NCBI GenBank assembly: GCA_016214605.1
Contig: JACROD010000012.1
Span: 57 to 64,056, forward strand
Direction of reading: 5' to 3'
Length of the DNA stretch: 64,000 nt
Origin: Candidatus Kaiserbacteria bacterium
GTDB lineage: Bacteria; Patescibacteriota; Minisyncoccia; Phycocordibacterales; UBA2100
Made by a program: the position numbers and the translations under genes
Shown here: one piece after another, positions 1 through 64,000 of the stretch
Numbering within the stretch: the stretch's first letter is position 1
Layout: every line of letters begins with the position of its first letter
The notes under the pieces: generated by a model
Database searches by the model: none
What the model was told of the DNA's origin: nothing
Seen by the model: only the letters and a program-made list of their open reading frames with translations

Positions 1-2987
1 GCGTCGTCAATCTCGCGGCGACCGCAAGCAGCACGAGCAGCATCACCGGCGTGCAATTCAAGCTCGACGGTGTGAACCTCGGTCCAAAAGATACGATCCC
101 TCCCTATACCGCAACATGGAACTCCGCTTCTTCCACCGGTGCATGGCATGCCATCAATGCCACTGCAAGCGATGCTGCGGGCAATGTCGCATCGACGACC
201 ATGAATCTCAAAATCCAAAACACGCCGTACCTCAGTGCGGTACCTGCTCCCGGTGCCTACAAAAGATCGCCGCAAACTATCTATCTCTCCGCAAGTACCA
301 CGATTCGCTATCGTCGTGATGGCATCGTCCCTACCTGTGCGTCCGGCAACTTATATTCGGGTGGAATAAATATCGCCACCTCCACCATCATCCGCGCCAT
401 CGCCTGCAAGGGCACCAAGGCGGCGTCGCCGGTGATATCATTTGCATACGATATATTCATACCAAGTTATTCCTATGGCGGTAGGATCGTCGTGGTTGGT
501 CCGGCAGCCGCTACATCCACGGTCCTCAGTCCGGCTGTAGCTGATCTTCAAAAGTATCTCAAGCAAATGACCAGCTTTGATTATAATAATCTTGGTCAAT
601 ATCCGGGGATTTATAGTATACAGCTCATACTTGCCAGTTCTCCGCTTGCCCCCGCAGACGCCGTCGCACAGCTCAATGGCAAAGGATTCGAAGCTTTCGT
701 CATTCGCAGCGACGCTACTCAACTCAAGATTATCGCCAACAACGAACGCGGACTTGATCACGGCATTTATTACTACCTCGAACAACTTGGTGTGCGTTGG
801 CTATTGCCAAGTAACAAGTGGACGATCGTGCCGAAAAAGTACAACGTCACGCTCACGATCGATAAGCTCGTAGAGCCGGCGTACAGTCTCAATCGCTCCT
901 ATGCCGGCACCGGCGGCTTCTTCAGCTACGCCTTTGGTCGTCGACATGTCGGCTCAGGGATATTTGCCGCAGATACCGCCGACTGGCAACGTCGCCTGCG
1001 TTATAGTCGCGAGTATCACCTCGGTAAGGCGATGGGAGAAGCATTTATCACAACAAATGTGACCACCCTGCAAGCTCACCCTGAGTATCTGGCAAAGATC
1101 GACGGCAAATACTCACCGCTCTATCTCCCAAACGGCAATCTCAATGTCACTGCCAAGATCAATGCCGGCAATCCGGAGGCGGTCAACTATTATTGCGACT
1201 CGATCATGAAAGGGTATCGCGCTGCACGCAAGGTCTTGGGCGTGGCCGCGACCACCATGTCCGTCGAGCCTTCGGATGGTACGGGAGAGGGTAACAATGT
1301 ATCCGAGCTCGTGGCTGCCGGGGTAGGCGATGGCTCGTCGAGCGATCAGGAATTTTTCATCATTAATGCTTGCGCCCGCAAACTCAAGGCGGAATTTCCG
1401 GATGCAAACGCGATCACACTCGCGTATGCCGCCCATGCCGATCCGCCTACGTTCCCACTCGAGTCCAATGTCTTCGTCCAGCCGGCGTTTGCTTTTCGCA
1501 TAGGTCCCAAGACAGCGAATCTGGACGGTGATCAATGGGTTGCTTTGTGGAGTACCAAAGTGAGCACGATGGGCATCTACGACTACTGGTCCATTCCCGA
1601 TTGGACTCATGATGAGCCCTCATTCAATTATCTGACCGTTGGTAGCATGATACGTAACTTTTATGCTAAAAAGATCAAAGGCATTAATGCCGAATCCACC
1701 TACAGTATGGGCGCTATGGGTATCGGCCACTATGTCGCCTCGCACGTCATGTGGGACACGACGATCGATGATACAAAGCTCATCGACGAGTGGTACACGC
1801 TCGCGTTTGGCCCGGCCAAAGCGCCCATGAAGCGGATGATGGAACGCTGGGCGACGAGCTACCGCCCGATCTCGGCCGAACTTGGTACTTCGTATCAGGA
1901 TATCCAGCAGGCGGAAAATCTGGCGGCCAACAATCCTGCCGTGCAAGCCCGTATCGATGATTACGCGCGCTACCTCCATTACTTGCGCCTGCGCGTAGAA
2001 CTCGTCAATGCGCAGGCGGTAAGTACGACGACTGCCAGTCCAAAGGCAACGGAGCTCGCCACGCACCTATTCAATATCGACGAGTCGCATATGGTGCAAA
2101 CGATGCGCGAATTTGATCTTCTCGTATCCCGTGGACCTGGATATCCAGAACTCGTAAATCAGTTTCATCTGCACGATCCAAATGTCGCCAATGATCCCCC
2201 CGACGGCCCCGGCTGGGCCGCTGTCCATCCGCTCTCGCATGCCGACGTGATGAATCTCATCACCGACGGTGCGAGTAAATATCCTTTGCCAGATTTCACG
2301 ATCAAGAAATATACGGGCAATCTCGTGCCGCTCACGCCTATCACATGGACGGCACCGACCACGACTGATCCATGGGGTCCTTTCATGGGGAGCGCCGGAG
2401 CATTGGATATCGATCTGCAAATGCCGTCAGAGCTCGCCAATTTTCCCTTGCGTGTCTCGCGCACGCTGGATAATGCGGTGACCATCACCAATGATGCCGG
2501 ACAAACGGTCTACACACACAATGTCATAGGCATCGCATCCACCACTGCCATGGATGAAATAAGCGTCCCGCTTTCGCCGGGACACTACAAAGTGCACTTT
2601 TTCTCCTCAGGTGGAGTAAAGGATAGTCCCTTCCAATTCAAAACATGGAAAGGTGTCCCGATCACATTGACTCGTTTTCTGGCGCCGAAGTCTTACGGTC
2701 CCACACTCAAACTGTACTTCTATGTCCCCAAAGGTCAACAAAAAGTGGTGGTGTATAAAGCAATAGGTCAATACTTGAAATTATTCGATTCGCACGGCAA
2801 AACGGTATCGACCGAAAAACGCGACGCCAATCAAGTAGTTGTCGCTATTGTGCCCTCCGGCGAGGACGGCGCGGTGTGGTCGATGAATTACCTGATGGCG
2901 CCGGATTTTCCGTCTGAAATGCTTACGACGCCGCAGACGTTCTCACTCGAACCGCAAGTCCTCATGGTGCCAAGCGATGCGAAGTAA
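1..2987 (+). CDS. Large secreted protein (5'-partial, enters from upstream of the window) with Ig-like (Big-type) and chitobiase-C-like beta-sandwich domains and an uncharacterised central domain
   Basis: The open frame continues to nt 3 (VVNLAATASSTSSITGVQFKLDGVNLG...). An Ig-like module 'VQFKLDG.NLG..DT..PY...WN.AS..G.H...A.A.DAAGN' is shared with the genes at 3005 and 7890. The stop TAA is at 2985-2987. Confidence 0.6.
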   Translation, partial: VVNLAATASSTSSITGVQFKLDGVNLGPKDTIPPYTATWNSASSTGAWHAINATASDAAGNVASTTMNLKIQNTPYLSAVPAPGAYKRSPQTIYLSASTTIRYRRDGIVPTCASGNLYSGGINIATSTIIRAIACKGTKAASPVISFAYDIFIPSYSYGGRIVVVGPAAATSTVLSPAVADLQKYLKQMTSFDYNNLGQYPGIYSIQLILASSPLAPADAVAQLNGKGFEAFVIRSDATQLKIIANNERGLDHGIYYYLEQLGVRWLLPSNKWTIVPKKYNVTLTIDKLVEPAYSLNRSYAGTGGFFSYAFGRRHVGSGIFAADTADWQRRLRYSREYHLGKAMGEAFITTNVTTLQAHPEYLAKIDGKYSPLYLPNGNLNVTAKINAGNPEAVNYYCDSIMKGYRAARKVLGVAATTMSVEPSDGTGEGNNVSELVAAGVGDGSSSDQEFFIINACARKLKAEFPDANAITLAYAAHADPPTFPLESNVFVQPAFAFRIGPKTANLDGDQWVALWSTKVSTMGIYDYWSIPDWTHDEPSFNYLTVGSMIRNFYAKKIKGINAESTYSMGAMGIGHYVASHVMWDTTIDDTKLIDEWYTLAFGPAKAPMKRMMERWATSYRPISAELGTSYQDIQQAENLAANNPAVQARIDDYARYLHYLRLRVELVNAQAVSTTTASPKATELATHLFNIDESHMVQTMREFDLLVSRGPGYPELVNQFHLHDPNVANDPPDGPGWAAVHPLSHADVMNLITDGASKYPLPDFTIKKYTGNLVPLTPITWTAPTTTDPWGPFMGSAGALDIDLQMPSELANFPLRVSRTLDNAVTITNDAGQTVYTHNVIGIASTTAMDEISVPLSPGHYKVHFFSSGGVKDSPFQFKTWKGVPITLTRFLAPKSYGPTLKLYFYVPKGQQKVVVYKAIGQYLKLFDSHGKTVSTEKRDANQVVVAIVPSGEDGAVWSMNYLMAPDFPSEMLTTPQTFSLEPQVLMVPSDAK

Positions 2988-3004
2988 TCTTGTATAATAA
3001 ACGT

Positions 3005-5935
3005 ATGATAAAGAAACTCCTCCCCGCCCTCCTTTCCGTCCTGTTCATCTTCCCGTTCTCCGCATCCGCTCTCACACAGCAAGAACGCACCACCCTCATC
3101 TTCCAGCTCGTCGCCAAAGTCCTCGAGCTCCAAAAGCAGATCGTCGCCCTCGGCGGCACGCCGATCGCAATCCCGCCAGGTCTTGCGGCACTGGCACAGC
3201 AGGGACAAAATCCCACAACACCATCGACGACTCCCAACCCTCTTGCTATTTCGTTTACCGCACCAGCCACGAGCACGGTGAGTGGTACGGTCACACTTAC
3301 GGCGGTAGCTTCAAGCACGAACGCTATCCTCGGCGTCCAATTCAAACTTGACGGTGCAAATCTCAACGCCGAAGACACAACATCACCATATTCAATATCA
3401 TGGAACACCGCATCAACGACCAATGGCGCGCACACGCTTGCCGCTGTAGCACGCGATGCGGCGGGGAACAGAGCGACGAGTACGCGCGCCGTGACGATCT
3501 CAAACGCTGCCGTCGACATGATCCCGCCAGCCGTCCCCTCGTCTCTCTCGGCGACCGTCATCTCGCAAACCCAAATCAATCTCTCATGGTCTTCTTCCGC
3601 CGATACTGGCGGTTCGGGGCTTGCAGGGTACAAGGTGTATCGCAATACTGTTCAGATCGGCACCACGACCAACACATCGTTCCAAAACACCGACCTTACG
3701 GCTTCCACTACCTATACGTATGCCGTCGCCGCATACGACAATGCAGGCAATATATCAGCCAAGTCGGCCGGCGTCTCAAAAACGACACTGTCGGTCGCTA
3801 CTTCGTTGACATCCGCTCAACAGCTTGCCGCCAAGCTACACCAGGATACGCTACCGGTATTCAAAGCGGATCACACTCTGCCGCCTCTCACACGATGGGG
3901 GTGGCAGCTCAATTACGACCTTCAAAAAGAACTCGCCGAGGAGTGGGGGTATGCACTTGACTTCGGCATGGCGACAACCTCGAGCATAAACGCGCTCCAA
4001 TCCCCGGCGAGTCTGCAATCGAGGCTGGTCGCTCTCACAAAATCCGATCCGAAACGGTATCCGATGTCGGCGCTTGTGTGGCGTGGCTATCCGGCATTGG
4101 ACCCTGCAATAGGCTATATTCACGATAGTGCAGGAAATCTCATCAAGGAGCCAATCAAAGGTGCGAATATTTTTAGTCCGCTCGCTCCCGATTCGTACTT
4201 CAAACAGGCAGGACAGATGCGGGCCAATTCGCTCAAGGGATTGGTGGCAAAAGTGCCCGTCTCCATCGTCCTCAACGGGGGTGAGGACAGCCCAAGCTTG
4301 GCGAATCCGGGTCTTTATAATGCTCAATATGAGCAGGATCCGGCCGTCGTGGCGGCTCGTGCTATCGCACCGTGGACATACCGCGATTACGGTCCTGTGC
4401 CGTGGGCCTACTACATCTCCGAACGGAAAGCCCATCAAGAGAACATTATTTCCGATTCCATCCGCGCGGCCGTGCCCAACAGAATACTCTATGTCTACTA
4501 TCCGACAGGCGGACCGTTGTACTCGCTTTGGAATGCCGATCGCGCATCACAAGAGCTTGTCGATTCTTACTGGGGATATCCATGGATGCGTGCCGTGTCC
4601 GATATGCCGTCAAATCAATATTACACAGCTATATTCAATAAAGGGTACACTGTGGATCCGAACGACCTGCTCTCGCAGATGCTTAAGTCCAAGGGATTGG
4701 AATTCGCGTACGGCGATTATCTGTCGTACAATTGGGTTGCTAACTACGGTTTTGACTCGGCGGTTCTACCCAACGATCGTTACATCGGTTTCCTCAAGAT
4801 GGCTTATGGTGCCGGCATGATGGGCGGCATCGCGGGCTACTTCTCGTATCCCGCGGATGCCTTCGGTACGAAGTGGCAGGGGGGCGCATATCCGGATTGG
4901 CTCGTGCAAATGATGGCACTCTCCCAAGTGCATGCGGCATTCAGCTGGCTAGAGCCATTGGTGCACGTCAGTGATCTTCTGCCCGGCCCCGCCATACAAC
5001 CGACGACGTTCGCGTTTCCGGCGTACGAATTCCCGACGGGTGATGCCGGTGCGCGAGTCGTCGCGCGCAGGCACCGCGGCGCGAACATCTGGCTCGTCGT
5101 CGCGTGGGCGCAGAGCGGCGATGCGCGCACGGTGAGTATCGCGATACCCGATCTTGGTACGGTATCTGTCGTGGCGCGGCCGGCTGGCAGCATCTATCTT
5201 GCGAAGCCGGGAAGCGGTTCTACGGCGATTACATTGCTTGACTCCGATGCGATGCACCCATCCATCGGAATGCAAACGGCCATCACAAACGCGGGGGGAC
5301 TTGGGAGTTCGATATCGAATAGTCCTATCGGATCAGACACTAAACCGCCGTCGGTGCGCATCACGTCGCCCAAACCGGCATCATGGCCGTGTTGGAGGGG
5401 ATCCGAAAATGCTATCGTCGCGGCGGCGGACGACAACGTCGGCGTGACGAGCGTGCAGTTCCAGCTTGACGGGGCTAATTATGGATCGCCGATCGCCAAA
5501 GCACCGTATCTTATGAGTTTGAACACGACTCTGCTACAAGATGCGCCGGGACCGGACGGGAAAGGTGTGAAGTATGCCATCACGGCAATTGCGCGGGATG
5601 CCGCCGGTAATACAAGCACGTCGGCGCCAATCACTCATTGTGTCTATAATTATCCGATCATGTCTATATTGACGCCTGCCGCGAGCTCCACTGTTTCAGG
5701 GATAGTCACACTAACTGCATCTTCAACCGGGATTACTCCGCCGGCGGTCAGAGCACAATACTACATCGATGGCAGTACGTCGCTTGGGACGGCAACGTCT
5801 TCTGCTCTATCCTATAAACTAAAATGGGACACAACCACCACTACCAATGGTCTGCATGTGGTCAAGGTTGTCGGTTCTGATTGGAGAGGGTATATAGGCA
5901 CCTCGCCCACTATCACTGTTATGGTCAAAAATTAA
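3005..5935 (+). CDS. Secreted multidomain protein: signal peptide, coiled coil, Ig-like domains, a fibronectin type III domain and a large uncharacterised domain
   Basis: The N-terminus MIKKLLPALLSVLFIFPFSASA is a signal peptide. The FN3 signature is 'PPAVPSSLSATVISQTQINLSWSSS...GYKVYRN...TSFQNTDLTASTTYTYAVAAYDNAGN'. It shares the VQF(K/Q)LDGAN...ARDAAGN Ig-like module with its neighbours. The ATG at 3005 is preferred over 2990. Confidence 0.65.
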   Translation: MIKKLLPALLSVLFIFPFSASALTQQERTTLIFQLVAKVLELQKQIVALGGTPIAIPPGLAALAQQGQNPTTPSTTPNPLAISFTAPATSTVSGTVTLTAVASSTNAILGVQFKLDGANLNAEDTTSPYSISWNTASTTNGAHTLAAVARDAAGNRATSTRAVTISNAAVDMIPPAVPSSLSATVISQTQINLSWSSSADTGGSGLAGYKVYRNTVQIGTTTNTSFQNTDLTASTTYTYAVAAYDNAGNISAKSAGVSKTTLSVATSLTSAQQLAAKLHQDTLPVFKADHTLPPLTRWGWQLNYDLQKELAEEWGYALDFGMATTSSINALQSPASLQSRLVALTKSDPKRYPMSALVWRGYPALDPAIGYIHDSAGNLIKEPIKGANIFSPLAPDSYFKQAGQMRANSLKGLVAKVPVSIVLNGGEDSPSLANPGLYNAQYEQDPAVVAARAIAPWTYRDYGPVPWAYYISERKAHQENIISDSIRAAVPNRILYVYYPTGGPLYSLWNADRASQELVDSYWGYPWMRAVSDMPSNQYYTAIFNKGYTVDPNDLLSQMLKSKGLEFAYGDYLSYNWVANYGFDSAVLPNDRYIGFLKMAYGAGMMGGIAGYFSYPADAFGTKWQGGAYPDWLVQMMALSQVHAAFSWLEPLVHVSDLLPGPAIQPTTFAFPAYEFPTGDAGARVVARRHRGANIWLVVAWAQSGDARTVSIAIPDLGTVSVVARPAGSIYLAKPGSGSTAITLLDSDAMHPSIGMQTAITNAGGLGSSISNSPIGSDTKPPSVRITSPKPASWPCWRGSENAIVAAADDNVGVTSVQFQLDGANYGSPIAKAPYLMSLNTTLLQDAPGPDGKGVKYAITAIARDAAGNTSTSAPITHCVYNYPIMSILTPAASSTVSGIVTLTASSTGITPPAVRAQYYIDGSTSLGTATSSALSYKLKWDTTTTTNGLHVVKVVGSDWRGYIGTSPTITVMVKN

Positions 5936-6220
5936 TCGGATCATCGCTGTTCACGGAGGTAGAATCTGAGCTGGTCTCATTGAGACGGTTGACTTTGAAT
6001 TAACGTGACGATGTCCCCAAGCGCCACAAAGTCGTGTTGCATATGGCAAGCGCTATCTGGACCTGCTGGTCCAGCGCTCGGTCTTGCCGCCGTCGCACCA
6101 CAAGGGCATTTCCATTTTCCTAAGAGGATTACCTCTAAGGAAAATTGGTCCAGCTGCGAAGACGGCAAAAAAGACGACAAAAAACATTCCCCCGCGTTTT
6201 GTCCGTGCTATACTTTTCTC

Positions 6221-7081
6221 ATGCAAACTCTCAAAGAAGCCATAGAAGCCGCGCATGATAGTCGGATCGCGATCGGCCACTTTAATGTATCGGATTCCAA
6301 CCAATTCAACGCCGTGGTCGCGGCGGCGGGAAGCCTCAATCTCCCCGTCATCATCGGCGTCTCCGAAGGAGAGCGTACATTCTTTGGTGTGCACAATATC
6401 GCGGTTTTGGTCGCCGCGGCTCGCGCCGATGGCAAACAGGTATACCTCAATGCCGACCACACCTATTCTATAGATGGTATCAAGGAAGCCGTCGACGCCG
6501 GATTCGACGCGGTCATTTTCGACGGCAGCCATCTCTCATTTGAAGACAATATCAAACAGACCCGCGAGGTCGTCGAGTATGCGCGCACAAAAGGCAAGGG
6601 CACTTTGGTGGAAGCCGAGGTCGGCCGCATTGGCACCTCGAGCAAGCTTCTCGATGTCCCGCCCGAAGACATGGACAAAGACCTGACGACCGCCGAAGAG
6701 GCTTCACAATTTGTCCGCGAGACTTCGGTAGATATGCTCGCTCCGGCGGTCGGCACCATGCATGGCAGGCTCAAAGGCGGTGGCGAGCCCAAGATCGACA
6801 TCGCCCGCATCGAGGTATTGCGCGAGGCCGCCGGCGTCCCGCTCGTGCTCCATGGGGGATCGGGGTCGTCAGATGCCGACATTATAGCAGCGGCCAAGGC
6901 GGGTTGCTCGATCATTCATATCAATACTGATATTCGTGTCGCATACCGCAAGGGGATAGAGGCAGCTCTGGCGGCAAATGCCGATGAAATAGCCCCCTAC
7001 AAATTCCTCGCAGAGGGGACAAAGGCTGTCCAAGACATGACTACCAAATACCTCCGTCTTTTTGCGGGAATACAAGAATAG
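6221..7081 (+). CDS. fba: Fructose/tagatose-bisphosphate aldolase, class II
   Basis: MQTLKEAIEAAHDSRIAIGHFNVSD...VIIGVSEGE...LHGGSG are class II aldolase motifs. The ORF-track start at 6005 is a spurious 5' extension. The ATG at 6221 gives about 287 aa. Confidence 0.85.
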   Translation: MQTLKEAIEAAHDSRIAIGHFNVSDSNQFNAVVAAAGSLNLPVIIGVSEGERTFFGVHNIAVLVAAARADGKQVYLNADHTYSIDGIKEAVDAGFDAVIFDGSHLSFEDNIKQTREVVEYARTKGKGTLVEAEVGRIGTSSKLLDVPPEDMDKDLTTAEEASQFVRETSVDMLAPAVGTMHGRLKGGGEPKIDIARIEVLREAAGVPLVLHGGSGSSDADIIAAAKAGCSIIHINTDIRVAYRKGIEAALAANADEIAPYKFLAEGTKAVQDMTTKYLRLFAGIQE

Positions 7082-7125
7082 AGCAGATTGTTGCATTTTT
7101 GCTCAAATCCCGTATACTTTCGCCC

Positions 7126-7752
7126 ATGTTAGCACTTGAAGTACAGGTACGTGATCCGAAGGAAACTCCGGACGAATTGCGCGCGCGAGGTATCGTGCCA
7201 GCTGTTATGTATGGCCACAATGAGCCCGCCCAGTCTATCTCGCTCAATGCCGGGGTCCTGGAGGGGGTCTGGCGCGATGCAGGCGAGACGACCGTGATCA
7301 CGCTTAAGGGCCTCAAGGACGATAAGGAGACCCTGATCCACGATGCCCAGGTGCATCCCGTTACAGGTAAGCTTATGCATGTGGATTTCTTGGTTCTCGA
7401 AAAGGGCAAGAAGATCGAGATCTCCGTCCCGCTCGAGTTCGTCGGTGAGGCTCCGGCTGAGAAGGCGGGCCACTCCCTCAACAAAGCCCTCCACGAGATC
7501 GAGATCGAGGTCGCTCCGGCTGAGCTCCCGCACAGCCTTGAGGTAGACATCTCATCTCTCACCGAGATCGGTGATCACCTCACTGCCGCACAGATCAAGC
7601 TCCCACCGAGCGCCACCCTCATCACCGACCCCGAAGAATTCGTCGTATCGGTCACCGGCCACGAAGAAGAGCCTGCTGAAGAGGCCAAGACCGAAGAGGC
7701 CGCACCGGCAGAAGACGAGGCCCCGGCCGCTGAGGCCGCGACTGCCGAATAA
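7126..7752 (+). CDS. rplY: Ribosomal protein bL25 (general stress protein Ctc form) with an acidic Ala/Glu-rich C-terminal tail
   Basis: ...RARGIVPAVMYGHNEP...VHPVTGKLMHVDFLVLEKGKKIEISVPLEFVGEAPA is the L25/Ctc beta-barrel plus C-terminal domain. The ORF-track start at 7099 is a TTG. The ATG at 7126 fits the L25 N-terminus. Confidence 0.85.
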   Translation: MLALEVQVRDPKETPDELRARGIVPAVMYGHNEPAQSISLNAGVLEGVWRDAGETTVITLKGLKDDKETLIHDAQVHPVTGKLMHVDFLVLEKGKKIEISVPLEFVGEAPAEKAGHSLNKALHEIEIEVAPAELPHSLEVDISSLTEIGDHLTAAQIKLPPSATLITDPEEFVVSVTGHEEEPAEEAKTEEAAPAEDEAPAAEAATAE

Positions 7753-7771
7753 TCATTGCGTAGTTAAAGAA

Positions 7772-7808
7772 GAGAACGCGTAGTCGAGAGGCTGCGCGTT
7801 CTCTTTTT
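7772..7808 (+). terminator. Rho-independent terminator after rplY
   Basis: GAGAACGCG ... CGCGTTCTC is a 9 bp stem, followed by TTTTTAT. Confidence 0.7.
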
Positions 7809-7889
7809 ATCCACATGCGATCAAGGAGTCATATCCACCAGCAAATATCATATATAATGAAGAGACATTACTGTAATTATATTTGTCAC

Positions 7890-10800
7890 ATGCCTATGCC
7901 ACGCCTAAGGTATCCTGCCGCCCTTTTATTTGGTGTCGCATTTGTATACCTCCCGCAGCTTGCTCTCGCTGCGACACTCAGTCCCGGTGCCGACTGTGTC
8001 ACAGGCCAGACCGCACCAAAATCAGAATATTCTATCAATGTTCCTTCACTTCCGTTGGGTGGGTATGCCGCCAATTCGCTCTCAACAGATTTCACCAATG
8101 CCGCCGGATCAGTCGGTGCCAATACGTATTGGACGGCCTCATCGACCAAGTATCTCGTTCCGACTAATCAGGCACAATTCGTGCTCGCTTCCAAATATTG
8201 CTCACGCGATGAGGAGGTCGAGACGTGGATCCGCGCTGGTCGCGTGTACCTGCGCCTTACGCCTGACGGAAGAGGTGTATTTTTTGATATCAATCCAAAC
8301 ACGACCAACGGAACGCTTATCGTCGGAATCGCGACAAGCACGACCGAAACGCAGTACTATCCCGGCTACAGTCGGTACCTCTACTCCAACGACAACATGG
8401 TTGGAACGATCCCCGGATATTCAAAGACAGCGACCGATGCGCAGCGATTTATCTTCGGTGTCGAAGGATTCGACATGTATGCGAAGTTCAACGGCGTCGA
8501 GTTTATGCGCATCAAAGATTTTCATCACATGGCACCGGGTCGCATGGCTATCAAGACGCCGGCGGGATATGGCGTCCGCTCCACGACGGTCCGTAACTTC
8601 TCCAATAAAACGTTCCTAAGCGATCTGGTAGCCGGCATCTACGATCCGCGCGACTTCGGCTTCCGCTCCATCCAAACGACCGGTTCCATCAGTGCCGGCA
8701 GCAACACACTCACGCTCGCGGGCCCGACATCCTTTACCGTCGGCGACTTTGTGATCGTGGAGATCGGCAAAGAGCCGGGCGCCGGCATGCGCGGTACCAA
8801 GGGAGTCGGCGGCACGTGGCCTGCGAAATCCTACCCGGACCTCACCACGATGCAGGCGGATACGTCGCAGATCGATGGATTGTATGCCTGGCGCGAAGAT
8901 ACCGGAGATGTATATAAATTCGCCACAGCCACATCTTCGTGGGGAAGTGCTTACTCATGGTACACGGCCGGGACGCCCGCATGGGGGCTTGATCGGGCCG
9001 CCAAAAATTATTATTCCGCCAAGGCAATCCCACGTGCACTACAGGCGCGTGTCACGGCTGTAGCCAACAACGGCGCCACACTTACCCTCGACAAATCCGC
9101 TACTGTCTCCGTCTCGGGTGCGAATGTCTACCTTGATGTCGCTCCGATACTCAATTTTCTCGTCGGTACGGACAACTGGTACAAGTTTGGCGGCGTCCCG
9201 GGAGACCTGACCGCACTTGTTCCTCTCAATATGCGAACAGTCCTCCCCGCTGGCTCGTATGCGGTCGGCGGTGCCATCATCACCGGCGGGCAGCGATCGA
9301 ATAATGTCCTATACGGACAAGGATCAAGTACTACGATGCTCTTTAGCCCCAAAGGCGTGCCCTCGGCTTCGATTTGGCTCAACGGCTCAAACAACATGGT
9401 GCGCGATCTACGTCTCGTCGGCAATACGGGCTTGAACGGATTCGGTATCGCCTGGCCCACCACGATCATTCCGTGGGGATATGGTCCATCGGGGCTTGAA
9501 GTGTCATATACAAGCCCTGGTGTCGTCACCGAAACAGTGATTCCGCAAGGGATGGGCTGGCCCTTCGGCATCTTGATGTACGGGAGTAATCTCATTGTGC
9601 AGGACGTCAAGGTAGACAATGTATGGCAGGACGCGGTTGGTGCCAGCTATTGCTATGGTTGCTGGGCGCATCGCGTTGAAAACACGCAGACCGATCCTTT
9701 GCAGAACTATATTCAGTGGCAATTCTTGTGGAGTGATGCGGTTGGTGGCGGGTGCGTCGATTGCATCGTGAAAAGCGACTGGCTTATTGCGGGGTTCTCA
9801 ATCGTCAAAGGCAACGGCGTGCAGTTCATCCGCCCCAAGGGCATCAATGCCACCTTCGAGGTGAATTCATCCGGCAATTTCCTCTATCAGGATCCCGAGA
9901 CGGTGATCCAGCCGATGCGTCAGTCTCCTTCGTTCTCGTCGAACGGGTACATCATGAATATCAATACCAACATGGACAATGCGCTTCCGGTCGAGCAGCG
10001 CGACAAACGCAACGCTGCGGGTGGCAAGATCATCAACCCACACTTCATCGTAGAGGGTCCGATCAATACCAACAATAATGGCCTCAATGCGATCGCTATA
10101 GGGAACTGGGCTCCCAATGTCACTGTCCAGGGCGGCTATATCGAAGGGCCGAATTGGAAGTCGCCGAGCACCATCAATACGCCGGTGGGGGTGATCTCGC
10201 AAGGTACGAGCACTATTGTCGACGGATTGCGCGTAGTAGGTACCGTCAATCCGGCCCTCTTCCCCAAAGGGAACATTATGCTCTTTAAAGATGGGGTTGC
10301 CCGGAATTGCATAGCGGACCTGATCATTCTCTTCGACAAAACAACAAAGAAAGAAAACTGCATGACAAATGCGGAGTACCTGGCGAGTAAAGCGCCCAAG
10401 ATCACCATCACCATACCATCCAATAGCAACGTATCGGGTGCCATTACTGTAGCGGCGTCAACGACCGGCGCCAATCTGCAAGGAGTGCAGTTTTGGCTCG
10501 ATGGTGCGAATCTTGGCTCCGAAGATACCATGGCGCCATACAGCGCCGGGTGGAATACCGCAAGTTCGACCAATGGTATCCATACGCTTACGGCAATCGC
10601 GCGCAATGCACTGGGACAGCAAGCGAGCAGCACCGTAAGCGTACATGTTGCCAATGCCTCTCCGGTAGCGGGCGTTGTGTGCGGGAGCACAACGATCGCG
10701 CCAGTCGCAGAATACGGCGTGCCCGTCTCGCTACTGCCGCTGGGCAGCTATGCGACCAGTTCGCTTTCGGCGTATTTTGAAAATCCTGCCGGAATCATCT

Positions 10801-11459
10801 TTGCGTCCAAGTACTGGGAATCCATTTTTACCAAATATATGAGAGGGAATGATTACCGATACCTCATCGCACGCTCGAAATACTGCTCGCAAGACATGGA
10901 GGTTGATACATGGTCGCGCAACGGCATCGTGTACCTGCGCCTGACCGACACGGGTGATGCGCTGTATTTCTATCACAACGGCGAGGTCGGCAGTGGCGGC
11001 TCCCTTGAAGTCGGCGTCGTTAAGGGTTACATCGACGGCATCGGGTTCCGATGGGCGCAGAATGGAACGTACACGGTACTCTACCGAAATTCAAACCTGG
11101 CAAGCACGACCCCGACAGGGTATGTCAAAAAGCTCACCGATGGACACCACTTCACCTTTGGCGTTCAAGGATCCGATGTATATGTGCGATTCAACGGTAT
11201 CGAATTTGCACGATTCAAGACAACGCACGTGGCGGCCGGTCGCGCCGCTATCCAAGCAAACAGTGGCTATGGTTTTCGTGATCTGACCATTCGCCACACG
11301 GGATCGGCACCTATTGCCTCGGCGATGCCTTCCGGCGGCGTGTCCGCGAGCCTCATTGCAAGCTCGGCTCCTGCATGGAACGCTCTTCAGGAGATTCAAA
11401 AAATAGAGGACATGCTTCGCATGATGTTGGACCTGGTCGATACTATCGGCAAAAGATAA
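7890..11459 (+). CDS. Large secreted protein with an internally duplicated lectin/beta-sandwich-like module flanking a probable right-handed beta-helix region and an Ig-like domain
   Basis: The signal peptide MPMPRLRYPAALLFGVAFVYLPQLALA begins at the ATG at 7890. The N-terminal block (SEYSINVPSLPLGGYAANSLSTDF...SKYCSRDEEVETWIRAGRVYLRLT...FIFGVEGFDMYAKFNGVEFMRIK) is repeated near the C-terminus (VAEYGVPVSLLPLGSYATSSLSAYF...SKYCSQDMEVDTWSRNGIVYLRLT...FTFGVQGSDVYVRFNGIEFARFK). The shared Ig-like module (VQFWLDGANLGSEDTMAPY...ARNALGQ) is also present. Confidence 0.6.
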   Translation: MPMPRLRYPAALLFGVAFVYLPQLALAATLSPGADCVTGQTAPKSEYSINVPSLPLGGYAANSLSTDFTNAAGSVGANTYWTASSTKYLVPTNQAQFVLASKYCSRDEEVETWIRAGRVYLRLTPDGRGVFFDINPNTTNGTLIVGIATSTTETQYYPGYSRYLYSNDNMVGTIPGYSKTATDAQRFIFGVEGFDMYAKFNGVEFMRIKDFHHMAPGRMAIKTPAGYGVRSTTVRNFSNKTFLSDLVAGIYDPRDFGFRSIQTTGSISAGSNTLTLAGPTSFTVGDFVIVEIGKEPGAGMRGTKGVGGTWPAKSYPDLTTMQADTSQIDGLYAWREDTGDVYKFATATSSWGSAYSWYTAGTPAWGLDRAAKNYYSAKAIPRALQARVTAVANNGATLTLDKSATVSVSGANVYLDVAPILNFLVGTDNWYKFGGVPGDLTALVPLNMRTVLPAGSYAVGGAIITGGQRSNNVLYGQGSSTTMLFSPKGVPSASIWLNGSNNMVRDLRLVGNTGLNGFGIAWPTTIIPWGYGPSGLEVSYTSPGVVTETVIPQGMGWPFGILMYGSNLIVQDVKVDNVWQDAVGASYCYGCWAHRVENTQTDPLQNYIQWQFLWSDAVGGGCVDCIVKSDWLIAGFSIVKGNGVQFIRPKGINATFEVNSSGNFLYQDPETVIQPMRQSPSFSSNGYIMNINTNMDNALPVEQRDKRNAAGGKIINPHFIVEGPINTNNNGLNAIAIGNWAPNVTVQGGYIEGPNWKSPSTINTPVGVISQGTSTIVDGLRVVGTVNPALFPKGNIMLFKDGVARNCIADLIILFDKTTKKENCMTNAEYLASKAPKITITIPSNSNVSGAITVAASTTGANLQGVQFWLDGANLGSEDTMAPYSAGWNTASSTNGIHTLTAIARNALGQQASSTVSVHVANASPVAGVVCGSTTIAPVAEYGVPVSLLPLGSYATSSLSAYFENPAGIIFASKYWESIFTKYMRGNDYRYLIARSKYCSQDMEVDTWSRNGIVYLRLTDTGDALYFYHNGEVGSGGSLEVGVVKGYIDGIGFRWAQNGTYTVLYRNSNLASTTPTGYVKKLTDGHHFTFGVQGSDVYVRFNGIEFARFKTTHVAAGRAAIQANSGYGFRDLTIRHTGSAPIASAMPSGGVSASLIASSAPAWNALQEIQKIEDMLRMMLDLVDTIGKR

Positions 11460-11659
11460 CACGTCATCCTAGAGGAGGGAACAGGGACTGCGCGTGCCGG
11501 GCCGCACGGAGCGTGGTGAAAAATCATCGCGATCTTTTTATCCCGGATCCGATACGAAAGTTCGTATAGCGTCGGTATTCATGCGCTGTAGTTTTTTGAA
11601 ATAGGGAGGCTTGAATTTTTGTGCAAAATGGGTGATAGTAGGGGACACTTACATATTGT

Positions 11660-12760
11660 ATGGGACTTTCTATCGGTATCGTCGGTCTGCCAAACGTGGG
11701 GAAATCCACGCTTTTTAATGCACTCACCAAAAAAGGGGTTCCTGCAGAGAATTACCCCTTTTGCACCATCGACCCGTCGGTCGGCGTGGTCGCCGTGCCC
11801 GATGTCCGCCTTGATCGTCTCTCAGAGTTTAGTCATACCCAAAAGATCGTCCCGGCGATCGTCGAATTCGTCGATATTGCCGGTCTGGTCAAAGGCGCTT
11901 CGCAAGGCGAGGGTCTGGGTAATCAATTCCTCACGCACATCCGCGAAGTGGATGCGATCGCGCAGGTCGTGCGCATGTTTGACGACGAAGACGTGCATCA
12001 CGTCGCGGGCGAGGTAGATCCTGCGCGCGATATCGAGGTGATCAATCTCGAACTCGTGCTCGCCGACCTCGACACGGTCGAGAAGCGTATCGCGCGACTG
12101 GAGCGCGATGTGAAAGGGGGAGACAAAGACCTCGCGATCGAGCTCGAAGCGCTCAAGAAGGTCCTCCCGACACTTCACGCAGGCAAGGCCGCACGCACCG
12201 TATCGCTCGGAGAAAAAGAATCGCTCGCGATCCGCTCCATGCATCTGCTCACCATGAAGCCGCTTCTTTATATACTCAATCGCAAAAGCGGCGCGGTAAA
12301 TGTCGATGCCGAAAAAGGCGATCGCTGGCACGCCCTGCAGGATTTCCTCGCGTCATCGGGTGCACAGTGGGTCACGGTGGATGCGGGCGTCGAGCAAGAA
12401 CTCTCCGATGTGCACGATGACGAGCGCGCCGAATTCCGCCGCGAGCTCGGCGTGCAGGACAATGGTATCGATGCGCTCATCCGCGCCGGCTACGAGCTGC
12501 TCAATCTGATCTCGTTCTTTACGACCGGGGAGGTGGAGACGCGTGCATGGACGATTCATCGCGGTGACACCGCTCCCATCGCCGGCGCCGCCATCCACAC
12601 AGATTTTCGCGACAAGTTTATCCGCGCCAACGTCATTCAGTGGGACAAGCTTCTTGAAGCAGGTTCATTTGCGAAGGCACGTGAGCAAGGGCAACTGCGA
12701 TCTGAAGGAAAGGAATATGTTGTAGAGGACGGGGACGTAATGGAATTCTTCCATAGTTAA
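11660..12760 (+). CDS. ychF: Ribosome-binding ATPase YchF (Obg-family GTPase)
   Basis: IGIVGLPNVGKSTLFNALT (G1), DIAGLVKGAS and the C-terminal TGS-like domain are present. Confidence 0.9.
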   Translation: MGLSIGIVGLPNVGKSTLFNALTKKGVPAENYPFCTIDPSVGVVAVPDVRLDRLSEFSHTQKIVPAIVEFVDIAGLVKGASQGEGLGNQFLTHIREVDAIAQVVRMFDDEDVHHVAGEVDPARDIEVINLELVLADLDTVEKRIARLERDVKGGDKDLAIELEALKKVLPTLHAGKAARTVSLGEKESLAIRSMHLLTMKPLLYILNRKSGAVNVDAEKGDRWHALQDFLASSGAQWVTVDAGVEQELSDVHDDERAEFRRELGVQDNGIDALIRAGYELLNLISFFTTGEVETRAWTIHRGDTAPIAGAAIHTDFRDKFIRANVIQWDKLLEAGSFAKAREQGQLRSEGKEYVVEDGDVMEFFHS

Positions 12761-12792
12761 TGCAACTGGAATTTCAAAATTATTGACTCTTT

Positions 12793-12822
12793 AAAAAAAC
12801 CGCCCTATCCGGGCGGTTGATT
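12793..12822. terminator. Bidirectional terminator hairpin between the convergent genes ychF and the HEAT-repeat gene
   Basis: The sequence AAAAAAACCGCCC TATCC GGGCGGTTGATTTG has an A-run before and a T-rich tract after the 7 bp stem. Confidence 0.55.
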
Positions 12823-13317
12823 TGTAGGCCACTTTTTCATGGCCATTTCCTTTACTTCTTTTGCTTCGTCGGACCTTCTCCTTTTTTGGCTCTGTGCAAG
12901 CGCTTCACCCAGTGATTGAGGAGTGTTTGGATTGTGGACCAATGCTATGAGCACGGCGAAGCGTTGAGTCGCAAAGACGCGCCAAAGATGCGCTTCAGGA
13001 CAGTCGCTTCGAGAGGCGAGGGAAGCCTGTATTGTGTCTATCAATCCTGCATCTCCGAGCGGCTGCGCGCGTGCTTCGATCGCAAGGATCACGTCCAACG
13101 GCAAATCTTTTCTGCAGGCAGTATTTGCACGCACCGTTGGATGGAGGTCGTCCGCCAGTTTTTGTAGGATTGCCGGCGGAGTGTGTCGATTATTGGCGAC
13201 CCGCACGCGCACCCAATGTTCATCGTGGTTCGCCAGCTTTGCCAAGACATCAGGCTCGGTCGCAGTGGTGGCATTTTTATAAGCCACGGTATCGATCAGG
13301 TCATTTGTTAAACTCAT
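12805..13317 (-). CDS. Hypothetical protein with HEAT/PBS-lyase-like repeats
   Basis: A repeated L..D....VR..A pattern (LAKLANHDEHWVRVRVANN; LADDLHPTVRANTA; LAIEARAQPLGDAGLIDT) is present. Confidence 0.45.
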   Translation of the reverse strand: MSLTNDLIDTVAYKNATTATEPDVLAKLANHDEHWVRVRVANNRHTPPAILQKLADDLHPTVRANTACRKDLPLDVILAIEARAQPLGDAGLIDTIQASLASRSDCPEAHLWRVFATQRFAVLIALVHNPNTPQSLGEALAQSQKRRRSDEAKEVKEMAMKKWPTNQPPG

Positions 13318-13393
13318 GATTTCCTCCGCGCGATTTCTCCGTGAAATATGACATTTTATATGCAGGAAGTCAAACCGTCTTTTTGAGGTCTAC

Positions 13394-13618
13394 TTAAAGT
13401 TGCTCGATCTCTTTGAGGTCGTGATCGGGGATATAGAGGAGTGCGAAGCCGACGAAGATTCCGAGTACGGTCGTGATGAATGGGTTGCCGCCGAGGAGGT
13501 AGATATCTACCGCATCGAGCAGGTGCCAGATGCCGCGCCAGATGAGGACGAGCCCCAAGACGATCATAAAGTTTTGCTTGATATAACGAAACATTTCCGG
13601 ACGGTCTTTTTTGGTCAT
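13394..13618 (-). CDS. Small membrane protein (two predicted transmembrane helices)
   Basis: The 74 aa hydrophobic ORF has an ATG start. Its function is unknown. Confidence 0.35.
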   Translation of the reverse strand: MTKKDRPEMFRYIKQNFMIVLGLVLIWRGIWHLLDAVDIYLLGGNPFITTVLGIFVGFALLYIPDHDLKEIEQL

Positions 13619-13731
13619 ATATCGGTATTATAATCCACTCCCTAGCATACCGCGCTTCATAGCGTCTTTTTTGGTCCGATGATATATAATAATGGTGTTG
13701 GAGTAGAAATTTTAATATAAACATATTTTAT

Positions 13732-16700
13732 ATGAAGAGGCATAATTTTTCGACTTTCCTTGTTATCGCAATGGTCTTTTTTGTAAGTCTGTCCTCTGTT
13801 CGCGTAGCCAACGCAGCAATCGGAGATATTGAGCTTGTATCTCCGCCAGCCGGTAATATCTACACATCTACTGATGGCCCAATCTATATGCGGAATTCAG
13901 CGCAAGCTGTCAGTAACGGGTGTTCCAATTCTCAAGTAGCCACTATTTATCGGACAGACACTGGAGATAATACACCCATTGAAGCAGTTAATCTCGTACC
14001 CGGTGGATGCACGGGTGACACTTTCAGTACAGCGAATGTCTATTCAGGCACTGACGTGCGATCAATACCGGGAACATACGATGTGCTGGATATGCAATGC
14101 CCAGAATCATTCACAGAAAGTATGTGTCTTGCAGCACAGGGAGCCACCGTCCAATTCTCGTTCACTGTTGCTACAGCAGCTCCGGTAATTTCTCCAAATC
14201 TTGTGAATGCAACGATTGACACTACTTATTCAAGGGCTATCGGAGTGACCGGAGGCCTTGCGCCATTCACCTGGAGTATTGCTTCCGGATCATTACCTGA
14301 CGGACTGTCTTTAAATACTTCAACGGGGGTCATTTCAGGTACTCCGACAGTGACAGGGACTTCCGATTTTACGGTTCAGGTGATAGACAGCAATGCGGCG
14401 GTTGACACGCATTCGTTCTCTCTTTTGGTTAATTCCACGCCAGTTATTACTAGCACCAGTCTTGTCGGAGGGCACGTTAATACGTTGTATTACCAGACTC
14501 TGCAGAAATCTGGCGGCACACTACCTGTTACATGGAGTGTTATTTCCGGGTCACTGCCACCTGGAATGCAGCTTACTGGGGGTGTAGTGGCGGGAATTCC
14601 AACTCAGGTTGGGACCTCAACCTTTACGGTCCAACTCACTGACGCCAATGGAGCTACAGCTACACAAGCACTCGTTCTGGTTATTGACTACGTACCCCCT
14701 GTCATCATCACCCCCACACTTCATCCTGGTCAAGTTGATATTGCTTACCATTCTATTTATGGCTCTGTTTACGACACGGTCCGTGTCTCGGGTGGTAGTT
14801 TGCCATTAATATGGAGTATTATCTCCGGTAGTTTTCCCGATGGACTATCACTCGACCCTTCTAATGGTTTGGTGTCAGGAACCCCGACTACCGCAGGAAC
14901 ATACCACTTTACTGTGCAAGTCACCGACAACGACGTGGCGTCAGATACCCAAGAAGTCACATTGGATATTGATCCGTCCACAAGTGGAGAAGTGGTTCTT
15001 GTCTCGCCGCCTACGGGTAACCTTTATACAAGCACTAACGGTCCGATCTATATGCGAAACTCGGGAAGGGCCGTTAATAGTGACTGTGCGACCTACGGAA
15101 GTCCCATTGCACTAGCAACCATCTATCGAACAGATACCGGAGACAACACTCCTTCTGAGGAGGTTAATCTTGGGTGTACTGGAGAAGTTTTCAGTACGGC
15201 TAATGTATATTGGGGTTCCGATGTGCGTTTAACACCTGGAGCATACGATGTATTGGATAGGCAATGTCCGGAGTTTGTCACAGAACAGGATTGTCTTTTT
15301 GGTTCTTATGCAGCCTTGGGAGCCACAGTCCAATTCTCATTCACGGTAACATCAACGGTCGTTTCGCCGCCGGCCATTACCACCACTTCGCTGAGTGAGG
15401 CCACGATAGGAGTTGGGTACAATCACTCGCTCCATGTTACAGACGGATCTGCTCCGTATGTTTGGACAATCGCCTCAGGAAGTCTGCCCGCAGGCCTCAG
15501 CCTCAATGGATCAAATGGTGAAATATCCGGAGTACCAAGCATTGCTGGAAATTATGATTTTACTGTTCAAGTTACCGATACAAATTCACAAACAGCAATC
15601 CAGGATTTAACTCTTGTCGTAAATCCGGCGCCAGAAATTATTACTGCTTCAATTCCTGACGCCACTATAACAGGCAATTACTCACAGACCCTAGAGGTTG
15701 CCGGTGGCACCACTCCTCTTACTTGGAGCTTACCTGCAGGCAGTCTACCTTCAGGGCTAACCTTGAGTAGCTCTGGCATCCTATCGGGTGTGCCAGGCGA
15801 GACTGGTTCTTTTAATTTTACCGTACAAGCTACTGACGCAAACTCGGCTTTTGCCACCCAGACATTATCCTTGATGGTAAACCAAGCCCCGGCTGTCACG
15901 ACTACGAGTCTAGCAGTAGGCACCATAAATGCGGCCTATTCCCAGGCACTTGAAGTGTCAGACGGCTCTTTTCCGTTTATTTGGTCCGTCACATCCGGCA
16001 TCCTACCTGACGGATTAAGTCTCAATAGTTATACTGGTGAAATATTCGGTACGCCGACGACTGGAGGGAATCAGCTACTTACAGTGCAAGTGGTTGATAA
16101 CAACGGCGTTTCTGATTCAAAGTCATTATCCATAGCGGTTAATCCATCCGTTACCATTACCACAATCTCCAATCCTACCGACGCGACGATAAATGCCGCT
16201 TATTCGCAAATACTCACAGCCACTGGCGGTACCGTACCGCTCACATGGGGTCTCCTGAGTGGTAGTCTGCCACCTGGTCTCACTTTGAGTGAGACTGGTG
16301 TCTTGTCTGGCATTCCAACGGCCACAGGAGTTTTTAACTTTACCGCCCATGTTACGGATGCCAACAACTCTTCAGCGAATCAGGTGTTGTCTATTGTAGT
16401 GAATTCTGCACCGATCATCACTACCAGCTTCGTACCAGACGCGACGGCTAATGCCGTATATTCGCAGTCTCTGCAGGCAACAGGAGGCACTGCGCCCCTT
16501 ACATGGAGCTTACTGAGCGGATCCTTGCCCGCAGGTCTGGCACTTAATTCTGAGGGCACTATCGTGGGTGTCCCAACGACTACGGGTACCTATACCTTCA
16601 CTGTTCAGGTAACTGATATTTATAACATATCAGCCAACCAATCACTCACGATCCAAGTCCATCCGGCTCTCCATATCACCACAACGAACCTCCCCAATGG

Positions 16701-16926
16701 AAAAGTAGATAAAAAGTACTCTCGCTCTGTCCATGCCGCCGGCGGTACTGCACCGTTTGTGTGGAGCATTATTTCAGGTACTTTGCCCACAGGATTATCG
16801 TTTGATTCTGGGACTGGTGTAATCTCCGGTATCCCCACTATTGCCGGAACCGTAAACTTCACCGTTAAGGTTCTCGACTCTAATAATGCCAGCTCGACAC
16901 AGTCATTGAGTATTCAGGTGAATTGA
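13732..16926 (+). CDS. Secreted giant surface protein composed of about ten tandem putative-Ig / cadherin-like (dystroglycan-type) domains
   Basis: The signal peptide is MKRHNFSTFLVIAMVFFVSLSSVRVANA. An approximately 85 aa unit '...T.SL..A.....Y...L....G..P..W....GSLP.GLSL....G.ISG.P...G...FTVQVTD.N' is repeated about 10 times. Two N-terminal paralogous approximately 130 aa modules are also repeated (ELVSPPAGNIYTSTDGPIYMRNS... / VVLVSPPTGNLYTSTNGPIYMRNS...). GC is lower than in the housekeeping genes. Confidence 0.75.
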   Translation: MKRHNFSTFLVIAMVFFVSLSSVRVANAAIGDIELVSPPAGNIYTSTDGPIYMRNSAQAVSNGCSNSQVATIYRTDTGDNTPIEAVNLVPGGCTGDTFSTANVYSGTDVRSIPGTYDVLDMQCPESFTESMCLAAQGATVQFSFTVATAAPVISPNLVNATIDTTYSRAIGVTGGLAPFTWSIASGSLPDGLSLNTSTGVISGTPTVTGTSDFTVQVIDSNAAVDTHSFSLLVNSTPVITSTSLVGGHVNTLYYQTLQKSGGTLPVTWSVISGSLPPGMQLTGGVVAGIPTQVGTSTFTVQLTDANGATATQALVLVIDYVPPVIITPTLHPGQVDIAYHSIYGSVYDTVRVSGGSLPLIWSIISGSFPDGLSLDPSNGLVSGTPTTAGTYHFTVQVTDNDVASDTQEVTLDIDPSTSGEVVLVSPPTGNLYTSTNGPIYMRNSGRAVNSDCATYGSPIALATIYRTDTGDNTPSEEVNLGCTGEVFSTANVYWGSDVRLTPGAYDVLDRQCPEFVTEQDCLFGSYAALGATVQFSFTVTSTVVSPPAITTTSLSEATIGVGYNHSLHVTDGSAPYVWTIASGSLPAGLSLNGSNGEISGVPSIAGNYDFTVQVTDTNSQTAIQDLTLVVNPAPEIITASIPDATITGNYSQTLEVAGGTTPLTWSLPAGSLPSGLTLSSSGILSGVPGETGSFNFTVQATDANSAFATQTLSLMVNQAPAVTTTSLAVGTINAAYSQALEVSDGSFPFIWSVTSGILPDGLSLNSYTGEIFGTPTTGGNQLLTVQVVDNNGVSDSKSLSIAVNPSVTITTISNPTDATINAAYSQILTATGGTVPLTWGLLSGSLPPGLTLSETGVLSGIPTATGVFNFTAHVTDANNSSANQVLSIVVNSAPIITTSFVPDATANAVYSQSLQATGGTAPLTWSLLSGSLPAGLALNSEGTIVGVPTTTGTYTFTVQVTDIYNISANQSLTIQVHPALHITTTNLPNGKVDKKYSRSVHAAGGTAPFVWSIISGTLPTGLSFDSGTGVISGIPTIAGTVNFTVKVLDSNNASSTQSLSIQVN

Positions 16927-16939
16927 TAACGACCGATAT

Positions 16940-18772
16940 ATGAATCCTGCAGGTTTTTTGGTTGATACTCTCAAGGTTGCCAATGTCAGATTCTTCAATA
17001 GAAAATATCTAATCGCTCTTGCGCTGTTTATACTATTCATATCCTTATATATTTACACCGCGCCTCGCGGGGTGTTTGATGGAGATAGTGGGGAAATGAC
17101 AACCGCGGTCCATACACTCGGTCTGGCTCACAGTACCGGTTTTCCTCTCTATGTACTCTCGGCAAAACTGTTCACATTTGTATTTCCGTTTGGTGAATTT
17201 GCCTTTCGTCTCAATATCTATTCTGCACTGCTCACTGCTCTTTCGGTCGCCCTGCTCTATGTACTGATTCTTGAGATGGAGTTGTCCACTGTGGCGGCTT
17301 TTTTGGCGTCATCAACTTTTGGTCTGGGATTTTCGATTTGGCGCAATGCCGGTCAGGCAAGAATATATCCGCTTGCGCTGCTGTTCGTGATCCTTCTCGC
17401 TTTTATCTTCGTTCGATGGCAGAAGGACAAACATATCCGCTATTTGTATTGGTATGTACTTGTGTGGGGTATTTCTTTTGGTACGCATCTTCTCGTGTTG
17501 ACCATGATCTGGCCCTTGCTCATCATGCTTTGGCAAAAGAGAGACTATCTAAGGACGCATGTAACGGTGCTCGGCAAAGCGGCATTGCTATTTTTCTTAC
17601 CTTTTGTGCAGTACATCTATATACCGATTGCGAATGCGAGGCACATGACCACCTCATGGGGAGATACTGGTGGGTTGATGGGATTCCTGTATTACATTAC
17701 CCAGAGACAGTACGTATATAAAATGATTGCACGAGATTGGACCGGCATAGCTCTTTTTTTCAAGCAGATGGGAGGTGTGATTTTCTCGGAGCTTGGGGCG
17801 ATTCTCTTTATGATTGGTATAGGGGGACTCATATATTTCTACAAGGAAAATAAACCGCTATGCTCTGCGCTAGTATTGGCAAGTCTCTCCAATATTGTCA
17901 TCATGTTCTCCTATGGCAATGAGGGGGATATCGGTTTCCTGTATCGCTATCTCTTTATCGTGCACCTGACAGTAGCAATCGGCATTGCCTATAGTGTCAC
18001 TGCCTTAGGGCGCGTTCGTAATGCCAAATGGTTTCTCGTGGCGTTTTTGATACTCCTTATATTTATTGAGCTTCGGACAAACTACGCTCGAAATAATCTG
18101 CGCGCAAACTTCATCGTATCCGATATTGCCCAGAACATTTTGGAGACGGTCGGACCAAACTCGATCCTTTTTACTACACTCGATGCGCCCCACGGGGCTA
18201 TCACGTATCTACAGAGCGAACGTTATCGGACCGATGTGATCGCCGTGATATCAGATCAGTTGGGATTTGATTGGTATGTGAAGGATCTCATATGGAAATA
18301 TCCCGATACATTCAGTACCGGATTGCTTACAATACAAGGAGACTATCTAAGAAAAAATAGTTTAAGAATAGAGGAAATAGTGCAGAATAATCTCGACAAG
18401 CGAGATATGTATGCAATGTTTGCCAACAACAAATTGCCCGACAACAGGACTCTTGCAGATGACTTTACTATCACCCCGATCGGTGTCGTGAATAAAATTA
18501 CAGCTAAAGGTGACGATAGTAAGATGATTTTGGCAAAAAATATCGATATCTGGAACAATTATCAACTGAGAGGTGTTTTCTCGGACACTTATGACAAAAC
18601 GATGGAATATCCTTTGAGGATCCTATACAGGGATGCACTCTATAATCTCGGGGTTTCTTACTTCAAGAATGGTTTTACGTCTCAAGCTGTAGACGCTTTG
18701 CAATACTCGCTCAAGATCAACTACACTCCCTATGCACAGAACGAGTTGGATTTTATAGAAAAACAGCGCTAA
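16940..18772 (+). CDS. GT-C fold glycosyltransferase of the DUF2723/TMEM260 (protein O-mannosyltransferase-like) family with C-terminal TPR-like repeats
   Basis: The N-terminal half is polytopic membrane (about 10 TM helices) and begins ...TAPRGVFDGDSGEMTTAVHTLGLAHSTGFPLY, an Asp-containing first-loop motif typical of GT-C enzymes. The C-terminal half is soluble with TPR-like sequence YNLGVSYFKNG...ALQYSLKINY. The gene is AT-rich. Confidence 0.65.
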   Translation: MNPAGFLVDTLKVANVRFFNRKYLIALALFILFISLYIYTAPRGVFDGDSGEMTTAVHTLGLAHSTGFPLYVLSAKLFTFVFPFGEFAFRLNIYSALLTALSVALLYVLILEMELSTVAAFLASSTFGLGFSIWRNAGQARIYPLALLFVILLAFIFVRWQKDKHIRYLYWYVLVWGISFGTHLLVLTMIWPLLIMLWQKRDYLRTHVTVLGKAALLFFLPFVQYIYIPIANARHMTTSWGDTGGLMGFLYYITQRQYVYKMIARDWTGIALFFKQMGGVIFSELGAILFMIGIGGLIYFYKENKPLCSALVLASLSNIVIMFSYGNEGDIGFLYRYLFIVHLTVAIGIAYSVTALGRVRNAKWFLVAFLILLIFIELRTNYARNNLRANFIVSDIAQNILETVGPNSILFTTLDAPHGAITYLQSERYRTDVIAVISDQLGFDWYVKDLIWKYPDTFSTGLLTIQGDYLRKNSLRIEEIVQNNLDKRDMYAMFANNKLPDNRTLADDFTITPIGVVNKITAKGDDSKMILAKNIDIWNNYQLRGVFSDTYDKTMEYPLRILYRDALYNLGVSYFKNGFTSQAVDALQYSLKINYTPYAQNELDFIEKQR

Positions 18773-18778
18773 TCGATT

Positions 18779-19489
18779 ATGCTCGACCTCTGTATACCGA
18801 CCTACAACGAAGCAGATATCATCGCAGAATCGATATGCACGATAGAGAAAACACTACAGAGTACATCTCTTGAATGGCGGATTATCCTTGCGGACAATGG
18901 TTCCACAGACGGTACGATCGACATTGTGGAAGCACTCCTGTTACCGCAAACGCATATCCTCGCTGTTCCTCAGCGGGGTAAGGGAGCGGCGATTGTCGCA
19001 GTGACTCAGATGTCAAACGCGGAAATATTCGGTTTTATCGACGCGGATCTCTCCGTCGATCCGCAAGAGATTGAGGTATTTGTCCGTCATATCGAACATG
19101 GTGATGCCGACATTGTTGTCGGTTCGCGACTGATCAATACGAGGCTTGTGCAAAGGAATTTTCTACGTACGTTCTCGTCGCGATTATTCAATATTCTGCG
19201 CCGTGTGATACTCGGTATTCGAGTCGCAGACAGTCAATGCGGATTTAAGATGATGAATGCGCGAGGTCGAAAGATACTTACGCAATGCACAGAAACGGGA
19301 TGGTTCATGGACATAGAATTTTTATATCGCGCCGAACTTACAGGTCTTGTTATACAAGAAATACCTGTGCACTGGGAAGAGCATCGCTTTGCAGGACACA
19401 AGAGTAAGCTCCGTATAGTATCTGATGGGTGGGAAGCGGTGCTTGCCATGACAAGAATACGTCGTTCAGCTAGAAAGTTCACGGTTTGA
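18779..19489 (+). CDS. GT2-family glycosyltransferase (polyprenyl-phosphate mannose/glucose synthase-like)
   Basis: LCIPTYNEADII...ILADNGSTDGT...FIDADLSVDP...VVGSR are GT-A DXD/Rossmann motifs. The start is 7 nt after the GT-C gene stop. Confidence 0.8.
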   Translation: MLDLCIPTYNEADIIAESICTIEKTLQSTSLEWRIILADNGSTDGTIDIVEALLLPQTHILAVPQRGKGAAIVAVTQMSNAEIFGFIDADLSVDPQEIEVFVRHIEHGDADIVVGSRLINTRLVQRNFLRTFSSRLFNILRRVILGIRVADSQCGFKMMNARGRKILTQCTETGWFMDIEFLYRAELTGLVIQEIPVHWEEHRFAGHKSKLRIVSDGWEAVLAMTRIRRSARKFTV

Positions 19490-19490
19490 T

Positions 19491-20192
19491 ATGGAAAAAG
19501 AATCCTTCGAGCTTTTGCGGAGTATAGAAAGGTCATGGTGGTATCGCGGTCGCGCTGGAGCTATTCGTGCCGTGCTTGGTCGTGTGGGGCAGAAGGGGAT
19601 GATGGTACTTGATTATGGGGCAGGTTTCGGCGGTATGTGTGCGGAACTCGCTCCCTACGGTCAGGTCTTTGCCTTTGAGACCGATCCACGAGCATACGCA
19701 TCTGCGCGGCAAAGAGGGTATTTGGAACTATACAATGATGTTGAGAGCGCGCTGGGGCAATCATATGATCTCATCGCTCTTTTTGATGTGCTTGAGCACC
19801 TTCCCGATGATCGTGCATCTCTCATACAAATGCGAGAATCTTTTTCCAAATCAGGCAAAATTATACTCACCGTACCAGCGATGCCATTTTTGTGGAGCGT
19901 ACACGACACATCGCACCATCACTTCAGACGCTATACGCATTCCTCTTTACGTAGGGTGCTTGAAGAAGCTGGATATACGGTCGAGTACATGAGTTATTGG
20001 AATATGTTACTTTTTGTCCCGGCGGCGTTGGTGCGGTTGTTTGGCAGTGCAGGCGACGGCTCGTTACGCCTGTCTCCCATAGTCGACGCCCTCCTTTACC
20101 GCATTATCAGGGTCGAAGTCTTCTTGATGAGGTTCATTCGACTCCCGATTGGTATCAGTTTGGTGGCGCTTGTTCATACGAAGAACATGTAG
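19491..20192 (+). CDS. Class I SAM-dependent methyltransferase
   Basis: VLDYGAGFGGM (motif I), ...YDLIALFDVLEHLPD (motif II/III) and a C-terminal hydrophobic segment are present. Its ATG is 2 nt after the GT2 stop, so the genes are probably translationally coupled. Confidence 0.75.
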   Translation: MEKESFELLRSIERSWWYRGRAGAIRAVLGRVGQKGMMVLDYGAGFGGMCAELAPYGQVFAFETDPRAYASARQRGYLELYNDVESALGQSYDLIALFDVLEHLPDDRASLIQMRESFSKSGKIILTVPAMPFLWSVHDTSHHHFRRYTHSSLRRVLEEAGYTVEYMSYWNMLLFVPAALVRLFGSAGDGSLRLSPIVDALLYRIIRVEVFLMRFIRLPIGISLVALVHTKNM

Positions 20193-20292
20193 GGGTCCTA
20201 AGTATTCGGTCCTATAAAGCGGTCGCGACGAAATCCGCCGGGCGCACCCTTCATGATGAACACAGGAGACTTTTGTACTATACTGTACATAT

Positions 20293-21276
20293 ATGCAACC
20301 AAATAAAACGACCCCGAAGGATTTCTTTTTATGGGTAGGTGCCATGGTGGCTTTGTATGCGAGTGTGTTTGCGTTTATCGCGCTCATATTCGGATATCTC
20401 GACCATCTCTTTCCTGATCGGCTCTCTTACTACACGGGGGATGCATACTCAGGCAGCATCAGCTACGAGATGGCGGTCATCATCGTGCTCTTTCCGGTAT
20501 TCCTCGCGCTCATGCGCGTGATCCGCAGTACGATCATGCAGGATGTGACGCGTCGTGATATCTGGGTGCGTCGCTGGGCGCTTTTCCTCACACTCTTTAT
20601 TGCCGGAGCGGCTATGGCGGGCGACCTCATCACACTCATCATGTACTTCCTCAATGGCGATGTGACAATACGCTTCATACTCAAGGTCGTGGTGCTTCTC
20701 CTCGTTTCCGGCGGGGTGTTCATGCACTTCCTCGCCGACCTGCGCGGATATTGGGATCAGAATCCTGCTCGAGCCAAGATGCTTGGTTGGGCTGCGGGCG
20801 TGGTGCTCGTGATCACGATCGTGGCAGGGTTCTTCATCGTCGGCACGCCATGGCAGGCGCGTCTCTATCGCTACGATGATCAAAAGGTGAGTGATTTGCA
20901 AAACATCCAATACCAGATCGTCAATTACTGGCAGTCCAAGGAAATGTTGCCGGTGACGCTCGCCGACCTCGTCGATCCGATCAGTGGATTCATGGTGCCG
21001 GTCGACCCGCAGACAGGCGAGGCCTACCGCTATCAAGCAACCGGCATGTACAGCTTCCAGATCTGTGCCGACTTCAACGCCGAGACCCAGCAGTACAGCG
21101 CCAATGGCATTTCCCGTCCGATCCCGGCCAAGCCAATGGCGGTCGGCTCGACGACAGGAGGCCCCGATCTCAATGCCGAGCCATGGACCCATGGAGCGGG
21201 AGAAAAGTGCTTCGAGCGTACGATAGACCCGGATCGCTACCCACCGTTTTCCAAGCAAAAGAATCCGACACTTTAA
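20293..21276 (+). CDS. Polytopic membrane protein with a C-terminal periplasmic domain carrying a pseudopilin-like motif
   Basis: There are four to five TM helices followed by ...YQIVNYWQSKEMLPVTLADLVDPISGFMVPVDPQTGEAYRY. This resembles the GspG/type IV pilin C-terminal 'P.DPW/G..Y.Y' block. Confidence 0.5.
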   Translation: MQPNKTTPKDFFLWVGAMVALYASVFAFIALIFGYLDHLFPDRLSYYTGDAYSGSISYEMAVIIVLFPVFLALMRVIRSTIMQDVTRRDIWVRRWALFLTLFIAGAAMAGDLITLIMYFLNGDVTIRFILKVVVLLLVSGGVFMHFLADLRGYWDQNPARAKMLGWAAGVVLVITIVAGFFIVGTPWQARLYRYDDQKVSDLQNIQYQIVNYWQSKEMLPVTLADLVDPISGFMVPVDPQTGEAYRYQATGMYSFQICADFNAETQQYSANGISRPIPAKPMAVGSTTGGPDLNAEPWTHGAGEKCFERTIDPDRYPPFSKQKNPTL

Positions 21277-21279
21277 ATT

Positions 21280-21687
21280 ATGGGAATCGAAAGTGGCAAG
21301 CAGTCAGCGGCCATAACGCCGCAAGAAGCTATGGAGAGAGATGCGCTCCGTGCGACCATAGAAGATGAAAAAAAGAAAGAAAGGGAACATGAATTGTTCA
21401 AAGAAGCTGTTTTGGAGAAAGTAAACGGTCGTCTGGCTGACTTTGCTGAACAAAACTCCATTAAATATGAGTCGTTCCCACTGGGTGAGTGGGTTTCTCT
21501 GGATCAAGAAAATCAGGTGTCTTTTCATTGCAAGGAAAATTCTGATTGGGAGAAAATGTCATCATTTTTGGATTCTGAAGTCGCTACTTTCTCAGAAATG
21601 TTGGTGACTCAAGAGGGTGGACAGGTCATTTTGTATCCAGAAAAAGACCCCGCTCATCGGACCTACAAGATTACACTCAAGGGGTGA
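21280..21687 (+). CDS. Hypothetical protein (AT-rich gene immediately upstream of leuS)
   Basis: A 135 aa ORF with an ATG start. Its GC is well below the flanking genes. No recognisable motifs were found. Confidence 0.4.
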   Translation: MGIESGKQSAAITPQEAMERDALRATIEDEKKKEREHELFKEAVLEKVNGRLADFAEQNSIKYESFPLGEWVSLDQENQVSFHCKENSDWEKMSSFLDSEVATFSEMLVTQEGGQVILYPEKDPAHRTYKITLKG

Positions 21688-21706
21688 TTTGTGATATCGT
21701 ATTCCA

Positions 21707-24604
21707 ATGCGGCAGTACGATCACAAAAAGATAGAGAAAAGGTGGCAAAAAGAATGGGAAAAGAAAAAAGCCCATGTCGTCAAGGACAAGGTCGCCGGCA
21801 AGAAAAATGAGTATCTGCTCGTCGAATTCGCATATCCCTCGGGCAATCTCCATGTAGGACACTGGTATGCTTTTGCGGTCCCGGATATCTACGGGCGCTT
21901 CCGTCGCGCACAGGGGCGCAATGTCTTGTACCCGATGGGATTTGATGCTTTTGGTCTGCCTGCCGAAAATGCCGCGATCAAAAACAAGCTCAATCCGCGC
22001 ACGTGGACGTATGCCAATATCAAACACATGAAAGGTCAGCTCGCCTCGATGGGGGCGTCTTTCGATTGGAGTAGGGAAGTGATCACGTGCGATCCGGATT
22101 ATTATCGTTGGACACAGTGGCAGTTTCTCCAGTTTTACAAAAAAGGTCTCGCATACCAAAAAGAGACCGCCGCCAACTGGTGCCCCAACGACAAGACCGT
22201 GCTCGCCAACGAGCAAGTGGTCAATGGCCGCTGTGAGCGATGCGGCGCCGAAGTAGAACAGCGCCAGATGGTTCAGTGGAATCTCAAGATCACCGACTAC
22301 GCCGACCGCCTCATCGACGATCTCACCAAGCTCGATTGGCCGGAGCAGATCAAGGAGAGTCAGCGCAATTGGATCGGTCGGAGTGAGGGGGCCCAAATTG
22401 ATTTTTTCCTTAATTTCGAGAATCAAATATTTAATGATCGTATTGGACCCACCGGCAAGAAGGCTCATGTCACAGCGTTTACCACACGGCCCGATACACT
22501 CTATGGTGCCACGTATGTGGTGCTTGCACCGGAGCAGTCATGGCTCACGCGTGCTGTTTACGAAGATCAGATGCTTAAAAATAATGATGAGGTAAAAGCA
22601 TATATCGAAAAGACGAAGAAAAGAAGCGATCTTGAGCGCCAAGAGAATAAGGAAAAGAGCGGTATCAGACTCGAAGGTGTTAGTGCGATCAATCCCGCCA
22701 CCGGAGAGAAGATCCCGGTGTTTGTAGCGGATTATGTTCTCGGTAGCTATGGTACCGGGGTTGTCATGGCCGTGCCAGCGCACGACGAGCGCGATTTTGA
22801 ATTTGCCAAGAAGTTTGATCTGCCGATCAAGGCGGTGATTGAACCAATGTTCACTGCAAAAAACGGAGAAGATGCAGTTAAGGCAGAACTTCCATTAAAC
22901 AGGCGCGAAGCGGTTGTTTGTGTAGTTAAGCATTGGTCAGAAGATAAATATCTTTGTCTAAAGTGGAAAAAAGTAGCCTGGAGTGGCTTTGTCACCGGTG
23001 GCATTGACGGTAGTGAATCGAAAGAAGAAGCCGGTAAAAGAGAAATTCTTGAAGAAACTGGATACAAAAATGTCAGATTCATAAAAGAACTTGGTCAGGT
23101 TGTTAATGTGCAGTTTTACCACGTCCTAAAAAAAGAAAATCGCTGGGCACGATTCCAAGGATTACTCTTTGAATTAACTGATAGTGAGCAAGAACAAATA
23201 AGTGAAGAAGAGAAAGATATACATGATATTCACTGGCTTAATCGCGATGAAGTCGAAAAATTTCTTTCAGTTGGGGATATGAAGCTTATTTGGGATCGCG
23301 CAATGGGAAAAGAATCCGCATATACAGGTTCAGGCATCCTTGTAAGTTCTAGTCAATACGACGGACTTGCAAATCAAGAAGCCAAAAAATCGATCACCGA
23401 AAAGTTTGGCCGTGCCAAGAAGACCTACCGCCTGCGCGATTGGGGAGTATCGCGTCAGCGGTATTGGGGTGTGCCGATACCGATCATTCACTGTGATGAT
23501 TGTGGTGCGGTCCCGGTGCCCGACAAGGATTTGCCGGTCAAGCTTCCCGAGGTCAAAGACTATCTTCCCGCAGGAGATGGCAAATCGCCGCTCGCCAAGG
23601 CGACCAAATGGGTCAATGTAAAATGCCCCCAGTGCAAAGGCAAGGCGATGCGCGAGACGGATACCCTTGATACGTTTGTCGATTCGTCGTGGTATTTTCT
23701 GCGCTACACCGACCCTAAAAACAAGAAGCAATTCGCCAACAAGAAAAAGCAGGCGACCTGGATGCCGATCGATCTCTACTCGGGTGGTGCCGAGCACACC
23801 ACGATGCACTTGCTCTATAGTCGCTTTTGGCACAAGGCGCTCTATGATCTCAAGCTCGTCGGCGAGAAAGAGCCGTATACGCGCCGCATGAACCGCGGAC
23901 TCATCCTCGGTCCCGACGGCGCCAAGATGAGCAAATCAAAAGGCAATGTCATCGACCCGGATGCGGTGGTGGCCCAGCTGGGAGCTGATACGGTGCGCCT
24001 CTATCTCGCATTCATCGGTCCGTACAATGAAGCGGGTAGCTACCCATGGAATCCTGATTCGATTGTCGGCGTGCGCCGATTTCTCGAGCGCGTCTGGCGA
24101 CTAGGACAGTTAACAGTTGACAGTAAACAGTTGACAGCAGATGCGGAAGTCGAAAGATTGTTACATAAGACGATCAAGAAGGTGGGGGAGGATTGCGCGG
24201 AGATGAAATTCAACACCGCCATCTCGCAGATGATGATCTTCGTGAATACCGCTGAATCAAAAGGCATCACCCGCGCGCAGTATGCGACATTCGTGCGGCT
24301 CCTCGCGCCATTTGCACCACATATCACCGAAGAACTCTGGCATGAAATAGGTAATAAAAAGTCGGTCCATCTGGAGCCGTGGCCCAAGTACGACAAGAAG
24401 AAGCTCGTCTCCGACACGGTTACGATCATGATCCAGATCAACGGCAAGCTCAGGGGTGAGGTGCGGGTCGCCGCCGATGCCGACAAGGATACGGTCGAAT
24501 CGGCTGCCAAGCGCGCGGTCGCCGATCGTCTCACGGACCAGACCATTCAACGCACGATAGTTGTCCCTGGCCGTCTCGTGAATTTTGTCGTATTGACAAG
24601 GTAG
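21707..24604 (+). CDS. leuS: Leucyl-tRNA synthetase carrying an in-frame Nudix-hydrolase-like insertion
   Basis: HVGH (HIGH), CP1/editing-region landmarks (TTRPDTLYGATYVVLAPE, GTGVVMAVPAHDERDFEFA), RLRDWGVSRQRYWG, KMSKS, and anticodon/C-terminal domains are all collinear with bacterial LeuRS. An extra ~150-160 aa segment lies between ...LPIKAVIEP and GSGILVSSSQYDG... Confidence 0.95.
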   Translation: MRQYDHKKIEKRWQKEWEKKKAHVVKDKVAGKKNEYLLVEFAYPSGNLHVGHWYAFAVPDIYGRFRRAQGRNVLYPMGFDAFGLPAENAAIKNKLNPRTWTYANIKHMKGQLASMGASFDWSREVITCDPDYYRWTQWQFLQFYKKGLAYQKETAANWCPNDKTVLANEQVVNGRCERCGAEVEQRQMVQWNLKITDYADRLIDDLTKLDWPEQIKESQRNWIGRSEGAQIDFFLNFENQIFNDRIGPTGKKAHVTAFTTRPDTLYGATYVVLAPEQSWLTRAVYEDQMLKNNDEVKAYIEKTKKRSDLERQENKEKSGIRLEGVSAINPATGEKIPVFVADYVLGSYGTGVVMAVPAHDERDFEFAKKFDLPIKAVIEPMFTAKNGEDAVKAELPLNRREAVVCVVKHWSEDKYLCLKWKKVAWSGFVTGGIDGSESKEEAGKREILEETGYKNVRFIKELGQVVNVQFYHVLKKENRWARFQGLLFELTDSEQEQISEEEKDIHDIHWLNRDEVEKFLSVGDMKLIWDRAMGKESAYTGSGILVSSSQYDGLANQEAKKSITEKFGRAKKTYRLRDWGVSRQRYWGVPIPIIHCDDCGAVPVPDKDLPVKLPEVKDYLPAGDGKSPLAKATKWVNVKCPQCKGKAMRETDTLDTFVDSSWYFLRYTDPKNKKQFANKKKQATWMPIDLYSGGAEHTTMHLLYSRFWHKALYDLKLVGEKEPYTRRMNRGLILGPDGAKMSKSKGNVIDPDAVVAQLGADTVRLYLAFIGPYNEAGSYPWNPDSIVGVRRFLERVWRLGQLTVDSKQLTADAEVERLLHKTIKKVGEDCAEMKFNTAISQMMIFVNTAESKGITRAQYATFVRLLAPFAPHITEELWHEIGNKKSVHLEPWPKYDKKKLVSDTVTIMIQINGKLRGEVRVAADADKDTVESAAKRAVADRLTDQTIQRTIVVPGRLVNFVVLTR
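22847..23325 (+). other. Nudix hydrolase domain inserted in-frame into leuS; AT-rich relative to the rest of the gene
   Basis: The encoded segment contains GGIDGSESKEEAGKREILEETGY, a perfect Nudix box G-x5-E-x7-REUxEExGU. The DNA here (for example aaaaacggagaagatgcagttaaggcagaacttccattaaac) is far more AT-rich than flanking leuS sequence. The segment starts 1140 nt (380 codons) from the leuS ATG, so it is in frame. Confidence 0.7.
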
Positions 24605-24650
24605 TCTATCTGGACTATAGTTTTTTTAGAGGATTGGGGAGGGTAGGATC

Positions 24651-24887
24651 ATGCTGAAGCCAGTTTTTGCTTGCGCGCTCCTGTGCCTGAGCGCTTTTGC
24701 CGTCTCGCCCGCACATGCGTCTCTTGGCGACCAGACGAGCCTGAGTGTCGAAGAGGTGAACAAGCGCTATGCGCTTGCCGACTCGTCGGAGATTGCCAGG
24801 CTCGCGAGACTGTTCCGCGCCCTGCGGGAAGAGCAGGAGCGCGTGGACGATGTAATGAAGAAATGGGATCGGTGGCTGTTCCACTGA
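24651..24887 (+). CDS. Small secreted protein (signal peptide)
   Basis: MLKPVFACALLCLSAFAVSPAHA is a signal peptide. A good SD sequence (GGGGAGGG) lies upstream. Confidence 0.4.
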   Translation: MLKPVFACALLCLSAFAVSPAHASLGDQTSLSVEEVNKRYALADSSEIARLARLFRALREEQERVDDVMKKWDRWLFH

Positions 24888-24903
24888 ATAGAGGAGAAAA
24901 ACA

Positions 24904-25137
24904 ATGGTTGAACGTCTGCCTAATGTCAGCTTTGTTGGCGGAGTATGCGCTGGCATCGCTTACGAGTACGGCATCCCCGTATGCCTTGTACGCACTGCGG
25001 TAGCGATCGTGTGTGTGGCTCTTTTGTTCCCCACTCTGCTTTATATTTGGGAGTGGAAAGTTGGTTCCTCGGTGGACTATTATACGCCGGGCGACTACAA
25101 AGACAGGACATCCCTGTTCGGGCTCTTTGTGGACTAA
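24904..25137 (+). CDS. PspC-domain membrane protein
   Basis: RLPNVSFVGGVCAGIAYEYGIPVCLVRTAVAIVCVALLFPTLLYIWEW matches the PspC domain pattern (R...GVC.G.A..F.I...VR). Confidence 0.6.
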   Translation: MVERLPNVSFVGGVCAGIAYEYGIPVCLVRTAVAIVCVALLFPTLLYIWEWKVGSSVDYYTPGDYKDRTSLFGLFVD

Positions 25138-25310
25138 GGACAGGAGGGCTCACGCTTCGGTGCGGGCTCTTTTCTTTTTATTTCTTAAACACCCGCAGGC
25201 CGTTTGCGCCATCTTACCATAGTGTAGTCAACCACTCCGATCCTATTGCGTAGTTCGTTAGTATTACAGGCTACCACTTCAATCTCATTCTCGTAAGAAT
25301 CCAAACAAAA

Positions 25311-25349
25311 TAATATGCTATAATCACACGGCCGTGTATAAATAGCATA
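25311..25349 (+). promoter_or_regulatory. Promoter/operator block upstream of the PaaX-like regulator gene (copy 1 of a duplicated motif)
   Basis: The block is aatatgcTATAATcaCACGGCCGTGtataaatagcata. It holds a perfect -10 hexamer abutting a 12 bp palindrome ACACGGCCGTGT. It is about 85% identical over 39 nt to the block at 26022-26059. Confidence 0.55.
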
Positions 25350-25384
25350 CACGATTTTTATACATTCATACATCCGAATCAAGT

Positions 25385-25960
25385 ATGGGAGACATGGAAC
25401 GACGGGGCAAGAAACGTGCGCAAAAAAGAGACTTGCAGCGTGCTCTGTTGAGCGCTGTTGCCTTTGCGGGACTACTCGCACTCGCCGCCGTGCCCTCGAA
25501 TCTTCCCCTGGCTCTGGCCAGACTCGGCATGCTTCCTACAGGGCCCAAGGATGCGGGGACGGTCAACCGCGCGAGGAATCGACTCATCAAGAAAGGATTG
25601 TTGACGCGCACGAAAGACGGTTTCCTGCGTTTGACCCCGGCAGGCACACGTGCCATGCGCACGATCGAATTACAGGACTCCTTGCTCAAGAATTCCCGGC
25701 GATGGGACGGACGATGGCGTGTGCTCATCTTCGATATTCCCGAAAAGTACCGGAGGACGCGTGAGAAACTCAGGATGACGATCCTTTCCGTGGGCTTTGT
25801 CGGTTTGCAGGGCAGTGTGTGGGTCTTCCCGCACGATTGCGAAGACTTCGTGGCACTTCTCAAAGCCGATCTGCATATCGGAAACAATCTCTTGTACATG
25901 ATCGTCGATGAAATGGAAGCCGACGGTCCACTACGCAAACATTTCGGTTTAGATCAGTGA
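25385..25960 (+). CDS. PaaX-family transcriptional regulator (short form: winged helix plus PaaX middle domain)
   Basis: ...NRLIKKGLLTRTKDGFLRLTPAG is winged-helix-like. RWDGRWRVLIFDIPEKYRRTREKLRMTILSVGFVGLQGSVWVFP aligns with E. coli PaaX 'AWDGKWLLLLSEGLDKSTLADVKKQLIWQGFGALAPSLMASP'. Confidence 0.6.
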   Translation: MGDMERRGKKRAQKRDLQRALLSAVAFAGLLALAAVPSNLPLALARLGMLPTGPKDAGTVNRARNRLIKKGLLTRTKDGFLRLTPAGTRAMRTIELQDSLLKNSRRWDGRWRVLIFDIPEKYRRTREKLRMTILSVGFVGLQGSVWVFPHDCEDFVALLKADLHIGNNLLYMIVDEMEADGPLRKHFGLDQ

Positions 25961-26021
25961 GAAACAGGGAAGAGAGTTGGAAAGGGGCTTGATCATGTTG
26001 TGGAGTTAGGGATTGTTTGAA

Positions 26022-26059
26022 TATGCTATTTTCATACGGCCGTGTAAAGATAGTATAAG
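26022..26059 (+). promoter_or_regulatory. Promoter/operator block (copy 2) upstream of the hypothetical gene at 26158
   Basis: The block is aatatgctattttCATACGGCCGTGtaaagatagtata, with an ACGGCCGT palindrome core. It is near-identical to the block at 25311-25349. Confidence 0.55.
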
Positions 26060-26157
26060 GTTGTTTTGGGAACACATGGGAACACATGATGTTGATGTGC
26101 AGGAGAGAAGATGCTATCTTTTCCGTGGAAGGGTAGTTTGCAGGGGGGGGATGTGTT

Positions 26158-26562
26158 ATGTCCAAAGCCAAGATAGCCCTCAATACAGGGATCGCAGTTG
26201 TCTACGATGGTGACGATGTATACGGCCTAAAAATAGGGAAACCCGAGCCGGAAAACATCAGTGGGATGAACATTGCGGTGTTGTTGCAAATGGGAGGACC
26301 GTATATCAATCTTCTTGCGGGGCCGTACCCTTATAAAAAAGTGTACGACATCATGTCTCTGGAATGTCCGGCCTTTCGTATCGTCAAGAAGGTGTTGGAT
26401 GCGCGTGGGCTCGCCGACGAATATAAAATCGAAAGATCATTGTGTAAAAGTGATGTCATGGTACTTGCTGCAGAGGCGAGTAGGGAGATACTCGCGCTTG
26501 CCTTGGAAAGGCTTTGCGACAAAGAATACAGGCCTAGGGTCCTAGCAAATGAACGTGATTAA
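26158..26562 (+). CDS. Hypothetical protein, probable target of the PaaX-like regulator
   Basis: A 134 aa ORF with an ATG start, preceded by the duplicated operator block. No recognisable motifs were found. Confidence 0.45.
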   Translation: MSKAKIALNTGIAVVYDGDDVYGLKIGKPEPENISGMNIAVLLQMGGPYINLLAGPYPYKKVYDIMSLECPAFRIVKKVLDARGLADEYKIERSLCKSDVMVLAAEASREILALALERLCDKEYRPRVLANERD

Positions 26563-26608
26563 TTTTAATAAGTTCCGGGAGGCGACCCTCGGGACTTATT
26601 TCTTTGAA

Positions 26609-28117
26609 TTACTTTTTGAAAACCCGTAAACCACCAACACCGTCTTCCATGGTGTAGCCGGCCGCGTCTATTTCGTTGCGGAGTTCGTCGGCGCGAGACC
26701 AGCTTTTTTCTTGCCGCGCTTCTTCACGCTCGGTGATCATTTTTTGTATCGCTTCGGGAAGGGAATCGATCGAGACTTCTTCTTGCATCTCACTGGCGGC
26801 CAGTGTACGCGCCGCTTCATTGGGTTCGATGAGACCGAGACCGAGCACTCGGTCGAAGTCGAGCAAGGTCGCGAGGAGGTCGGCTTTTGAGAGCGTGGTA
26901 TCTTTGGTCATTTCCCATATCACCGCGAGTGCTCCCGGTGTGTCGAGATCGTCGTTGATGCGTTCCATGAATTTTTGTTGCCAGGCCATCGATACGATGC
27001 CCGGAGGAGTGACGGTACCCAAAGTGCCCGCAAGCGAGAGGCGCAGAGCGAGGAGCTTGGCGAGCGCGGTCTGCGAAGCGGCGAGCGCCTCCCAAGAAAA
27101 ATTAGAATTGGTACGATAGTGTGCCCCAAGGAATAGGTAGCGTAGCGCGAGTGGGTGGAGCCCGCGCTCGATCACATCGGAGAGATATATCACATTACCA
27201 AGGGATTTTGAGATCTTTTGTCCTTCTATCTGGATATGTGCGCGATGGATCCAAAATCGCGAAAAGGGCTTCTTGCCGGTCGCGGCTTCGGACTGCGCTA
27301 TTTCATTATTGTGGTGCACGGGGATGTGTTCGATGCCGCCGGTGTGGATGTCGATCTGTTCGCCCAGAGTGGCGCGGATCATTGCCGAGCATTCGATGTG
27401 CCAGCCCGGGAAACCCTTGCCCCACGGACTGTCCCAGCCGATCTTGGGATCGGATTTCCAGAGCATAAAGTCGGTCGGGCGATGTTTATCTTCGTCGACA
27501 GCGACGCGCGCGCCCTCGCGCAATCCCTCGAGATCAATTCCGCCGAGTGCTCCATAAGCGGGGAAGAGGGAAGTGTCGAAATACACGCCGTTTGCCGTCT
27601 GGTATGCGTAGCCTTTTTCTTCAAGTGCTCGGATCATGGCGATCTGTGCGGGTACATAAGCCGATGCGCGGGGGAATTCGATCTTGGTCGTGTCGATATT
27701 GAGCTTGGTGAGATCGTCAAAGAATATTTGTGTGTAACGCTCCGCGAGGAGCGCCATGTTTTCCATGGTGACTTTCATTTTTTCGCGCTTGAGACCTTTG
27801 GTCATTTTGTCTTCGCCTTCATCCGCATCGGAGGTGAGGTGACCAAAGTCGGTGATGTTGATCACTTGTTTGACCGGGAAGCCGTTTTTCTCAAGTGTGC
27901 GACGCAAAATATCGGCAAACACAAACATACTCAAATTACCGATTTGTTGCACGTTATAGACGGTCGGTCCGCAGTTGTACATGCGTACCGTCTTCACATG
28001 ATCTGGCAGATCAAACTGCTGGAGTTCCTTGCCGAGCGTATTGTAGAGAAAGAGCGGCGGTCCGCTGCGGGCAGGCTCCTTCTTGTGGGGGACATTTCTA
28101 AACATGAGTCGTTTCAT
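26609..28117 (-). CDS. cysS: Cysteinyl-tRNA synthetase
   Basis: CGPTVY (Zn-ligand Cys), WHIECS, HTGGIEH..HHNNE, the KMSKS-type KISKS motif and the C-terminal DALR-like region are present. The canonical HIGH motif reads QIGN. The exact start (28117 or 28103) is uncertain. Confidence 0.9.
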   Translation of the reverse strand: MKRLMFRNVPHKKEPARSGPPLFLYNTLGKELQQFDLPDHVKTVRMYNCGPTVYNVQQIGNLSMFVFADILRRTLEKNGFPVKQVINITDFGHLTSDADEGEDKMTKGLKREKMKVTMENMALLAERYTQIFFDDLTKLNIDTTKIEFPRASAYVPAQIAMIRALEEKGYAYQTANGVYFDTSLFPAYGALGGIDLEGLREGARVAVDEDKHRPTDFMLWKSDPKIGWDSPWGKGFPGWHIECSAMIRATLGEQIDIHTGGIEHIPVHHNNEIAQSEAATGKKPFSRFWIHRAHIQIEGQKISKSLGNVIYLSDVIERGLHPLALRYLFLGAHYRTNSNFSWEALAASQTALAKLLALRLSLAGTLGTVTPPGIVSMAWQQKFMERINDDLDTPGALAVIWEMTKDTTLSKADLLATLLDFDRVLGLGLIEPNEAARTLAASEMQEEVSIDSLPEAIQKMITEREEARQEKSWSRADELRNEIDAAGYTMEDGVGGLRVFKK

Positions 28118-28118
28118 A

Positions 28119-29030
28119 TCAGAGCCATTTCTTGTGTTTGAAGTAGAGAAGCATCAGACTGCCGATCATCAGTACGCTGCCGACAATGATCCAAAAGTCG
28201 TGCGGATGGCCGATGATCGGGTTGTCCTTGGCGTTCATGTCGAATATAGCGACCAGGAGCGCGAGTGGGAAGGTGAGCAGTGCCATGATCGTGAGTACGC
28301 GCATCGTCTCATTTTGCTTGGTGGTGAGCAGGGAGTTATTGGTCTCGCGCAGTTCTTTCAAGGATTCTATTTCGCGGATGATATGGGTGTGGACGCGATA
28401 GTATTCGTTGGAAAGTGCGCGCAAGAATGGGATAAACTCTTGTCCGAAGAGCGCGGGCGCGCATTCTTCGAGCTCGTGCAGCACTTCATGGTGAGGTTCT
28501 ACGGTTTGTCGCAGATTGAGCAGATCTCGCGCGCTTCGGGAGATCGCGGCGACCATCTCGATTTCGTGTCCTGAAAAGGTGTGTTCTTCGATGGTGCCGA
28601 GGTCGCGGTGGATGTATTCGAGCTCGTGCTCGACGGCTTTGTAGAGCTTTTTGAGTATATAGAAAAAGATGAAGCCTGCATGCTCGCCGAATGTATTGGA
28701 ACCAACTGCCGAATTTACCTCGAATACTTTTGAGAATTTGTGCAAAGGATCGATGACCTCATAGTGTGCGGTTATGATGAAATTGCGCCCGACAATAAAA
28801 TCGATCTCTTGTTCGCGTGCGATGTGCGAATGCCGGAGTGCAGGAAAATGGATAATGACATAGAGATAATTCTGAAAAACCTCGGCTCGCGGCTTGCCCG
28901 AAGGCAAGAGGAGTTCTTCGGCGATCTGCGGAGCAATGTTGAATTCACCGATGACGTCCCTGACGTCTTGAGAGGTGGGGGATTCGATATCCACCCAAGT
29001 CAGATCTCCTTGCTGATACCGAGATTGCAT
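28119..29030 (-). CDS. corA: CorA-family Mg2+/Co2+ transporter
   Basis: The cytoplasmic N-domain beginning MQSRYQQGDLTWVDIESPTSQDV is typical of CorA. The two C-terminal TM helices carry F-D-M-N in place of the Y-G-M-N motif. The ORF-track 5' extension to 29216 was rejected. The ATG at 29028-29030 is preferred. Confidence 0.8.
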   Translation of the reverse strand: MQSRYQQGDLTWVDIESPTSQDVRDVIGEFNIAPQIAEELLLPSGKPRAEVFQNYLYVIIHFPALRHSHIAREQEIDFIVGRNFIITAHYEVIDPLHKFSKVFEVNSAVGSNTFGEHAGFIFFYILKKLYKAVEHELEYIHRDLGTIEEHTFSGHEIEMVAAISRSARDLLNLRQTVEPHHEVLHELEECAPALFGQEFIPFLRALSNEYYRVHTHIIREIESLKELRETNNSLLTTKQNETMRVLTIMALLTFPLALLVAIFDMNAKDNPIIGHPHDFWIIVGSVLMIGSLMLLYFKHKKWL

Positions 29031-29121
29031 GCATCTAGTATAACGCACGCTGGTATAGAGATGAAATCTATTTTTACAGTGTACAAACTGCTTGTTTGCA
29101 TAGCGAGTGACGCATGAGATA

Positions 29122-30387
29122 ATGTCCTGCATGTCTGTACGATATCCAGAACGTTTGCTTTCTGTGCGTTTCGTTATGGCGGCCACTATTCTTGTGGCGG
29201 TAGTCGGCTTCGGCACCGGATTTCTCGCGGGTCATTCGGCTTTGGTGCGCGGCAGCAGCATTTTGTCATCAGAGGATTCAATGCCGCAGGATGTGGATTT
29301 TGCAGCGGTATGGAAGGCGTGGCACATTATCAACGACAATTTCGTCCCAGCCGCCGTGGCTACTTCGACACCCATTGCGACCACGACCGCAGATCTCAAT
29401 CAGCAAAAGGTGTATGGCATGATCGGCGGTCTTGCCGCGTCGCTCAATGATCCGTACACGTTTTTCCTGCCGCCCGTCCAAAACACGCAGTTCGCTTCCG
29501 ACATGAGCGGTGCTTTCGAAGGGGTGGGCATGGAGATCGACGTCAAAGACGGCGTGCTCACCGTAGTCTCTCCGCTCAAAGGCACCCCTGCCGAGAAGTC
29601 GGGGATCAGATCGAGCGATATAATACTCAAGATCGACGGCGTATCGACCGAGGGAATGGATGTCTCTAATGCCGTCAAACACATCCGTGGCCCCAAGGGG
29701 TCTACCGTCGTGCTCACGGTATTGCGCAGCGGATGGGATGAACCGCGTGAGATCAAGATTATCCGCGATGTGATCAATGTGCCGGTTGTCACGACGACCG
29801 AGCGCGACGATGGCATTTTCGTGATCCAGGTCGCGACCTTTACTGCCAATGCTCCCGATCTCTTTCGTGCAGGATTGCGCGAGTTCGTCACCTCAGGGAA
29901 ATCAAAACTCATCCTCGATCTGCGTGGCAATCCCGGCGGATATCTCGACGGAGCGGTCAATATCGGAAGTTGGTTCTTGCCTTCAGGTGCAGTGATCGTC
30001 ACTGAGGATTATGCGGGACATGCGGCAAACGTTGTACATCGGTCGCTCGGGTACAATGTTTTCAACAAGAATCTCAAGATGGTTGTTCTCGTCGACAAAG
30101 GATCTGCCTCCGCCTCAGAAATATTGGCCGAAGCCCTGCGCTATCATGGAGTGGCAAAGATTGTCGGGACCAACACTTTCGGCAAGGGGGTCGTACAGGA
30201 GCTTTTCCCGATCACCGATGATACCTCTCTCAAGGTCACTGTCGCACGCTGGCTCGGCCCCGACGGCATCCAGATCCCGCATGACGGCATCGTGCCCGAT
30301 ATCATGTCGACCACGACCGAAGAATTCATCAAAGCAAAAAAGGATGTGCAAATGGAAAAGGCGGTTGAGGTGTTGAATAAGATGTAA
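29122..30387 (+). CDS. ctpA: Carboxyl-terminal processing protease (S41 family, CtpA-like) with a PDZ domain
   Basis: The N-terminal TM anchor is followed by the PDZ (GMEIDVKDGVLTVVSPLKGTPAEKSGIRSSDIILKIDG) and the S41 catalytic region (LILDLRGNPGGYLDGAV...NTFGKGVVQ). The ORF-track start at 29107 is a GTG. The first in-frame ATG is at 29122. Confidence 0.85.
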   Translation: MSCMSVRYPERLLSVRFVMAATILVAVVGFGTGFLAGHSALVRGSSILSSEDSMPQDVDFAAVWKAWHIINDNFVPAAVATSTPIATTTADLNQQKVYGMIGGLAASLNDPYTFFLPPVQNTQFASDMSGAFEGVGMEIDVKDGVLTVVSPLKGTPAEKSGIRSSDIILKIDGVSTEGMDVSNAVKHIRGPKGSTVVLTVLRSGWDEPREIKIIRDVINVPVVTTTERDDGIFVIQVATFTANAPDLFRAGLREFVTSGKSKLILDLRGNPGGYLDGAVNIGSWFLPSGAVIVTEDYAGHAANVVHRSLGYNVFNKNLKMVVLVDKGSASASEILAEALRYHGVAKIVGTNTFGKGVVQELFPITDDTSLKVTVARWLGPDGIQIPHDGIVPDIMSTTTEEFIKAKKDVQMEKAVEVLNKM

Positions 30388-30439
30388 TTTTGTGGGACTT
30401 CCTTTTGCGTTCGTTCGATTAGTGAAGTAGGATGGGCAT

Positions 30440-30883
30440 ATGAAGGTCATTTTTATCAAAGACGTGGCGCGGGTAGGCCAGCGCGGGCAGGCCAAGGAGG
30501 TCAATGACGGCTACGCGCTCAATTTTCTCATCCCGCAGGGGCTCGCCGAGCAGGCCACTCCCGCCAAGATCGCTGCCTGGGACGAGCGCCAAAAAGTCGA
30601 GGCCAAGCAGGTCGCCGAGCGCGAAGCAGGGTGGGCGCAGGCACTCGCGAAGCTCAAGGGGGCGAAGGTCACGGTCTCTGCCAAGGGCAATGAAAAAGGC
30701 CACCTCTTTACCAAGCTACCGGTGAGCTCAATCGCTGATGCAATCAAAAAAGAGCACAGTATCGATTTGCCCAAGGATGCGATCACCATGAAGACACAGA
30801 TCAAAGATTTTGGAGAGTTTTCCGCAGAGATCAAACTTGGACAAAAAACCGTCGCGATCATCGTGGAAGTCGTGAAGACTTAG
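30440..30883 (+). CDS. rplI: Ribosomal protein bL9
   Basis: [36 protein letters not shown] is the classic L9 N-domain. Confidence 0.9.
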
Positions 30884-31901
30884 ACACCTAATATTTTAGT
30901 GGCGGTCGAGAGCCCGCTCGCGAGCGCGCCTTCGACGGTCGCGGTCTCTTTACCTTCGTAGAGTGCCTCGCCGGCGAAAAAGATCGTGCCGAAGACCGGC
31001 TTCAATATCTCCGCACGAGCGGCATGCGACGCGGGAGTGGTATAGCTGTAGGCGCCGCGCGCATACGGGTCGGCCGGCCAGTTGGCGATCATTGGCCTGA
31101 CGAGGTTTTGATACAGTGTATCGACGGGCACCTTGAAAATAGTCAAAAGCGAATTCATCGCCATATCCAAGATGTCGCCATCCGATCTGCCCATGAGCTT
31201 TTCCGCATGAGGACCGGCGATCCAGCCGGTGAGTATGGGGTAGGGGAGCGGGTATTGGGTCCACCAAGTGCGGATCTCTCCGTCGGAGAACATAAAATCC
31301 ATCTCGGTAAAATCTTTGCCGAGTGTATTGGTCCACCACTGATCTTTGAATCGCAGGAGAATCTTGATCACTCCGCCAGATCCCATTTTTGATGCGGCGT
31401 AAAGCTTTTCCGGGATCGGTGGGACAAAGATAATGCCTGAGAGGATGGGTTGGCGGCATCGAATCCCTTGACCATCTCTATGATCGCTTTGTGGAGAAGG
31501 TCGTATTGTTCGCCTGGAAAATTCTTTTCCAAGAACTCCGAGATCGACATATCGTGATCCAGTGCGCGCAGCTTTTCATGCAGGAGGTCCTGATCGGGGA
31601 TGACCTGGTCGTTGATCGTAAAATTTCTATCGCGCGAGCTCCACATGTCGCCATGCGTCTCTATGAGGGTCATGCCCGCCGCTGCTACGAGCGATTTGGT
31701 CACCGGAGCGTCGCCATGGACGAATTCCGCGCCAGCTTGCGCGGGTATGCCGAAGTCTTCGAGCGAGAGCGGCCAGATGCGGCCGCCGATGCGATCGCGC
31801 GCTTCGAGCACGATCACACGCCTGCCCGCCTTGCCGAGCTCGCATGCCGCCATGAGGCCGGATGCTCCCGCGCCGACTACGATGATAGTCTCTCGTCCCA
31901 T
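30880..31901 (-). pseudogene. Flavin-containing amine oxidase / renalase-like FAD oxidoreductase interrupted by a frameshift near nt 31430-31450
   Basis: The N-terminal ORF (31368-31901) has the FAD dinucleotide-binding motif IIVVGAGASGLMAACELGKAGRRVIVLEARDRIGGR. The C-terminal ORF (30880-31386) carries the amine-oxidase C-terminal FAD-binding block (IFFAGEALYEGKETATVEGALASGL) in a different frame. The two frames overlap across about 31386-31450. Confidence 0.5.
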
Positions 31902-31935
31902 GGCTTCATGATATCCGAATGAGCCCGTTTATTAA

Positions 31936-31972
31936 AACAAAACAAGGCGCACGAATGTGCGCCTTGTTTTGA
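31936..31972 (-). terminator. Rho-independent (bidirectional-type) terminator downstream of rpmA
   Basis: AACAAGGCGCAC GAAT GTGCGCCTTGTT is a 12 bp stem flanked by A- and T-runs. Confidence 0.75.
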
Positions 31973-31987
31973 GAAGAAAAATTTTAT

Positions 31988-32260
31988 TTAAACAACCTCG
32001 ACGATCTGGCGGCGGACGATCTGCCCGTCGTAGTTGGTCTTGCGCTTGGAGTGGAAACGCACGATACCCTCGCTCAAGGCGAAGAGCGTGTGATCCTTGC
32101 CGATGCCGATATTCTTGCCGGCCATGATAGCCGTGCCGCGCTGGCGGACGATGACCTCACCCGTCGCTACCTTTTGACCGTCGGCGCGTTTGACGCCGAG
32201 ATACTTCGGATTCGAATCGCGTAGGTTTTTGGCTGAGCCACCTGCTTTTGTATGTGCCAT
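31988..32260 (-). CDS. rpmA: Ribosomal protein bL27
   Basis: [25 protein letters not shown]...IVRQRGT...[12 protein letters not shown] matches bL27. The gene is not preceded by rplU here. Confidence 0.9.
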
Positions 32261-32280
32261 AGAGTGTTATTTTTGGTATC

Positions 32281-32679
32281 ATGCCCGCCATGTCGGGACT
32301 CATGAGTAGGAAGAATATACAGGATTTCTTTGCCAAATGCAAGGATCTCCTGGAGGAGGGGATCGGGGAATGGGGGCTTTTTGCCATTATCCTCCTGGTC
32401 GCCCTATCGGCCTTTGGTTTGGGCCGTTTATCGGCTCTACAGAGCTCTCGGCCGGCCGTCTCGATCACAGAGGCTCCGAGCCTAGCCAAGCCGCGGGGAA
32501 TGTATAAAGGAGGTCAATATGTGGCCTCTCGCACCGGTACGACCTACTACTACCCCTGGTGCGGCGGGGCCCAAAATATCGCCCCAGAAGCCCAGGTCTG
32601 GTTTAAGACCCAGGAGGCCGCCCAGAAGGCTGGCTACCGGCCCGCCAAGAACTGCAAAGGTTTGGTAAATAATCCGTAA
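32281..32679 (+). CDS. Small membrane-anchored protein with a C-terminal Cys-containing putative metal-binding domain
   Basis: An N-terminal TM helix is followed by ...YVASRTGTTYYYPWCGGAQNIAPEAQVWFKTQEAAQKAGYRPAKNC. This resembles small DNA/metal-binding 'Y.P.C.....I........F.S...A...GY.P.K.C' domains. Confidence 0.4.
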   Translation: MPAMSGLMSRKNIQDFFAKCKDLLEEGIGEWGLFAIILLVALSAFGLGRLSALQSSRPAVSITEAPSLAKPRGMYKGGQYVASRTGTTYYYPWCGGAQNIAPEAQVWFKTQEAAQKAGYRPAKNCKGLVNNP

Positions 32680-32697
32680 TGGCCTATACTCCCGCCC

Positions 32698-35600
32698 ATG
32701 AGAGGTAAGCATTATTTGCCAATACTGATCGCCATGGCGATCATCACTTTTGCGTCATCAGTCCACGCCGACACACCCTGCAACGTCCCCGATCCCGTCA
32801 CGTACGGTTCTTTTTTCACCCCATACGAAGCGGACGAATACCAGCAAGGTCTGCTCACTCAGCACTTTCAAAACCAAACAGAATACCCCGGCTATCCACC
32901 CTTCAAGATCCGTTGGTCCTTTTTCGACGACGAGTGTCAGTTCGCAAATCAGCTGATCTTCGTCACTCCCGTCAGCTTTCCTCTCGACATCACCGATTGG
33001 AGCATTCGCTTCACATCAAGTACTCATTTCGATGTATGGGATGATGAACACGAAACGATCCTCACGTCGCAAGACATCGATCAGTACCCACCCTATACAA
33101 GGATCGAATTCACCCCGCTCCTTGGCGACAATATCAGTACACAAAGCTACCTCCGATCCCGTACGCTCAAGATCCAAGAAGACGGCCACACACCGATCTT
33201 GACCGGTACCTTGCCCAAGGATCCCGCATGTCCGTCAATGTCGGTGTATGGAAATATCTTCGATCCTGCATACGAGCACGCCGAATACATAGACGGCCTT
33301 CTGCGCGTACATGTGCGATTCACTACGATGACTTCTTCAGGTGGATTCATACGCACCAAGACACTCTCCGTACCGGCATCATGCGACAGAGACAGTCAAA
33401 TACCTCCTACGTCATGGAAGGGTGTCACTCCGCCGCCGCGCATGAAGTATTTCTCCTTCCGTATGACATCTCCTACGCATTGGGTCATGTGGAATGATGA
33501 GGCCGACACACCGGTATATTGCGACATGAGCCGCACCGATCCGTACGCTGATTTTGATCGAGGCTGCGAAGGTGATCTCGAACCGTCCGCATCGTACACA
33601 TCCTTCTATATGGATATTGGGAGTGGCTCGGTCGCGACACTCATCACGACACCTTTCCCGCCGGTGGAACGAGGCTGCACCGAGAACTGCAATTCAAATG
33701 TCCTTTTCCTGCCGGGGATTGAGGCGAGTCGGCTCTACCGGCCGCAGGTTGTGGGGGATCCGGATAAGCAATTGTGGGAGCCAGGCAACAATATCGACGT
33801 TCAAGAGTTGTACCTCAATCCCGATGGTTCGAGTGTACGTCCTGATGTGTACACAAAAGAAGGGGATGTGATCGATGAGAAGGTGTTCCCCGTACTCGGA
33901 GGCAACATATACAAATCATTCATTGATCGAATGAATACCCTCGAGAGTGACGGCAAGATCAACGATTGGGAAGCGGCCTCATACGACTGGCGCTTATCCC
34001 TCGATGATATCTTGCAGTATGGTCATCAGGTGGACGATCGTATATACTATTCCGGCGATTCGCGTGCGACCACTACACCTTACATCATTCAGGAACTACG
34101 TAGACTTGCGACCACCTCTCGTACCGGCAAAGTAACGATCATTGCACACTCCAACGGCGGTCTCGTCGGAAAAGCTCTCACCGAAGCACTCGGTCCCGAG
34201 GCCCCGCAGCTCATCGACCGAATCATATTCATCGCTGTGCCGCAGGCGGGAACGCCGATGGCACTACCGGCCGACTTGCACGGATACAAGCAAGCGTACC
34301 TCGGCGGCTTGGTACTCTCGCAACATACCGCACGCACGTTCGCTCAACATGCTCCCATGGCATACAATCTTTTACCTTCGGCCCCCTATTTCACCTATGT
34401 GGACGATCCTGTAGTTTCTTTTGATCCCCGTTTAACCGACTGGATCACAAGGTACGGATCCGTCATTCATTCCGCTCCATCCCTACATACGTTTCTCACC
34501 GACACGTACGGTCGTGTTGATCCTCAAACAGGCGATATCAATACCCCTATTCAGATGAGCGATACATTGCTTACTGTAGCCGAGAACACGCATACTGAGC
34601 TCGACAGCTGGACTCCACCCACAGGCGTCCAGCTTGTTCAAATCGCCGGATGGGGTGTCCCGACGACAGTGAGCGGCATCACCTACAAGCCACATGGTGC
34701 CGGTGTGACCTACGAAGCGGATACGACGATCGATGGTGACGGTACGGTCGTCGTACCGAGCGCATTGTGGACGAGCACGGAGACCGGGGCCGTGAATTAT
34801 TGGGTGGATTTGAAAGACTACAACAAACTTCTTAATCGCGTCACTAACCTCAGACTTAAAACCGATCATTCAAACATACTTGAAGTGTCGCCTTTGTTGG
34901 ATTTGATATCTAGCATCATTCAGCATTCAACGAGCACGGTGACACAATACATTTCTACCACTAATCCGGTTGCAGAGATCACAGACCACCAACTTCACTT
35001 TGCGCTCCATTCGCCGCTCACGCTCGACATGTACGATGATCAAGGCCGCCACACCGGCGTTTCCACGACCACCGGCGAGGTGGAAGAACAAATTCCCGGT
35101 ACCTACTACGCACAGTTCGGCGAAACCAAGCACATCTTCAGTGACGCGACTACTACGATGCATATCATGATGGAAGGCTATGACACCGGCACCTTCACCT
35201 TCAATGTCGACGAATTGGAGGGCGATACCCGCATCGCAAGCACCACTTTCCAGGATATTCCGACGACTGAAAACACTACGGTCACCTTGGATATACAGTC
35301 CGATATCACTACACTCTCGTCGATGAGTATAGACGTCAACAGCGACGGTGCAGTTGATCACATGCTCGTTCCCAAGCTGGATGGCATCGTTACTCTCGAT
35401 ACCACTCCGCCAGAGATACAGATCACCTTCGCCACTTCGACCAATGCCCTCAGGTTTATCGGCATTGACGACATGGGCACCACCACGGTCAGTGCGACAA
35501 TGACCTACCCAGTCCTCAAAAAACATCAAAGAGAGGCGAGGGGTATCGCTACTACCACGGTGACAGTGCGTGACCTGGCAGGGAATACCACGGTGCTCGT

Positions 35601-35952
35601 CTATACCGAGAAGCTTCCATCGCCGGAGAAACGCGATACCATCTCTCTCGAAGAGATCGCCTACAACGGCGCGACCACTACACTCTCCGACACCTCGGTC
35701 TCATACAAATGGCGCACCGACAAAAACGGCCTGTACAAGCTTTTCGCCGCGCATATCAAGACAAACGCAACGAGCACTGAATCCCACTATCGTCCCAAGA
35801 AAGACCAGACTGTCGTCATGACTAAGCCACATGATTTGGATGATACAGACGAAGATGACGATGTGGACAGTCGATCCGTTAAACAGAGATTACCTGGTAT
35901 GATTATTCCGTACTTGAGAACGGAGGAGGGGAGAGTGATTATCGGGTATTAG
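32698..35952 (+). CDS. Large secreted protein with a lipase/PGAP1-like alpha/beta-hydrolase domain
   Basis: The signal peptide is MRGKHYLPILIAMAIITFASSVHA. The central VTIIAHSNGGLVGKAL is an AHSxG nucleophile elbow, as in lipases/LCAT/PGAP1-like hydrolases. Long N- and C-terminal beta-rich regions flank it. Confidence 0.6.
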   Translation: MRGKHYLPILIAMAIITFASSVHADTPCNVPDPVTYGSFFTPYEADEYQQGLLTQHFQNQTEYPGYPPFKIRWSFFDDECQFANQLIFVTPVSFPLDITDWSIRFTSSTHFDVWDDEHETILTSQDIDQYPPYTRIEFTPLLGDNISTQSYLRSRTLKIQEDGHTPILTGTLPKDPACPSMSVYGNIFDPAYEHAEYIDGLLRVHVRFTTMTSSGGFIRTKTLSVPASCDRDSQIPPTSWKGVTPPPRMKYFSFRMTSPTHWVMWNDEADTPVYCDMSRTDPYADFDRGCEGDLEPSASYTSFYMDIGSGSVATLITTPFPPVERGCTENCNSNVLFLPGIEASRLYRPQVVGDPDKQLWEPGNNIDVQELYLNPDGSSVRPDVYTKEGDVIDEKVFPVLGGNIYKSFIDRMNTLESDGKINDWEAASYDWRLSLDDILQYGHQVDDRIYYSGDSRATTTPYIIQELRRLATTSRTGKVTIIAHSNGGLVGKALTEALGPEAPQLIDRIIFIAVPQAGTPMALPADLHGYKQAYLGGLVLSQHTARTFAQHAPMAYNLLPSAPYFTYVDDPVVSFDPRLTDWITRYGSVIHSAPSLHTFLTDTYGRVDPQTGDINTPIQMSDTLLTVAENTHTELDSWTPPTGVQLVQIAGWGVPTTVSGITYKPHGAGVTYEADTTIDGDGTVVVPSALWTSTETGAVNYWVDLKDYNKLLNRVTNLRLKTDHSNILEVSPLLDLISSIIQHSTSTVTQYISTTNPVAEITDHQLHFALHSPLTLDMYDDQGRHTGVSTTTGEVEEQIPGTYYAQFGETKHIFSDATTTMHIMMEGYDTGTFTFNVDELEGDTRIASTTFQDIPTTENTTVTLDIQSDITTLSSMSIDVNSDGAVDHMLVPKLDGIVTLDTTPPEIQITFATSTNALRFIGIDDMGTTTVSATMTYPVLKKHQREARGIATTTVTVRDLAGNTTVLVYTEKLPSPEKRDTISLEEIAYNGATTTLSDTSVSYKWRTDKNGLYKLFAAHIKTNATSTESHYRPKKDQTVVMTKPHDLDDTDEDDDVDSRSVKQRLPGMIIPYLRTEEGRVIIGY

Positions 35953-35963
35953 ATATTCTTCAT

Positions 35964-36362
35964 ATGATTAGCAAAAAAACAACACTGTTTATTGGTATCT
36001 TTGGAGGAATAATATTTTTGTTGGCACTGTATGCAACACAGATCGGTTTGTGTGCGGTTGTGAATCAATCCTGTTCGGAATTCTTCGACCCTATTACTGA
36101 AAATTTGATACCCTTTCTCCCTCTCTTCATCCTTTCCCTTATCACCTTCAAAATGCGCGATGAAGTCTACCGGACATGGTTCCGTTTCGCTCGATGGTGG
36201 ATCCCGTTTTCCATCATGCTCATCTTCATTTCTCCCGAATACAGTGTTGATCAAATGTTTCGTATTGAAAAGGGAAGTGTGGCGCTCCTTACATCGGCGC
36301 TCTTCTCCACCATCTCCCTCATCATTGTCACGTGGAAATACTCCGTTACGCGGAAGAAATAA
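35964..36362 (+). CDS. Small polytopic membrane protein
   Basis: A 132 aa ORF with about four hydrophobic helices. It is AT-rich and has an ATG start. Confidence 0.4.
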   Translation: MISKKTTLFIGIFGGIIFLLALYATQIGLCAVVNQSCSEFFDPITENLIPFLPLFILSLITFKMRDEVYRTWFRFARWWIPFSIMLIFISPEYSVDQMFRIEKGSVALLTSALFSTISLIIVTWKYSVTRKK

Positions 36363-36365
36363 TAT

Positions 36366-36968
36366 ATGCTCGTCGTCGATGTCGAAGCCTCAGGGACAGA
36401 ATCTTGGAAGCACTCCATCGTCTCTGTCGGTGCGCTCGATCTGATGCATCCGGAGAATCGTTTTTACGAGGAATGCCGCATATGGGATGGGGCACACATC
36501 ATGGATGAGGCGCTCAAGGTCAACGGTTTCACCCGCGAGCAGATCCTCGATCCCCAGAAGCAGACCGAGGGCGACCTCGCGCACGCTTTTCTCGATTGGA
36601 GCAAAGATCTAGCGGATCGCACGCTTGCCGGGCAAAACGTCTCTTTTGATCGGGATTTTCTCAAGGCTGCCAGTGCACGCGCCGGCCACACCGAATGGAC
36701 GTTTGCTTACCGTACGATCGACACTCACACACTCTGCTGGATGCACATGATCAATCACGGGATCCAGCCGCCTATAGATCCCAAACATCACCGATCCGCG
36801 CTCAATCTCGATGCGGTCATGAATTATTGCGGCATACCCGATGAGCCCGAGCCGCACAATGCGCTTACCGGCGCACTCTCGCACGCCGAGGTGATTTCGC
36901 GTCTCCTCTACGACAAAAAGCTCCTACCCGAGTTTGAACAGTTTCAGATCCCGTGGAAGTCTCACTAA
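36366..36968 (+). CDS. DEDD-family 3'-5' exonuclease (DnaQ-like domain)
   Basis: LVVDVEASGT (Exo I D-x-E), NVSFDRDFL (Exo II) and HNALTGALSHAEV (Exo III His) are present. Confidence 0.7.
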   Translation: MLVVDVEASGTESWKHSIVSVGALDLMHPENRFYEECRIWDGAHIMDEALKVNGFTREQILDPQKQTEGDLAHAFLDWSKDLADRTLAGQNVSFDRDFLKAASARAGHTEWTFAYRTIDTHTLCWMHMINHGIQPPIDPKHHRSALNLDAVMNYCGIPDEPEPHNALTGALSHAEVISRLLYDKKLLPEFEQFQIPWKSH

Positions 36969-37066
36969 GGGTTTGACCCTGGCGCAAGGGCACACTATCA
37001 TTCATGGCAGAGTTGGACGGCGTTGATCGCGGTCCTGTTTGATTCGATAGATGAAGGGTGAACGTG

Positions 37067-37297
37067 ATGCGGAAATCATTCCTCTCTGTTTGTGCCATGT
37101 TTTTCTTCGCCATTACACTCCTTGCGGTGAGTACGGCGATGATCGCCGGGGCCTCAATGTGCGCGAGTATATTTGGTGGTGACCTCACGTCCGCGGGTGC
37201 TTCGTTTAAGGTATTTTTCGTCGCGGTCGTCGTGATCGGCATAAGCTACCACCTTGCCCGGAAATGTGACAATGAGACCAACCCGCCTCTGCTTTGA
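37067..37297 (+). CDS. Small membrane protein (hypothetical)
   Basis: A hydrophobic 76 aa ORF. The ORF-track start at 37058 is a GTG. The ATG at 37067 is preferred. Confidence 0.3.
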   Translation: MRKSFLSVCAMFFFAITLLAVSTAMIAGASMCASIFGGDLTSAGASFKVFFVAVVVIGISYHLARKCDNETNPPLL

Positions 37298-37365
37298 AGA
37301 TGATGATCTGCTGATCAGATAAAAAAAGAGCGCCCAAGGGCGCTCTTGAAGTTTGGGGAGATATT

Positions 37366-37656
37366 ATGTGGGAACTACCGTACGATAGACAAGGACGCCA
37401 TAGGTGGTATTTTTGTTTGAGTACAACCGATCAATTCCTACGGATCGAAAGGATGACTTCAATGGAAGCTCTAAAAGAACTCGGCAGATTGATCATTGCT
37501 GGCACCGGCGTTGTGGCGATCTTAGTCCTTGTTGTGTCAGACATATTCCTTACGGTGCACCTGCAGCGCGGACAACCGGTGGTGATCGATATCGTATTCG
37601 TTATCGCTTCCGCATTGGTCCTGACTGTAGTCGGCCTGCTGGTTTGGAAGAAATAG
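37366..37656 (+). CDS. Small membrane protein (hypothetical)
   Basis: A 96 aa ORF with two hydrophobic helices. It is followed by a strong terminator. Confidence 0.4.
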   Translation: MWELPYDRQGRHRWYFCLSTTDQFLRIERMTSMEALKELGRLIIAGTGVVAILVLVVSDIFLTVHLQRGQPVVIDIVFVIASALVLTVVGLLVWKK

Positions 37657-37676
37657 ATCTCTGTGTTTGAAAGTTG

Positions 37677-37709
37677 AAAGCCGTCCAGATGTGACGGCTT
37701 TCTTTTTTA
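37677..37709 (+). terminator. Rho-independent terminator
   Basis: AAAGCCGTC CAGATGT GACGGCTTT CTTTTTTAA. Confidence 0.8.
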
Positions 37710-38295
37710 ATAAAAAAAGAGGGGAGAGGTGAGGGGAGTTTTTACCCCTTTTCCCTGCTTCCTAAAATAGGACCCCTACCCCGGTGGGGGAGCGGAAAGG
37801 GCCTCCCCGGTTTTTTAGCGCGATCCTTTTTATACCGACGTGAGCCGATAAAGATATTTCCGAAATATTTTTTGAGGAGGCCAACAAAAAAGAGGGGGTA
37901 GACAACAAATCTCGGGAAGTGTTGTAATGATCTCGGCCCTGTGGATAACTTCTATAGGTAACGTCGCACAATATATCTTTTGCGACACATCGCTAGGGCG
38001 CAATGTCGCAAAAGATACGCCACAATGTGCAACGCAGTCTTCTTCGAAGAATACATCGCACAATGTGGCGCAGTCCCGAGTGCATGCCATTACTTTGCTC
38101 ATATCGCATTTTAGGACCTCTGGCTTCCCCGGACCTCGGGTCGGCTCTTTTTGGTCCGGGGGCTCTCCGAGCCTCCCGGACCTGATACTAGGTATGGGTC
38201 CAAACGGCCAGAGGCCCGTATAGGGCCTCAAAAAATTGCCGAGATCAGGGAAGTCGGACTTCCCTCTTTTTTGATCTAACCGGGGGAGTCAAAAA
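37710..38295. other. About 590 bp non-coding, repeat-rich region with several stem-loops (possible structured RNA, regulatory array or island boundary)
   Basis: There is no convincing ORF. There is a G-rich hairpin with a T-run (GGGGGAGCGGAAAGGGCCTCCCCGGTTTTTT, about 37770-37810). A cluster of related motifs follows (tcgcacaatat, tgcgacacatcgc, gcgcaatgtcgca, gccacaatgtgcaacgc, tcgcacaatgtggcgcag, 37960-38080). Further hairpins are ccggacctcgggtcggctc...gagcctcccggacc and ggcccgtatagggcc. Confidence 0.4.
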
Positions 38296-38330
38296 TAATG
38301 ACCTCGATCGAGGTCATTATTTTTGATTAT
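38296..38330 (-). terminator. Terminator for the AT-rich minus-strand cassette
   Basis: A perfect 14 bp inverted repeat AATAATGACCTCGA/TCGAGGTCATTATT is flanked by A/T runs. Confidence 0.65.
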
Positions 38331-38617
38331 TTATTTTGGATCGGGCTTTTCATTGGCTCGTCGGGCAGACTACCTTCGATCTGTACGCCGTTGGCTTTTT
38401 CGAATTCTTCGATCTGACGGAGGATCATCCGGCCGAGCCGTTTTGCGAATACGAGATTTGTGGCAAAGACATCCGAATGCTGGCCCGAACGAAATGCGAG
38501 ATAAAACGCGCCTTCTCGGATCTGGAGCGAGAACATCTCCGGATAGGTGCGGGCTCCGGTGTGGGTCGTCTCAAAAGGATTTTGGTCTTGATTGGGCATG
38601 GTCCAAGTATACCTCAA
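38327..38617 (-). CDS. Hypothetical small ORF (TTG start in ORF track; internal ATG at 38597-38599)
   Basis: It lies directly downstream of the 245 aa gene and overlaps its stop. The coding status is uncertain. Confidence 0.25.
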   Translation of the reverse strand: MRYTWTMPNQDQNPFETTHTGARTYPEMFSLQIREGAFYLAFRSGQHSDVFATNLVFAKRLGRMILRQIEEFEKANGVQIEGSLPDEPMKSPIQNK

Positions 38618-39351
38618 GATCCCCGGTTCAGGAGAATCGCTTTTGCAGGCCTTAGTAATTCTCCTACTGCAGAGTTGTATTCTCTTACAGAAGCGTTTCG
38701 ATTCACACTAGGCGAATCTTTCCATGTATTATAAAGTGTTCGAATCCCCGGGAATGTTCCGTTGCCAGGATAGAGACCTTGAACTATAAAATATACTGCG
38801 AATTGCTCCACTATCACCACGAATATTGGAATAATAGATTCCATAGCTTTTTCATGAGTCGCTTTTTGTTCGATAACCCTGAGAGCGAATTCCTCCATAA
38901 GATTTCCAAGAGTTGTTATATCCTGTCGAAGTTCAAGGCTATTTGTAGCGAGATATATTCTTGCCTGTTCCCTCGCAACATCGGTGTGAGTTCGTAAAAA
39001 AGTGGCTCGATCAAAGCTCTCCATTCTGGTGGAGAGGAATGTATAAGAGCCATTGGTGCCATGTGTTGCAACGATTGCACTTTGAATTTTCGAATGGAGT
39101 GGAATGATGTCATCGCGAGTGATATCTAATAATGCGCTGACGGCATCTATGCGATCTTTCCTCTTTTGATAAACATATTGATACACGGCAACAAAAGCTA
39201 ATGCGGCCAAAACTACTTGAGAGGCATATGACAAGTCTTCTAGGAGCGGTTCAAGATGATAGTAGACGGTCATCATCAGTGCAATGAAGGCCCCGATGCC
39301 AAAACCTACGAGAGTAAACACCCATTCCCTGCTTTTTATTAAAGTTTGCAT
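38614..39351 (-). CDS. AT-rich hypothetical membrane protein (two N-terminal TM helices plus a soluble domain)
   Basis: A 245 aa ORF with an ATG start at 39349-39351. GC is well below that of its neighbours (murG/gltX and others). Confidence 0.5.
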   Translation of the reverse strand: MQTLIKSREWVFTLVGFGIGAFIALMMTVYYHLEPLLEDLSYASQVVLAALAFVAVYQYVYQKRKDRIDAVSALLDITRDDIIPLHSKIQSAIVATHGTNGSYTFLSTRMESFDRATFLRTHTDVAREQARIYLATNSLELRQDITTLGNLMEEFALRVIEQKATHEKAMESIIPIFVVIVEQFAVYFIVQGLYPGNGTFPGIRTLYNTWKDSPSVNRNASVREYNSAVGELLRPAKAILLNRGS

Positions 39352-39442
39352 CCCTCTTTATAGACCCAAAATCTCCCAGAATCCAGGGGAGTCGCACTTC
39401 CCTGTTTTCCACTTTTTGCTCCGACGATTTCCTTACAACCTA

Positions 39443-40738
39443 TTAATTCGCCGGGAGGTAATTCATCGGGTTGAGGTAGCCTGAGAGTGGAGCTACCGGC
39501 ATGACGGCGTTGGCGCACGGGGTGGATTGATTGGTCGCTTGGCCGAGCTTGATGATCTGTGTCGCACTCGATACGTACACGCCAAAGTGCAGATGCGGCC
39601 CGGTGGCGTAGCCGGTCTCGCCGGTGTAGCCGATCAGGTCCCCTGTCTTCACCTCCTGTCCTTGCGAGACATTGATCTGCGAGAGGTGTGCATACATCGT
39701 ATCGAGGCCATTGGCGTGTTTGATGAGCACCCATCGTCCGAATGAATAGCATCCCTTGATCGCGTCGGTGTTGCCGGTGCCGATCACGGTGCCGGTGAGT
39801 GCTGTGTGCAGTGGCGTGCCGATCGGAGCCGCGAGGTCGATACCATTGTGGCCCTTGCCATTGTAAGCGCCTGAAGCGGCAAAGGGTGTGTTGCCGAAGT
39901 ATTGGGTGATACGCACGTTGTCGAGCGGCCATTGGAGGGTCCCCGCTCCGGCGGGCGTCACTTTGGAGAGGTCCACCGCGACGCGGAATTTTGCGTTGAG
40001 GTCGCTGAGCGCTGCTTCCATGCTCGCCTGCTGTTCTTTCTTCTTTTTGAGGAGTGCCTGGTATGCCGACTCTTGAGCCTTGGTCTGTGCGAGGAGTTCG
40101 TCCTGTGCTTTTTTGGTCGCGGTGATCGAGCCCTGCTGTGCCACGAGCGTCTTCTGCTGGTCTTCGAGGGTCTTTTTCTTTTTGTCGGTCTCGTCTTTTG
40201 CTTGCGAGAGTTTTGCTTCTTCTGCGGCGAGCTCTTCGATCTGTGCGCGGACGGCGTCTTGGATCACGGCGGTGCGATCAATCATTTTCCAGGCACTGGA
40301 AATATCCTCCGATCCGAGCACTTGTGCCGGCAGAGACCGGCGATCCTCCATATGCATGAGCCGGATCGACTCCCCGAGGCCCGCTTTGTTGTCGGCGATC
40401 GTGTGTTGGGTATCGGCGATCGTACCCTCGAGCTGCTTGAGCTGGAGCTGGGTGGTGGTGAGCTTGGTCTTGGTCGCGGTGATCGAGGCGGCAGTCTTCT
40501 TGAGCGAGACGATGATGCCGTTGAGCTTGGTTTGGAGGGTCGTCTTTTTGGCCGAGGTGGCGTCGAGCTGTGCCTGATACTGGGCGATCTCTTTGTTGAC
40601 GGCGGCGAGCTGGGAGTTTTGGTCGTCGATCTGTGTCTGTATTTCCGATGCCGTTTGCGCCGAAGCGGCAAGCGGTGTTAGGCACATGAGCACCGTCAAA
40701 AGATACGGTCCCGAGCTACGCATAAACCGACGTAGCAT
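39443..40738 (-). CDS. M23-family metallopeptidase with an N-terminal coiled coil (EnvC-like murein hydrolase/activator)
   Basis: The signal peptide is MLRRFMRSSGPYLLTVLMCLTPLAASAQT. A long Q/E/K-rich coiled coil follows. The C-terminal LytM motifs are HNGIDLAAPIGTP...DTMYAHL...GYTGETGYATGPHLHFGVY. Confidence 0.85.
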   Translation of the reverse strand: MLRRFMRSSGPYLLTVLMCLTPLAASAQTASEIQTQIDDQNSQLAAVNKEIAQYQAQLDATSAKKTTLQTKLNGIIVSLKKTAASITATKTKLTTTQLQLKQLEGTIADTQHTIADNKAGLGESIRLMHMEDRRSLPAQVLGSEDISSAWKMIDRTAVIQDAVRAQIEELAAEEAKLSQAKDETDKKKKTLEDQQKTLVAQQGSITATKKAQDELLAQTKAQESAYQALLKKKKEQQASMEAALSDLNAKFRVAVDLSKVTPAGAGTLQWPLDNVRITQYFGNTPFAASGAYNGKGHNGIDLAAPIGTPLHTALTGTVIGTGNTDAIKGCYSFGRWVLIKHANGLDTMYAHLSQINVSQGQEVKTGDLIGYTGETGYATGPHLHFGVYVSSATQIIKLGQATNQSTPCANAVMPVAPLSGYLNPMNYLPAN

Positions 40739-40739
40739 A

Positions 40740-42158
40740 TTATGTGCTGAGCCCCGAAGCTTCTAAGAGGTTGTGTGCGACTTTGATGCGTGCGAGAGTC
40801 TCGGTGAGCCCGATAATAGAAATGACGGTAAAGGGATCAGGGCTGCGCTCCGCTCCCGTGAGCGCGAAGCGCAGTGGCCACAAGACCGCCCCGCGGCCGA
40901 TCTCGGTCGCATAGTCCCATATGAGGGATTTGATATTTTCAGGATCCTTGAATTGATCTTGAGAAGACTTGACAAATGTCTCTTTGACGTGTTGTAAATG
41001 TTTTACGGTATCTGTGGGGGATCCGCCTTTGAATGGGATCTTGGTCACATCGAGGATAGGCTTCTTAAAATAGTAATCAAGCTCCCCCTCCCCTACCATC
41101 GTGCGTAGATCATTCGAAGTGCTGATACGCTCGCGGATCACCGGCAAGAGCTTTTGAGCGATCGTGGCATCCATGTCTGTAATACCGCCCGCCGCCGCCC
41201 CTTCTTTCATTGAAGTTTCGGCGTGAGAGAAAGCTAAGGCGGGCAAGCGCTCGGTGAGTGCTTCTTTCAAGACCGGCATCGTATAGGTGCTGAAGTCGTC
41301 GGTGGTCATACGTAGGAGGTATTCCCTATTGAACCAACGCAACTTTTCTTCGTTGAAAATAGCGCCATGGTGCTGAATGCCGGAAAAATTAAACGCCTCG
41401 ACGAGTTGGTCTTTTGAAAAGATTTCTTGCTCGGTGCCGGGATTCCAGCCGATGAGTGCGAGGAAATTGAGCATCGACTCGGGGAGATAGCCCGCGTCGC
41501 GGTATTCGGTGAGGGCTTTGGCGCCGCGGCGCTTGGAGAGCTTGGCGCGATCGGGGCCAAGGACGATCGGCAGGTGTGCGTAGCGCGGCTCGGTGAATCC
41601 GAGTGCGCGCTGGATGAGGATTTGTCGCGGGGTGTTGGCGATGTGGTCGTCGCCGCGGACGATGTGGGTCACGCTCATTTCGCCGTCGTCTACTACGACC
41701 GCGAGGTGGAAGAGCGGCTCGTCTATATTGCGCGCGATGATGAAATCTCCGAGGTCGGTCACGTCGGTGTTGATCGGCCCGCGCACGAGATCGTCAAAAG
41801 TAATGACGCCGCCGGGATTGCGGAATCGGATCAGATCGGATTCTTTGCCTTCGGCGGAGGTCTCGTGGGATAGGTACGCATGATCGCTGTCGATGAGGCG
41901 TTTGACCGCCGCTTGGTGCTGTGCGAGGCGGTCGCTCTGACGGGCAAAAGAGTCCCAGTCGATGCCGAGCCATTGGAGCGATTCGAGGATGTTGGCTTCG
42001 TATTCGGGCTTGGAGCGCGCTTTGTCGGTGTCTTCGATGCGGAGGATGAAATGCCCCTTTTGCTGGCGCGCGAAAAGGTACGCGAAGACAGCTGTGCGGT
42101 AATTGCCGCCATGGAGAAGCCCTGTGGGGCTCGGTGCGAAGCGGGTAATAACGCTCAT
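40740..42158 (-). CDS. gltX: Glutamyl-tRNA synthetase
   Basis: RFAPSPTGLLHGGNYRTAVFAYLFAR...LRIEDTD is the class I HIGH region. KLSKR is the KMSKS motif. Confidence 0.9.
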   Translation of the reverse strand: MSVITRFAPSPTGLLHGGNYRTAVFAYLFARQQKGHFILRIEDTDKARSKPEYEANILESLQWLGIDWDSFARQSDRLAQHQAAVKRLIDSDHAYLSHETSAEGKESDLIRFRNPGGVITFDDLVRGPINTDVTDLGDFIIARNIDEPLFHLAVVVDDGEMSVTHIVRGDDHIANTPRQILIQRALGFTEPRYAHLPIVLGPDRAKLSKRRGAKALTEYRDAGYLPESMLNFLALIGWNPGTEQEIFSKDQLVEAFNFSGIQHHGAIFNEEKLRWFNREYLLRMTTDDFSTYTMPVLKEALTERLPALAFSHAETSMKEGAAAGGITDMDATIAQKLLPVIRERISTSNDLRTMVGEGELDYYFKKPILDVTKIPFKGGSPTDTVKHLQHVKETFVKSSQDQFKDPENIKSLIWDYATEIGRGAVLWPLRFALTGAERSPDPFTVISIIGLTETLARIKVAHNLLEASGLST

Positions 42159-42194
42159 TTTTTCATTATACCGTAACCAGGAGGACTGACGAAA

Positions 42195-43337
42195 CTAGAC
42201 CGGCTCGTGCTCAATCGCGGTCTCGAGCAATATCTGCGCGATCTTTTTGGCGGCATGAGGGCGCGCGAATGCGCGCGCCGCCATACGCATGCCTTCGAGG
42301 GCGACGGAGTCGTTCATGAGACGCTCGATCTCGGCGAGTAGGAGGTGCGGTTTGAGGTTGTGTTGTTCAATCACGACGCACCCGCCAGCGCGCGCGTAGG
42401 AGAAGGCGTTGGTGGTCTGGTCGTGCGAAACATCGAGCGGTATGGGCACCAAGATCGCCGGGATGCCCCAGGCGGCGACCTCGAAGATAGTGCCCGATCC
42501 AGCGCGGGCGATCACGAGCGCTGCGAGTCCTGCCGCCATGCGCTCTGCGATCGTGTTGAGTAGGCCGAAAGCGCGGTATCGTTCTGTATAGGGAGAATCT
42601 TTGAGCACGACACCGGCGATGCCAGTGACCTCTTCGAGATTGTCGCGGCCGGTCTGGTGGATGATGTTGTACTTTTTGACCAATTCCGGCAGTGCATCGA
42701 GGATCACTTCATTGATGGCGCGTGCTCCCTGTGAACCGCCCATAATGAGGATCGTCGGGACCGAAGGGTCGAGCTTGAGGAATTCGTATCCGCCCTCTTT
42801 GGCCGGCATTTCGATCTCGGCGCGGATTGGATGTCCGATGCGGGCTATCTTTGAGCGCGTTTTCTCGGGGAAGTGTGCGGCTGCGTCCGGGTGTGCTACG
42901 GCGATCCACTTGGCGAATTTGGCCGACCAGAGCGAGACGCGGCCCGGAGTGGCGTCGGCATCATAGATGACTACGGGAATAGCTAGGATACGCGCGGCAT
43001 ACAAGACGGGAAACGCGACGAATCCTCCTGAAGAAAAGACGACATCGGGATACAGCGAGAAGAGCTGGATCGTGGATTGAATGATGCCGAAAAAGGTCTT
43101 GAAGCCGTCGAGAAAATTGAGTACGCTCGCGTAGCGCCGCATGCGTCCTGCCGAACTCACCACATGGGTGATGTCGTGCTCAAGGAGCGCGACCTTATCA
43201 AAAGGCGCTGGTCCGATGTAGTAGAGCTTCGGTTCTATCAGAGCGCGTTCTTTGGCGAGGTCTTCTACTGCTTCGGCGACCGCGATCAGCGGATAGAAGT
43301 GTCCGCCGCTGCCCCCACCTGTAAGTGCGATCTTCAT
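42195..43337 (-). CDS. murG: Undecaprenyldiphospho-muramoylpentapeptide beta-N-acetylglucosaminyltransferase
   Basis: MKIALTGGGSGGHFYPLIAVAE is the G-loop. The C-terminal GT-B motifs are ILIMGGSQGA... The ORF-track TTG start at 43361 was rejected in favour of the ATG at 43337. Confidence 0.9.
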   Translation of the reverse strand: MKIALTGGGSGGHFYPLIAVAEAVEDLAKERALIEPKLYYIGPAPFDKVALLEHDITHVVSSAGRMRRYASVLNFLDGFKTFFGIIQSTIQLFSLYPDVVFSSGGFVAFPVLYAARILAIPVVIYDADATPGRVSLWSAKFAKWIAVAHPDAAAHFPEKTRSKIARIGHPIRAEIEMPAKEGGYEFLKLDPSVPTILIMGGSQGARAINEVILDALPELVKKYNIIHQTGRDNLEEVTGIAGVVLKDSPYTERYRAFGLLNTIAERMAAGLAALVIARAGSGTIFEVAAWGIPAILVPIPLDVSHDQTTNAFSYARAGGCVVIEQHNLKPHLLLAEIERLMNDSVALEGMRMAARAFARPHAAKKIAQILLETAIEHEPV

Positions 43338-43382
43338 ATGCTTATTTATAATATCATGCAAAAAGTATGGCTCTCTCCGACT

Positions 43383-44492
43383 TTACACTCCTTTCTTCTG
43401 GTGCCGTGAGACATTGAGCAAGATGCCGGCTGAGGCGAGCGAGACGAGCATGGCACTGCCGCCTTGGCTGATAAAGGTGAGCGGCACGCCGGTGAGAGGA
43501 GCGATCCCGAGCATGGAAGCAATATTGATAAACGCCTCAATGACGAGATAGGTCGATATGCCGGCGGCGATCAACGTGCCAAAAAGATCGGATGCATGCG
43601 TGGCGACAAAAAATCCCCGGAGCGCGAAAGCGAGAAAAAGTCCGACGATCATGATAGTACCGATAAATCCGAGTTCTTCGCCGGCGACGGCGAAGATCGA
43701 GTCGCCCATCGGTTCCGGCAGATAGCTGAATTTTTGGATCCCCTGCCCCCATCCGCGGCCGGTGATTCCACCTGAGCCGATTGCGATCAAAGACTGCTTG
43801 ATCTGATACCCTTCCGCGTGTGCGCCCGCAGAAGGGTCGATAAAGGTCATGACGCGATCGCGCACATAAGGCCGTGTCATGACGAGTGCGCCGAGCAAAA
43901 GTATCGCGACCAAAGTCATCAGTATGATGTCTCGCATCCGTCCACCTGCCATCCAAAAGACCGAAAGCACTGCGATGCAAATGATTCCGAGCGTGCCGAG
44001 ATCGGGCTGCAACAGCAGGAGGAGGACCGGAAGCGCGAGAATACCCGCGATGCCGAGCAATCCGTGTCGCCATGTCTGTACTTTGGTGCCGATATGAGAG
44101 AAGTACGCCGCCGCCATAATGATCGCTGCGAGCTTGAGTATCTCCGATGGCTGGAGAGAGAATCTCCATATGTACAGCCATCGTTGGCCGCCGCCATGCT
44201 CTGCGCCGATATGGGGCAAAAATACCGCAGCCGTAAGCAGAAGCGCTAGAGCGAAGAAATGAGGAGCGAAGCGGCGCCATGTATGGTAATCAATGGTAGA
44301 TGTCATGATAAGGGCTATAAGTCCGAATCCCACCCCCAGCACGAGGTGGCCAAAAAGGATTGGGGAGACACTATTGCCGCTGCGTGCGAGATATCCGAAG
44401 GCGGCAGAGGCAAATATAAAACACCCGCCGATAAGAAGTATGGCGAGCAGTATGATCAGTGGGCGATCGATATGAGTTTTACGCTTGGGCAC
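43383..44492 (-). CDS. ftsW: SEDS-family peptidoglycan glycosyltransferase (FtsW/RodA)
   Basis: There are ten TM helices. The conserved C-terminal block is ...GDSIFAVAGEELGFIGT... ...PLTGVPLTFISQGGSAML. Confidence 0.85.
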   Translation of the reverse strand: MPKRKTHIDRPLIILLAILLIGGCFIFASAAFGYLARSGNSVSPILFGHLVLGVGFGLIALIMTSTIDYHTWRRFAPHFFALALLLTAAVFLPHIGAEHGGGQRWLYIWRFSLQPSEILKLAAIIMAAAYFSHIGTKVQTWRHGLLGIAGILALPVLLLLLQPDLGTLGIICIAVLSVFWMAGGRMRDIILMTLVAILLLGALVMTRPYVRDRVMTFIDPSAGAHAEGYQIKQSLIAIGSGGITGRGWGQGIQKFSYLPEPMGDSIFAVAGEELGFIGTIMIVGLFLAFALRGFFVATHASDLFGTLIAAGISTYLVIEAFINIASMLGIAPLTGVPLTFISQGGSAMLVSLASAGILLNVSRHQKKGV

Positions 44493-44506
44493 ACCCTTAT
44501 TCTACC

Positions 44507-45613
44507 CTATCCCAAAGCGGCCAGGGCGAGGATAACTCCTGCAAAAGCGAAGATCACCGAGAGTATCCAATAGCGCATGACGACCTTGTATCCGGGCCAG
44601 CCGATCGCCTCAAAATGATGATGGAGTGGCGCGACAAGGAATATCTTTTTGTGCAGGAATTTTTTGGAGAGGACCTGTGCGATATTCGACAAGACGGTGA
44701 TCACGAGCAGTCCACCGATCACCGGTAATACAGCGATCCCATATCCGCCGCCCAAGGTGTCGGTCATGAGGGCGACGACGCCGAGCGTGAGTGTGAGTGC
44801 CATCGTACCCGTATCGGTCATGTAGAATCTCGCGGGCGGTATATTGAACCAGAGGAACGCGAGGATGCCACCGACGATCGTTGCGCAAAAGGCCGCGAGA
44901 TCGTTTTGACCCTCGATATAAGCGATGATCGTGTATGAGGAAAAAATACTTGCGAAGACGCCGCCCGAGAGGCCGTCGATGCCATCGATGACGCCGGAGG
45001 CGAAAAGGGCGAGCGAGACAAGAATGAAAAACGGAATGATCAGCCAGCCGATCTCGAGCGGTGCGACGAAGGGAATGTTGATCGCGGTCACGTCGAGCTT
45101 GTCATAGAACCAGACGCCGATGATAAAAGAAAGTCCGATGACAATCCCGAGCCGCCACCTCAGCGCGAGCCCCGCCTTCGCGAGGCCAGAGCCCGCTTCG
45201 GCGTGGCGGAGGCCCGAGCCGCCGGGGCGTATCGTGAGCAAGTCATCAAAGAGGCCGGCGATAGCGCCGACGATGAGGGTCGTGAGCGGTATCCAGGTCT
45301 GACTTCGGCTCAAAAATGAAAGCATGTCTGTCTGTGGCGACGGGAAGAGTACATTAATGATCACGAGTACGAGTGTCGTGATGACCACGCTTCCCCATAT
45401 CACGACGCCGCCCATGCGCGGTGCGCGTACCTCCTGGTCCTTGTGGAGGCCGTTGAATACCTCTGCCTCTGAGCCGTCGAGCGCGATCTTGCCCGCACGC
45501 TTCTTCCAGGCTTTGTGTTTGTACAGGTAGCGGGTGACGATCGGCGTGATAAGCATGCCGATCACGAATGTCAGCGTCGCAGGTATCAGTATATAGATGA
45601 CGCCGGGCAACAT
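44507..45613 (-). CDS. mraY: Phospho-N-acetylmuramoyl-pentapeptide transferase
   Basis: ...MTDTGTMALT..., APLHHHFE and the multi-TM topology match MraY. Confidence 0.9.
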   Translation of the reverse strand: MLPGVIYILIPATLTFVIGMLITPIVTRYLYKHKAWKKRAGKIALDGSEAEVFNGLHKDQEVRAPRMGGVVIWGSVVITTLVLVIINVLFPSPQTDMLSFLSRSQTWIPLTTLIVGAIAGLFDDLLTIRPGGSGLRHAEAGSGLAKAGLALRWRLGIVIGLSFIIGVWFYDKLDVTAINIPFVAPLEIGWLIIPFFILVSLALFASGVIDGIDGLSGGVFASIFSSYTIIAYIEGQNDLAAFCATIVGGILAFLWFNIPPARFYMTDTGTMALTLTLGVVALMTDTLGGGYGIAVLPVIGGLLVITVLSNIAQVLSKKFLHKKIFLVAPLHHHFEAIGWPGYKVVMRYWILSVIFAFAGVILALAALG

Positions 45614-45734
45614 AAAACCATTGTAACTCGGGGTGCAAAAATGACATAGTGATGGTCTTTTGCCCCTTTATCCCCAGGTAAGACACAGAAGAGGCTTTAC
45701 GAGTTCACCGCTTGCGTGTAATGGAGGTGATACC

Positions 45735-47138
45735 ATGATTCGTATGGCAAATGTGCGTGTGCCGCCGCAAGATATCGACACGGAGCGTGCCCTTTTGGGT
45801 GCGCTGATGCTCAGTCAGAGTGCGATGTATGAGGTCGCCGATGTGGTCGGTGTCGACTCTTTTTATGCGGGCAAACACCGTACGATCTTCGACGCGATGC
45901 TTGCACTTCATGGCAAGGGTGAGCCGATCGATGTGGTGACCCTCTCGGGCAAGCTCAAAGAGCGCAAACAGCTCAACGACGTGGGCGGATCGTCGTATCT
46001 CTCCGATCTGGTCAACGCATCCGCCTCTCCCGGCAGCGCGCGTCACTATGCGCAGATGGTACAGTCCAAATTCATATTGCGCAGCCTGATCGAAGCCGGG
46101 GCAAAGATCAATGAACTCGGTTTTCAAGAAGATCGCGAGATCGACACTGTACTCGATGAAGCACAGGCGGCCGTCTTTGCCGTCACGCAGTCCCCTACCC
46201 TCCAATCCTTTACTGCGATCAAGGACGAGCTGAGTGAAGCATGGGAGCGCCTAGAAAAGCTGCAAAAGCACGATGGCTCCATGCGTGGCGTGCCGACCGG
46301 CTTCCCTGCACTTGACAACATGCTCTCCGGATTCCAAAAGTCCGACCTCGTCATCTTGGCGGCCCGGCCTTCTATCGGTAAGACCTCGCTCGCGCTCGAT
46401 ATCGCGCGTCAGGCCGCGACCAAGCACAAGGTCCCGGTGGGCATCTTCTCGCTCGAAATGAGTAGCCAGCAGCTGGTCGATCGCATGCTCGCCGCACAGG
46501 CCGGGGTCAGTTCGTGGAAGCTACGCACCGGCAAAATCCGTGACCAAAGCGATTTTGAACGCCTCCAAGAAGGCATGAGTACACTCGCCGAAGCGCCGAT
46601 CTATATCGACGACAAGCCGGGAGCGACGGTCCTCACCATGCGCTCCGTGGCGCGCCGCCTCAAAATGGAAAAGGATCTCGGTCTCGTCATCATCGACTAC
46701 CTGCAGCTCATTACGCCGACCGCGGGCCGTTCGTCCGATTCGATGGTCCAGCAAGTGACCGAGATATCGCGCTCGCTCAAGGGTATGGCGCGCGAGCTTG
46801 ATGTGCCGGTGCTGGCGCTCTCGCAGCTTTCGCGCGCCGTCGAGCAGCGCGGCGGCCGACCGCGACTCTCGGATTTGCGCGATTCCGGCTCGATCGAACA
46901 AGACGCCGATGTCGTGATGTTTATTCATCGCGAAGACATGACCGGCAATCGCACCGAGGGCGAGCGCACCAACATCGCCGAGATCCTGATCGAAAAACAC
47001 CGCAACGGCCCTGTGGGCAAGATCGATCTCAAATTCGACGACGAGAAGACCTCGTTCATGTCGATCGACAAGAGCGACTTTGGAGACTTTGGCATGGTCG
47101 AGGCTCATGTCGACGCCGATGCGGGCGGACCGTTTTAA
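45735..47138 (+). CDS. dnaB: Replicative DNA helicase DnaB
   Basis: The N-terminal domain is QDIDTERALLGALML. Walker A is ILAARPSIGKTSLAL. The ATG at 45735 is preferred over the ORF-track start at 45660. Confidence 0.9.
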   Translation: MIRMANVRVPPQDIDTERALLGALMLSQSAMYEVADVVGVDSFYAGKHRTIFDAMLALHGKGEPIDVVTLSGKLKERKQLNDVGGSSYLSDLVNASASPGSARHYAQMVQSKFILRSLIEAGAKINELGFQEDREIDTVLDEAQAAVFAVTQSPTLQSFTAIKDELSEAWERLEKLQKHDGSMRGVPTGFPALDNMLSGFQKSDLVILAARPSIGKTSLALDIARQAATKHKVPVGIFSLEMSSQQLVDRMLAAQAGVSSWKLRTGKIRDQSDFERLQEGMSTLAEAPIYIDDKPGATVLTMRSVARRLKMEKDLGLVIIDYLQLITPTAGRSSDSMVQQVTEISRSLKGMARELDVPVLALSQLSRAVEQRGGRPRLSDLRDSGSIEQDADVVMFIHREDMTGNRTEGERTNIAEILIEKHRNGPVGKIDLKFDDEKTSFMSIDKSDFGDFGMVEAHVDADAGGPF

Positions 47139-47142
47139 GGAA

Positions 47143-47215
47143 GTTTACAGTAGACAGTTGACAGTAAAGTCCGGAAATATTTCTTCTGTAAACTGTCCTG
47201 CTGTAAACTGTAAAC
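47143..47215. repeat. Heptamer (G/A)ACAGT(T/A) direct and inverted repeat cluster in the dnaB-recR spacer
   Basis: gtTTACAGTaGACAGTTGACAGTAAAg ... cTGTAAACTGTCctgCTGTAAACTGTAAAC. A 14-mer CAGTTGACAGTAAA is shared with leuS (24114-24127). Confidence 0.6.
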
Positions 47216-47226
47216 TTGCACCCCCT

Positions 47227-47832
47227 ATGGATCCCATTGAACGACTCAGTACAATTTTTGAAAGATTCCCCGGTATCGGTCCGCGACAGGCGGCACGCTT
47301 TGTCCAATTCCTCCTGCGCTCATCGCCCGCGATCCGCCGCGATCTGATCGAATCCTTGCAGTGCCTCGGAGGGTCGGTCTCGCAGTGTGAAGAGTGCATG
47401 CGTTTTCATACGAGCAGAGAGAAGTTGTGCGGCATCTGTGCCAACCCTCGACGCGATCCGCAGTATCTCGCAGTGGTCGCATCCGATGCCGATCTGCTCG
47501 CGCTCGAGCGCAGCGGTACGTACCGCGGCATGTACTTCGTGATCGGCGGCACTATCTCGCTGGCTTCCGAAAAGGCCTCAGGCCTGCGCATTCCCGGGTT
47601 GCTGAATTCGATCTCTCAGCGCGTCGAAGCAGGACTCAAAGAAGTGATCCTCGCTTTTCCCGCCAATCCCGAAGGCGATGCCACGATGATCCGCTTGCGC
47701 GAAGATCTCGAGCCGCTCACGCTCGTGCATGAGCTCAAGATAAGCGCGCTGGGCCGTGGCCTCTCCACCGGCAGCGAACTCGAATACGCCGACCCCGACA
47801 CGATCCAGAGTGCTTTTGAGAGTCGGCGATAA
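47227..47832 (+). CDS. recR: Recombination protein RecR
   Basis: The HhH sequence (FPGIGPRQAARF), the C4 zinc finger (CxxC...CxxC), the Toprim domain and the C-terminal Walker-B-like motif are present. The ATG at 47227 is preferred. Confidence 0.9.
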   Translation: MDPIERLSTIFERFPGIGPRQAARFVQFLLRSSPAIRRDLIESLQCLGGSVSQCEECMRFHTSREKLCGICANPRRDPQYLAVVASDADLLALERSGTYRGMYFVIGGTISLASEKASGLRIPGLLNSISQRVEAGLKEVILAFPANPEGDATMIRLREDLEPLTLVHELKISALGRGLSTGSELEYADPDTIQSAFESRR

Positions 47833-47850
47833 ACTTGCTACATTAGGTTA

Positions 47851-48120
47851 ATGGCGGCGATAAAGATAATCACGGTAATTTTGTCGCTCATTGTGACCGG
47901 CCTCGGTCTTACATCACAGGTTCGCAAAAATTATCTGAGAAAGAGTGTTGACGGCCTCTCCCTATTTTACTTCGTGGTTCTTGCGATATCGTATTCTTTC
48001 TGGAGCGTGTACGGTCTCTTGCAGGAAGATCCAGTGCTCATTATTCCGATGTCTTTGGGATGTTTTGTATCATGGATTGTGGTCTTTCAATTCTATCTCT
48101 ATCGAAGCACTCCCTTCTGA
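47851..48120 (+). CDS. Small 3-TM membrane protein, SemiSWEET/PQ-loop-like
   Basis: An 89 aa ORF with three hydrophobic helices. The LTSQVRKNYLRKSVDGLSL segment sits in the PQ-loop position, with S-Q instead of P-Q. Confidence 0.4.
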   Translation: MAAIKIITVILSLIVTGLGLTSQVRKNYLRKSVDGLSLFYFVVLAISYSFWSVYGLLQEDPVLIIPMSLGCFVSWIVVFQFYLYRSTPF

Positions 48121-48143
48121 AATCAATTTGATATACTCACGGC

Positions 48144-51100
48144 ATGTCTCAGTCTGATTTCGTTCATCTCCACACCCACTCCCACTATTCCCTTCTGGAA
48201 GCATTGCCCAATATCAAGGATCTGGTAAAGGCCGCAAAGGAAGATGGGCAGACCGCGCTCGCGCTTACCGACAATGGCAACATGTACGGTGCGATCGAGT
48301 TTTACAAAGAGTGCAAGAAAAAAGAGATCAAGCCGATCATTGGCGTAGATTTCTACGTGGCTCAGCGCACGCGCCACGACAAAGAGCATCGCGTCGACGA
48401 TCGTCATAGTCGCCTGATCCTGCTCGCCAAGAATGAAGCGGGGTATCGCAATCTCCTCCTCCTAGTATCCAAGGCCTACATCGAAGGCTTTTACTATCGT
48501 CCGCGCCTCGATCGCGAGCTCTTGCAGGCATACCGCGAGGGCCTGATCGCGATCCTCCCCTCCTTTTCGGGTGAGCATGCGCGCGCACTCAAGGATGATG
48601 CGGCAGACCGAGCGCGCGAATCGCTCGATTGGTACAAACACCTCTACGGCGAGGACCTCTATCTCGAGATCACCCATCACCCCGAGATCGAAGGCCACGA
48701 GGATCTGCAAAAAAAGATCATCGCTCTGGGCAAGGAAATGCATGTGCCGCTGGTCGCCGCGCATGATACGTACTATTTGAAACAAGACGACGCGATCGCG
48801 CGCGAGCTGGTCAACAAGATCCGCACCGGCGGCACCCTGAATCGCGATCTCGACGACAATGCGCCCAATTTTTCCTTCATCCCCAAAGCCGAGGCGATCA
48901 AGCTTTTCAAGAGCACTCCGGAAGCTCTCGACAACACGATCAAGATCGCGGATCAATGCAACCTCACGCTCAATCTCGGTTCGTGGCTCTTTCCCGACTT
49001 TCCTATTCCGGCGGGCACGACGCACGATGCAGAGCTGCGCGAATTCACCTATCAGGGATTTGCGCGCCGCAATATCCCCCAAAATCCTGATATCGTCGCA
49101 CGCGTCGACTACGAGCTCAAGGTCATCGCCGACAAGGGGTATTCGCCGTACTTCTTGGTGGTGTCTGATCTGCTTCGTCATGCCAAATCCGCAGGCATCT
49201 TTACCAACACCCGCGGATCGGCGGCCGGATCGCTCGTCTCGTATCTCACGGGCATCACGACGGTCGATCCGCTCGAATACCAGCTCCCCTTCGAGCGCTT
49301 CCTCAATCCGGAGCGCCCCTCGCCGCCGGACGTCGACATGGACATCGCCGACAACAGGCGCGACGACATGATCGCATATGCGCGCCACAAGTACGGCGAC
49401 GATCACGTGGCGCAGATCGGCACCTTTGGGACCATGATGGCGCGCGCCGCCGTGCGCGACGTCTCGCGTGCACTCGGACATTCGTATGCGCTCGGCGACA
49501 AGATCGCCAAGATCATTCCCTTTGGCAAGCAGGGTTTTCCCGTCACGATTGCAGGCTCGCTCGAAGAGGTCCCTGAGCTCGCCGAGGTCTACAAGACCGA
49601 TTCGGATGCCCGTGAGATCCTCGATCTCGCACAAAAGGTCGAAGGCAATGCGCGCCATGTGGGAGTGCATGCGGCCGGGGTCGTCATCGCGCCCACGCCG
49701 GTGACGGATTTTGTGCCGATACAATTCGACCCCAAGGGCGGCAAGATGATCACGCAGTACGACATGCATGCCGTCGAAGAAGCCGGCCTTCTCAAATTCG
49801 ACTTTCTGGGTCTCACCAACCTCTCGGTCCTCGCCGATGCCGTGGCGCGCGTGCGCGATCGCCTCGGTGTCGAGATCGACATGGATCGCTTGCCGCAGCG
49901 AGATGAAAAGACCTTCGAGATGCTCTCGCGCGGCGAGACACTCGGTGTATTTCAAATGGCGAGCAGTGGCATGACTAGCTACCTGATGAAGCTGAAGCCC
50001 ACGCGCATCGACGACTTAAACGTGATGGTCGCACTCTATCGTCCGGGCCCGATGAACAACATCGACGAATACATCGCCCGCAAGAACGGCACGTCGCGCA
50101 TCACCTATCTGCACCCCAAAATGGAATCCTATCTCTCCAAGACCTTCGGCGTGCTCGTGTACCAAGACGACCTCCTCATGACCGCGATCGAGCTCGCCGG
50201 ATACACCTGGGGCGAGGTCGACAAATTCCGCAAAGCGGTCGGCAAGAAGATCCCCGAAGAAATGGCCAAACAGCACGTGATCTTCGTCGAAGGATGCCAA
50301 AAGCACACCGGCATGAGCGCCGCGATGGCAGAGAAGCTGTGGGAGCTTTTCGAGCCGTTCCAGGGCTACGGCTTCAACAAGGCGCATGCCGCGAGCTACG
50401 GCAACCTCGCGTATCAGACCGGCTACATGAAAGCCAACTTCCCTGTCGACTACATGGCGGCGGTGCTCACGGCGACCGGCGGAGATGTAGACGAGATCGC
50501 ACAGATCGTCGCCGAGTGCAAGCGCATGGGGATCGCGATCTTGCCACCGTCGATCAATCAGAGCCGCGGCAATTTTACCGTAGTGGATGACTTCTCCGAA
50601 CCAAAAAATCCTGGAAGGTCAGACCTTCCAACGGAAATAAGCCATGAAATCGATGGGAAGGTCAGACCTTCCCAAAATATGGCGATTCGTTTCGGGTTGT
50701 ACTCCATCAAGAATTTTGGCACCGGCGTTGGCGATTCGATCATCGCTGCGCGCGAGGAGGGCGGAGATTTCACCGACATTGCCGATTTCCTCTCGCGTAT
50801 TCCCGACAAGAATCTCAACAAAAAATCCCTCGAAGCCTTGATCAAGTGCGGCGCGATGGATGATCTTGGAGAGCGCGGATCGCTTCTCGCGCATATCGAG
50901 ATGCTGCTCGGATTCCATCGCGAGCACATGAAGGCGCCGTCGGACCAAGGCTCGCTCTTTGGCGGACTCATGGCCACACCGACCACACTGCGCCTGCCTC
51001 CTGCTCCCGCCGCTTCAAAAGACCAGTGTCTCGAATGGGAAAAAGAACTCCTCGGTCTCTACATCTCGGGCCATCCGCTCGACAAACATGCGGCCAAGCT

Positions 51101-51392
51101 CAGCAATGCGAAGAATACGATCAAGCATGCCAAGACGAATCTGCGTGGTGTCGACACGGTGATCGGCGGCTTTATTGAAACGGTCCGCACGATCCTCACG
51201 AAGAAAGGCGAGAAGATGGCGTTTATCAAGATCGCCGATCTGTCCGACACGATCGAGGTCGTCGCGTTTCCCCGTACGTTCAAAGAGCATGAGGCGCTCC
51301 TCGTGCCAGGCCAGTGCGTCGCGCTCAAAGGTAAGGTAGAAGAGCGCAATGGCGAACAGAGCTTTTTGATCGACAAGGTGCGCGCGTTGTAG
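48144..51392 (+). CDS. dnaE: DNA polymerase III alpha subunit
   Basis: The PHP domain is FVHLHTHSHYSLLEA...ALTDNGNMYGA. The palm/fingers and HhH regions are present. There is a C-terminal OB fold. Confidence 0.95.
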   Translation: MSQSDFVHLHTHSHYSLLEALPNIKDLVKAAKEDGQTALALTDNGNMYGAIEFYKECKKKEIKPIIGVDFYVAQRTRHDKEHRVDDRHSRLILLAKNEAGYRNLLLLVSKAYIEGFYYRPRLDRELLQAYREGLIAILPSFSGEHARALKDDAADRARESLDWYKHLYGEDLYLEITHHPEIEGHEDLQKKIIALGKEMHVPLVAAHDTYYLKQDDAIARELVNKIRTGGTLNRDLDDNAPNFSFIPKAEAIKLFKSTPEALDNTIKIADQCNLTLNLGSWLFPDFPIPAGTTHDAELREFTYQGFARRNIPQNPDIVARVDYELKVIADKGYSPYFLVVSDLLRHAKSAGIFTNTRGSAAGSLVSYLTGITTVDPLEYQLPFERFLNPERPSPPDVDMDIADNRRDDMIAYARHKYGDDHVAQIGTFGTMMARAAVRDVSRALGHSYALGDKIAKIIPFGKQGFPVTIAGSLEEVPELAEVYKTDSDAREILDLAQKVEGNARHVGVHAAGVVIAPTPVTDFVPIQFDPKGGKMITQYDMHAVEEAGLLKFDFLGLTNLSVLADAVARVRDRLGVEIDMDRLPQRDEKTFEMLSRGETLGVFQMASSGMTSYLMKLKPTRIDDLNVMVALYRPGPMNNIDEYIARKNGTSRITYLHPKMESYLSKTFGVLVYQDDLLMTAIELAGYTWGEVDKFRKAVGKKIPEEMAKQHVIFVEGCQKHTGMSAAMAEKLWELFEPFQGYGFNKAHAASYGNLAYQTGYMKANFPVDYMAAVLTATGGDVDEIAQIVAECKRMGIAILPPSINQSRGNFTVVDDFSEPKNPGRSDLPTEISHEIDGKVRPSQNMAIRFGLYSIKNFGTGVGDSIIAAREEGGDFTDIADFLSRIPDKNLNKKSLEALIKCGAMDDLGERGSLLAHIEMLLGFHREHMKAPSDQGSLFGGLMATPTTLRLPPAPAASKDQCLEWEKELLGLYISGHPLDKHAAKLSNAKNTIKHAKTNLRGVDTVIGGFIETVRTILTKKGEKMAFIKIADLSDTIEVVAFPRTFKEHEALLVPGQCVALKGKVEERNGEQSFLIDKVRAL
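50598..50682 (+). repeat. In-frame insertion within dnaE containing two copies of a 17-19 bp perfect palindrome
   Basis: GGAAGGTCAGACCTTCC (50613-50629) and GGGAAGGTCAGACCTTCCC (50655-50673) encode an extra FSEPKNPGRSDLPTEISHEIDGKVRPSQ segment. This segment is absent at the corresponding position (..HVNDDGEIVYG..) of E. coli DnaE. Confidence 0.6.
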
Positions 51393-51477
51393 ACAAGTAT
51401 GGGTAAGTATGCTATGAATATCTTGGAACATCTATGGTCGTCATAGATGTAAGGCAAAATAAGAGAAGGGATCAATC

Positions 51478-51798
51478 TTGGAATCGAAAGGAAAACGCGC
51501 CGTCGCGCGAGTGATAAGTCGCATCGGCGGACATCTCAAGGCCTATAGCATTGGAGGCGTCTACAACAAGGATCATCGCGTGGGCGAGAAGGCGGTGCTT
51601 GCGCTTTTGATGGAGAGCCCCCTCTTGTCGCTTGAAGAGCAGCGAGCCTGCGAAGAGGCGTTTGATATCGTGTCGCACCTCATCAAGCGTGATAGGGATT
51701 CGGTCAAGTCAGAATCACCATCATATGATTGGCGAAAGATGGAAAGATTGTCGCTTCAGTTTGGTCGCATGGCGATAGATATGCTCAAGTCCGCATAG
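51478..51798 (+). CDS. Hypothetical ORF in the 500 bp dnaE-thrS spacer (TTG start)
   Basis: A 106 aa ORF with no motifs. Its coding status is uncertain. Confidence 0.25.
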   Translation: MESKGKRAVARVISRIGGHLKAYSIGGVYNKDHRVGEKAVLALLMESPLLSLEEQRACEEAFDIVSHLIKRDRDSVKSESPSYDWRKMERLSLQFGRMAIDMLKSA

Positions 51799-51829
51799 GG
51801 GCGCATCACGCGACATCTCGACATTTTTC

Positions 51830-51860
51830 AACGGCATCGTAGAGGGTGCCGTTTTCTTTT
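51830..51860 (+). terminator. Terminator/attenuator-like hairpin about 40 nt upstream of thrS
   Basis: AACGGCA tcgtagagggt TGCCGTT TTCTTTTTG. Confidence 0.45.
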
Positions 51861-51895
51861 TGCTCTAGGCGATAAAATTGATATGATGCGATCAT

Positions 51896-53635
51896 ATGTC
51901 TTCAAGTCTCGAATATAAGCGCCATACACTCGCACATCTTATGGCAGCTGCTGTCAAGGATCTCCATCCAAGCGCGCTCCCCACCATTGGTCCGGCGATC
52001 GACAATGGCTTTTACTACGACTTCGATACGCATGAGATCAAAGAAGAAGATCTCAAGAAGATCGAAAAGAAAATGCGCCAAGTTCTCCCCTCTTGGAAAG
52101 CATTTACCCACGAAGTCGTCTCTGCCGACAAGGCGCGCGAGGTATTTGCCAGCAACAAATACAAGATCGAACTCATCGACAATCTGGAGAAAGAAGGTGC
52201 GACAATCACGCTCTACACCTGCGGCGGATTCACCGATCTTTGTCGCGGCGGCCACTGTGAGCATCCTGCGGCAGAGATCGCGCCGGATTCATTCCAGCTC
52301 GACAAGGTCGCAGGCGCCTATTGGCGCGGTGACGAGAAAAATCCCATGCTCACGCGCATCTACGGTCTCGCATTTGAAGACAAAGCCGGTCTCGATGCAT
52401 ATCAGGCGATGATGATTGAAGCGGAGAAACGTGATCATCGCAAGCTCGGTGCCGAACTCGATCTTTTTCATTTTGATGAATCCATCGGCAAAGGTCTCCC
52501 AATCTGGCTCCCCAAAGGCAACATCATCAAAGAAGAACTCGAAAAATGGGCAAAGGAGACGGAAACCAAATGGGGCTATCAGCGTGTGACGACCCCGATC
52601 ATCACCAAAGAAGATTTGTTCTACACATCAGGGCATCTCCCGCTCTACAAAGACAGTATGTATGCACCGATCCAGATCGAGAATGAGAATTACTACATCA
52701 AGCCGATGAACTGCCCGTTCCACCACAAGACCTTCGCCGCTCGGCCCAAGAGTTATCGCGATCTGCCGGTCCGCTATGCAGAGTACGGCTGGTGCCATCG
52801 TTTCGAAGATTCCGGCAGTCTCTTTGGTCTCATGCGTGTGCGCGGCATGCAGATGAACGATGCTCACATCTATGTCCAAAAAGAAGATGCCGTCGAAGAA
52901 TTCGTGCGCGTCATCCAGCTCCACGAGTATTACTACAAGACCCTCGGTATTGAAAATTACGAAATGGAATTGGCTCTGCGCGATCCCAAGAAAATGGACA
53001 AATATCACGGCGACGAGGAGGATTGGAAAGATGCCGAACGCATGACCATCGAGGCAATGGAAAAGTCCGGCGTGCCCTACAAAGTCGTCCACGAAGGCGC
53101 CGCCTTCTATGGTCCCAAGATGGACTTCCAGATTTATTCTTCTATAGGGCGCGCATTCACCGCTTCGACCAATCAGCTTGACCTTTTCATGGGCAAGCGC
53201 TTCGGTCTCGAATACACCGCCAAGGATGGTACCAAACAGATCCCGGCAGTCATCCACCGCGCACCTCTCGGTACACACGAACGCTTCATCGGATTCCTCA
53301 TCGAACACTACGCCGGAGCATTCCCGACCTGGCTCTCTCCGGTCCAGGTCAAGATATTGCCGGTCTCCGAAAAGCACGCTGACTATGCGGCAGAGATATT
53401 GAAGCAATTGCAGACAGCAGACATCCGCGCCGAAGTCGACGATACTGACAGCCTCGGCAAGCGCATCCGCGCCGCAAAGATGCAAAAGGTGCCGTACGTG
53501 ATCGTCGTTGGCGACAAAGAAGTAGAGCAAAAGAATCTCACCATAGAAGGCCGTGCAGGCAAATGGGAGAAGACCCCGTCGGTAGAGGAGTTTATCACGG
53601 AGATCAGTAAAGAGATCGAGACCCGTTCCCTCTAA
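51896..53635 (+). CDS. thrS: Threonyl-tRNA synthetase (short form lacking the N-terminal TGS domain)
   Basis: The SAD/editing motifs are HTLAHLMAAAV...CGGFTDLCRGGHCEH. The class II motifs 1-3 and the anticodon-binding domain follow. Confidence 0.9.
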   Translation: MSSSLEYKRHTLAHLMAAAVKDLHPSALPTIGPAIDNGFYYDFDTHEIKEEDLKKIEKKMRQVLPSWKAFTHEVVSADKAREVFASNKYKIELIDNLEKEGATITLYTCGGFTDLCRGGHCEHPAAEIAPDSFQLDKVAGAYWRGDEKNPMLTRIYGLAFEDKAGLDAYQAMMIEAEKRDHRKLGAELDLFHFDESIGKGLPIWLPKGNIIKEELEKWAKETETKWGYQRVTTPIITKEDLFYTSGHLPLYKDSMYAPIQIENENYYIKPMNCPFHHKTFAARPKSYRDLPVRYAEYGWCHRFEDSGSLFGLMRVRGMQMNDAHIYVQKEDAVEEFVRVIQLHEYYYKTLGIENYEMELALRDPKKMDKYHGDEEDWKDAERMTIEAMEKSGVPYKVVHEGAAFYGPKMDFQIYSSIGRAFTASTNQLDLFMGKRFGLEYTAKDGTKQIPAVIHRAPLGTHERFIGFLIEHYAGAFPTWLSPVQVKILPVSEKHADYAAEILKQLQTADIRAEVDDTDSLGKRIRAAKMQKVPYVIVVGDKEVEQKNLTIEGRAGKWEKTPSVEEFITEISKEIETRSL

Positions 53636-53637
53636 AG

Positions 53638-53692
53638 AGGTTGCGAGAATGAGACCTTCGCATTTTTTGCGAAGGTCTGATTCTCGCAACCT
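53638..53692. repeat. 25 bp inverted repeat immediately after the thrS stop
   Basis: AGGTTGCGAGAATGAGACCTTCGCA ttttt TGCGAAGGTCTGATTCTCGCAACCT has one mismatch across the stem. Confidence 0.7.
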
Positions 53693-53707
53693 GCCGCTCG
53701 GTGATGT

Positions 53708-53727
53708 GTGTGAATGGGCCCATTCAC
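53708..53727. repeat. Perfect 20 bp palindrome
   Basis: TGTGAATGGGCCCATTCACA. Confidence 0.7.
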
Positions 53728-53736
53728 ATACAAATC

Positions 53737-53766
53737 AAAACCGCCCCTTTCGGGGCGGTTTTGATT
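53737..53766. terminator. Bidirectional rho-independent terminator between thrS and the convergent repeat-protein gene
   Basis: AAAACCGCCCC TTT CGGGGCGGTTTT is flanked by an A-run and a T-run. Confidence 0.8.
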
Positions 53767-53854
53767 TCACTTTGGAGCGCCTTTTGGGGAGCTCGTCCGC
53801 CTTCGCACTTCGTGCTTCAGCGTGACAAGGGCGGCGGCAGTCGGTTGGTTGATG

Positions 53855-55414
53855 TTAGGCGCGGGTGATCGTGATACGTGGCATTTCGTCAGCGTTTTGA
53901 GCAAGCTTGATGATCATCGTATCTGCGGTCGAGTCGCGGTATTCGCCACGGGTCGGAAGATCTGCGAAAGACGTTTTTTGCGCGACTGCCGGAGTCTCGG
54001 TCATGGTGACCGGAGTTGCTGTTGCCTTTACGGCGGCGACATGCGAACGTTTGACCTCTTGGCGGTTGCTGCGTACTGTGCCGCTTGCGAATGCGAGGCC
54101 TCCCTTGTAGTAGAGCGCGAGGTATGAGGCAGCGAGAGCGAAGCTCAAGAGTCCTGCCCAGTAGATCGCGTTGCCGATCGGACCGAAGTCAAAGCCGGTG
54201 TACGGAATCTGCGTGAGCGAGACGTACGGCTTCGTAGGCACCTGCGGAGGAACGTAAACCGGAGGTACATATGCCGGTGGCTGATAGACCGGAGGCTGTT
54301 GCTGGTAGATCACCTGGGTCTGGCAGGTGTTGCTGCCGCCTTGACCGTGGACCGTCAGGGTGTAGATCGTCGTGCCGCCTACAGGGTAGACCGTAGTCGA
54401 GCCGTTAGGATTCACCGTGCCGACATTCGGACTGATCGAGGCCGAGAAGGCGTTGGTCGAACTCCATGTGAGCGTGACGGGATTGTTGCTGTAGCTGTTA
54501 TAGTAGGAATTCGAGACACTGATCGTACAGGTCGGAAGCATATAATTCTGCGCGAAGTTGTAATTGATCGCGAACTGATTTGGTGCCTGATAGACCGGAG
54601 CCGGGATATTGATGTTGTTGATGTTGGTGTTGCTGATCGGAGCCTGATTCTGTGTGACCGTGACCGGGTTGTTCTGAGTCTGTGTGTGAGTGCTCGACAA
54701 GACCTGGCTGTTGGCCTGATGATTTGTCTGATTCTGCTGCTGTTCCTGATTAGAGGAGCCGCCGGTAGCAGTGGCCGTCACATGAGTGGTGGTCGGCCAG
54801 GTCGGGATCGGGGTGTGGTCTACGTACTGGTTGTTATTGTTGTAGGTGTTTGAGTGGGACGGCGTCGCGGTGTAGCGCGGCATTGTCGGCCAGGTCGGGA
54901 TTGGTTCGTAGACCGGACGAGCAGGCGGGATGTAGTAGCCACCGCCCGTCGAGTATCCGCCGAATCCACCTATGCCGCCATAGCTCGGGGTGCCGTAGGA
55001 ATAGATCGGAGAAGCAGTGTTGCCGTAGTCGTATCCGCCGTAGCCGGTGGAATAATCATACGGTGTTGAGTAGTCGTATGATGTGGAGTAATCATACGGG
55101 GTCGTATAATCATACGGCGTCGAGTAATCGTATGATGTTGAGTAGTTGTAAGGGGTGGAGTAGTCGTATCCTGTTGAGTAGTCGTAAGGAGTAGTGTAGT
55201 CGTATGAGGTTGAATAATCATATGGCGTCGAGTAATCGTATGATGTTGAGTAGTCGTAAGGGGTGGAGTAGTCGTATCCTGTTGAGTAGTCGCCGCAACA
55301 ACCGCCATCGCCAGCATATTGCGCATGAGCAATCGGAGAGAATGCGAAGAGTGTGCTCAAGACAAGCACCGAAATGATCCCAGAACCAGCGATCTTGTTT
55401 GTCATTACGTTCAT
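53855..55414 (-). CDS. Secreted/surface protein with (YDYSTP/S)n hexapeptide tandem repeats, a Thr/Gln/Asn-rich linker, a beta-rich domain and a C-terminal membrane anchor
   Basis: The signal peptide is followed by GYDYSTPYDYSTSYDYSTPYDYSTSYDYTTPYDYSTGYDYSTPYNYSTSYDYSTPYDY... The C-terminal region reads ...SLTQIPYTGFDFGPIGNAIYWAGLLSFALAASYLALYYKGG, followed by an approximately 80 aa tail. Confidence 0.7.
   Translation of the reverse strand: MNVMTNKIAGSGIISVLVLSTLFAFSPIAHAQYAGDGGCCGDYSTGYDYSTPYDYSTSYDYSTPYDYSTSYDYTTPYDYSTGYDYSTPYNYSTSYDYSTPYDYTTPYDYSTSYDYSTPYDYSTGYGGYDYGNTASPIYSYGTPSYGGIGGFGGYSTGGGYYIPPARPVYEPIPTWPTMPRYTATPSHSNTYNNNNQYVDHTPIPTWPTTTHVTATATGGSSNQEQQQNQTNHQANSQVLSSTHTQTQNNPVTVTQNQAPISNTNINNINIPAPVYQAPNQFAINYNFAQNYMLPTCTISVSNSYYNSYSNNPVTLTWSSTNAFSASISPNVGTVNPNGSTTVYPVGGTTIYTLTVHGQGGSNTCQTQVIYQQQPPVYQPPAYVPPVYVPPQVPTKPYVSLTQIPYTGFDFGPIGNAIYWAGLLSFALAASYLALYYKGGLAFASGTVRSNRQEVKRSHVAAVKATATPVTMTETPAVAQKTSFADLPTRGEYRDSTADTMIIKLAQNADEMPRITITRA
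54990..55300. repeat. Tandem DNA repeats encoding the YDYSTP hexapeptide array
   Basis: The 18/36 bp periodicity (..gtagtcgtatgatgttgagtagtcgtaagg..) is visible. Two near-identical segments of about 70 bp lie about 108 bp apart. Confidence 0.7.
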
Positions 55415-55570
55415 AAATATTTTTTAGTAAATAAGCCATTAAATACTGCTAATCCGACGTTTATAGTGTGATTATACTCCCAAAGTATCTGTCTGTCAAG
55501 TATGAAAACGGTGCCGGGATTTTGGGTCCCTGGCACCGTTATAGGGTCTTGTCGCGTACAATGCAAGGAT

Positions 55571-56029
55571 CTACTGCTTGACTGGCTCGATCTTGGGGTA
55601 TCCAATTTCGGGACAGATATCTCTGCCAAAGAGGCATGCGGTGTTTTCGGGTACGCGCTCGTATTTTTCTTGATGCGCGATGGCCTGCACGTCCTCATAC
55701 GGATAACTGGCGTGATTTTCATCGTTGCAGATATACATCTTCTCGGTTTTATCCCGAAGCCAATGTCGACCTACCATGATGCAATCATCCGTCCCTGCGT
55801 TTTTCTTGGTGTAGGTCCGCTTCTTTCCGTTTTTCAACGTGAGGCGAAGAAGGACCTTGCGCGGATGCGGCTGTGTGAACGGCACGCATCGCGCGTCTCG
55901 TGAGGGTATCAGTTTAGGATTCACTCCAAGCCGAAAGTCTCGACATTTCGTGCATTGATCGTTCGCAAGCGCCGAGAAAGGCGCAGACACGAAGAAAGAT
56001 GCAACGAGTAAGTGAAAGAACAATTTCAT
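55571..56029 (-). CDS. Secreted Cys-containing hypothetical protein
   Basis: The signal peptide is MKLFFHLLVASFFVSAPFSALA. Confidence 0.45.
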   Translation of the reverse strand: MKLFFHLLVASFFVSAPFSALANDQCTKCRDFRLGVNPKLIPSRDARCVPFTQPHPRKVLLRLTLKNGKKRTYTKKNAGTDDCIMVGRHWLRDKTEKMYICNDENHASYPYEDVQAIAHQEKYERVPENTACLFGRDICPEIGYPKIEPVKQ

Positions 56030-56181
56030 GGCTTCCTCCTTTCTCTCTCTCGAATCTAATCATGTCTGTGATGAGATTTTCATGAAAGCCTGGCTGGAAA
56101 TCTCGAGAGATTTACAATCAGGAAATAATGAAAAAGTTTTGGCGGGGGATGGAATATTCCATCCCCACGCCAGTACCGCGC

Positions 56182-56802
56182 TTATCGCGGATTGTTATGG
56201 CATCGGCCATCCTGCCACAGGAAGCCTGGTTCGCCATTATGCGGGCCGCCCTGCATGATGCATTTCTTCTGCTTAGGAGGCGGAGGGTAATCCATCTCCC
56301 CGTTCGCAACAGTAGTCGATCCGTAATTTTGGGGCGGTATGCGGTGGCATTGATCATCCGACGCCCACACATAGCCGATTTGCCCGTCATACGGAGCCAT
56401 CATGCGGCATCGTGCGCCATTCGGAAGTCGACCCATTGGGGCTCCCTCCAAACTTTGCTGACCGCCGTAGCCGCCCTGAGGCTGCTGCTGCGTCCGCGGG
56501 TCGCCCTGCGGAGCAAGGTCATGGCCTGGTCGTCCGTCTCCGGTCTGTTCGGCCGGAAGTGCGATAGGAGTTGCTGGAGCGATCAATTCGGCAATCCGTT
56601 GACGGATGCCCGGAAACCATGCCTTCTCGTAGCCGAACATGACCACAAAGATCACAACCAATCCGAGGGCGATCGCCCTCCACACGTCCACTTTTTTCGG
56701 CGGAGTCACAGCGGCCTTAGGGGTCGCCCGTCTCGTCTTGGGCGCCCCCACTTCCTCGATGGAAGTGACGACGTCCGTGATTTTTTTCGGTTCTTCGGCC
56801 AC
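56182..56802 (-). CDS. Single-pass membrane protein with a Pro/Gln/Gly-rich linker and a Cys-containing C-terminal domain
   Basis: The TM helix is WRAIALGLVVIFVVMFGY. The Arg-rich plus-strand ORF overlapping it (56128-56826) looks like GC-rich antisense noise. Confidence 0.45.
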   Translation of the reverse strand: MAEEPKKITDVVTSIEEVGAPKTRRATPKAAVTPPKKVDVWRAIALGLVVIFVVMFGYEKAWFPGIRQRIAELIAPATPIALPAEQTGDGRPGHDLAPQGDPRTQQQPQGGYGGQQSLEGAPMGRLPNGARCRMMAPYDGQIGYVWASDDQCHRIPPQNYGSTTVANGEMDYPPPPKQKKCIMQGGPHNGEPGFLWQDGRCHNNPR

Positions 56803-56899
56803 GATGGCCTCCTTTTATTTTATTAAGAACTGTTGATTAGATTACTGGGTGGAATGTCCCATTCCAGTACCGGAGCAATTATATCACCTATAAAATAAA

Positions 56900-56932
56900 A
56901 AGTCAAGCGCCACGTTTGACGTGGCGCTTTTG
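56900..56932 (-). terminator. Terminator downstream of the 56951-57343 gene
   Basis: GCGCCACGT ttg ACGTGGCGC + TTTTGGG. Confidence 0.7.
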
Positions 56933-56950
56933 GGTCGACAAGGTCGACCA

Positions 56951-57343
56951 TTAGCAAGGGTATACCTGCCCGTTTGGATATCGGCACAGTCGTCTGCGGC
57001 TCGAGTATCCTGGCTGAGATGCAACGCCGCCGGGGACGAGTCGGTACACGTTTCTCGCCGGTCCAACCGTATATCCGAGAGGTCGAATCGGGCCGAAGGT
57101 GACGTGCCTCCGTGTATTATTGAATCTTATTAATTCTTCGCGGGCTTCGTTCAGGCGTTGCTGGACGTATCCCAGCAAGGGCGGTGTCGGCACATATGCC
57201 GGCGGCTTTTGCACGACATAGTCCCAGGTCTGCCGTGCCTCTTTGATGACCGGCTTTCTCTGGGCCGGTGTCGTGAGCTCTAATACGAGCGCCGCGGCCA
57301 CGGCACACCCCATGACGCGTATGTAGAATTTGTCAGATGCCAC
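56951..57343 (-). CDS. Small secreted hypothetical protein
   Basis: MASDKFYIRVMGCAVAAALVLELTTPAQ is signal-peptide-like. Confidence 0.4.
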   Translation of the reverse strand: MASDKFYIRVMGCAVAAALVLELTTPAQRKPVIKEARQTWDYVVQKPPAYVPTPPLLGYVQQRLNEAREELIRFNNTRRHVTFGPIRPLGYTVGPARNVYRLVPGGVASQPGYSSRRRLCRYPNGQVYPC

Positions 57344-57431
57344 GTGAGATTCCTCTCTTACGTTGTTGAACTTGATTCGCTTGTAAAATTATAATCGAAC
57401 ATGACCGAAATGTCAAGTGGCGGCAAAAAGG

Positions 57432-57478
57432 TGGCGGCAAAAAGGCCCGCAAAGCGGGCCTTTTTGCCGCCACTTCCT
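57432..57478. terminator. Long perfect hairpin with flanking direct repeat; terminator for the sortase gene
   Basis: GGCGGCAAAAAGGCCCGC aaa GCGGGCCTTTTTGCCGCC is an 18 bp stem. It is preceded by the duplicated GTGGCGGCAAAAAG. Confidence 0.75.
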
Positions 57479-57492
57479 GCTTTATTTTCTCA

Positions 57493-58158
57493 TTATTGCC
57501 GCCCGACAAAATCAGCCTCTAGGATGAATCGCGCGCTTTTGCTAGTGAGGGTGTCGCAGGTGACGAGTGTGAGCTTGGTGCCGATTGATGGTGAGAGGTC
57601 GATGATCGCGTCGTCGGCATTGGCCTTGCGGACCGATGTCACACGGTAGAGATACGATGAGCCGTCATCGCCGGTGAGTGTGATCGAATCCCCCGCCTTG
57701 AGGTCGGGAATGTTGTTGAATGCGCGGAACATCTGGTTGTGCACGATCGGCAGATGCGAGCTATGCGCGAAAATGAGCACGTTGCCGGCTTGCCCGAGTG
57801 TGGCAGAGTCGACGTATCGCGCCGGGCCGGATTGAAGAAGTGCATCCAATGTATCGATGTTGCGCGTGCTCGGATTTTGGACCGGTAGATCAATGCCGGC
57901 CGCAGGGATACTGATGTGCGTCGGGACGATAATACTGGTCACGGCGGTGTCGTTCTGCGCGGGTGCGGCGGAAGGCGTCGTCACGAGATCGTTTTGGCTT
58001 GGAGCGGATACAGACGGAGCAGTGCCGTCGATGTAGTACGGAACGAAGCCAATCGAATCCGCCGCGGAGAGCGCGCAGAAGAAGAGGAAAACGGTGAGTG
58101 CCACGAAGACTGAGAATGGTGGTTTTTGCCCCATTTTTGCAAGATTAAAAGATGTCAT
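57493..58158 (-). CDS. Sortase-family transpeptidase
   Basis: An N-terminal TM anchor is followed by the conserved His (LIFAHSSH), the TLVTCD Cys motif and a downstream Arg (SARFIL). Confidence 0.8.
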   Translation of the reverse strand: MTSFNLAKMGQKPPFSVFVALTVFLFFCALSAADSIGFVPYYIDGTAPSVSAPSQNDLVTTPSAAPAQNDTAVTSIIVPTHISIPAAGIDLPVQNPSTRNIDTLDALLQSGPARYVDSATLGQAGNVLIFAHSSHLPIVHNQMFRAFNNIPDLKAGDSITLTGDDGSSYLYRVTSVRKANADDAIIDLSPSIGTKLTLVTCDTLTSKSARFILEADFVGRQ

Positions 58159-58235
58159 AAATGGTATTATGGTAAATCATTTTACGACTATTGTCAATGA
58201 TTGCGATAAGGGCGAAATTGTGCAACGATTGAGCC

Positions 58236-58922
58236 ATGGTAGACCTCAAATTGCCTTATGCCGGTGACGAGGAGGAAGTGATACATACTCACACCTCGCA
58301 TCCCGCGCACGACAAACGCTCGGCCAATGTCCCTGCAATCATCGGATTCATTATACTCGTGATCGTGGTCATGTGGGGCATTGTGCATTTGATAGTGCTT
58401 GCGCAGCCGTGGTTCTCTTCTTTGATCCCCAAGCCCACCGTCTCGAATCCTATATCCTCAGCCCCGACCCTATCCAAGCCGGTATTCGATAAGCCGGTGA
58501 CGACAGCACAGTCTCAGGTGCCCGCCACTCGTCCGTCCGCCTCCCCCGCGGATCTCTCGGTACGCATCATCGCTGTCGGGATCATTGATCCGGTGACGGG
58601 TATATTCGTAAATCGTCCACCGGCCTCCCCTTCCGATGTGGCTGCGGTACAATTTGACATATCCAATGACGGCGGCAGCACGACGGGCCTGTGGTATTTC
58701 CATGCTTTTTTGCCGTCGACCCCTTCGGGATACTCGTATGATTCCCCAGTGCAGGAGTCGCTCGGTCCCGGCGACCGTGTCATCAATACGCTGCGCTTTT
58801 CTCCGGTCGTATCCAACGGAGGTCTCTTCAATGTGATCGTTGATTCGCAAGGTACGGTGGATGAATCCGATGAAACCAACAACACGGCTACTGTTGTGAT
58901 CCCAATGCCAGCTTACTACTAA
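58236..58922 (+). CDS. Membrane-anchored protein with a C-terminal CARDB-like adhesion domain
   Basis: An N-terminal TM helix and a Pro/Ser-rich linker are followed by ...LRFSPVVSNGGLFNVIVDSQGTVDESDETNN (a typical CARDB ending). Confidence 0.55.
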   Translation: MVDLKLPYAGDEEEVIHTHTSHPAHDKRSANVPAIIGFIILVIVVMWGIVHLIVLAQPWFSSLIPKPTVSNPISSAPTLSKPVFDKPVTTAQSQVPATRPSASPADLSVRIIAVGIIDPVTGIFVNRPPASPSDVAAVQFDISNDGGSTTGLWYFHAFLPSTPSGYSYDSPVQESLGPGDRVINTLRFSPVVSNGGLFNVIVDSQGTVDESDETNNTATVVIPMPAYY

Positions 58923-58985
58923 GGTGTCATGTCATACAAAAAGCGGGCGAAAGGCCTCGGCCTTTCGCCCGCTTTTTCGGCTACT

Positions 58986-61073
58986 TTAAATATCAAGTGT
59001 CGCCTCTTTTGCGTGCGATTGGATGAAAGATTTGCGGGCCGGGACGTCGGTGCCCATGAGCATGTCGAAGACCATGTCGGCGTCTTGGGCGTCTTCGACG
59101 GTGACTTGCTTGAGTACGCGATTGGCAGGGTTCATGGTGGTCTCGGAGAGTTCCTCGGGATTCATTTCTCCCAAACCCTTGTAGCGCTGGACGGTGATTC
59201 TTGCTGTGCCCGCCTTAGCTTTAGCGGCGGCGGGGCTGGTGGCGTCATCGTCATCTCCTTCTAGCTCATCCGACTCCGCCAAGGCTACATCGGACACAGT
59301 GGGAGCATCCTTACCTATGTATGCGATGCGCTGCTCATCGGTGTATGCATAGAAGACTTCTTTGCCTTTTTTGATCTTGAAGAGCGGCGGCTGGGCGATA
59401 TAGATGTAGCCGCCGTCGATGACCGGACGAAAATGGCGATAAAACAGTGTGAGCAAAAGTGTGCGGATGTGTGCACCGTCGACGTCGGCATCGGTCGCGA
59501 TGATGATCTTGTGATAGCGGAGCTTCTTGAGGTCAAAGATGTCGCCGATCGCGGTGCCCATGGCGACGACGAGATTTTTGATCTGCTCGGAGGCGAGCAT
59601 TTTGTCGAGACGTGCGCGTTCGATATTGAGGATCTTGCCGCGCAACGGGAGGATTGCCTGTGTGCGGCGATCGCGGCCCATCTTGGCCGAGCCGCCGGCC
59701 GAATCTCCCTCTACGATGAAGAGCTCGGATTCTTCCGCCGACTTTGTCTGACAGTCGGCGAGCTTGCCAGGGAGCGTCATGCCGTCGAGCGCGCCCTTGC
59801 GGAGGATCGAGTCTTTGGCGGCTTTGGCGGCTTTGCGGGCCTTCATGGCGAGCGCAGCTTTGCCGATGATGGCGCGCGCTTCTTCAGGGTGTTCTTCGAG
59901 GAATTGGGCGAATGCTTCGGAGAATACCGATTGTGTGGCGCCGAGCGCTTCTACCGAACCCAACTTCCCTTTCGTTTGCCCCTCAAACTGAATCTCGCGC
60001 ATCTTGACCGAGACGACCGCCGTGAGGCCTTCGAGGACGTCGTCGCCGGTAAAATTGTCACCCTCTTTGCCGCCGCCGTTCTTGGCGACGTTGTTGAGTG
60101 AGCGTGTGAGTGCGGTCTTGAAGCCGGTGATGTGCGTGCCGCCTTCGGGATTGTAAATATTGTTTGCAAAAGCGCTGATGCGCGCGGTGATGTCGTCTAC
60201 ATACTGCAAAGCGATCTCTACCTGGACGCCGTCTTGTTCTTTCTCGACGAAGAAGATCGTCTTGTGGACGGGCTCTTGGTGGCGATTTTGGAAGCCGACG
60301 AGACTGCGGAGACCGCCCTCGAAGTAGAAACTCATCGACGGTGCGTCGATCCCGAGGTCGCGCATCCAGAAGGTGCCCTTGTCGTCGAGCTTGTCGATGT
60401 CGCGGCCCGACATGTCGCGCATGTCGATGATGGCGATGCGCAGGGCGCGCACGAGGTATGCCTGCTGGCGGAGATGCGAGACGATGGTTTGGAAGTTGTA
60501 TTCGATGGTCTGGAAGATCGTGGGGTCGGCCTCAAAGGTGATGATCGTGCCGTGCAGGTCGGATGAGCCGACTTTCTTGACCTGAGCTACCGGCTTGCCG
60601 CCGTTTTTATATTCTTGGACGTACTTGCCGCCGTCGCGATGGACCTCGGCGCGCATGTAATTGGAAAGTGCGTTGACCACCGATGCGCCGACGCCGTGCA
60701 GACCTCCGGAGACTTTGTAGCCTTCGCCGCCGAATTTGCCGCCCGCATGGAGCACGGTGAGGATGGTCTCGAGCGCGCTCACCTTCGTCTTGGAGTGGAT
60801 GTCTACCGGGATGCCGCGACCGTTGTCGGCGACGCGGATGCGATTGCCCGGTAAGAGTACGACTTCGATATCATCGCAAAAGCCGCCCATCGCTTCGTCG
60901 CGTGAGTTGTCGAAGATCTCCCAGACGAGGTGGTGCAAGCCGTCGACACCGGTGGTGCCGATATACATGCCCGGGCGGCGGCGTACGGCCTCCAGACCCT
61001 CCAATACGGTGATGTCTGAAGCGTCGTAATGACCTTCTTTTTTCTTGGGGTCTTTTGCCGGTGTCTTGGCCAT
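58986..61073 (-). CDS. gyrB: DNA gyrase subunit B (short Gram-positive-type, without the large insert)
   Basis: The GHKL ATPase domain ([18 protein letters not shown]...DNGRGIP), the Toprim domain (EGDSAGG) and the C-terminal region are present. Confidence 0.95.
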
Positions 61074-61176
61074 AGTGCTGGGTATTATAGCAGAAAATCA
61101 TCCTAGAAAGGACTTGACAGAAAATATATAAAGTACATAATGATGCACAGTAAATCAATCTATGATGAGGTGATAC

Positions 61177-61572
61177 ATGTACCGTACATCCTTATACACC
61201 CTAATGAGCTTTGCGTTGGGGGCTTTCGGACTCGGGCTCGTCACTTTGGTGGAGTCAGGGACTACAATCGACGTTCACACCGAAACATGCCGAATAACTT
61301 CGATTACAAAGTCGTTCGACAATGAGGAAAGGGCCCAGATTGACGCGGTTAAATTTCGCTGCCCTTCTTCCGAGGTCGACCAGTGGCTCTTTTGGAAGGG
61401 TAAAACGATTCAGAAGCTGGAGAGACTCGAACAAATCGTCCCGTTTATGGACGTTGACGAAAAGTTTGAGTGCACGGTGTTGCGTCTGCAGGGAGATTTG
61501 ACGGGTCGGACTTCCCGCTGGCGTGTGCAAACCTGTTGGCCAATCCTTCCTCGCCTGAACGGTTTGCCGTAA
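61177..61572 (+). CDS. Hypothetical membrane-anchored protein
   Basis: A 131 aa ORF with an ATG start and an N-terminal TM helix. Confidence 0.4.
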   Translation: MYRTSLYTLMSFALGAFGLGLVTLVESGTTIDVHTETCRITSITKSFDNEERAQIDAVKFRCPSSEVDQWLFWKGKTIQKLERLEQIVPFMDVDEKFECTVLRLQGDLTGRTSRWRVQTCWPILPRLNGLP

Positions 61573-61599
61573 CACATTTCTGCAAGCCGGTTAAACCAA

Positions 61600-61632
61600 G
61601 CCGCCGGAAGCAATTCCGGCGGCAACTTTTTA
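61600..61632. terminator. Rho-independent terminator
   Basis: GCCGCCGGAA gcaa TTCCGGCGGC aacTTTTTA. Confidence 0.7.
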
Positions 61633-61655
61633 TATTTTGATATCAACACCCTGAA

Positions 61656-61898
61656 TCAGTCAGTGAAGAAGTGTTTGCGCAACTCATGTTCGGGAACAAA
61701 GCGGGATACCTGCGCGATGATGGCATGCAGGGTACCGCGATCAATCTCTTTGTGATTCGGGATGGTGATGTTTTGTATCCCATTCCCGATATCTCGGCGC
61801 AATTTGATATGGCTGCCGCGTTGTGCGTGCGCGCGAAATCCGAATTGCTCGAAGATTTTTACGATCTCCTTACCCCTCATTACACGCGGCTTAGGCAT
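61656..61898 (-). CDS. hicA: HicA-family mRNA interferase toxin
   Basis: MRGKEIVKIFEQFGF...QRGSHIKLRRD...TIPNHKEIDRGTLHAIIAQV matches the HicA (YcfA) pattern. Confidence 0.8.
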   Translation of the reverse strand: MPKPRVMRGKEIVKIFEQFGFRAHAQRGSHIKLRRDIGNGIQNITIPNHKEIDRGTLHAIIAQVSRFVPEHELRKHFFTD

Positions 61899-62118
61899 GC
61901 ATCGGCGTATCGAGTTCGAAGTTGACCAAAACAGTCGGCGAAGGAGCTAGGCCGAGCGATGAAAAATCCTCCCCCTCAAGGTGCAAGGCGGTCGCTTCTT
62001 TGATATTTTCGGCAAGCTCATCGAGTGTGTCGGCCTGCGTCACAATCGGCAATTCGACGCCCTGCGCCACATACTTGGTATCACCACGCGAGATATGGAA
62101 TTGGATGATGTGCTTCAT
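61891..62118 (-). CDS. hicB: HicB-family antitoxin
   Basis: MKHIIQFHISRGDTKYVAQGVELPIVTQADTLDELAENIKEATALHLE matches HicB/UPF0150. It overlaps hicA by 8 nt. The ATG at 62118 is preferred over the ORF-track start. Confidence 0.75.
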   Translation of the reverse strand: MKHIIQFHISRGDTKYVAQGVELPIVTQADTLDELAENIKEATALHLEGEDFSSLGLAPSPTVLVNFELDTPMHA

Positions 62119-62229
62119 GCGGAAGATTATACCAGAAAACCAGGGCGAAAACGAGCTTGACATAGGATATTATATCATGTATAGTTTATTTAGGTAAACC
62201 TGATGCAACTCTGAAAAAAGGAAACCAAG

Positions 62230-62472
62230 ATGATTAGGCAGGCACTGTTGATCGTCGTTTACCTACCGATCTTTGCGGGAATGGATTTGATGCTCGGAAG
62301 ACTGACGGGGAGCGACTGGGGCCTCGTGGGGTTCGCCGATACGTTTTTCGGAGCGATGTTTGGACTTGCGGTGGCTACTCACCCGCTCTTTATATTTGGA
62401 CTCGTAGGAGTCTGGTCGGTAGCGGCACTCCTCATATGCCTCTGGAATCTGTATCGGGGGTATGTGCACTAG
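62230..62472 (+). CDS. Small membrane protein (hypothetical)
   Basis: An 80 aa hydrophobic ORF followed by a terminator. Confidence 0.35.
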   Translation: MIRQALLIVVYLPIFAGMDLMLGRLTGSDWGLVGFADTFFGAMFGLAVATHPLFIFGLVGVWSVAALLICLWNLYRGYVH

Positions 62473-62499
62473 GACACACACAGGTTCAACCTATGTAAA

Positions 62500-62540
62500 A
62501 CCGCCGACGCACACACGCGTCGGCGGCAAATTTTTTATAC
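62500..62540 (+). terminator. Rho-independent terminator
   Basis: CCGCCGACGC acacac GCGTCGGCGG caaaTTTTTT. Confidence 0.65.
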
Positions 62541-62602
62541 TTTTTACTACCCACACGAGGTCATTGCGGCCACCGGGCCGCGTGGTAGATTTTTCTATAG
62601 AA

Positions 62603-62622
62603 GACCGAAGCTGTTTTCGGTT
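62603..62622 (+). promoter_or_regulatory. Conserved 5' leader hairpin (copy 1) upstream of the 62646 gene
   Basis: gaAGACCGAagCTGTTTTCGGTtaTCTcaAAAAtGGAGGAAG is followed by ATG at 62646. Compare copy 2 at 63357-63377. Confidence 0.5.
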
Positions 62623-62645
62623 ATCTCAAAAATGGAGGAAGGGTC

Positions 62646-63263
62646 ATGAGTAATCGCAAAAAGACCGACTTCAAAAAGGGAGAGGTTGCTACTACGAGGC
62701 AAGTCATCACGAGGATCACGGAGCCGTGCATGTCCAAGGCAGAAGTCGAATCGCTGATGCGGAGCGCCGGGATTCCCTTGTGGTCATCGCAGACGCAGAT
62801 CGACAAGCATGAGCAGATCGAGCTCCGGCGTGAACGATGGCGCTTTGGTCTGCAATGGGCGTTGTATGCCCTCGCGCTCGGTGTGTTTTTTGGTACGTGG
62901 GCGTGGCTGGTCCCCGACCCGTCGCTCATCGGCGCTGGCTTGTCATGCGGCGTGATGTATGCTTTTGCGGCATGGCTCTGCTACACCGAGCAGGTCGTGT
63001 GGCGTACGAGCGAAGATGTGCGGCTTTATGCGGGTATGTATTATCGTGATGGCTGCCATGTCGCATTGCCTGATAAGATCGTGGATATTGCACGACGTAT
63101 CGTCGATCTACTGCCTGCATCTGTCGATCCTCACTACAAAGTGGGGTCTGTGGGCTCGGATCCGGAGCTCAGGTGCTATGTGTTTGGGCACTGCATCGTG
63201 GCCGCGGTCTGGTACGAATTGTCGGATGGCGCGATCAAGATCCTCAAAGAGCCGACCTATTGA
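62646..63263 (+). CDS. Hypothetical membrane protein (two central TM helices)
   Basis: A 205 aa ORF with a strong SD (GGAGG) and an ATG start. Confidence 0.5.
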   Translation: MSNRKKTDFKKGEVATTRQVITRITEPCMSKAEVESLMRSAGIPLWSSQTQIDKHEQIELRRERWRFGLQWALYALALGVFFGTWAWLVPDPSLIGAGLSCGVMYAFAAWLCYTEQVVWRTSEDVRLYAGMYYRDGCHVALPDKIVDIARRIVDLLPASVDPHYKVGSVGSDPELRCYVFGHCIVAAVWYELSDGAIKILKEPTY

Positions 63264-63282
63264 AAGGTCTGTATAGAAAAAT

Positions 63283-63314
63283 AAACCGTCGAGAGCAATC
63301 TCGGCGGTTTTTTG
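63283..63314 (+). terminator. Rho-independent terminator
   Basis: AAACCGTCGAGA gcaa TCTCGGCGGTTTTTTG. Confidence 0.7.
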
Positions 63315-63356
63315 CTTGTAACACAAGGAAAGGCGTATTAAAGTATAAGGCAGGAA

Positions 63357-63377
63357 AGACCGATCTGTTTTCGGTCT
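63357..63377 (+). promoter_or_regulatory. Conserved 5' leader hairpin (copy 2)
   Basis: gaAAGACCGAtCTGTTTTCGGTCTCTataatgAAAAAGGGAGAAG is followed by ATG at 63403. Confidence 0.5.
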
Positions 63378-63476
63378 CTATAATGAAAAAGGGAGAAGTA
63401 CGATGAGTAAACATGAGACCTTCGCTACACTCAACGCCCGGCGCTTTCGCCGACCGCTTTCCTCAAGGCGAATGGG

Positions 63477-63881
63477 ATGCATTGGCCGCGATGGCGTGCG
63501 ATGGCGCATAAAATATCTGTGACATTGCGTTATGCGTGGCCGGAAACCGATGTCGTGGTGCTAGCGTTTGTCGCAGGTATCGCCATGTTGGCTGCCGGAG
63601 CCGCTGCGACCTTGGCGACGAGTGTATTCTCGGTGTTATCGGACTCCGCTAGTCTGGGCATGTGGTGCGGGATCTTTGCAACTTTGGCGGCAACTCAAGT
63701 TGCCGTTGGTGCGTGGTTTATCCCCATCTTTCCGCGCTGGTATGTGACCGACGTCACATCAGAAAACAGGTTCAAGATGGGTCATGTTTTGCGGCACTCG
63801 TGTCCCGTTAAAATCAACATGACACAAAAAATATCCAGCAAACGCGGGATATTTTCATCATTTACGCCGTTCACGATTTGA
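63477..63881 (+). CDS. Hypothetical membrane protein; start unresolved (a 39-codon ORF starting at the SD-preceded ATG at 63403 overlaps in another frame)
   Basis: A 134 aa hydrophobic ORF. The only strong RBS is in front of the ATG at 63403, which opens a short Arg-rich ORF ending at 63522. Confidence 0.35.
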   Translation: MHWPRWRAMAHKISVTLRYAWPETDVVVLAFVAGIAMLAAGAAATLATSVFSVLSDSASLGMWCGIFATLAATQVAVGAWFIPIFPRWYVTDVTSENRFKMGHVLRHSCPVKINMTQKISSKRGIFSSFTPFTI

Positions 63882-64000
63882 ATTCGCCGTCGACCGGCTC
63901 GGGCGATACTGGAGGCATACCAGCCTCCTAACCAATATCGCCATATGCACATCGGCACCTACGTATTCAGCGAGATCATGGAATGTATTCCGCGCCGCGC

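What the first reader, a model, noticed from the sequence alone, without database searches (positions are those of the whole stretch)
50598..50682. dnaE carries an in-frame insertion made of two copies of a short perfect palindrome
Within the dnaE HhH/beta-binding region, the DNA contains GGAAGGTCAGACCTTCC and GGGAAGGTCAGACCTTCCC 43 bp apart. Each is a perfect hairpin-forming palindrome. Together they encode an extra roughly 25 aa (FSEPKNPGRSDLPTEISHEIDGKVRPSQ) not present at the equivalent position (..HVNDDGEIVYGIGAIKGVG..) of E. coli DnaE. This looks like a miniature palindromic element that inserted into an essential gene in frame and was tolerated. It could also be a regulatory RNA hairpin embedded in coding sequence.
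Basis: seen in the sequence. Interest (0 to 1): 0.6.

Follow-up and report, generated by a model that had tools for sequence, protein, structure and literature searches.

The report
REP palindrome pair inside dnaE
A pair of short mobile DNA palindromes, of a kind that flanks a dedicated transposase gene in related ultra-small (CPR) bacteria, has landed in frame in a surface loop of the essential replicative polymerase gene dnaE and appears to be tolerated as about 29 extra amino acids. It is a new example of a phenomenon already known from other bacteria.

Summary
GGAAGGTCAGACCTTCC occurs exactly twice in the 64 kb window, 43 bp apart, inside a 1082-aa dnaE of a Kaiserbacteria-like CPR bacterium. 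The two copies lie in an 87-nt (29-codon) insert. The closest relative (94% aa identity) and most orthologues lack this insert.

The insert replaces a 2-residue turn between two beta-strands, just before the HhH/beta-binding region. It is predicted to be disordered.

The palindrome is not private to this gene. In a scan of one genome per species, 36 of 120 exact matches were in CPR genomes, up to 6 per genome. In three CPR genomes the palindrome flanks a ~230-aa IS200-like Y1 (HUH) transposase gene, on both sides in two of them. The best NCBIfam match of that gene is 'REP-associated tyrosine transposase'. So the palindrome is a REP-like element with a RAYT-like partner.

Copies also sit in frame in lepA, argS, rnhB, recG, a rarA-like gene and a glycosyltransferase gene of other CPR genomes.

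The same DnaE loop carries unrelated hairpin-forming inserts in other orthologues, so it is a recurrent landing site.

Intragenic REP dimers encoding 20-30 aa, including one in Rickettsia dnaE, were described in 2013 (PMC3733652). I therefore rate this a new member of a known kind. The most likely mechanism is selfish insertion with neutral retention. I found no evidence of a regulatory role.

The parts
48144..51392 (+). dnaE (DNA polymerase III alpha subunit), 1082 aa, the host gene
   Evidence: ORF; translation; best hits are CPR DnaE with PHP, DNA_pol3_alpha, finger, HHH_6 and OB domains; aligned to solved Pol III alpha structures.
50592..50678 (+). In-frame insert of 29 codons (FSEPKNPGRSDLPTEISHEIDGKVRPSQN) relative to empty-site orthologues. 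The segment with no homology to the closest relative is 50585-50681.
   Evidence: Orthologue alignment; DNA at the site in L001-L005; blastn break points; 32 residues replace 2 in Taq Pol III alpha; pLDDT below 50 between strands FTVV and IRFG; G+C dip.
50612..50630 (+). REP-like palindrome copy 1, TGGAAGGTCAGACCTTCCA (core 17-mer 50613-50629), read as GRSDLP
   Evidence: DNA hairpin -7.0 kcal/mol, z -3.6; same 17-mer flanks Y1 transposase genes in L021, L094 and L092.
50631..50653 (+). Spacer between the two extended palindromes (26 nt between the 17-mer cores). Not repeated and not found elsewhere.
   Evidence: no tandem-duplication signal (8 of 39 flank positions match in register); six-frame peptide search found no other copy of the doublet.
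50654..50674 (+). REP-like palindrome copy 2, TGGGAAGGTCAGACCTTCCCA (core 17-mer 50656-50672), read as GKVRPS. Its flanks (TG..CAAAA) fit the family consensus TTK-core-MAA.
   Evidence: DNA hairpin -9.2 kcal/mol, z -4.8; flank consensus of 36 CPR copies.

Best explanation
The insert is a doublet of a REP-like palindrome, core GGAAGGTCWGACCTTCC with flank consensus TTK..MAA. This palindrome belongs to a repeat family widespread in CPR/Patescibacteria. In those genomes it is partnered with a ~236-aa Y1 (HUH) tyrosine transposase of the REP-associated (RAYT) type.

By analogy with characterised RAYT and IS200/IS605 enzymes, the transposase would bind the hairpin in single-stranded DNA and cut and rejoin it, spreading hairpins or hairpin doublets around the genome. 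This step is inferred, not shown.

In a genome that is about 94% coding, many landings fall inside genes. Only those that keep the frame, carry no stop codon (5 of the 6 frames of the 17-mer are open) and hit a tolerant loop can survive.

Here the doublet landed at the tip of a beta-hairpin (FTVV | IRFG), just upstream of the helix-hairpin-helix/beta-clamp-binding region of DnaE. It is most probably translated as a disordered 29-residue surface loop with no function of its own. That makes it selfish DNA retained because it is neutral or nearly so.

The same loop has taken up other, unrelated palindromic elements in other lineages, so it is a recurrent permissive (or preferred) site.
For: Shown by tool results:
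- Two exact copies lie in frame in dnaE, far beyond chance.
- The insert is absent from the 94%-identical orthologue and from most of the 60 closest orthologues. The homology break is at 50585-50681.
- In the genome-contig scan, 36 of 120 exact matches (29 of 113 loci) are in CPR genomes. Several genomes hold 3-6 copies. No non-CPR genome has more than one distinct copy.
- The 17-mer lies within 2-53 nt of both ends of a ~230-aa ORF in L021 and L094, and at the 5' side in L092. REP variants flank the orthologous gene in the Kaiserbacteria chromosome OY969413.1.
- Those ORFs match Pfam Y1_Tnp above its gathering score (43, 28 and 42 bits against 23). Their best NCBIfam match is REP_Tyr_transpos. 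The HUH motif (NHFHLL) and a conserved Tyr in Y-I/V-x-x-K/N-N/P are present.
- More distant homologues are flanked by their own hairpins of the same AAGG...CCTT design: L182, L163 and L117.
- The family has 401 homologues at E <= 1e-5, all named from CPR lineages. P0121 occurs once in a complete 993-kb chromosome and has the same downstream neighbours in four samples.
- In-frame copies are found in LepA (doublet), ArgRS, RNase HII (doublet), RecG, a RarA-like ATPase and a glycosyltransferase.
- The insertion point is a 2-residue turn in Taq Pol III alpha (884-887) and a low-confidence loop between two strands in the model.
- The same loop holds other hairpin-forming inserts in L002, L003, L005, L122, L133, L142, L176 and L181. 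The L003 insert has a relative in the 3' end of dnaB in L004.

Literature: intragenic REPs, mostly dimers encoding 20-30 aa, are known, including in dnaE of Rickettsia conorii (PMC3733652).
Against: - No transposase of this family and no further REP copy is present in the 64 kb window. The rest of this genome could not be reached. So the link between this particular doublet and a RAYT rests on other CPR genomes.
- Copy numbers are low (a few per genome), unlike classical REP families.
- No GTAG or CGTC tag is conserved next to the hairpin.
- The transposases score far below the NCBIfam RAYT cutoff (27-32 bits against 80). They gave no significant match to solved TnpA/RAYT structures by sequence or by Foldseek.
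- By their central base, the two copies here are in direct rather than inverted orientation, unlike typical REPINs and unlike the doublets in L013, L024, L036 and L073.
- Transposition, translation of the insert and its neutrality are all inferred.
- Some CPR matches (DUF192 genes in L019 and L070) look like native coding sequence rather than element copies.
Confidence: 0.8

Rival explanations
1. The hairpins are a selected cis-acting structure in the dnaE mRNA or DNA. They could act as a translation pause, an RNase site that tunes DnaE level, or a protein-binding site. The coding insert would then be the price of carrying it.
For: The structure is stable: RNA -35.9 kcal/mol, z -3.9; DNA z -5.4. 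The 17-mer is perfectly conserved at the same position of a glycosyltransferase gene in two species whose flanks have diverged (L040 and L096). It also sits at the same loop of ArgRS in two phyla (L031 and L104). Many host genes act in replication or repair, as the literature also noted for REPs.
Against: It is absent from the closest relative, whose DnaE is 94% identical. Other orthologues have unrelated sequences or nothing at this site. There is no Rfam family match. The same 17-mer occurs in unrelated genes, in different frames and orientations, and in intergenic DNA. That pattern fits a mobile repeat better than a gene-specific regulator.
Confidence: 0.08
2. The insert is an ordinary lineage-specific loop expansion made locally, for example by template switching or hairpin-primed repair at a fragile site. 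No mobile element is involved, and the resemblance to palindromes elsewhere is coincidental.
For: This loop varies greatly in length across Parcubacteria, and many long versions are not palindromic (K/E-rich loops). No other copy and no transposase is seen in the window.
Against: The identical 17-mer recurs up to 6 times per genome in other CPR bacteria and flanks Y1 transposase genes. Chance expectation for one 17-mer in 64 kb is about 0.15 even with 3 mismatches allowed. The flanks show no sign of local duplication.
Confidence: 0.05
3. The insert has been co-opted. The 29 residues would give DnaE a new interaction surface next to the clamp-binding and DNA-binding region.
For: The position is close to the HhH/beta-binding region. 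The reading frame is kept. The literature raises the possibility for REP-decorated replication and repair proteins.
Against: The segment is predicted disordered with pLDDT 30-46. It is unique to this lineage among thousands of DnaE sequences. The two REP copies are read in different frames, so no peptide motif is repeated. Nucleotide palindromy, not peptide sequence, is what is conserved across genes.
Confidence: 0.05

Closest known systems
REP / RAYT systems (repetitive extragenic palindromes and REP-associated tyrosine transposases; doublets are called REPINs)
   Same: A short palindromic unit is dispersed in the genome and is often paired. Copies flank a Y1/HUH transposase gene. That gene is single-copy at a fixed locus in the one complete genome seen. 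Intragenic dimers encoding 20-30 aa are described for REPs, including in dnaE, dnaE2 and tRNA synthetase genes (PMC3733652).
   Different: Copy number is very low (2-6 exact copies per genome). No GTAG or CGTC tag is present. About 40% of CPR copies lie inside long ORFs. The same 17-nt core is shared across CPR phyla, although the transposases are only about 47-50% identical between Saccharibacteria and Parcubacteria. The transposase is longer (about 236 aa) and scores below the NCBIfam RAYT cutoff. The doublet in the window is head-to-tail by its centre base.
Rickettsia palindromic elements (RPE) and related in-frame palindromic inserts
   Same: Palindromic selfish DNA is inserted in frame into genes for functional, often essential proteins in a small genome, and is tolerated as extra surface peptide (background in PMC3733652).
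   Different: RPE-1 elements are longer (about 100-150 bp; from my own knowledge). They occur in a different phylum and have no sequence relation. Here a candidate transposase partner is identifiable.
IS200/IS605 insertion sequences and their hairpin-only derivatives (MITE/PATE-like)
   Same: They have a Y1 HUH transposase (Pfam PF01797) and subterminal hairpins, and leave no target-site duplication. Two similar hairpins in direct orientation resemble a left end plus a right end without the gene.
   Different: The transposase gene is single-copy with conserved neighbours across samples, not multi-copy. The NCBIfam IS200 model scores worse than the RAYT model. Solitary hairpins far outnumber gene-containing units.

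Membership tests
REP / RAYT system | Short (about 20-40 nt) palindromic unit able to form a stem-loop | tested here: met
   19- and 21-nt palindromes with 8-9 bp stems; DNA fold z -3.6 and -4.8. This is at the short end of the range.
REP / RAYT system | Many dispersed copies within one genome | tested here: inconclusive
   Other CPR genomes hold 3-6 exact copies plus variants. In the window there are only the two copies in dnaE. The rest of this genome is not available.
REP / RAYT system | Copies of the repeat flank a Y1 (HUH) tyrosine transposase gene | tested here: met
   Met in related genomes, not in the window. Both sides in L021 (276-995) and L094 (4259-4951), one side in L092 (6209-6904), variants on both sides in L054 (5086-5802). 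Pfam Y1_Tnp is above the gathering score. There is no homologue in the window.
REP / RAYT system | Transposase recognised as RAYT rather than IS200 TnpA (curated model); HUH and Tyr motifs present | tested here: inconclusive
   The best NCBIfam hit is REP_Tyr_transpos, but at 27-32 bits against a cutoff of 80; IS200 scores weaker. HUH (NHFHLL) and the Tyr motif are conserved. There is no significant PDB match by sequence or Foldseek.
REP / RAYT system | Transposase gene single-copy at a fixed chromosomal site | tested here: met
   P0121 is found at one place in the complete 993,452-bp chromosome and has the same downstream neighbours (TPR and Wzy_C genes) in four samples. This covers one lineage only.
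REP / RAYT system | Conserved GTAG (or CGTC) tetranucleotide at one end of the unit | tested here: not met
   The flank profile of 36 oriented copies gives TTK..MAA, a symmetric extension of the palindrome, with no GTAG or CGTC.
REP / RAYT system | Extragenic location | tested here: not met
   Both window copies are inside dnaE. About 14 of 36 CPR copies lie in ORFs of more than 200 aa. Intragenic REPs are, however, documented exceptions.
REPIN (REP doublet forming a hairpin) | Two REPs in inverted orientation separated by a short spacer, able to fold into one long hairpin | tested here: inconclusive
   The two copies have the same centre base (A), so they are head-to-tail. Because the unit is otherwise a perfect palindrome, the arms are still 16/17 complementary with a 26-nt loop. 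Doublets in L013, L024, L036 and L073 have opposite centre bases, i.e. they are inverted.
Classical MITE (TIRs plus target-site duplication) | Direct duplication of the target site at both ends | tested here: not met
   No direct repeat brackets the insert when compared with the empty site of L004 or with L001.
Mini-intein or homing-element remnant in dnaE | Intein splicing blocks; size above 130 aa | tested here: not met
   The insert is 29 aa, with no Cys/Ser/Thr-His-Asn boundary pattern and low-complexity disordered sequence.
Known structured RNA (Rfam) | Match to a curated covariance model | tested here: not met
   No family reached its gathering score in the window or in L001-L005.

The most novel reading that the evidence does not exclude
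CPR/Patescibacteria carry a previously undescribed, phylum-spanning REP-RAYT system. Its 17-nt hairpin core is essentially invariant from Saccharibacteria to Kaiserbacteria. Its copies end up in coding sequence unusually often. They recur in the same protein loops (DnaE, ArgRS, a glycosyltransferase) and in replication or repair genes (DnaE, RNase HII, RecG, RarA-like). That pattern would mean insertion is targeted, for example to hairpin loops exposed in single-stranded DNA at replication forks. Alternatively the hairpins have been recruited for a function in these minimal genomes rather than being neutral passengers.
Probability: 0.2. Interest if true: 0.7.

Novelty: new member of a known kind. 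Interest (0 to 1): 0.5.

Why it matters
The finding shows that an essential replication enzyme of a minimal-genome bacterium tolerates an insertion of selfish DNA. It also identifies the likely element family and its transposase partner in CPR bacteria. I found no description of REP/RAYT systems for CPR in the searchable literature.

Practical consequences:
- It explains one class of odd inserts in CPR proteins.
- It gives a marker (GGAAGGTCWGACCTTCC plus a 236-aa Y1 transposase) for tracking such elements.
- It flags a permissive loop in DnaE that could be used for tagging.
- Such repeats can break assemblies around the transposase gene.

If the recurrence at the same loops and in replication/repair genes reflects targeting, it would bear on how RAYT-type enzymes choose their sites, which I believe is still unresolved.

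Tried and rejected
- **Rfam:** a gathering-threshold scan of the window and L001-L005 gave no hit.
- **Source genome:** exact look-up of window proteins found neither DnaE nor the downstream tRNA synthetase on record. Other copies in the same genome could therefore not be counted.
- **Other copies of the whole doublet:** a six-frame peptide query against 5.8 billion proteins scored nothing at E <= 10. The peptides are too short, and no near-identical doublet exists in called proteins.
- **Tandem duplication as the origin of the doublet:** rejected. Only 8 of 39 flank positions match in register.
- **Solved structures for the transposase:** phmmer and profile searches of the PDB gave nothing significant. 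ISDra2 TnpA aligned only at E 0.6 over the HUH region.
- **Viral contigs:** a scan for the 21-mer gave no match.
- **More in-frame hairpins in the window:** a scan found nothing comparable in coding sequence.
- **Intein, group I/II intron and CRISPR-repeat readings:** rejected on size and architecture.
- **DNA-uptake sequence:** rejected, because the motif occurs only a few times per Mb.
Full report
**1. The observation**

The window carries GGAAGGTCAGACCTTCC at 50613-50629 and again at 50656-50672 on the + strand. No further copy exists even with three mismatches, and none of 100 dinucleotide-preserving shuffles reached this count.

With their flanks the units are TGGAAGGTCAGACCTTCCA (50612-50630) and TGGGAAGGTCAGACCTTCCCA (50654-50674). 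Each is a palindrome of odd length. As a hairpin it forms an 8- or 9-bp stem with a 3-nt loop. DNA folds give -7.0 and -9.2 kcal/mol, z -3.6 and -4.8. The RNA fold of 50590-50695 gives -35.9 kcal/mol, z -3.9.

Both units lie in ORF 48144-51392 (+). This ORF encodes a 1082-aa DNA polymerase III alpha subunit whose nearest relatives are from Candidatus Kaiserbacteria/Paceibacterota, i.e. CPR/Patescibacteria. The two copies are 43 nt apart, so they are read in different frames (GRSDLP and GKVRPS). Local G+C falls to 0.46 from about 0.58.

**2. It is an insertion**

Most of the 60 closest orthologues read FTVVDD-xT-IRFGL at this point. The window has 29 additional residues there.

The closest relative (P0001/L001) has 94% aa identity, conserved gene order, and 91% and 86% nt identity on the two sides. 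Its homology to the window stops at 50584 and resumes at 50682. Its own 28 nt at the site (PSTASGQAD) are unrelated and not palindromic. The orthologue L004 has an empty site.

Against Thermus aquaticus Pol III alpha (2HPI), 32 window residues replace two residues between positions 884 and 887. This is directly upstream of the segment that aligns to the HhH/beta-binding part.

An AlphaFold model of residues 745-935 places the insert between two short strands (FTVV and IRFG) with pLDDT 30-46. That is a disordered excursion at a beta-hairpin tip.

**3. The site is a recurrent landing place for palindromic DNA**

Seventeen of the 60 closest orthologues have 8 to about 45 extra residues at exactly this point, and the sequences differ. 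Where I could fetch DNA, the long inserts are hairpins:

| Locus | Arms of the inverted repeat |
|---|---|
| L002 | 28 bp, perfect, around a 53-nt centre |
| L003 | 23 bp |
| L005 | 36 bp, 81% complementary |

L002 and L005 are homologous to each other. The L003 insert is homologous to an element in the 3' end of dnaB in L004.

In 80 more distant Parcubacteria dnaE loci from metagenomes the loop is highly variable. Several long versions are significantly hairpin-forming (L122, L133, L142, L176, L181). Many others are ordinary K/E-rich loops.

**4. What the palindrome is**

Of these, 36 matches in 29 loci are in CPR genomes: Kaiserbacteria, Saccharibacteria, Woesebacteria, Nomurabacteria, WWE3, Doudnabacteria, Minisyncoccia and others.

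Individual CPR genomes hold up to 6 copies. All other taxa have single, scattered matches that look like chance hits or terminators. From my own knowledge CPR make up only a few per cent of species and about one per cent of bases in such collections, so this is a strong enrichment.

In CPR the core is usually extended symmetrically. The consensus is TTK-GGAAGGTCWGACCTTCC-MAA, with no GTAG or CGTC tag. It often occurs in pairs (L013, L024, L036, L073).

The decisive finding is the gene next to the palindrome. In three genomes the palindrome brackets a ~230-aa ORF:

| Locus | ORF | Hairpin positions |
|---|---|---|
| L021 | 276-995 | 2 nt from one end and 53 nt from the other; another 191 nt away |
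| L094 | 4259-4951 | 3 nt and 4 nt from the two ends |
| L092 | 6209-6904 | 15 nt upstream; two more nearby |

- The ORFs match Pfam Y1_Tnp (IS200-like) above the gathering score.
- Their best NCBIfam hit is the REP-associated tyrosine transposase model, though far below its cutoff.
- The HUH motif NHFHLL and the Tyr motif are conserved.
- The orthologue in the complete Kaiserbacteria chromosome OY969413.1 is flanked on both sides by degenerate variants, TGTGGAAGTTTAACTTTCACA and TGTGAAAGTCAGACCTTCACG.
- More distant homologues are flanked by their own hairpins of the same AAGG...CCTT design.
- The protein family has 401 members at E <= 1e-5, all about 236 aa. Where a source names them, the names are from CPR lineages.
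- One member occurs once in a complete 993-kb chromosome and has the same downstream neighbours in four samples. That is the behaviour described for RAYTs rather than for multi-copy insertion sequences (PMC5581495).

**5. Copies inside other genes**

About 14 of 36 CPR copies lie in open frames longer than 200 aa. Pfam confirms these hosts:

- LepA (a doublet in the linker after the GTPase domain)
- ArgRS
- RNase HII (a doublet)
- RecG
- a RarA-like AAA ATPase
- a GT4 glycosyltransferase

ArgRS carries the 17-mer at the same loop in a Nomurabacterium and a Woesebacterium, but in different frame and orientation. The glycosyltransferase carries it at the same place in two species whose flanks have diverged.

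Five of the six reading frames of the 17-mer are open. The whole doublet in the window is open in two of six frames.

Not every hit is an element. The copies in DUF192 genes (L019, L070) fit that family's native motif, as far as I know it.

**6. Mechanism**

What is shown:
- The insert is lineage-specific.
- It is made of a repeat that is dispersed in CPR genomes and associated with a Y1 transposase.
- It sits in a disordered loop.

What is inferred, from what is known of RAYT and IS200/IS605 enzymes:
- The transposase recognises the hairpin in single-stranded DNA and moves hairpins or doublets.
- In a genome that is about 94% coding, only in-frame, stop-free landings in tolerant loops survive.
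- The peptide is a neutral passenger.

The window itself has no transposase homologue and no other copy, and its genome is not in the look-up collection. So the link to a transposase is by family, not by direct observation in this organism.

The doublet did not arise by a recent tandem duplication. By centre base it is head-to-tail, an arrangement reported as rare for REP dimers. The unit is otherwise a perfect palindrome, so orientation is nearly undefined and the two copies can also pair with each other (16/17).

**7. Comparison with what is known**

The closest known class is the REP/RAYT (REPIN) system. Di Nocera et al. 2013 (PMC3733652) already reported several matching features:

- REPs occur inside genes.
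- More than half of such inserts are dimers or groups encoding 20-30 aa.
- Many hosts are replication and repair genes.
- Hosts include dnaE2 genes, dnaE of Rickettsia conorii and tRNA synthetase genes.

The Rickettsia palindromic elements are the classical precedent for in-frame palindromes.

What differs here:
- the host clade (CPR);
- very low copy number;
- absence of the GTAG/CGTC tag;
- a divergent, longer transposase;
- a 17-nt core shared across CPR phyla, although the transposases are only about 47-50% identical between Saccharibacteria and Parcubacteria.

I found no paper in the searchable library that links RAYT or REPIN with CPR. The single co-mention concerns an archaeal locus.

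**8. Verdict**

This is a new member of a known kind. It is of moderate interest as the first documented case, to my searches, of a REP/RAYT-type system in CPR bacteria, and as a clean example of selfish DNA tolerated inside the replicative polymerase.

The more novel reading is targeted insertion into particular loops or a recruited function. The recurrences at the same loops and in replication/repair genes hint at it, but it is not established.

Noticed in passing
L158:10972-11625(-), L163:3413-4069(-), L182:11362-11985(+), L189:1314-1937(-): In four diverse Parcubacteria metagenome loci a RAYT-like Y1 transposase gene lies immediately downstream of dnaE. At least two are bracketed by their own hairpin: ATACCAAGGTGAAACCTTGGTAT in L182 and GGACAAGGCGAGGCCTTGTCC in L163. 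This is too frequent for chance adjacency and may relate to dnaE being a frequent host of palindromic inserts.
   Followed up: partly
window 53638-53692; L002:9568-9615: A 25-nt-arm hairpin lies right after the stop of the tRNA synthetase gene (51896-53635). It contains GAAGGTCTGA, half of the REP core. At the orthologous place L002 has a perfect 48-bp palindrome made of an inverted doublet of GCGAGTCWGACTCGC, which shares the GTCWGAC centre.
   Followed up: no
window 53732-53767: The terminator-like hairpin AAATCAAAACCGCCCC/GGGGCGGTTTTGATTT is 100% conserved in L001 and L004, although the surrounding genes are only 75-86% identical.
   Followed up: no
window 38289-38326: A perfect 38-bp palindrome (TCAAAAATAATGACCTCGA / TCGAGGTCATTATTTTTGA) lies between two divergent ORFs. 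It could be an operator or a bidirectional promoter element.
   Followed up: no
window 25314-25349 and 26022-26057: Two related intergenic palindromes (TATGCTAT...ACGGCCGT...ATAGCATA) lie about 700 bp apart, each upstream of a small ORF. They look like a repeated operator or promoter motif.
   Followed up: no
DnaE orthologues P0002, P0008, P0013, P0016, P0024 (aligned to window aa about 870-905): Orthologues carry further short inserts at other DnaE loops: APKNPSTENGLGISGQ, TSSTALGASGE, APSTTLGTSRQ, SDPSIEVGAG and APLEAAPLTGRAEP. P0002 is 93 aa longer than the empty-site form (P0004). In-frame inserts therefore seem common in Kaiserbacteria DnaE. I did not check their DNA for palindromy.
   Followed up: no
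L003:2904-2993 and L004:23-122: A second palindromic element family has 23-bp arms (GCGGCGAG..ACTTT) and a conserved centre. It is found in frame in dnaE of one Kaiserbacterium and in the 3' end of dnaB of another.
   Followed up: partly
L031:4060 and L104:6992; L040:7117 and L096:3457: The exact 17-mer sits at the same loop of ArgRS in a Nomurabacterium and a Woesebacterium, in different frame and orientation. It also sits at the same position and frame of a GT4 glycosyltransferase in two species whose flanking codons have diverged. Site preference or long persistence remains unexplained.
   Followed up: partly
L001:13176-13319: In the closest relative, a 32-nt-arm inverted repeat (84% complementary, 80 nt between arms) starts at the dnaE stop codon. 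I did not look for a counterpart in the window.
   Followed up: no
L122:10202 region; P0020, P0044, and short forms in P0001, P0007, P0035, P0037, P0040: A recurrent peptide at the same DnaE loop, (Y/H)PEGTRGV-DPS(T/N)xSGQ, is encoded by an imperfect 14-bp-arm hairpin (GGAACTCGAGGGGT..ACCCTTCGAATTCC; z -5.4). The short DPSxxSGQ forms, including PSTASGQAD in the closest relative, may be decayed halves of that element.
   Followed up: partly
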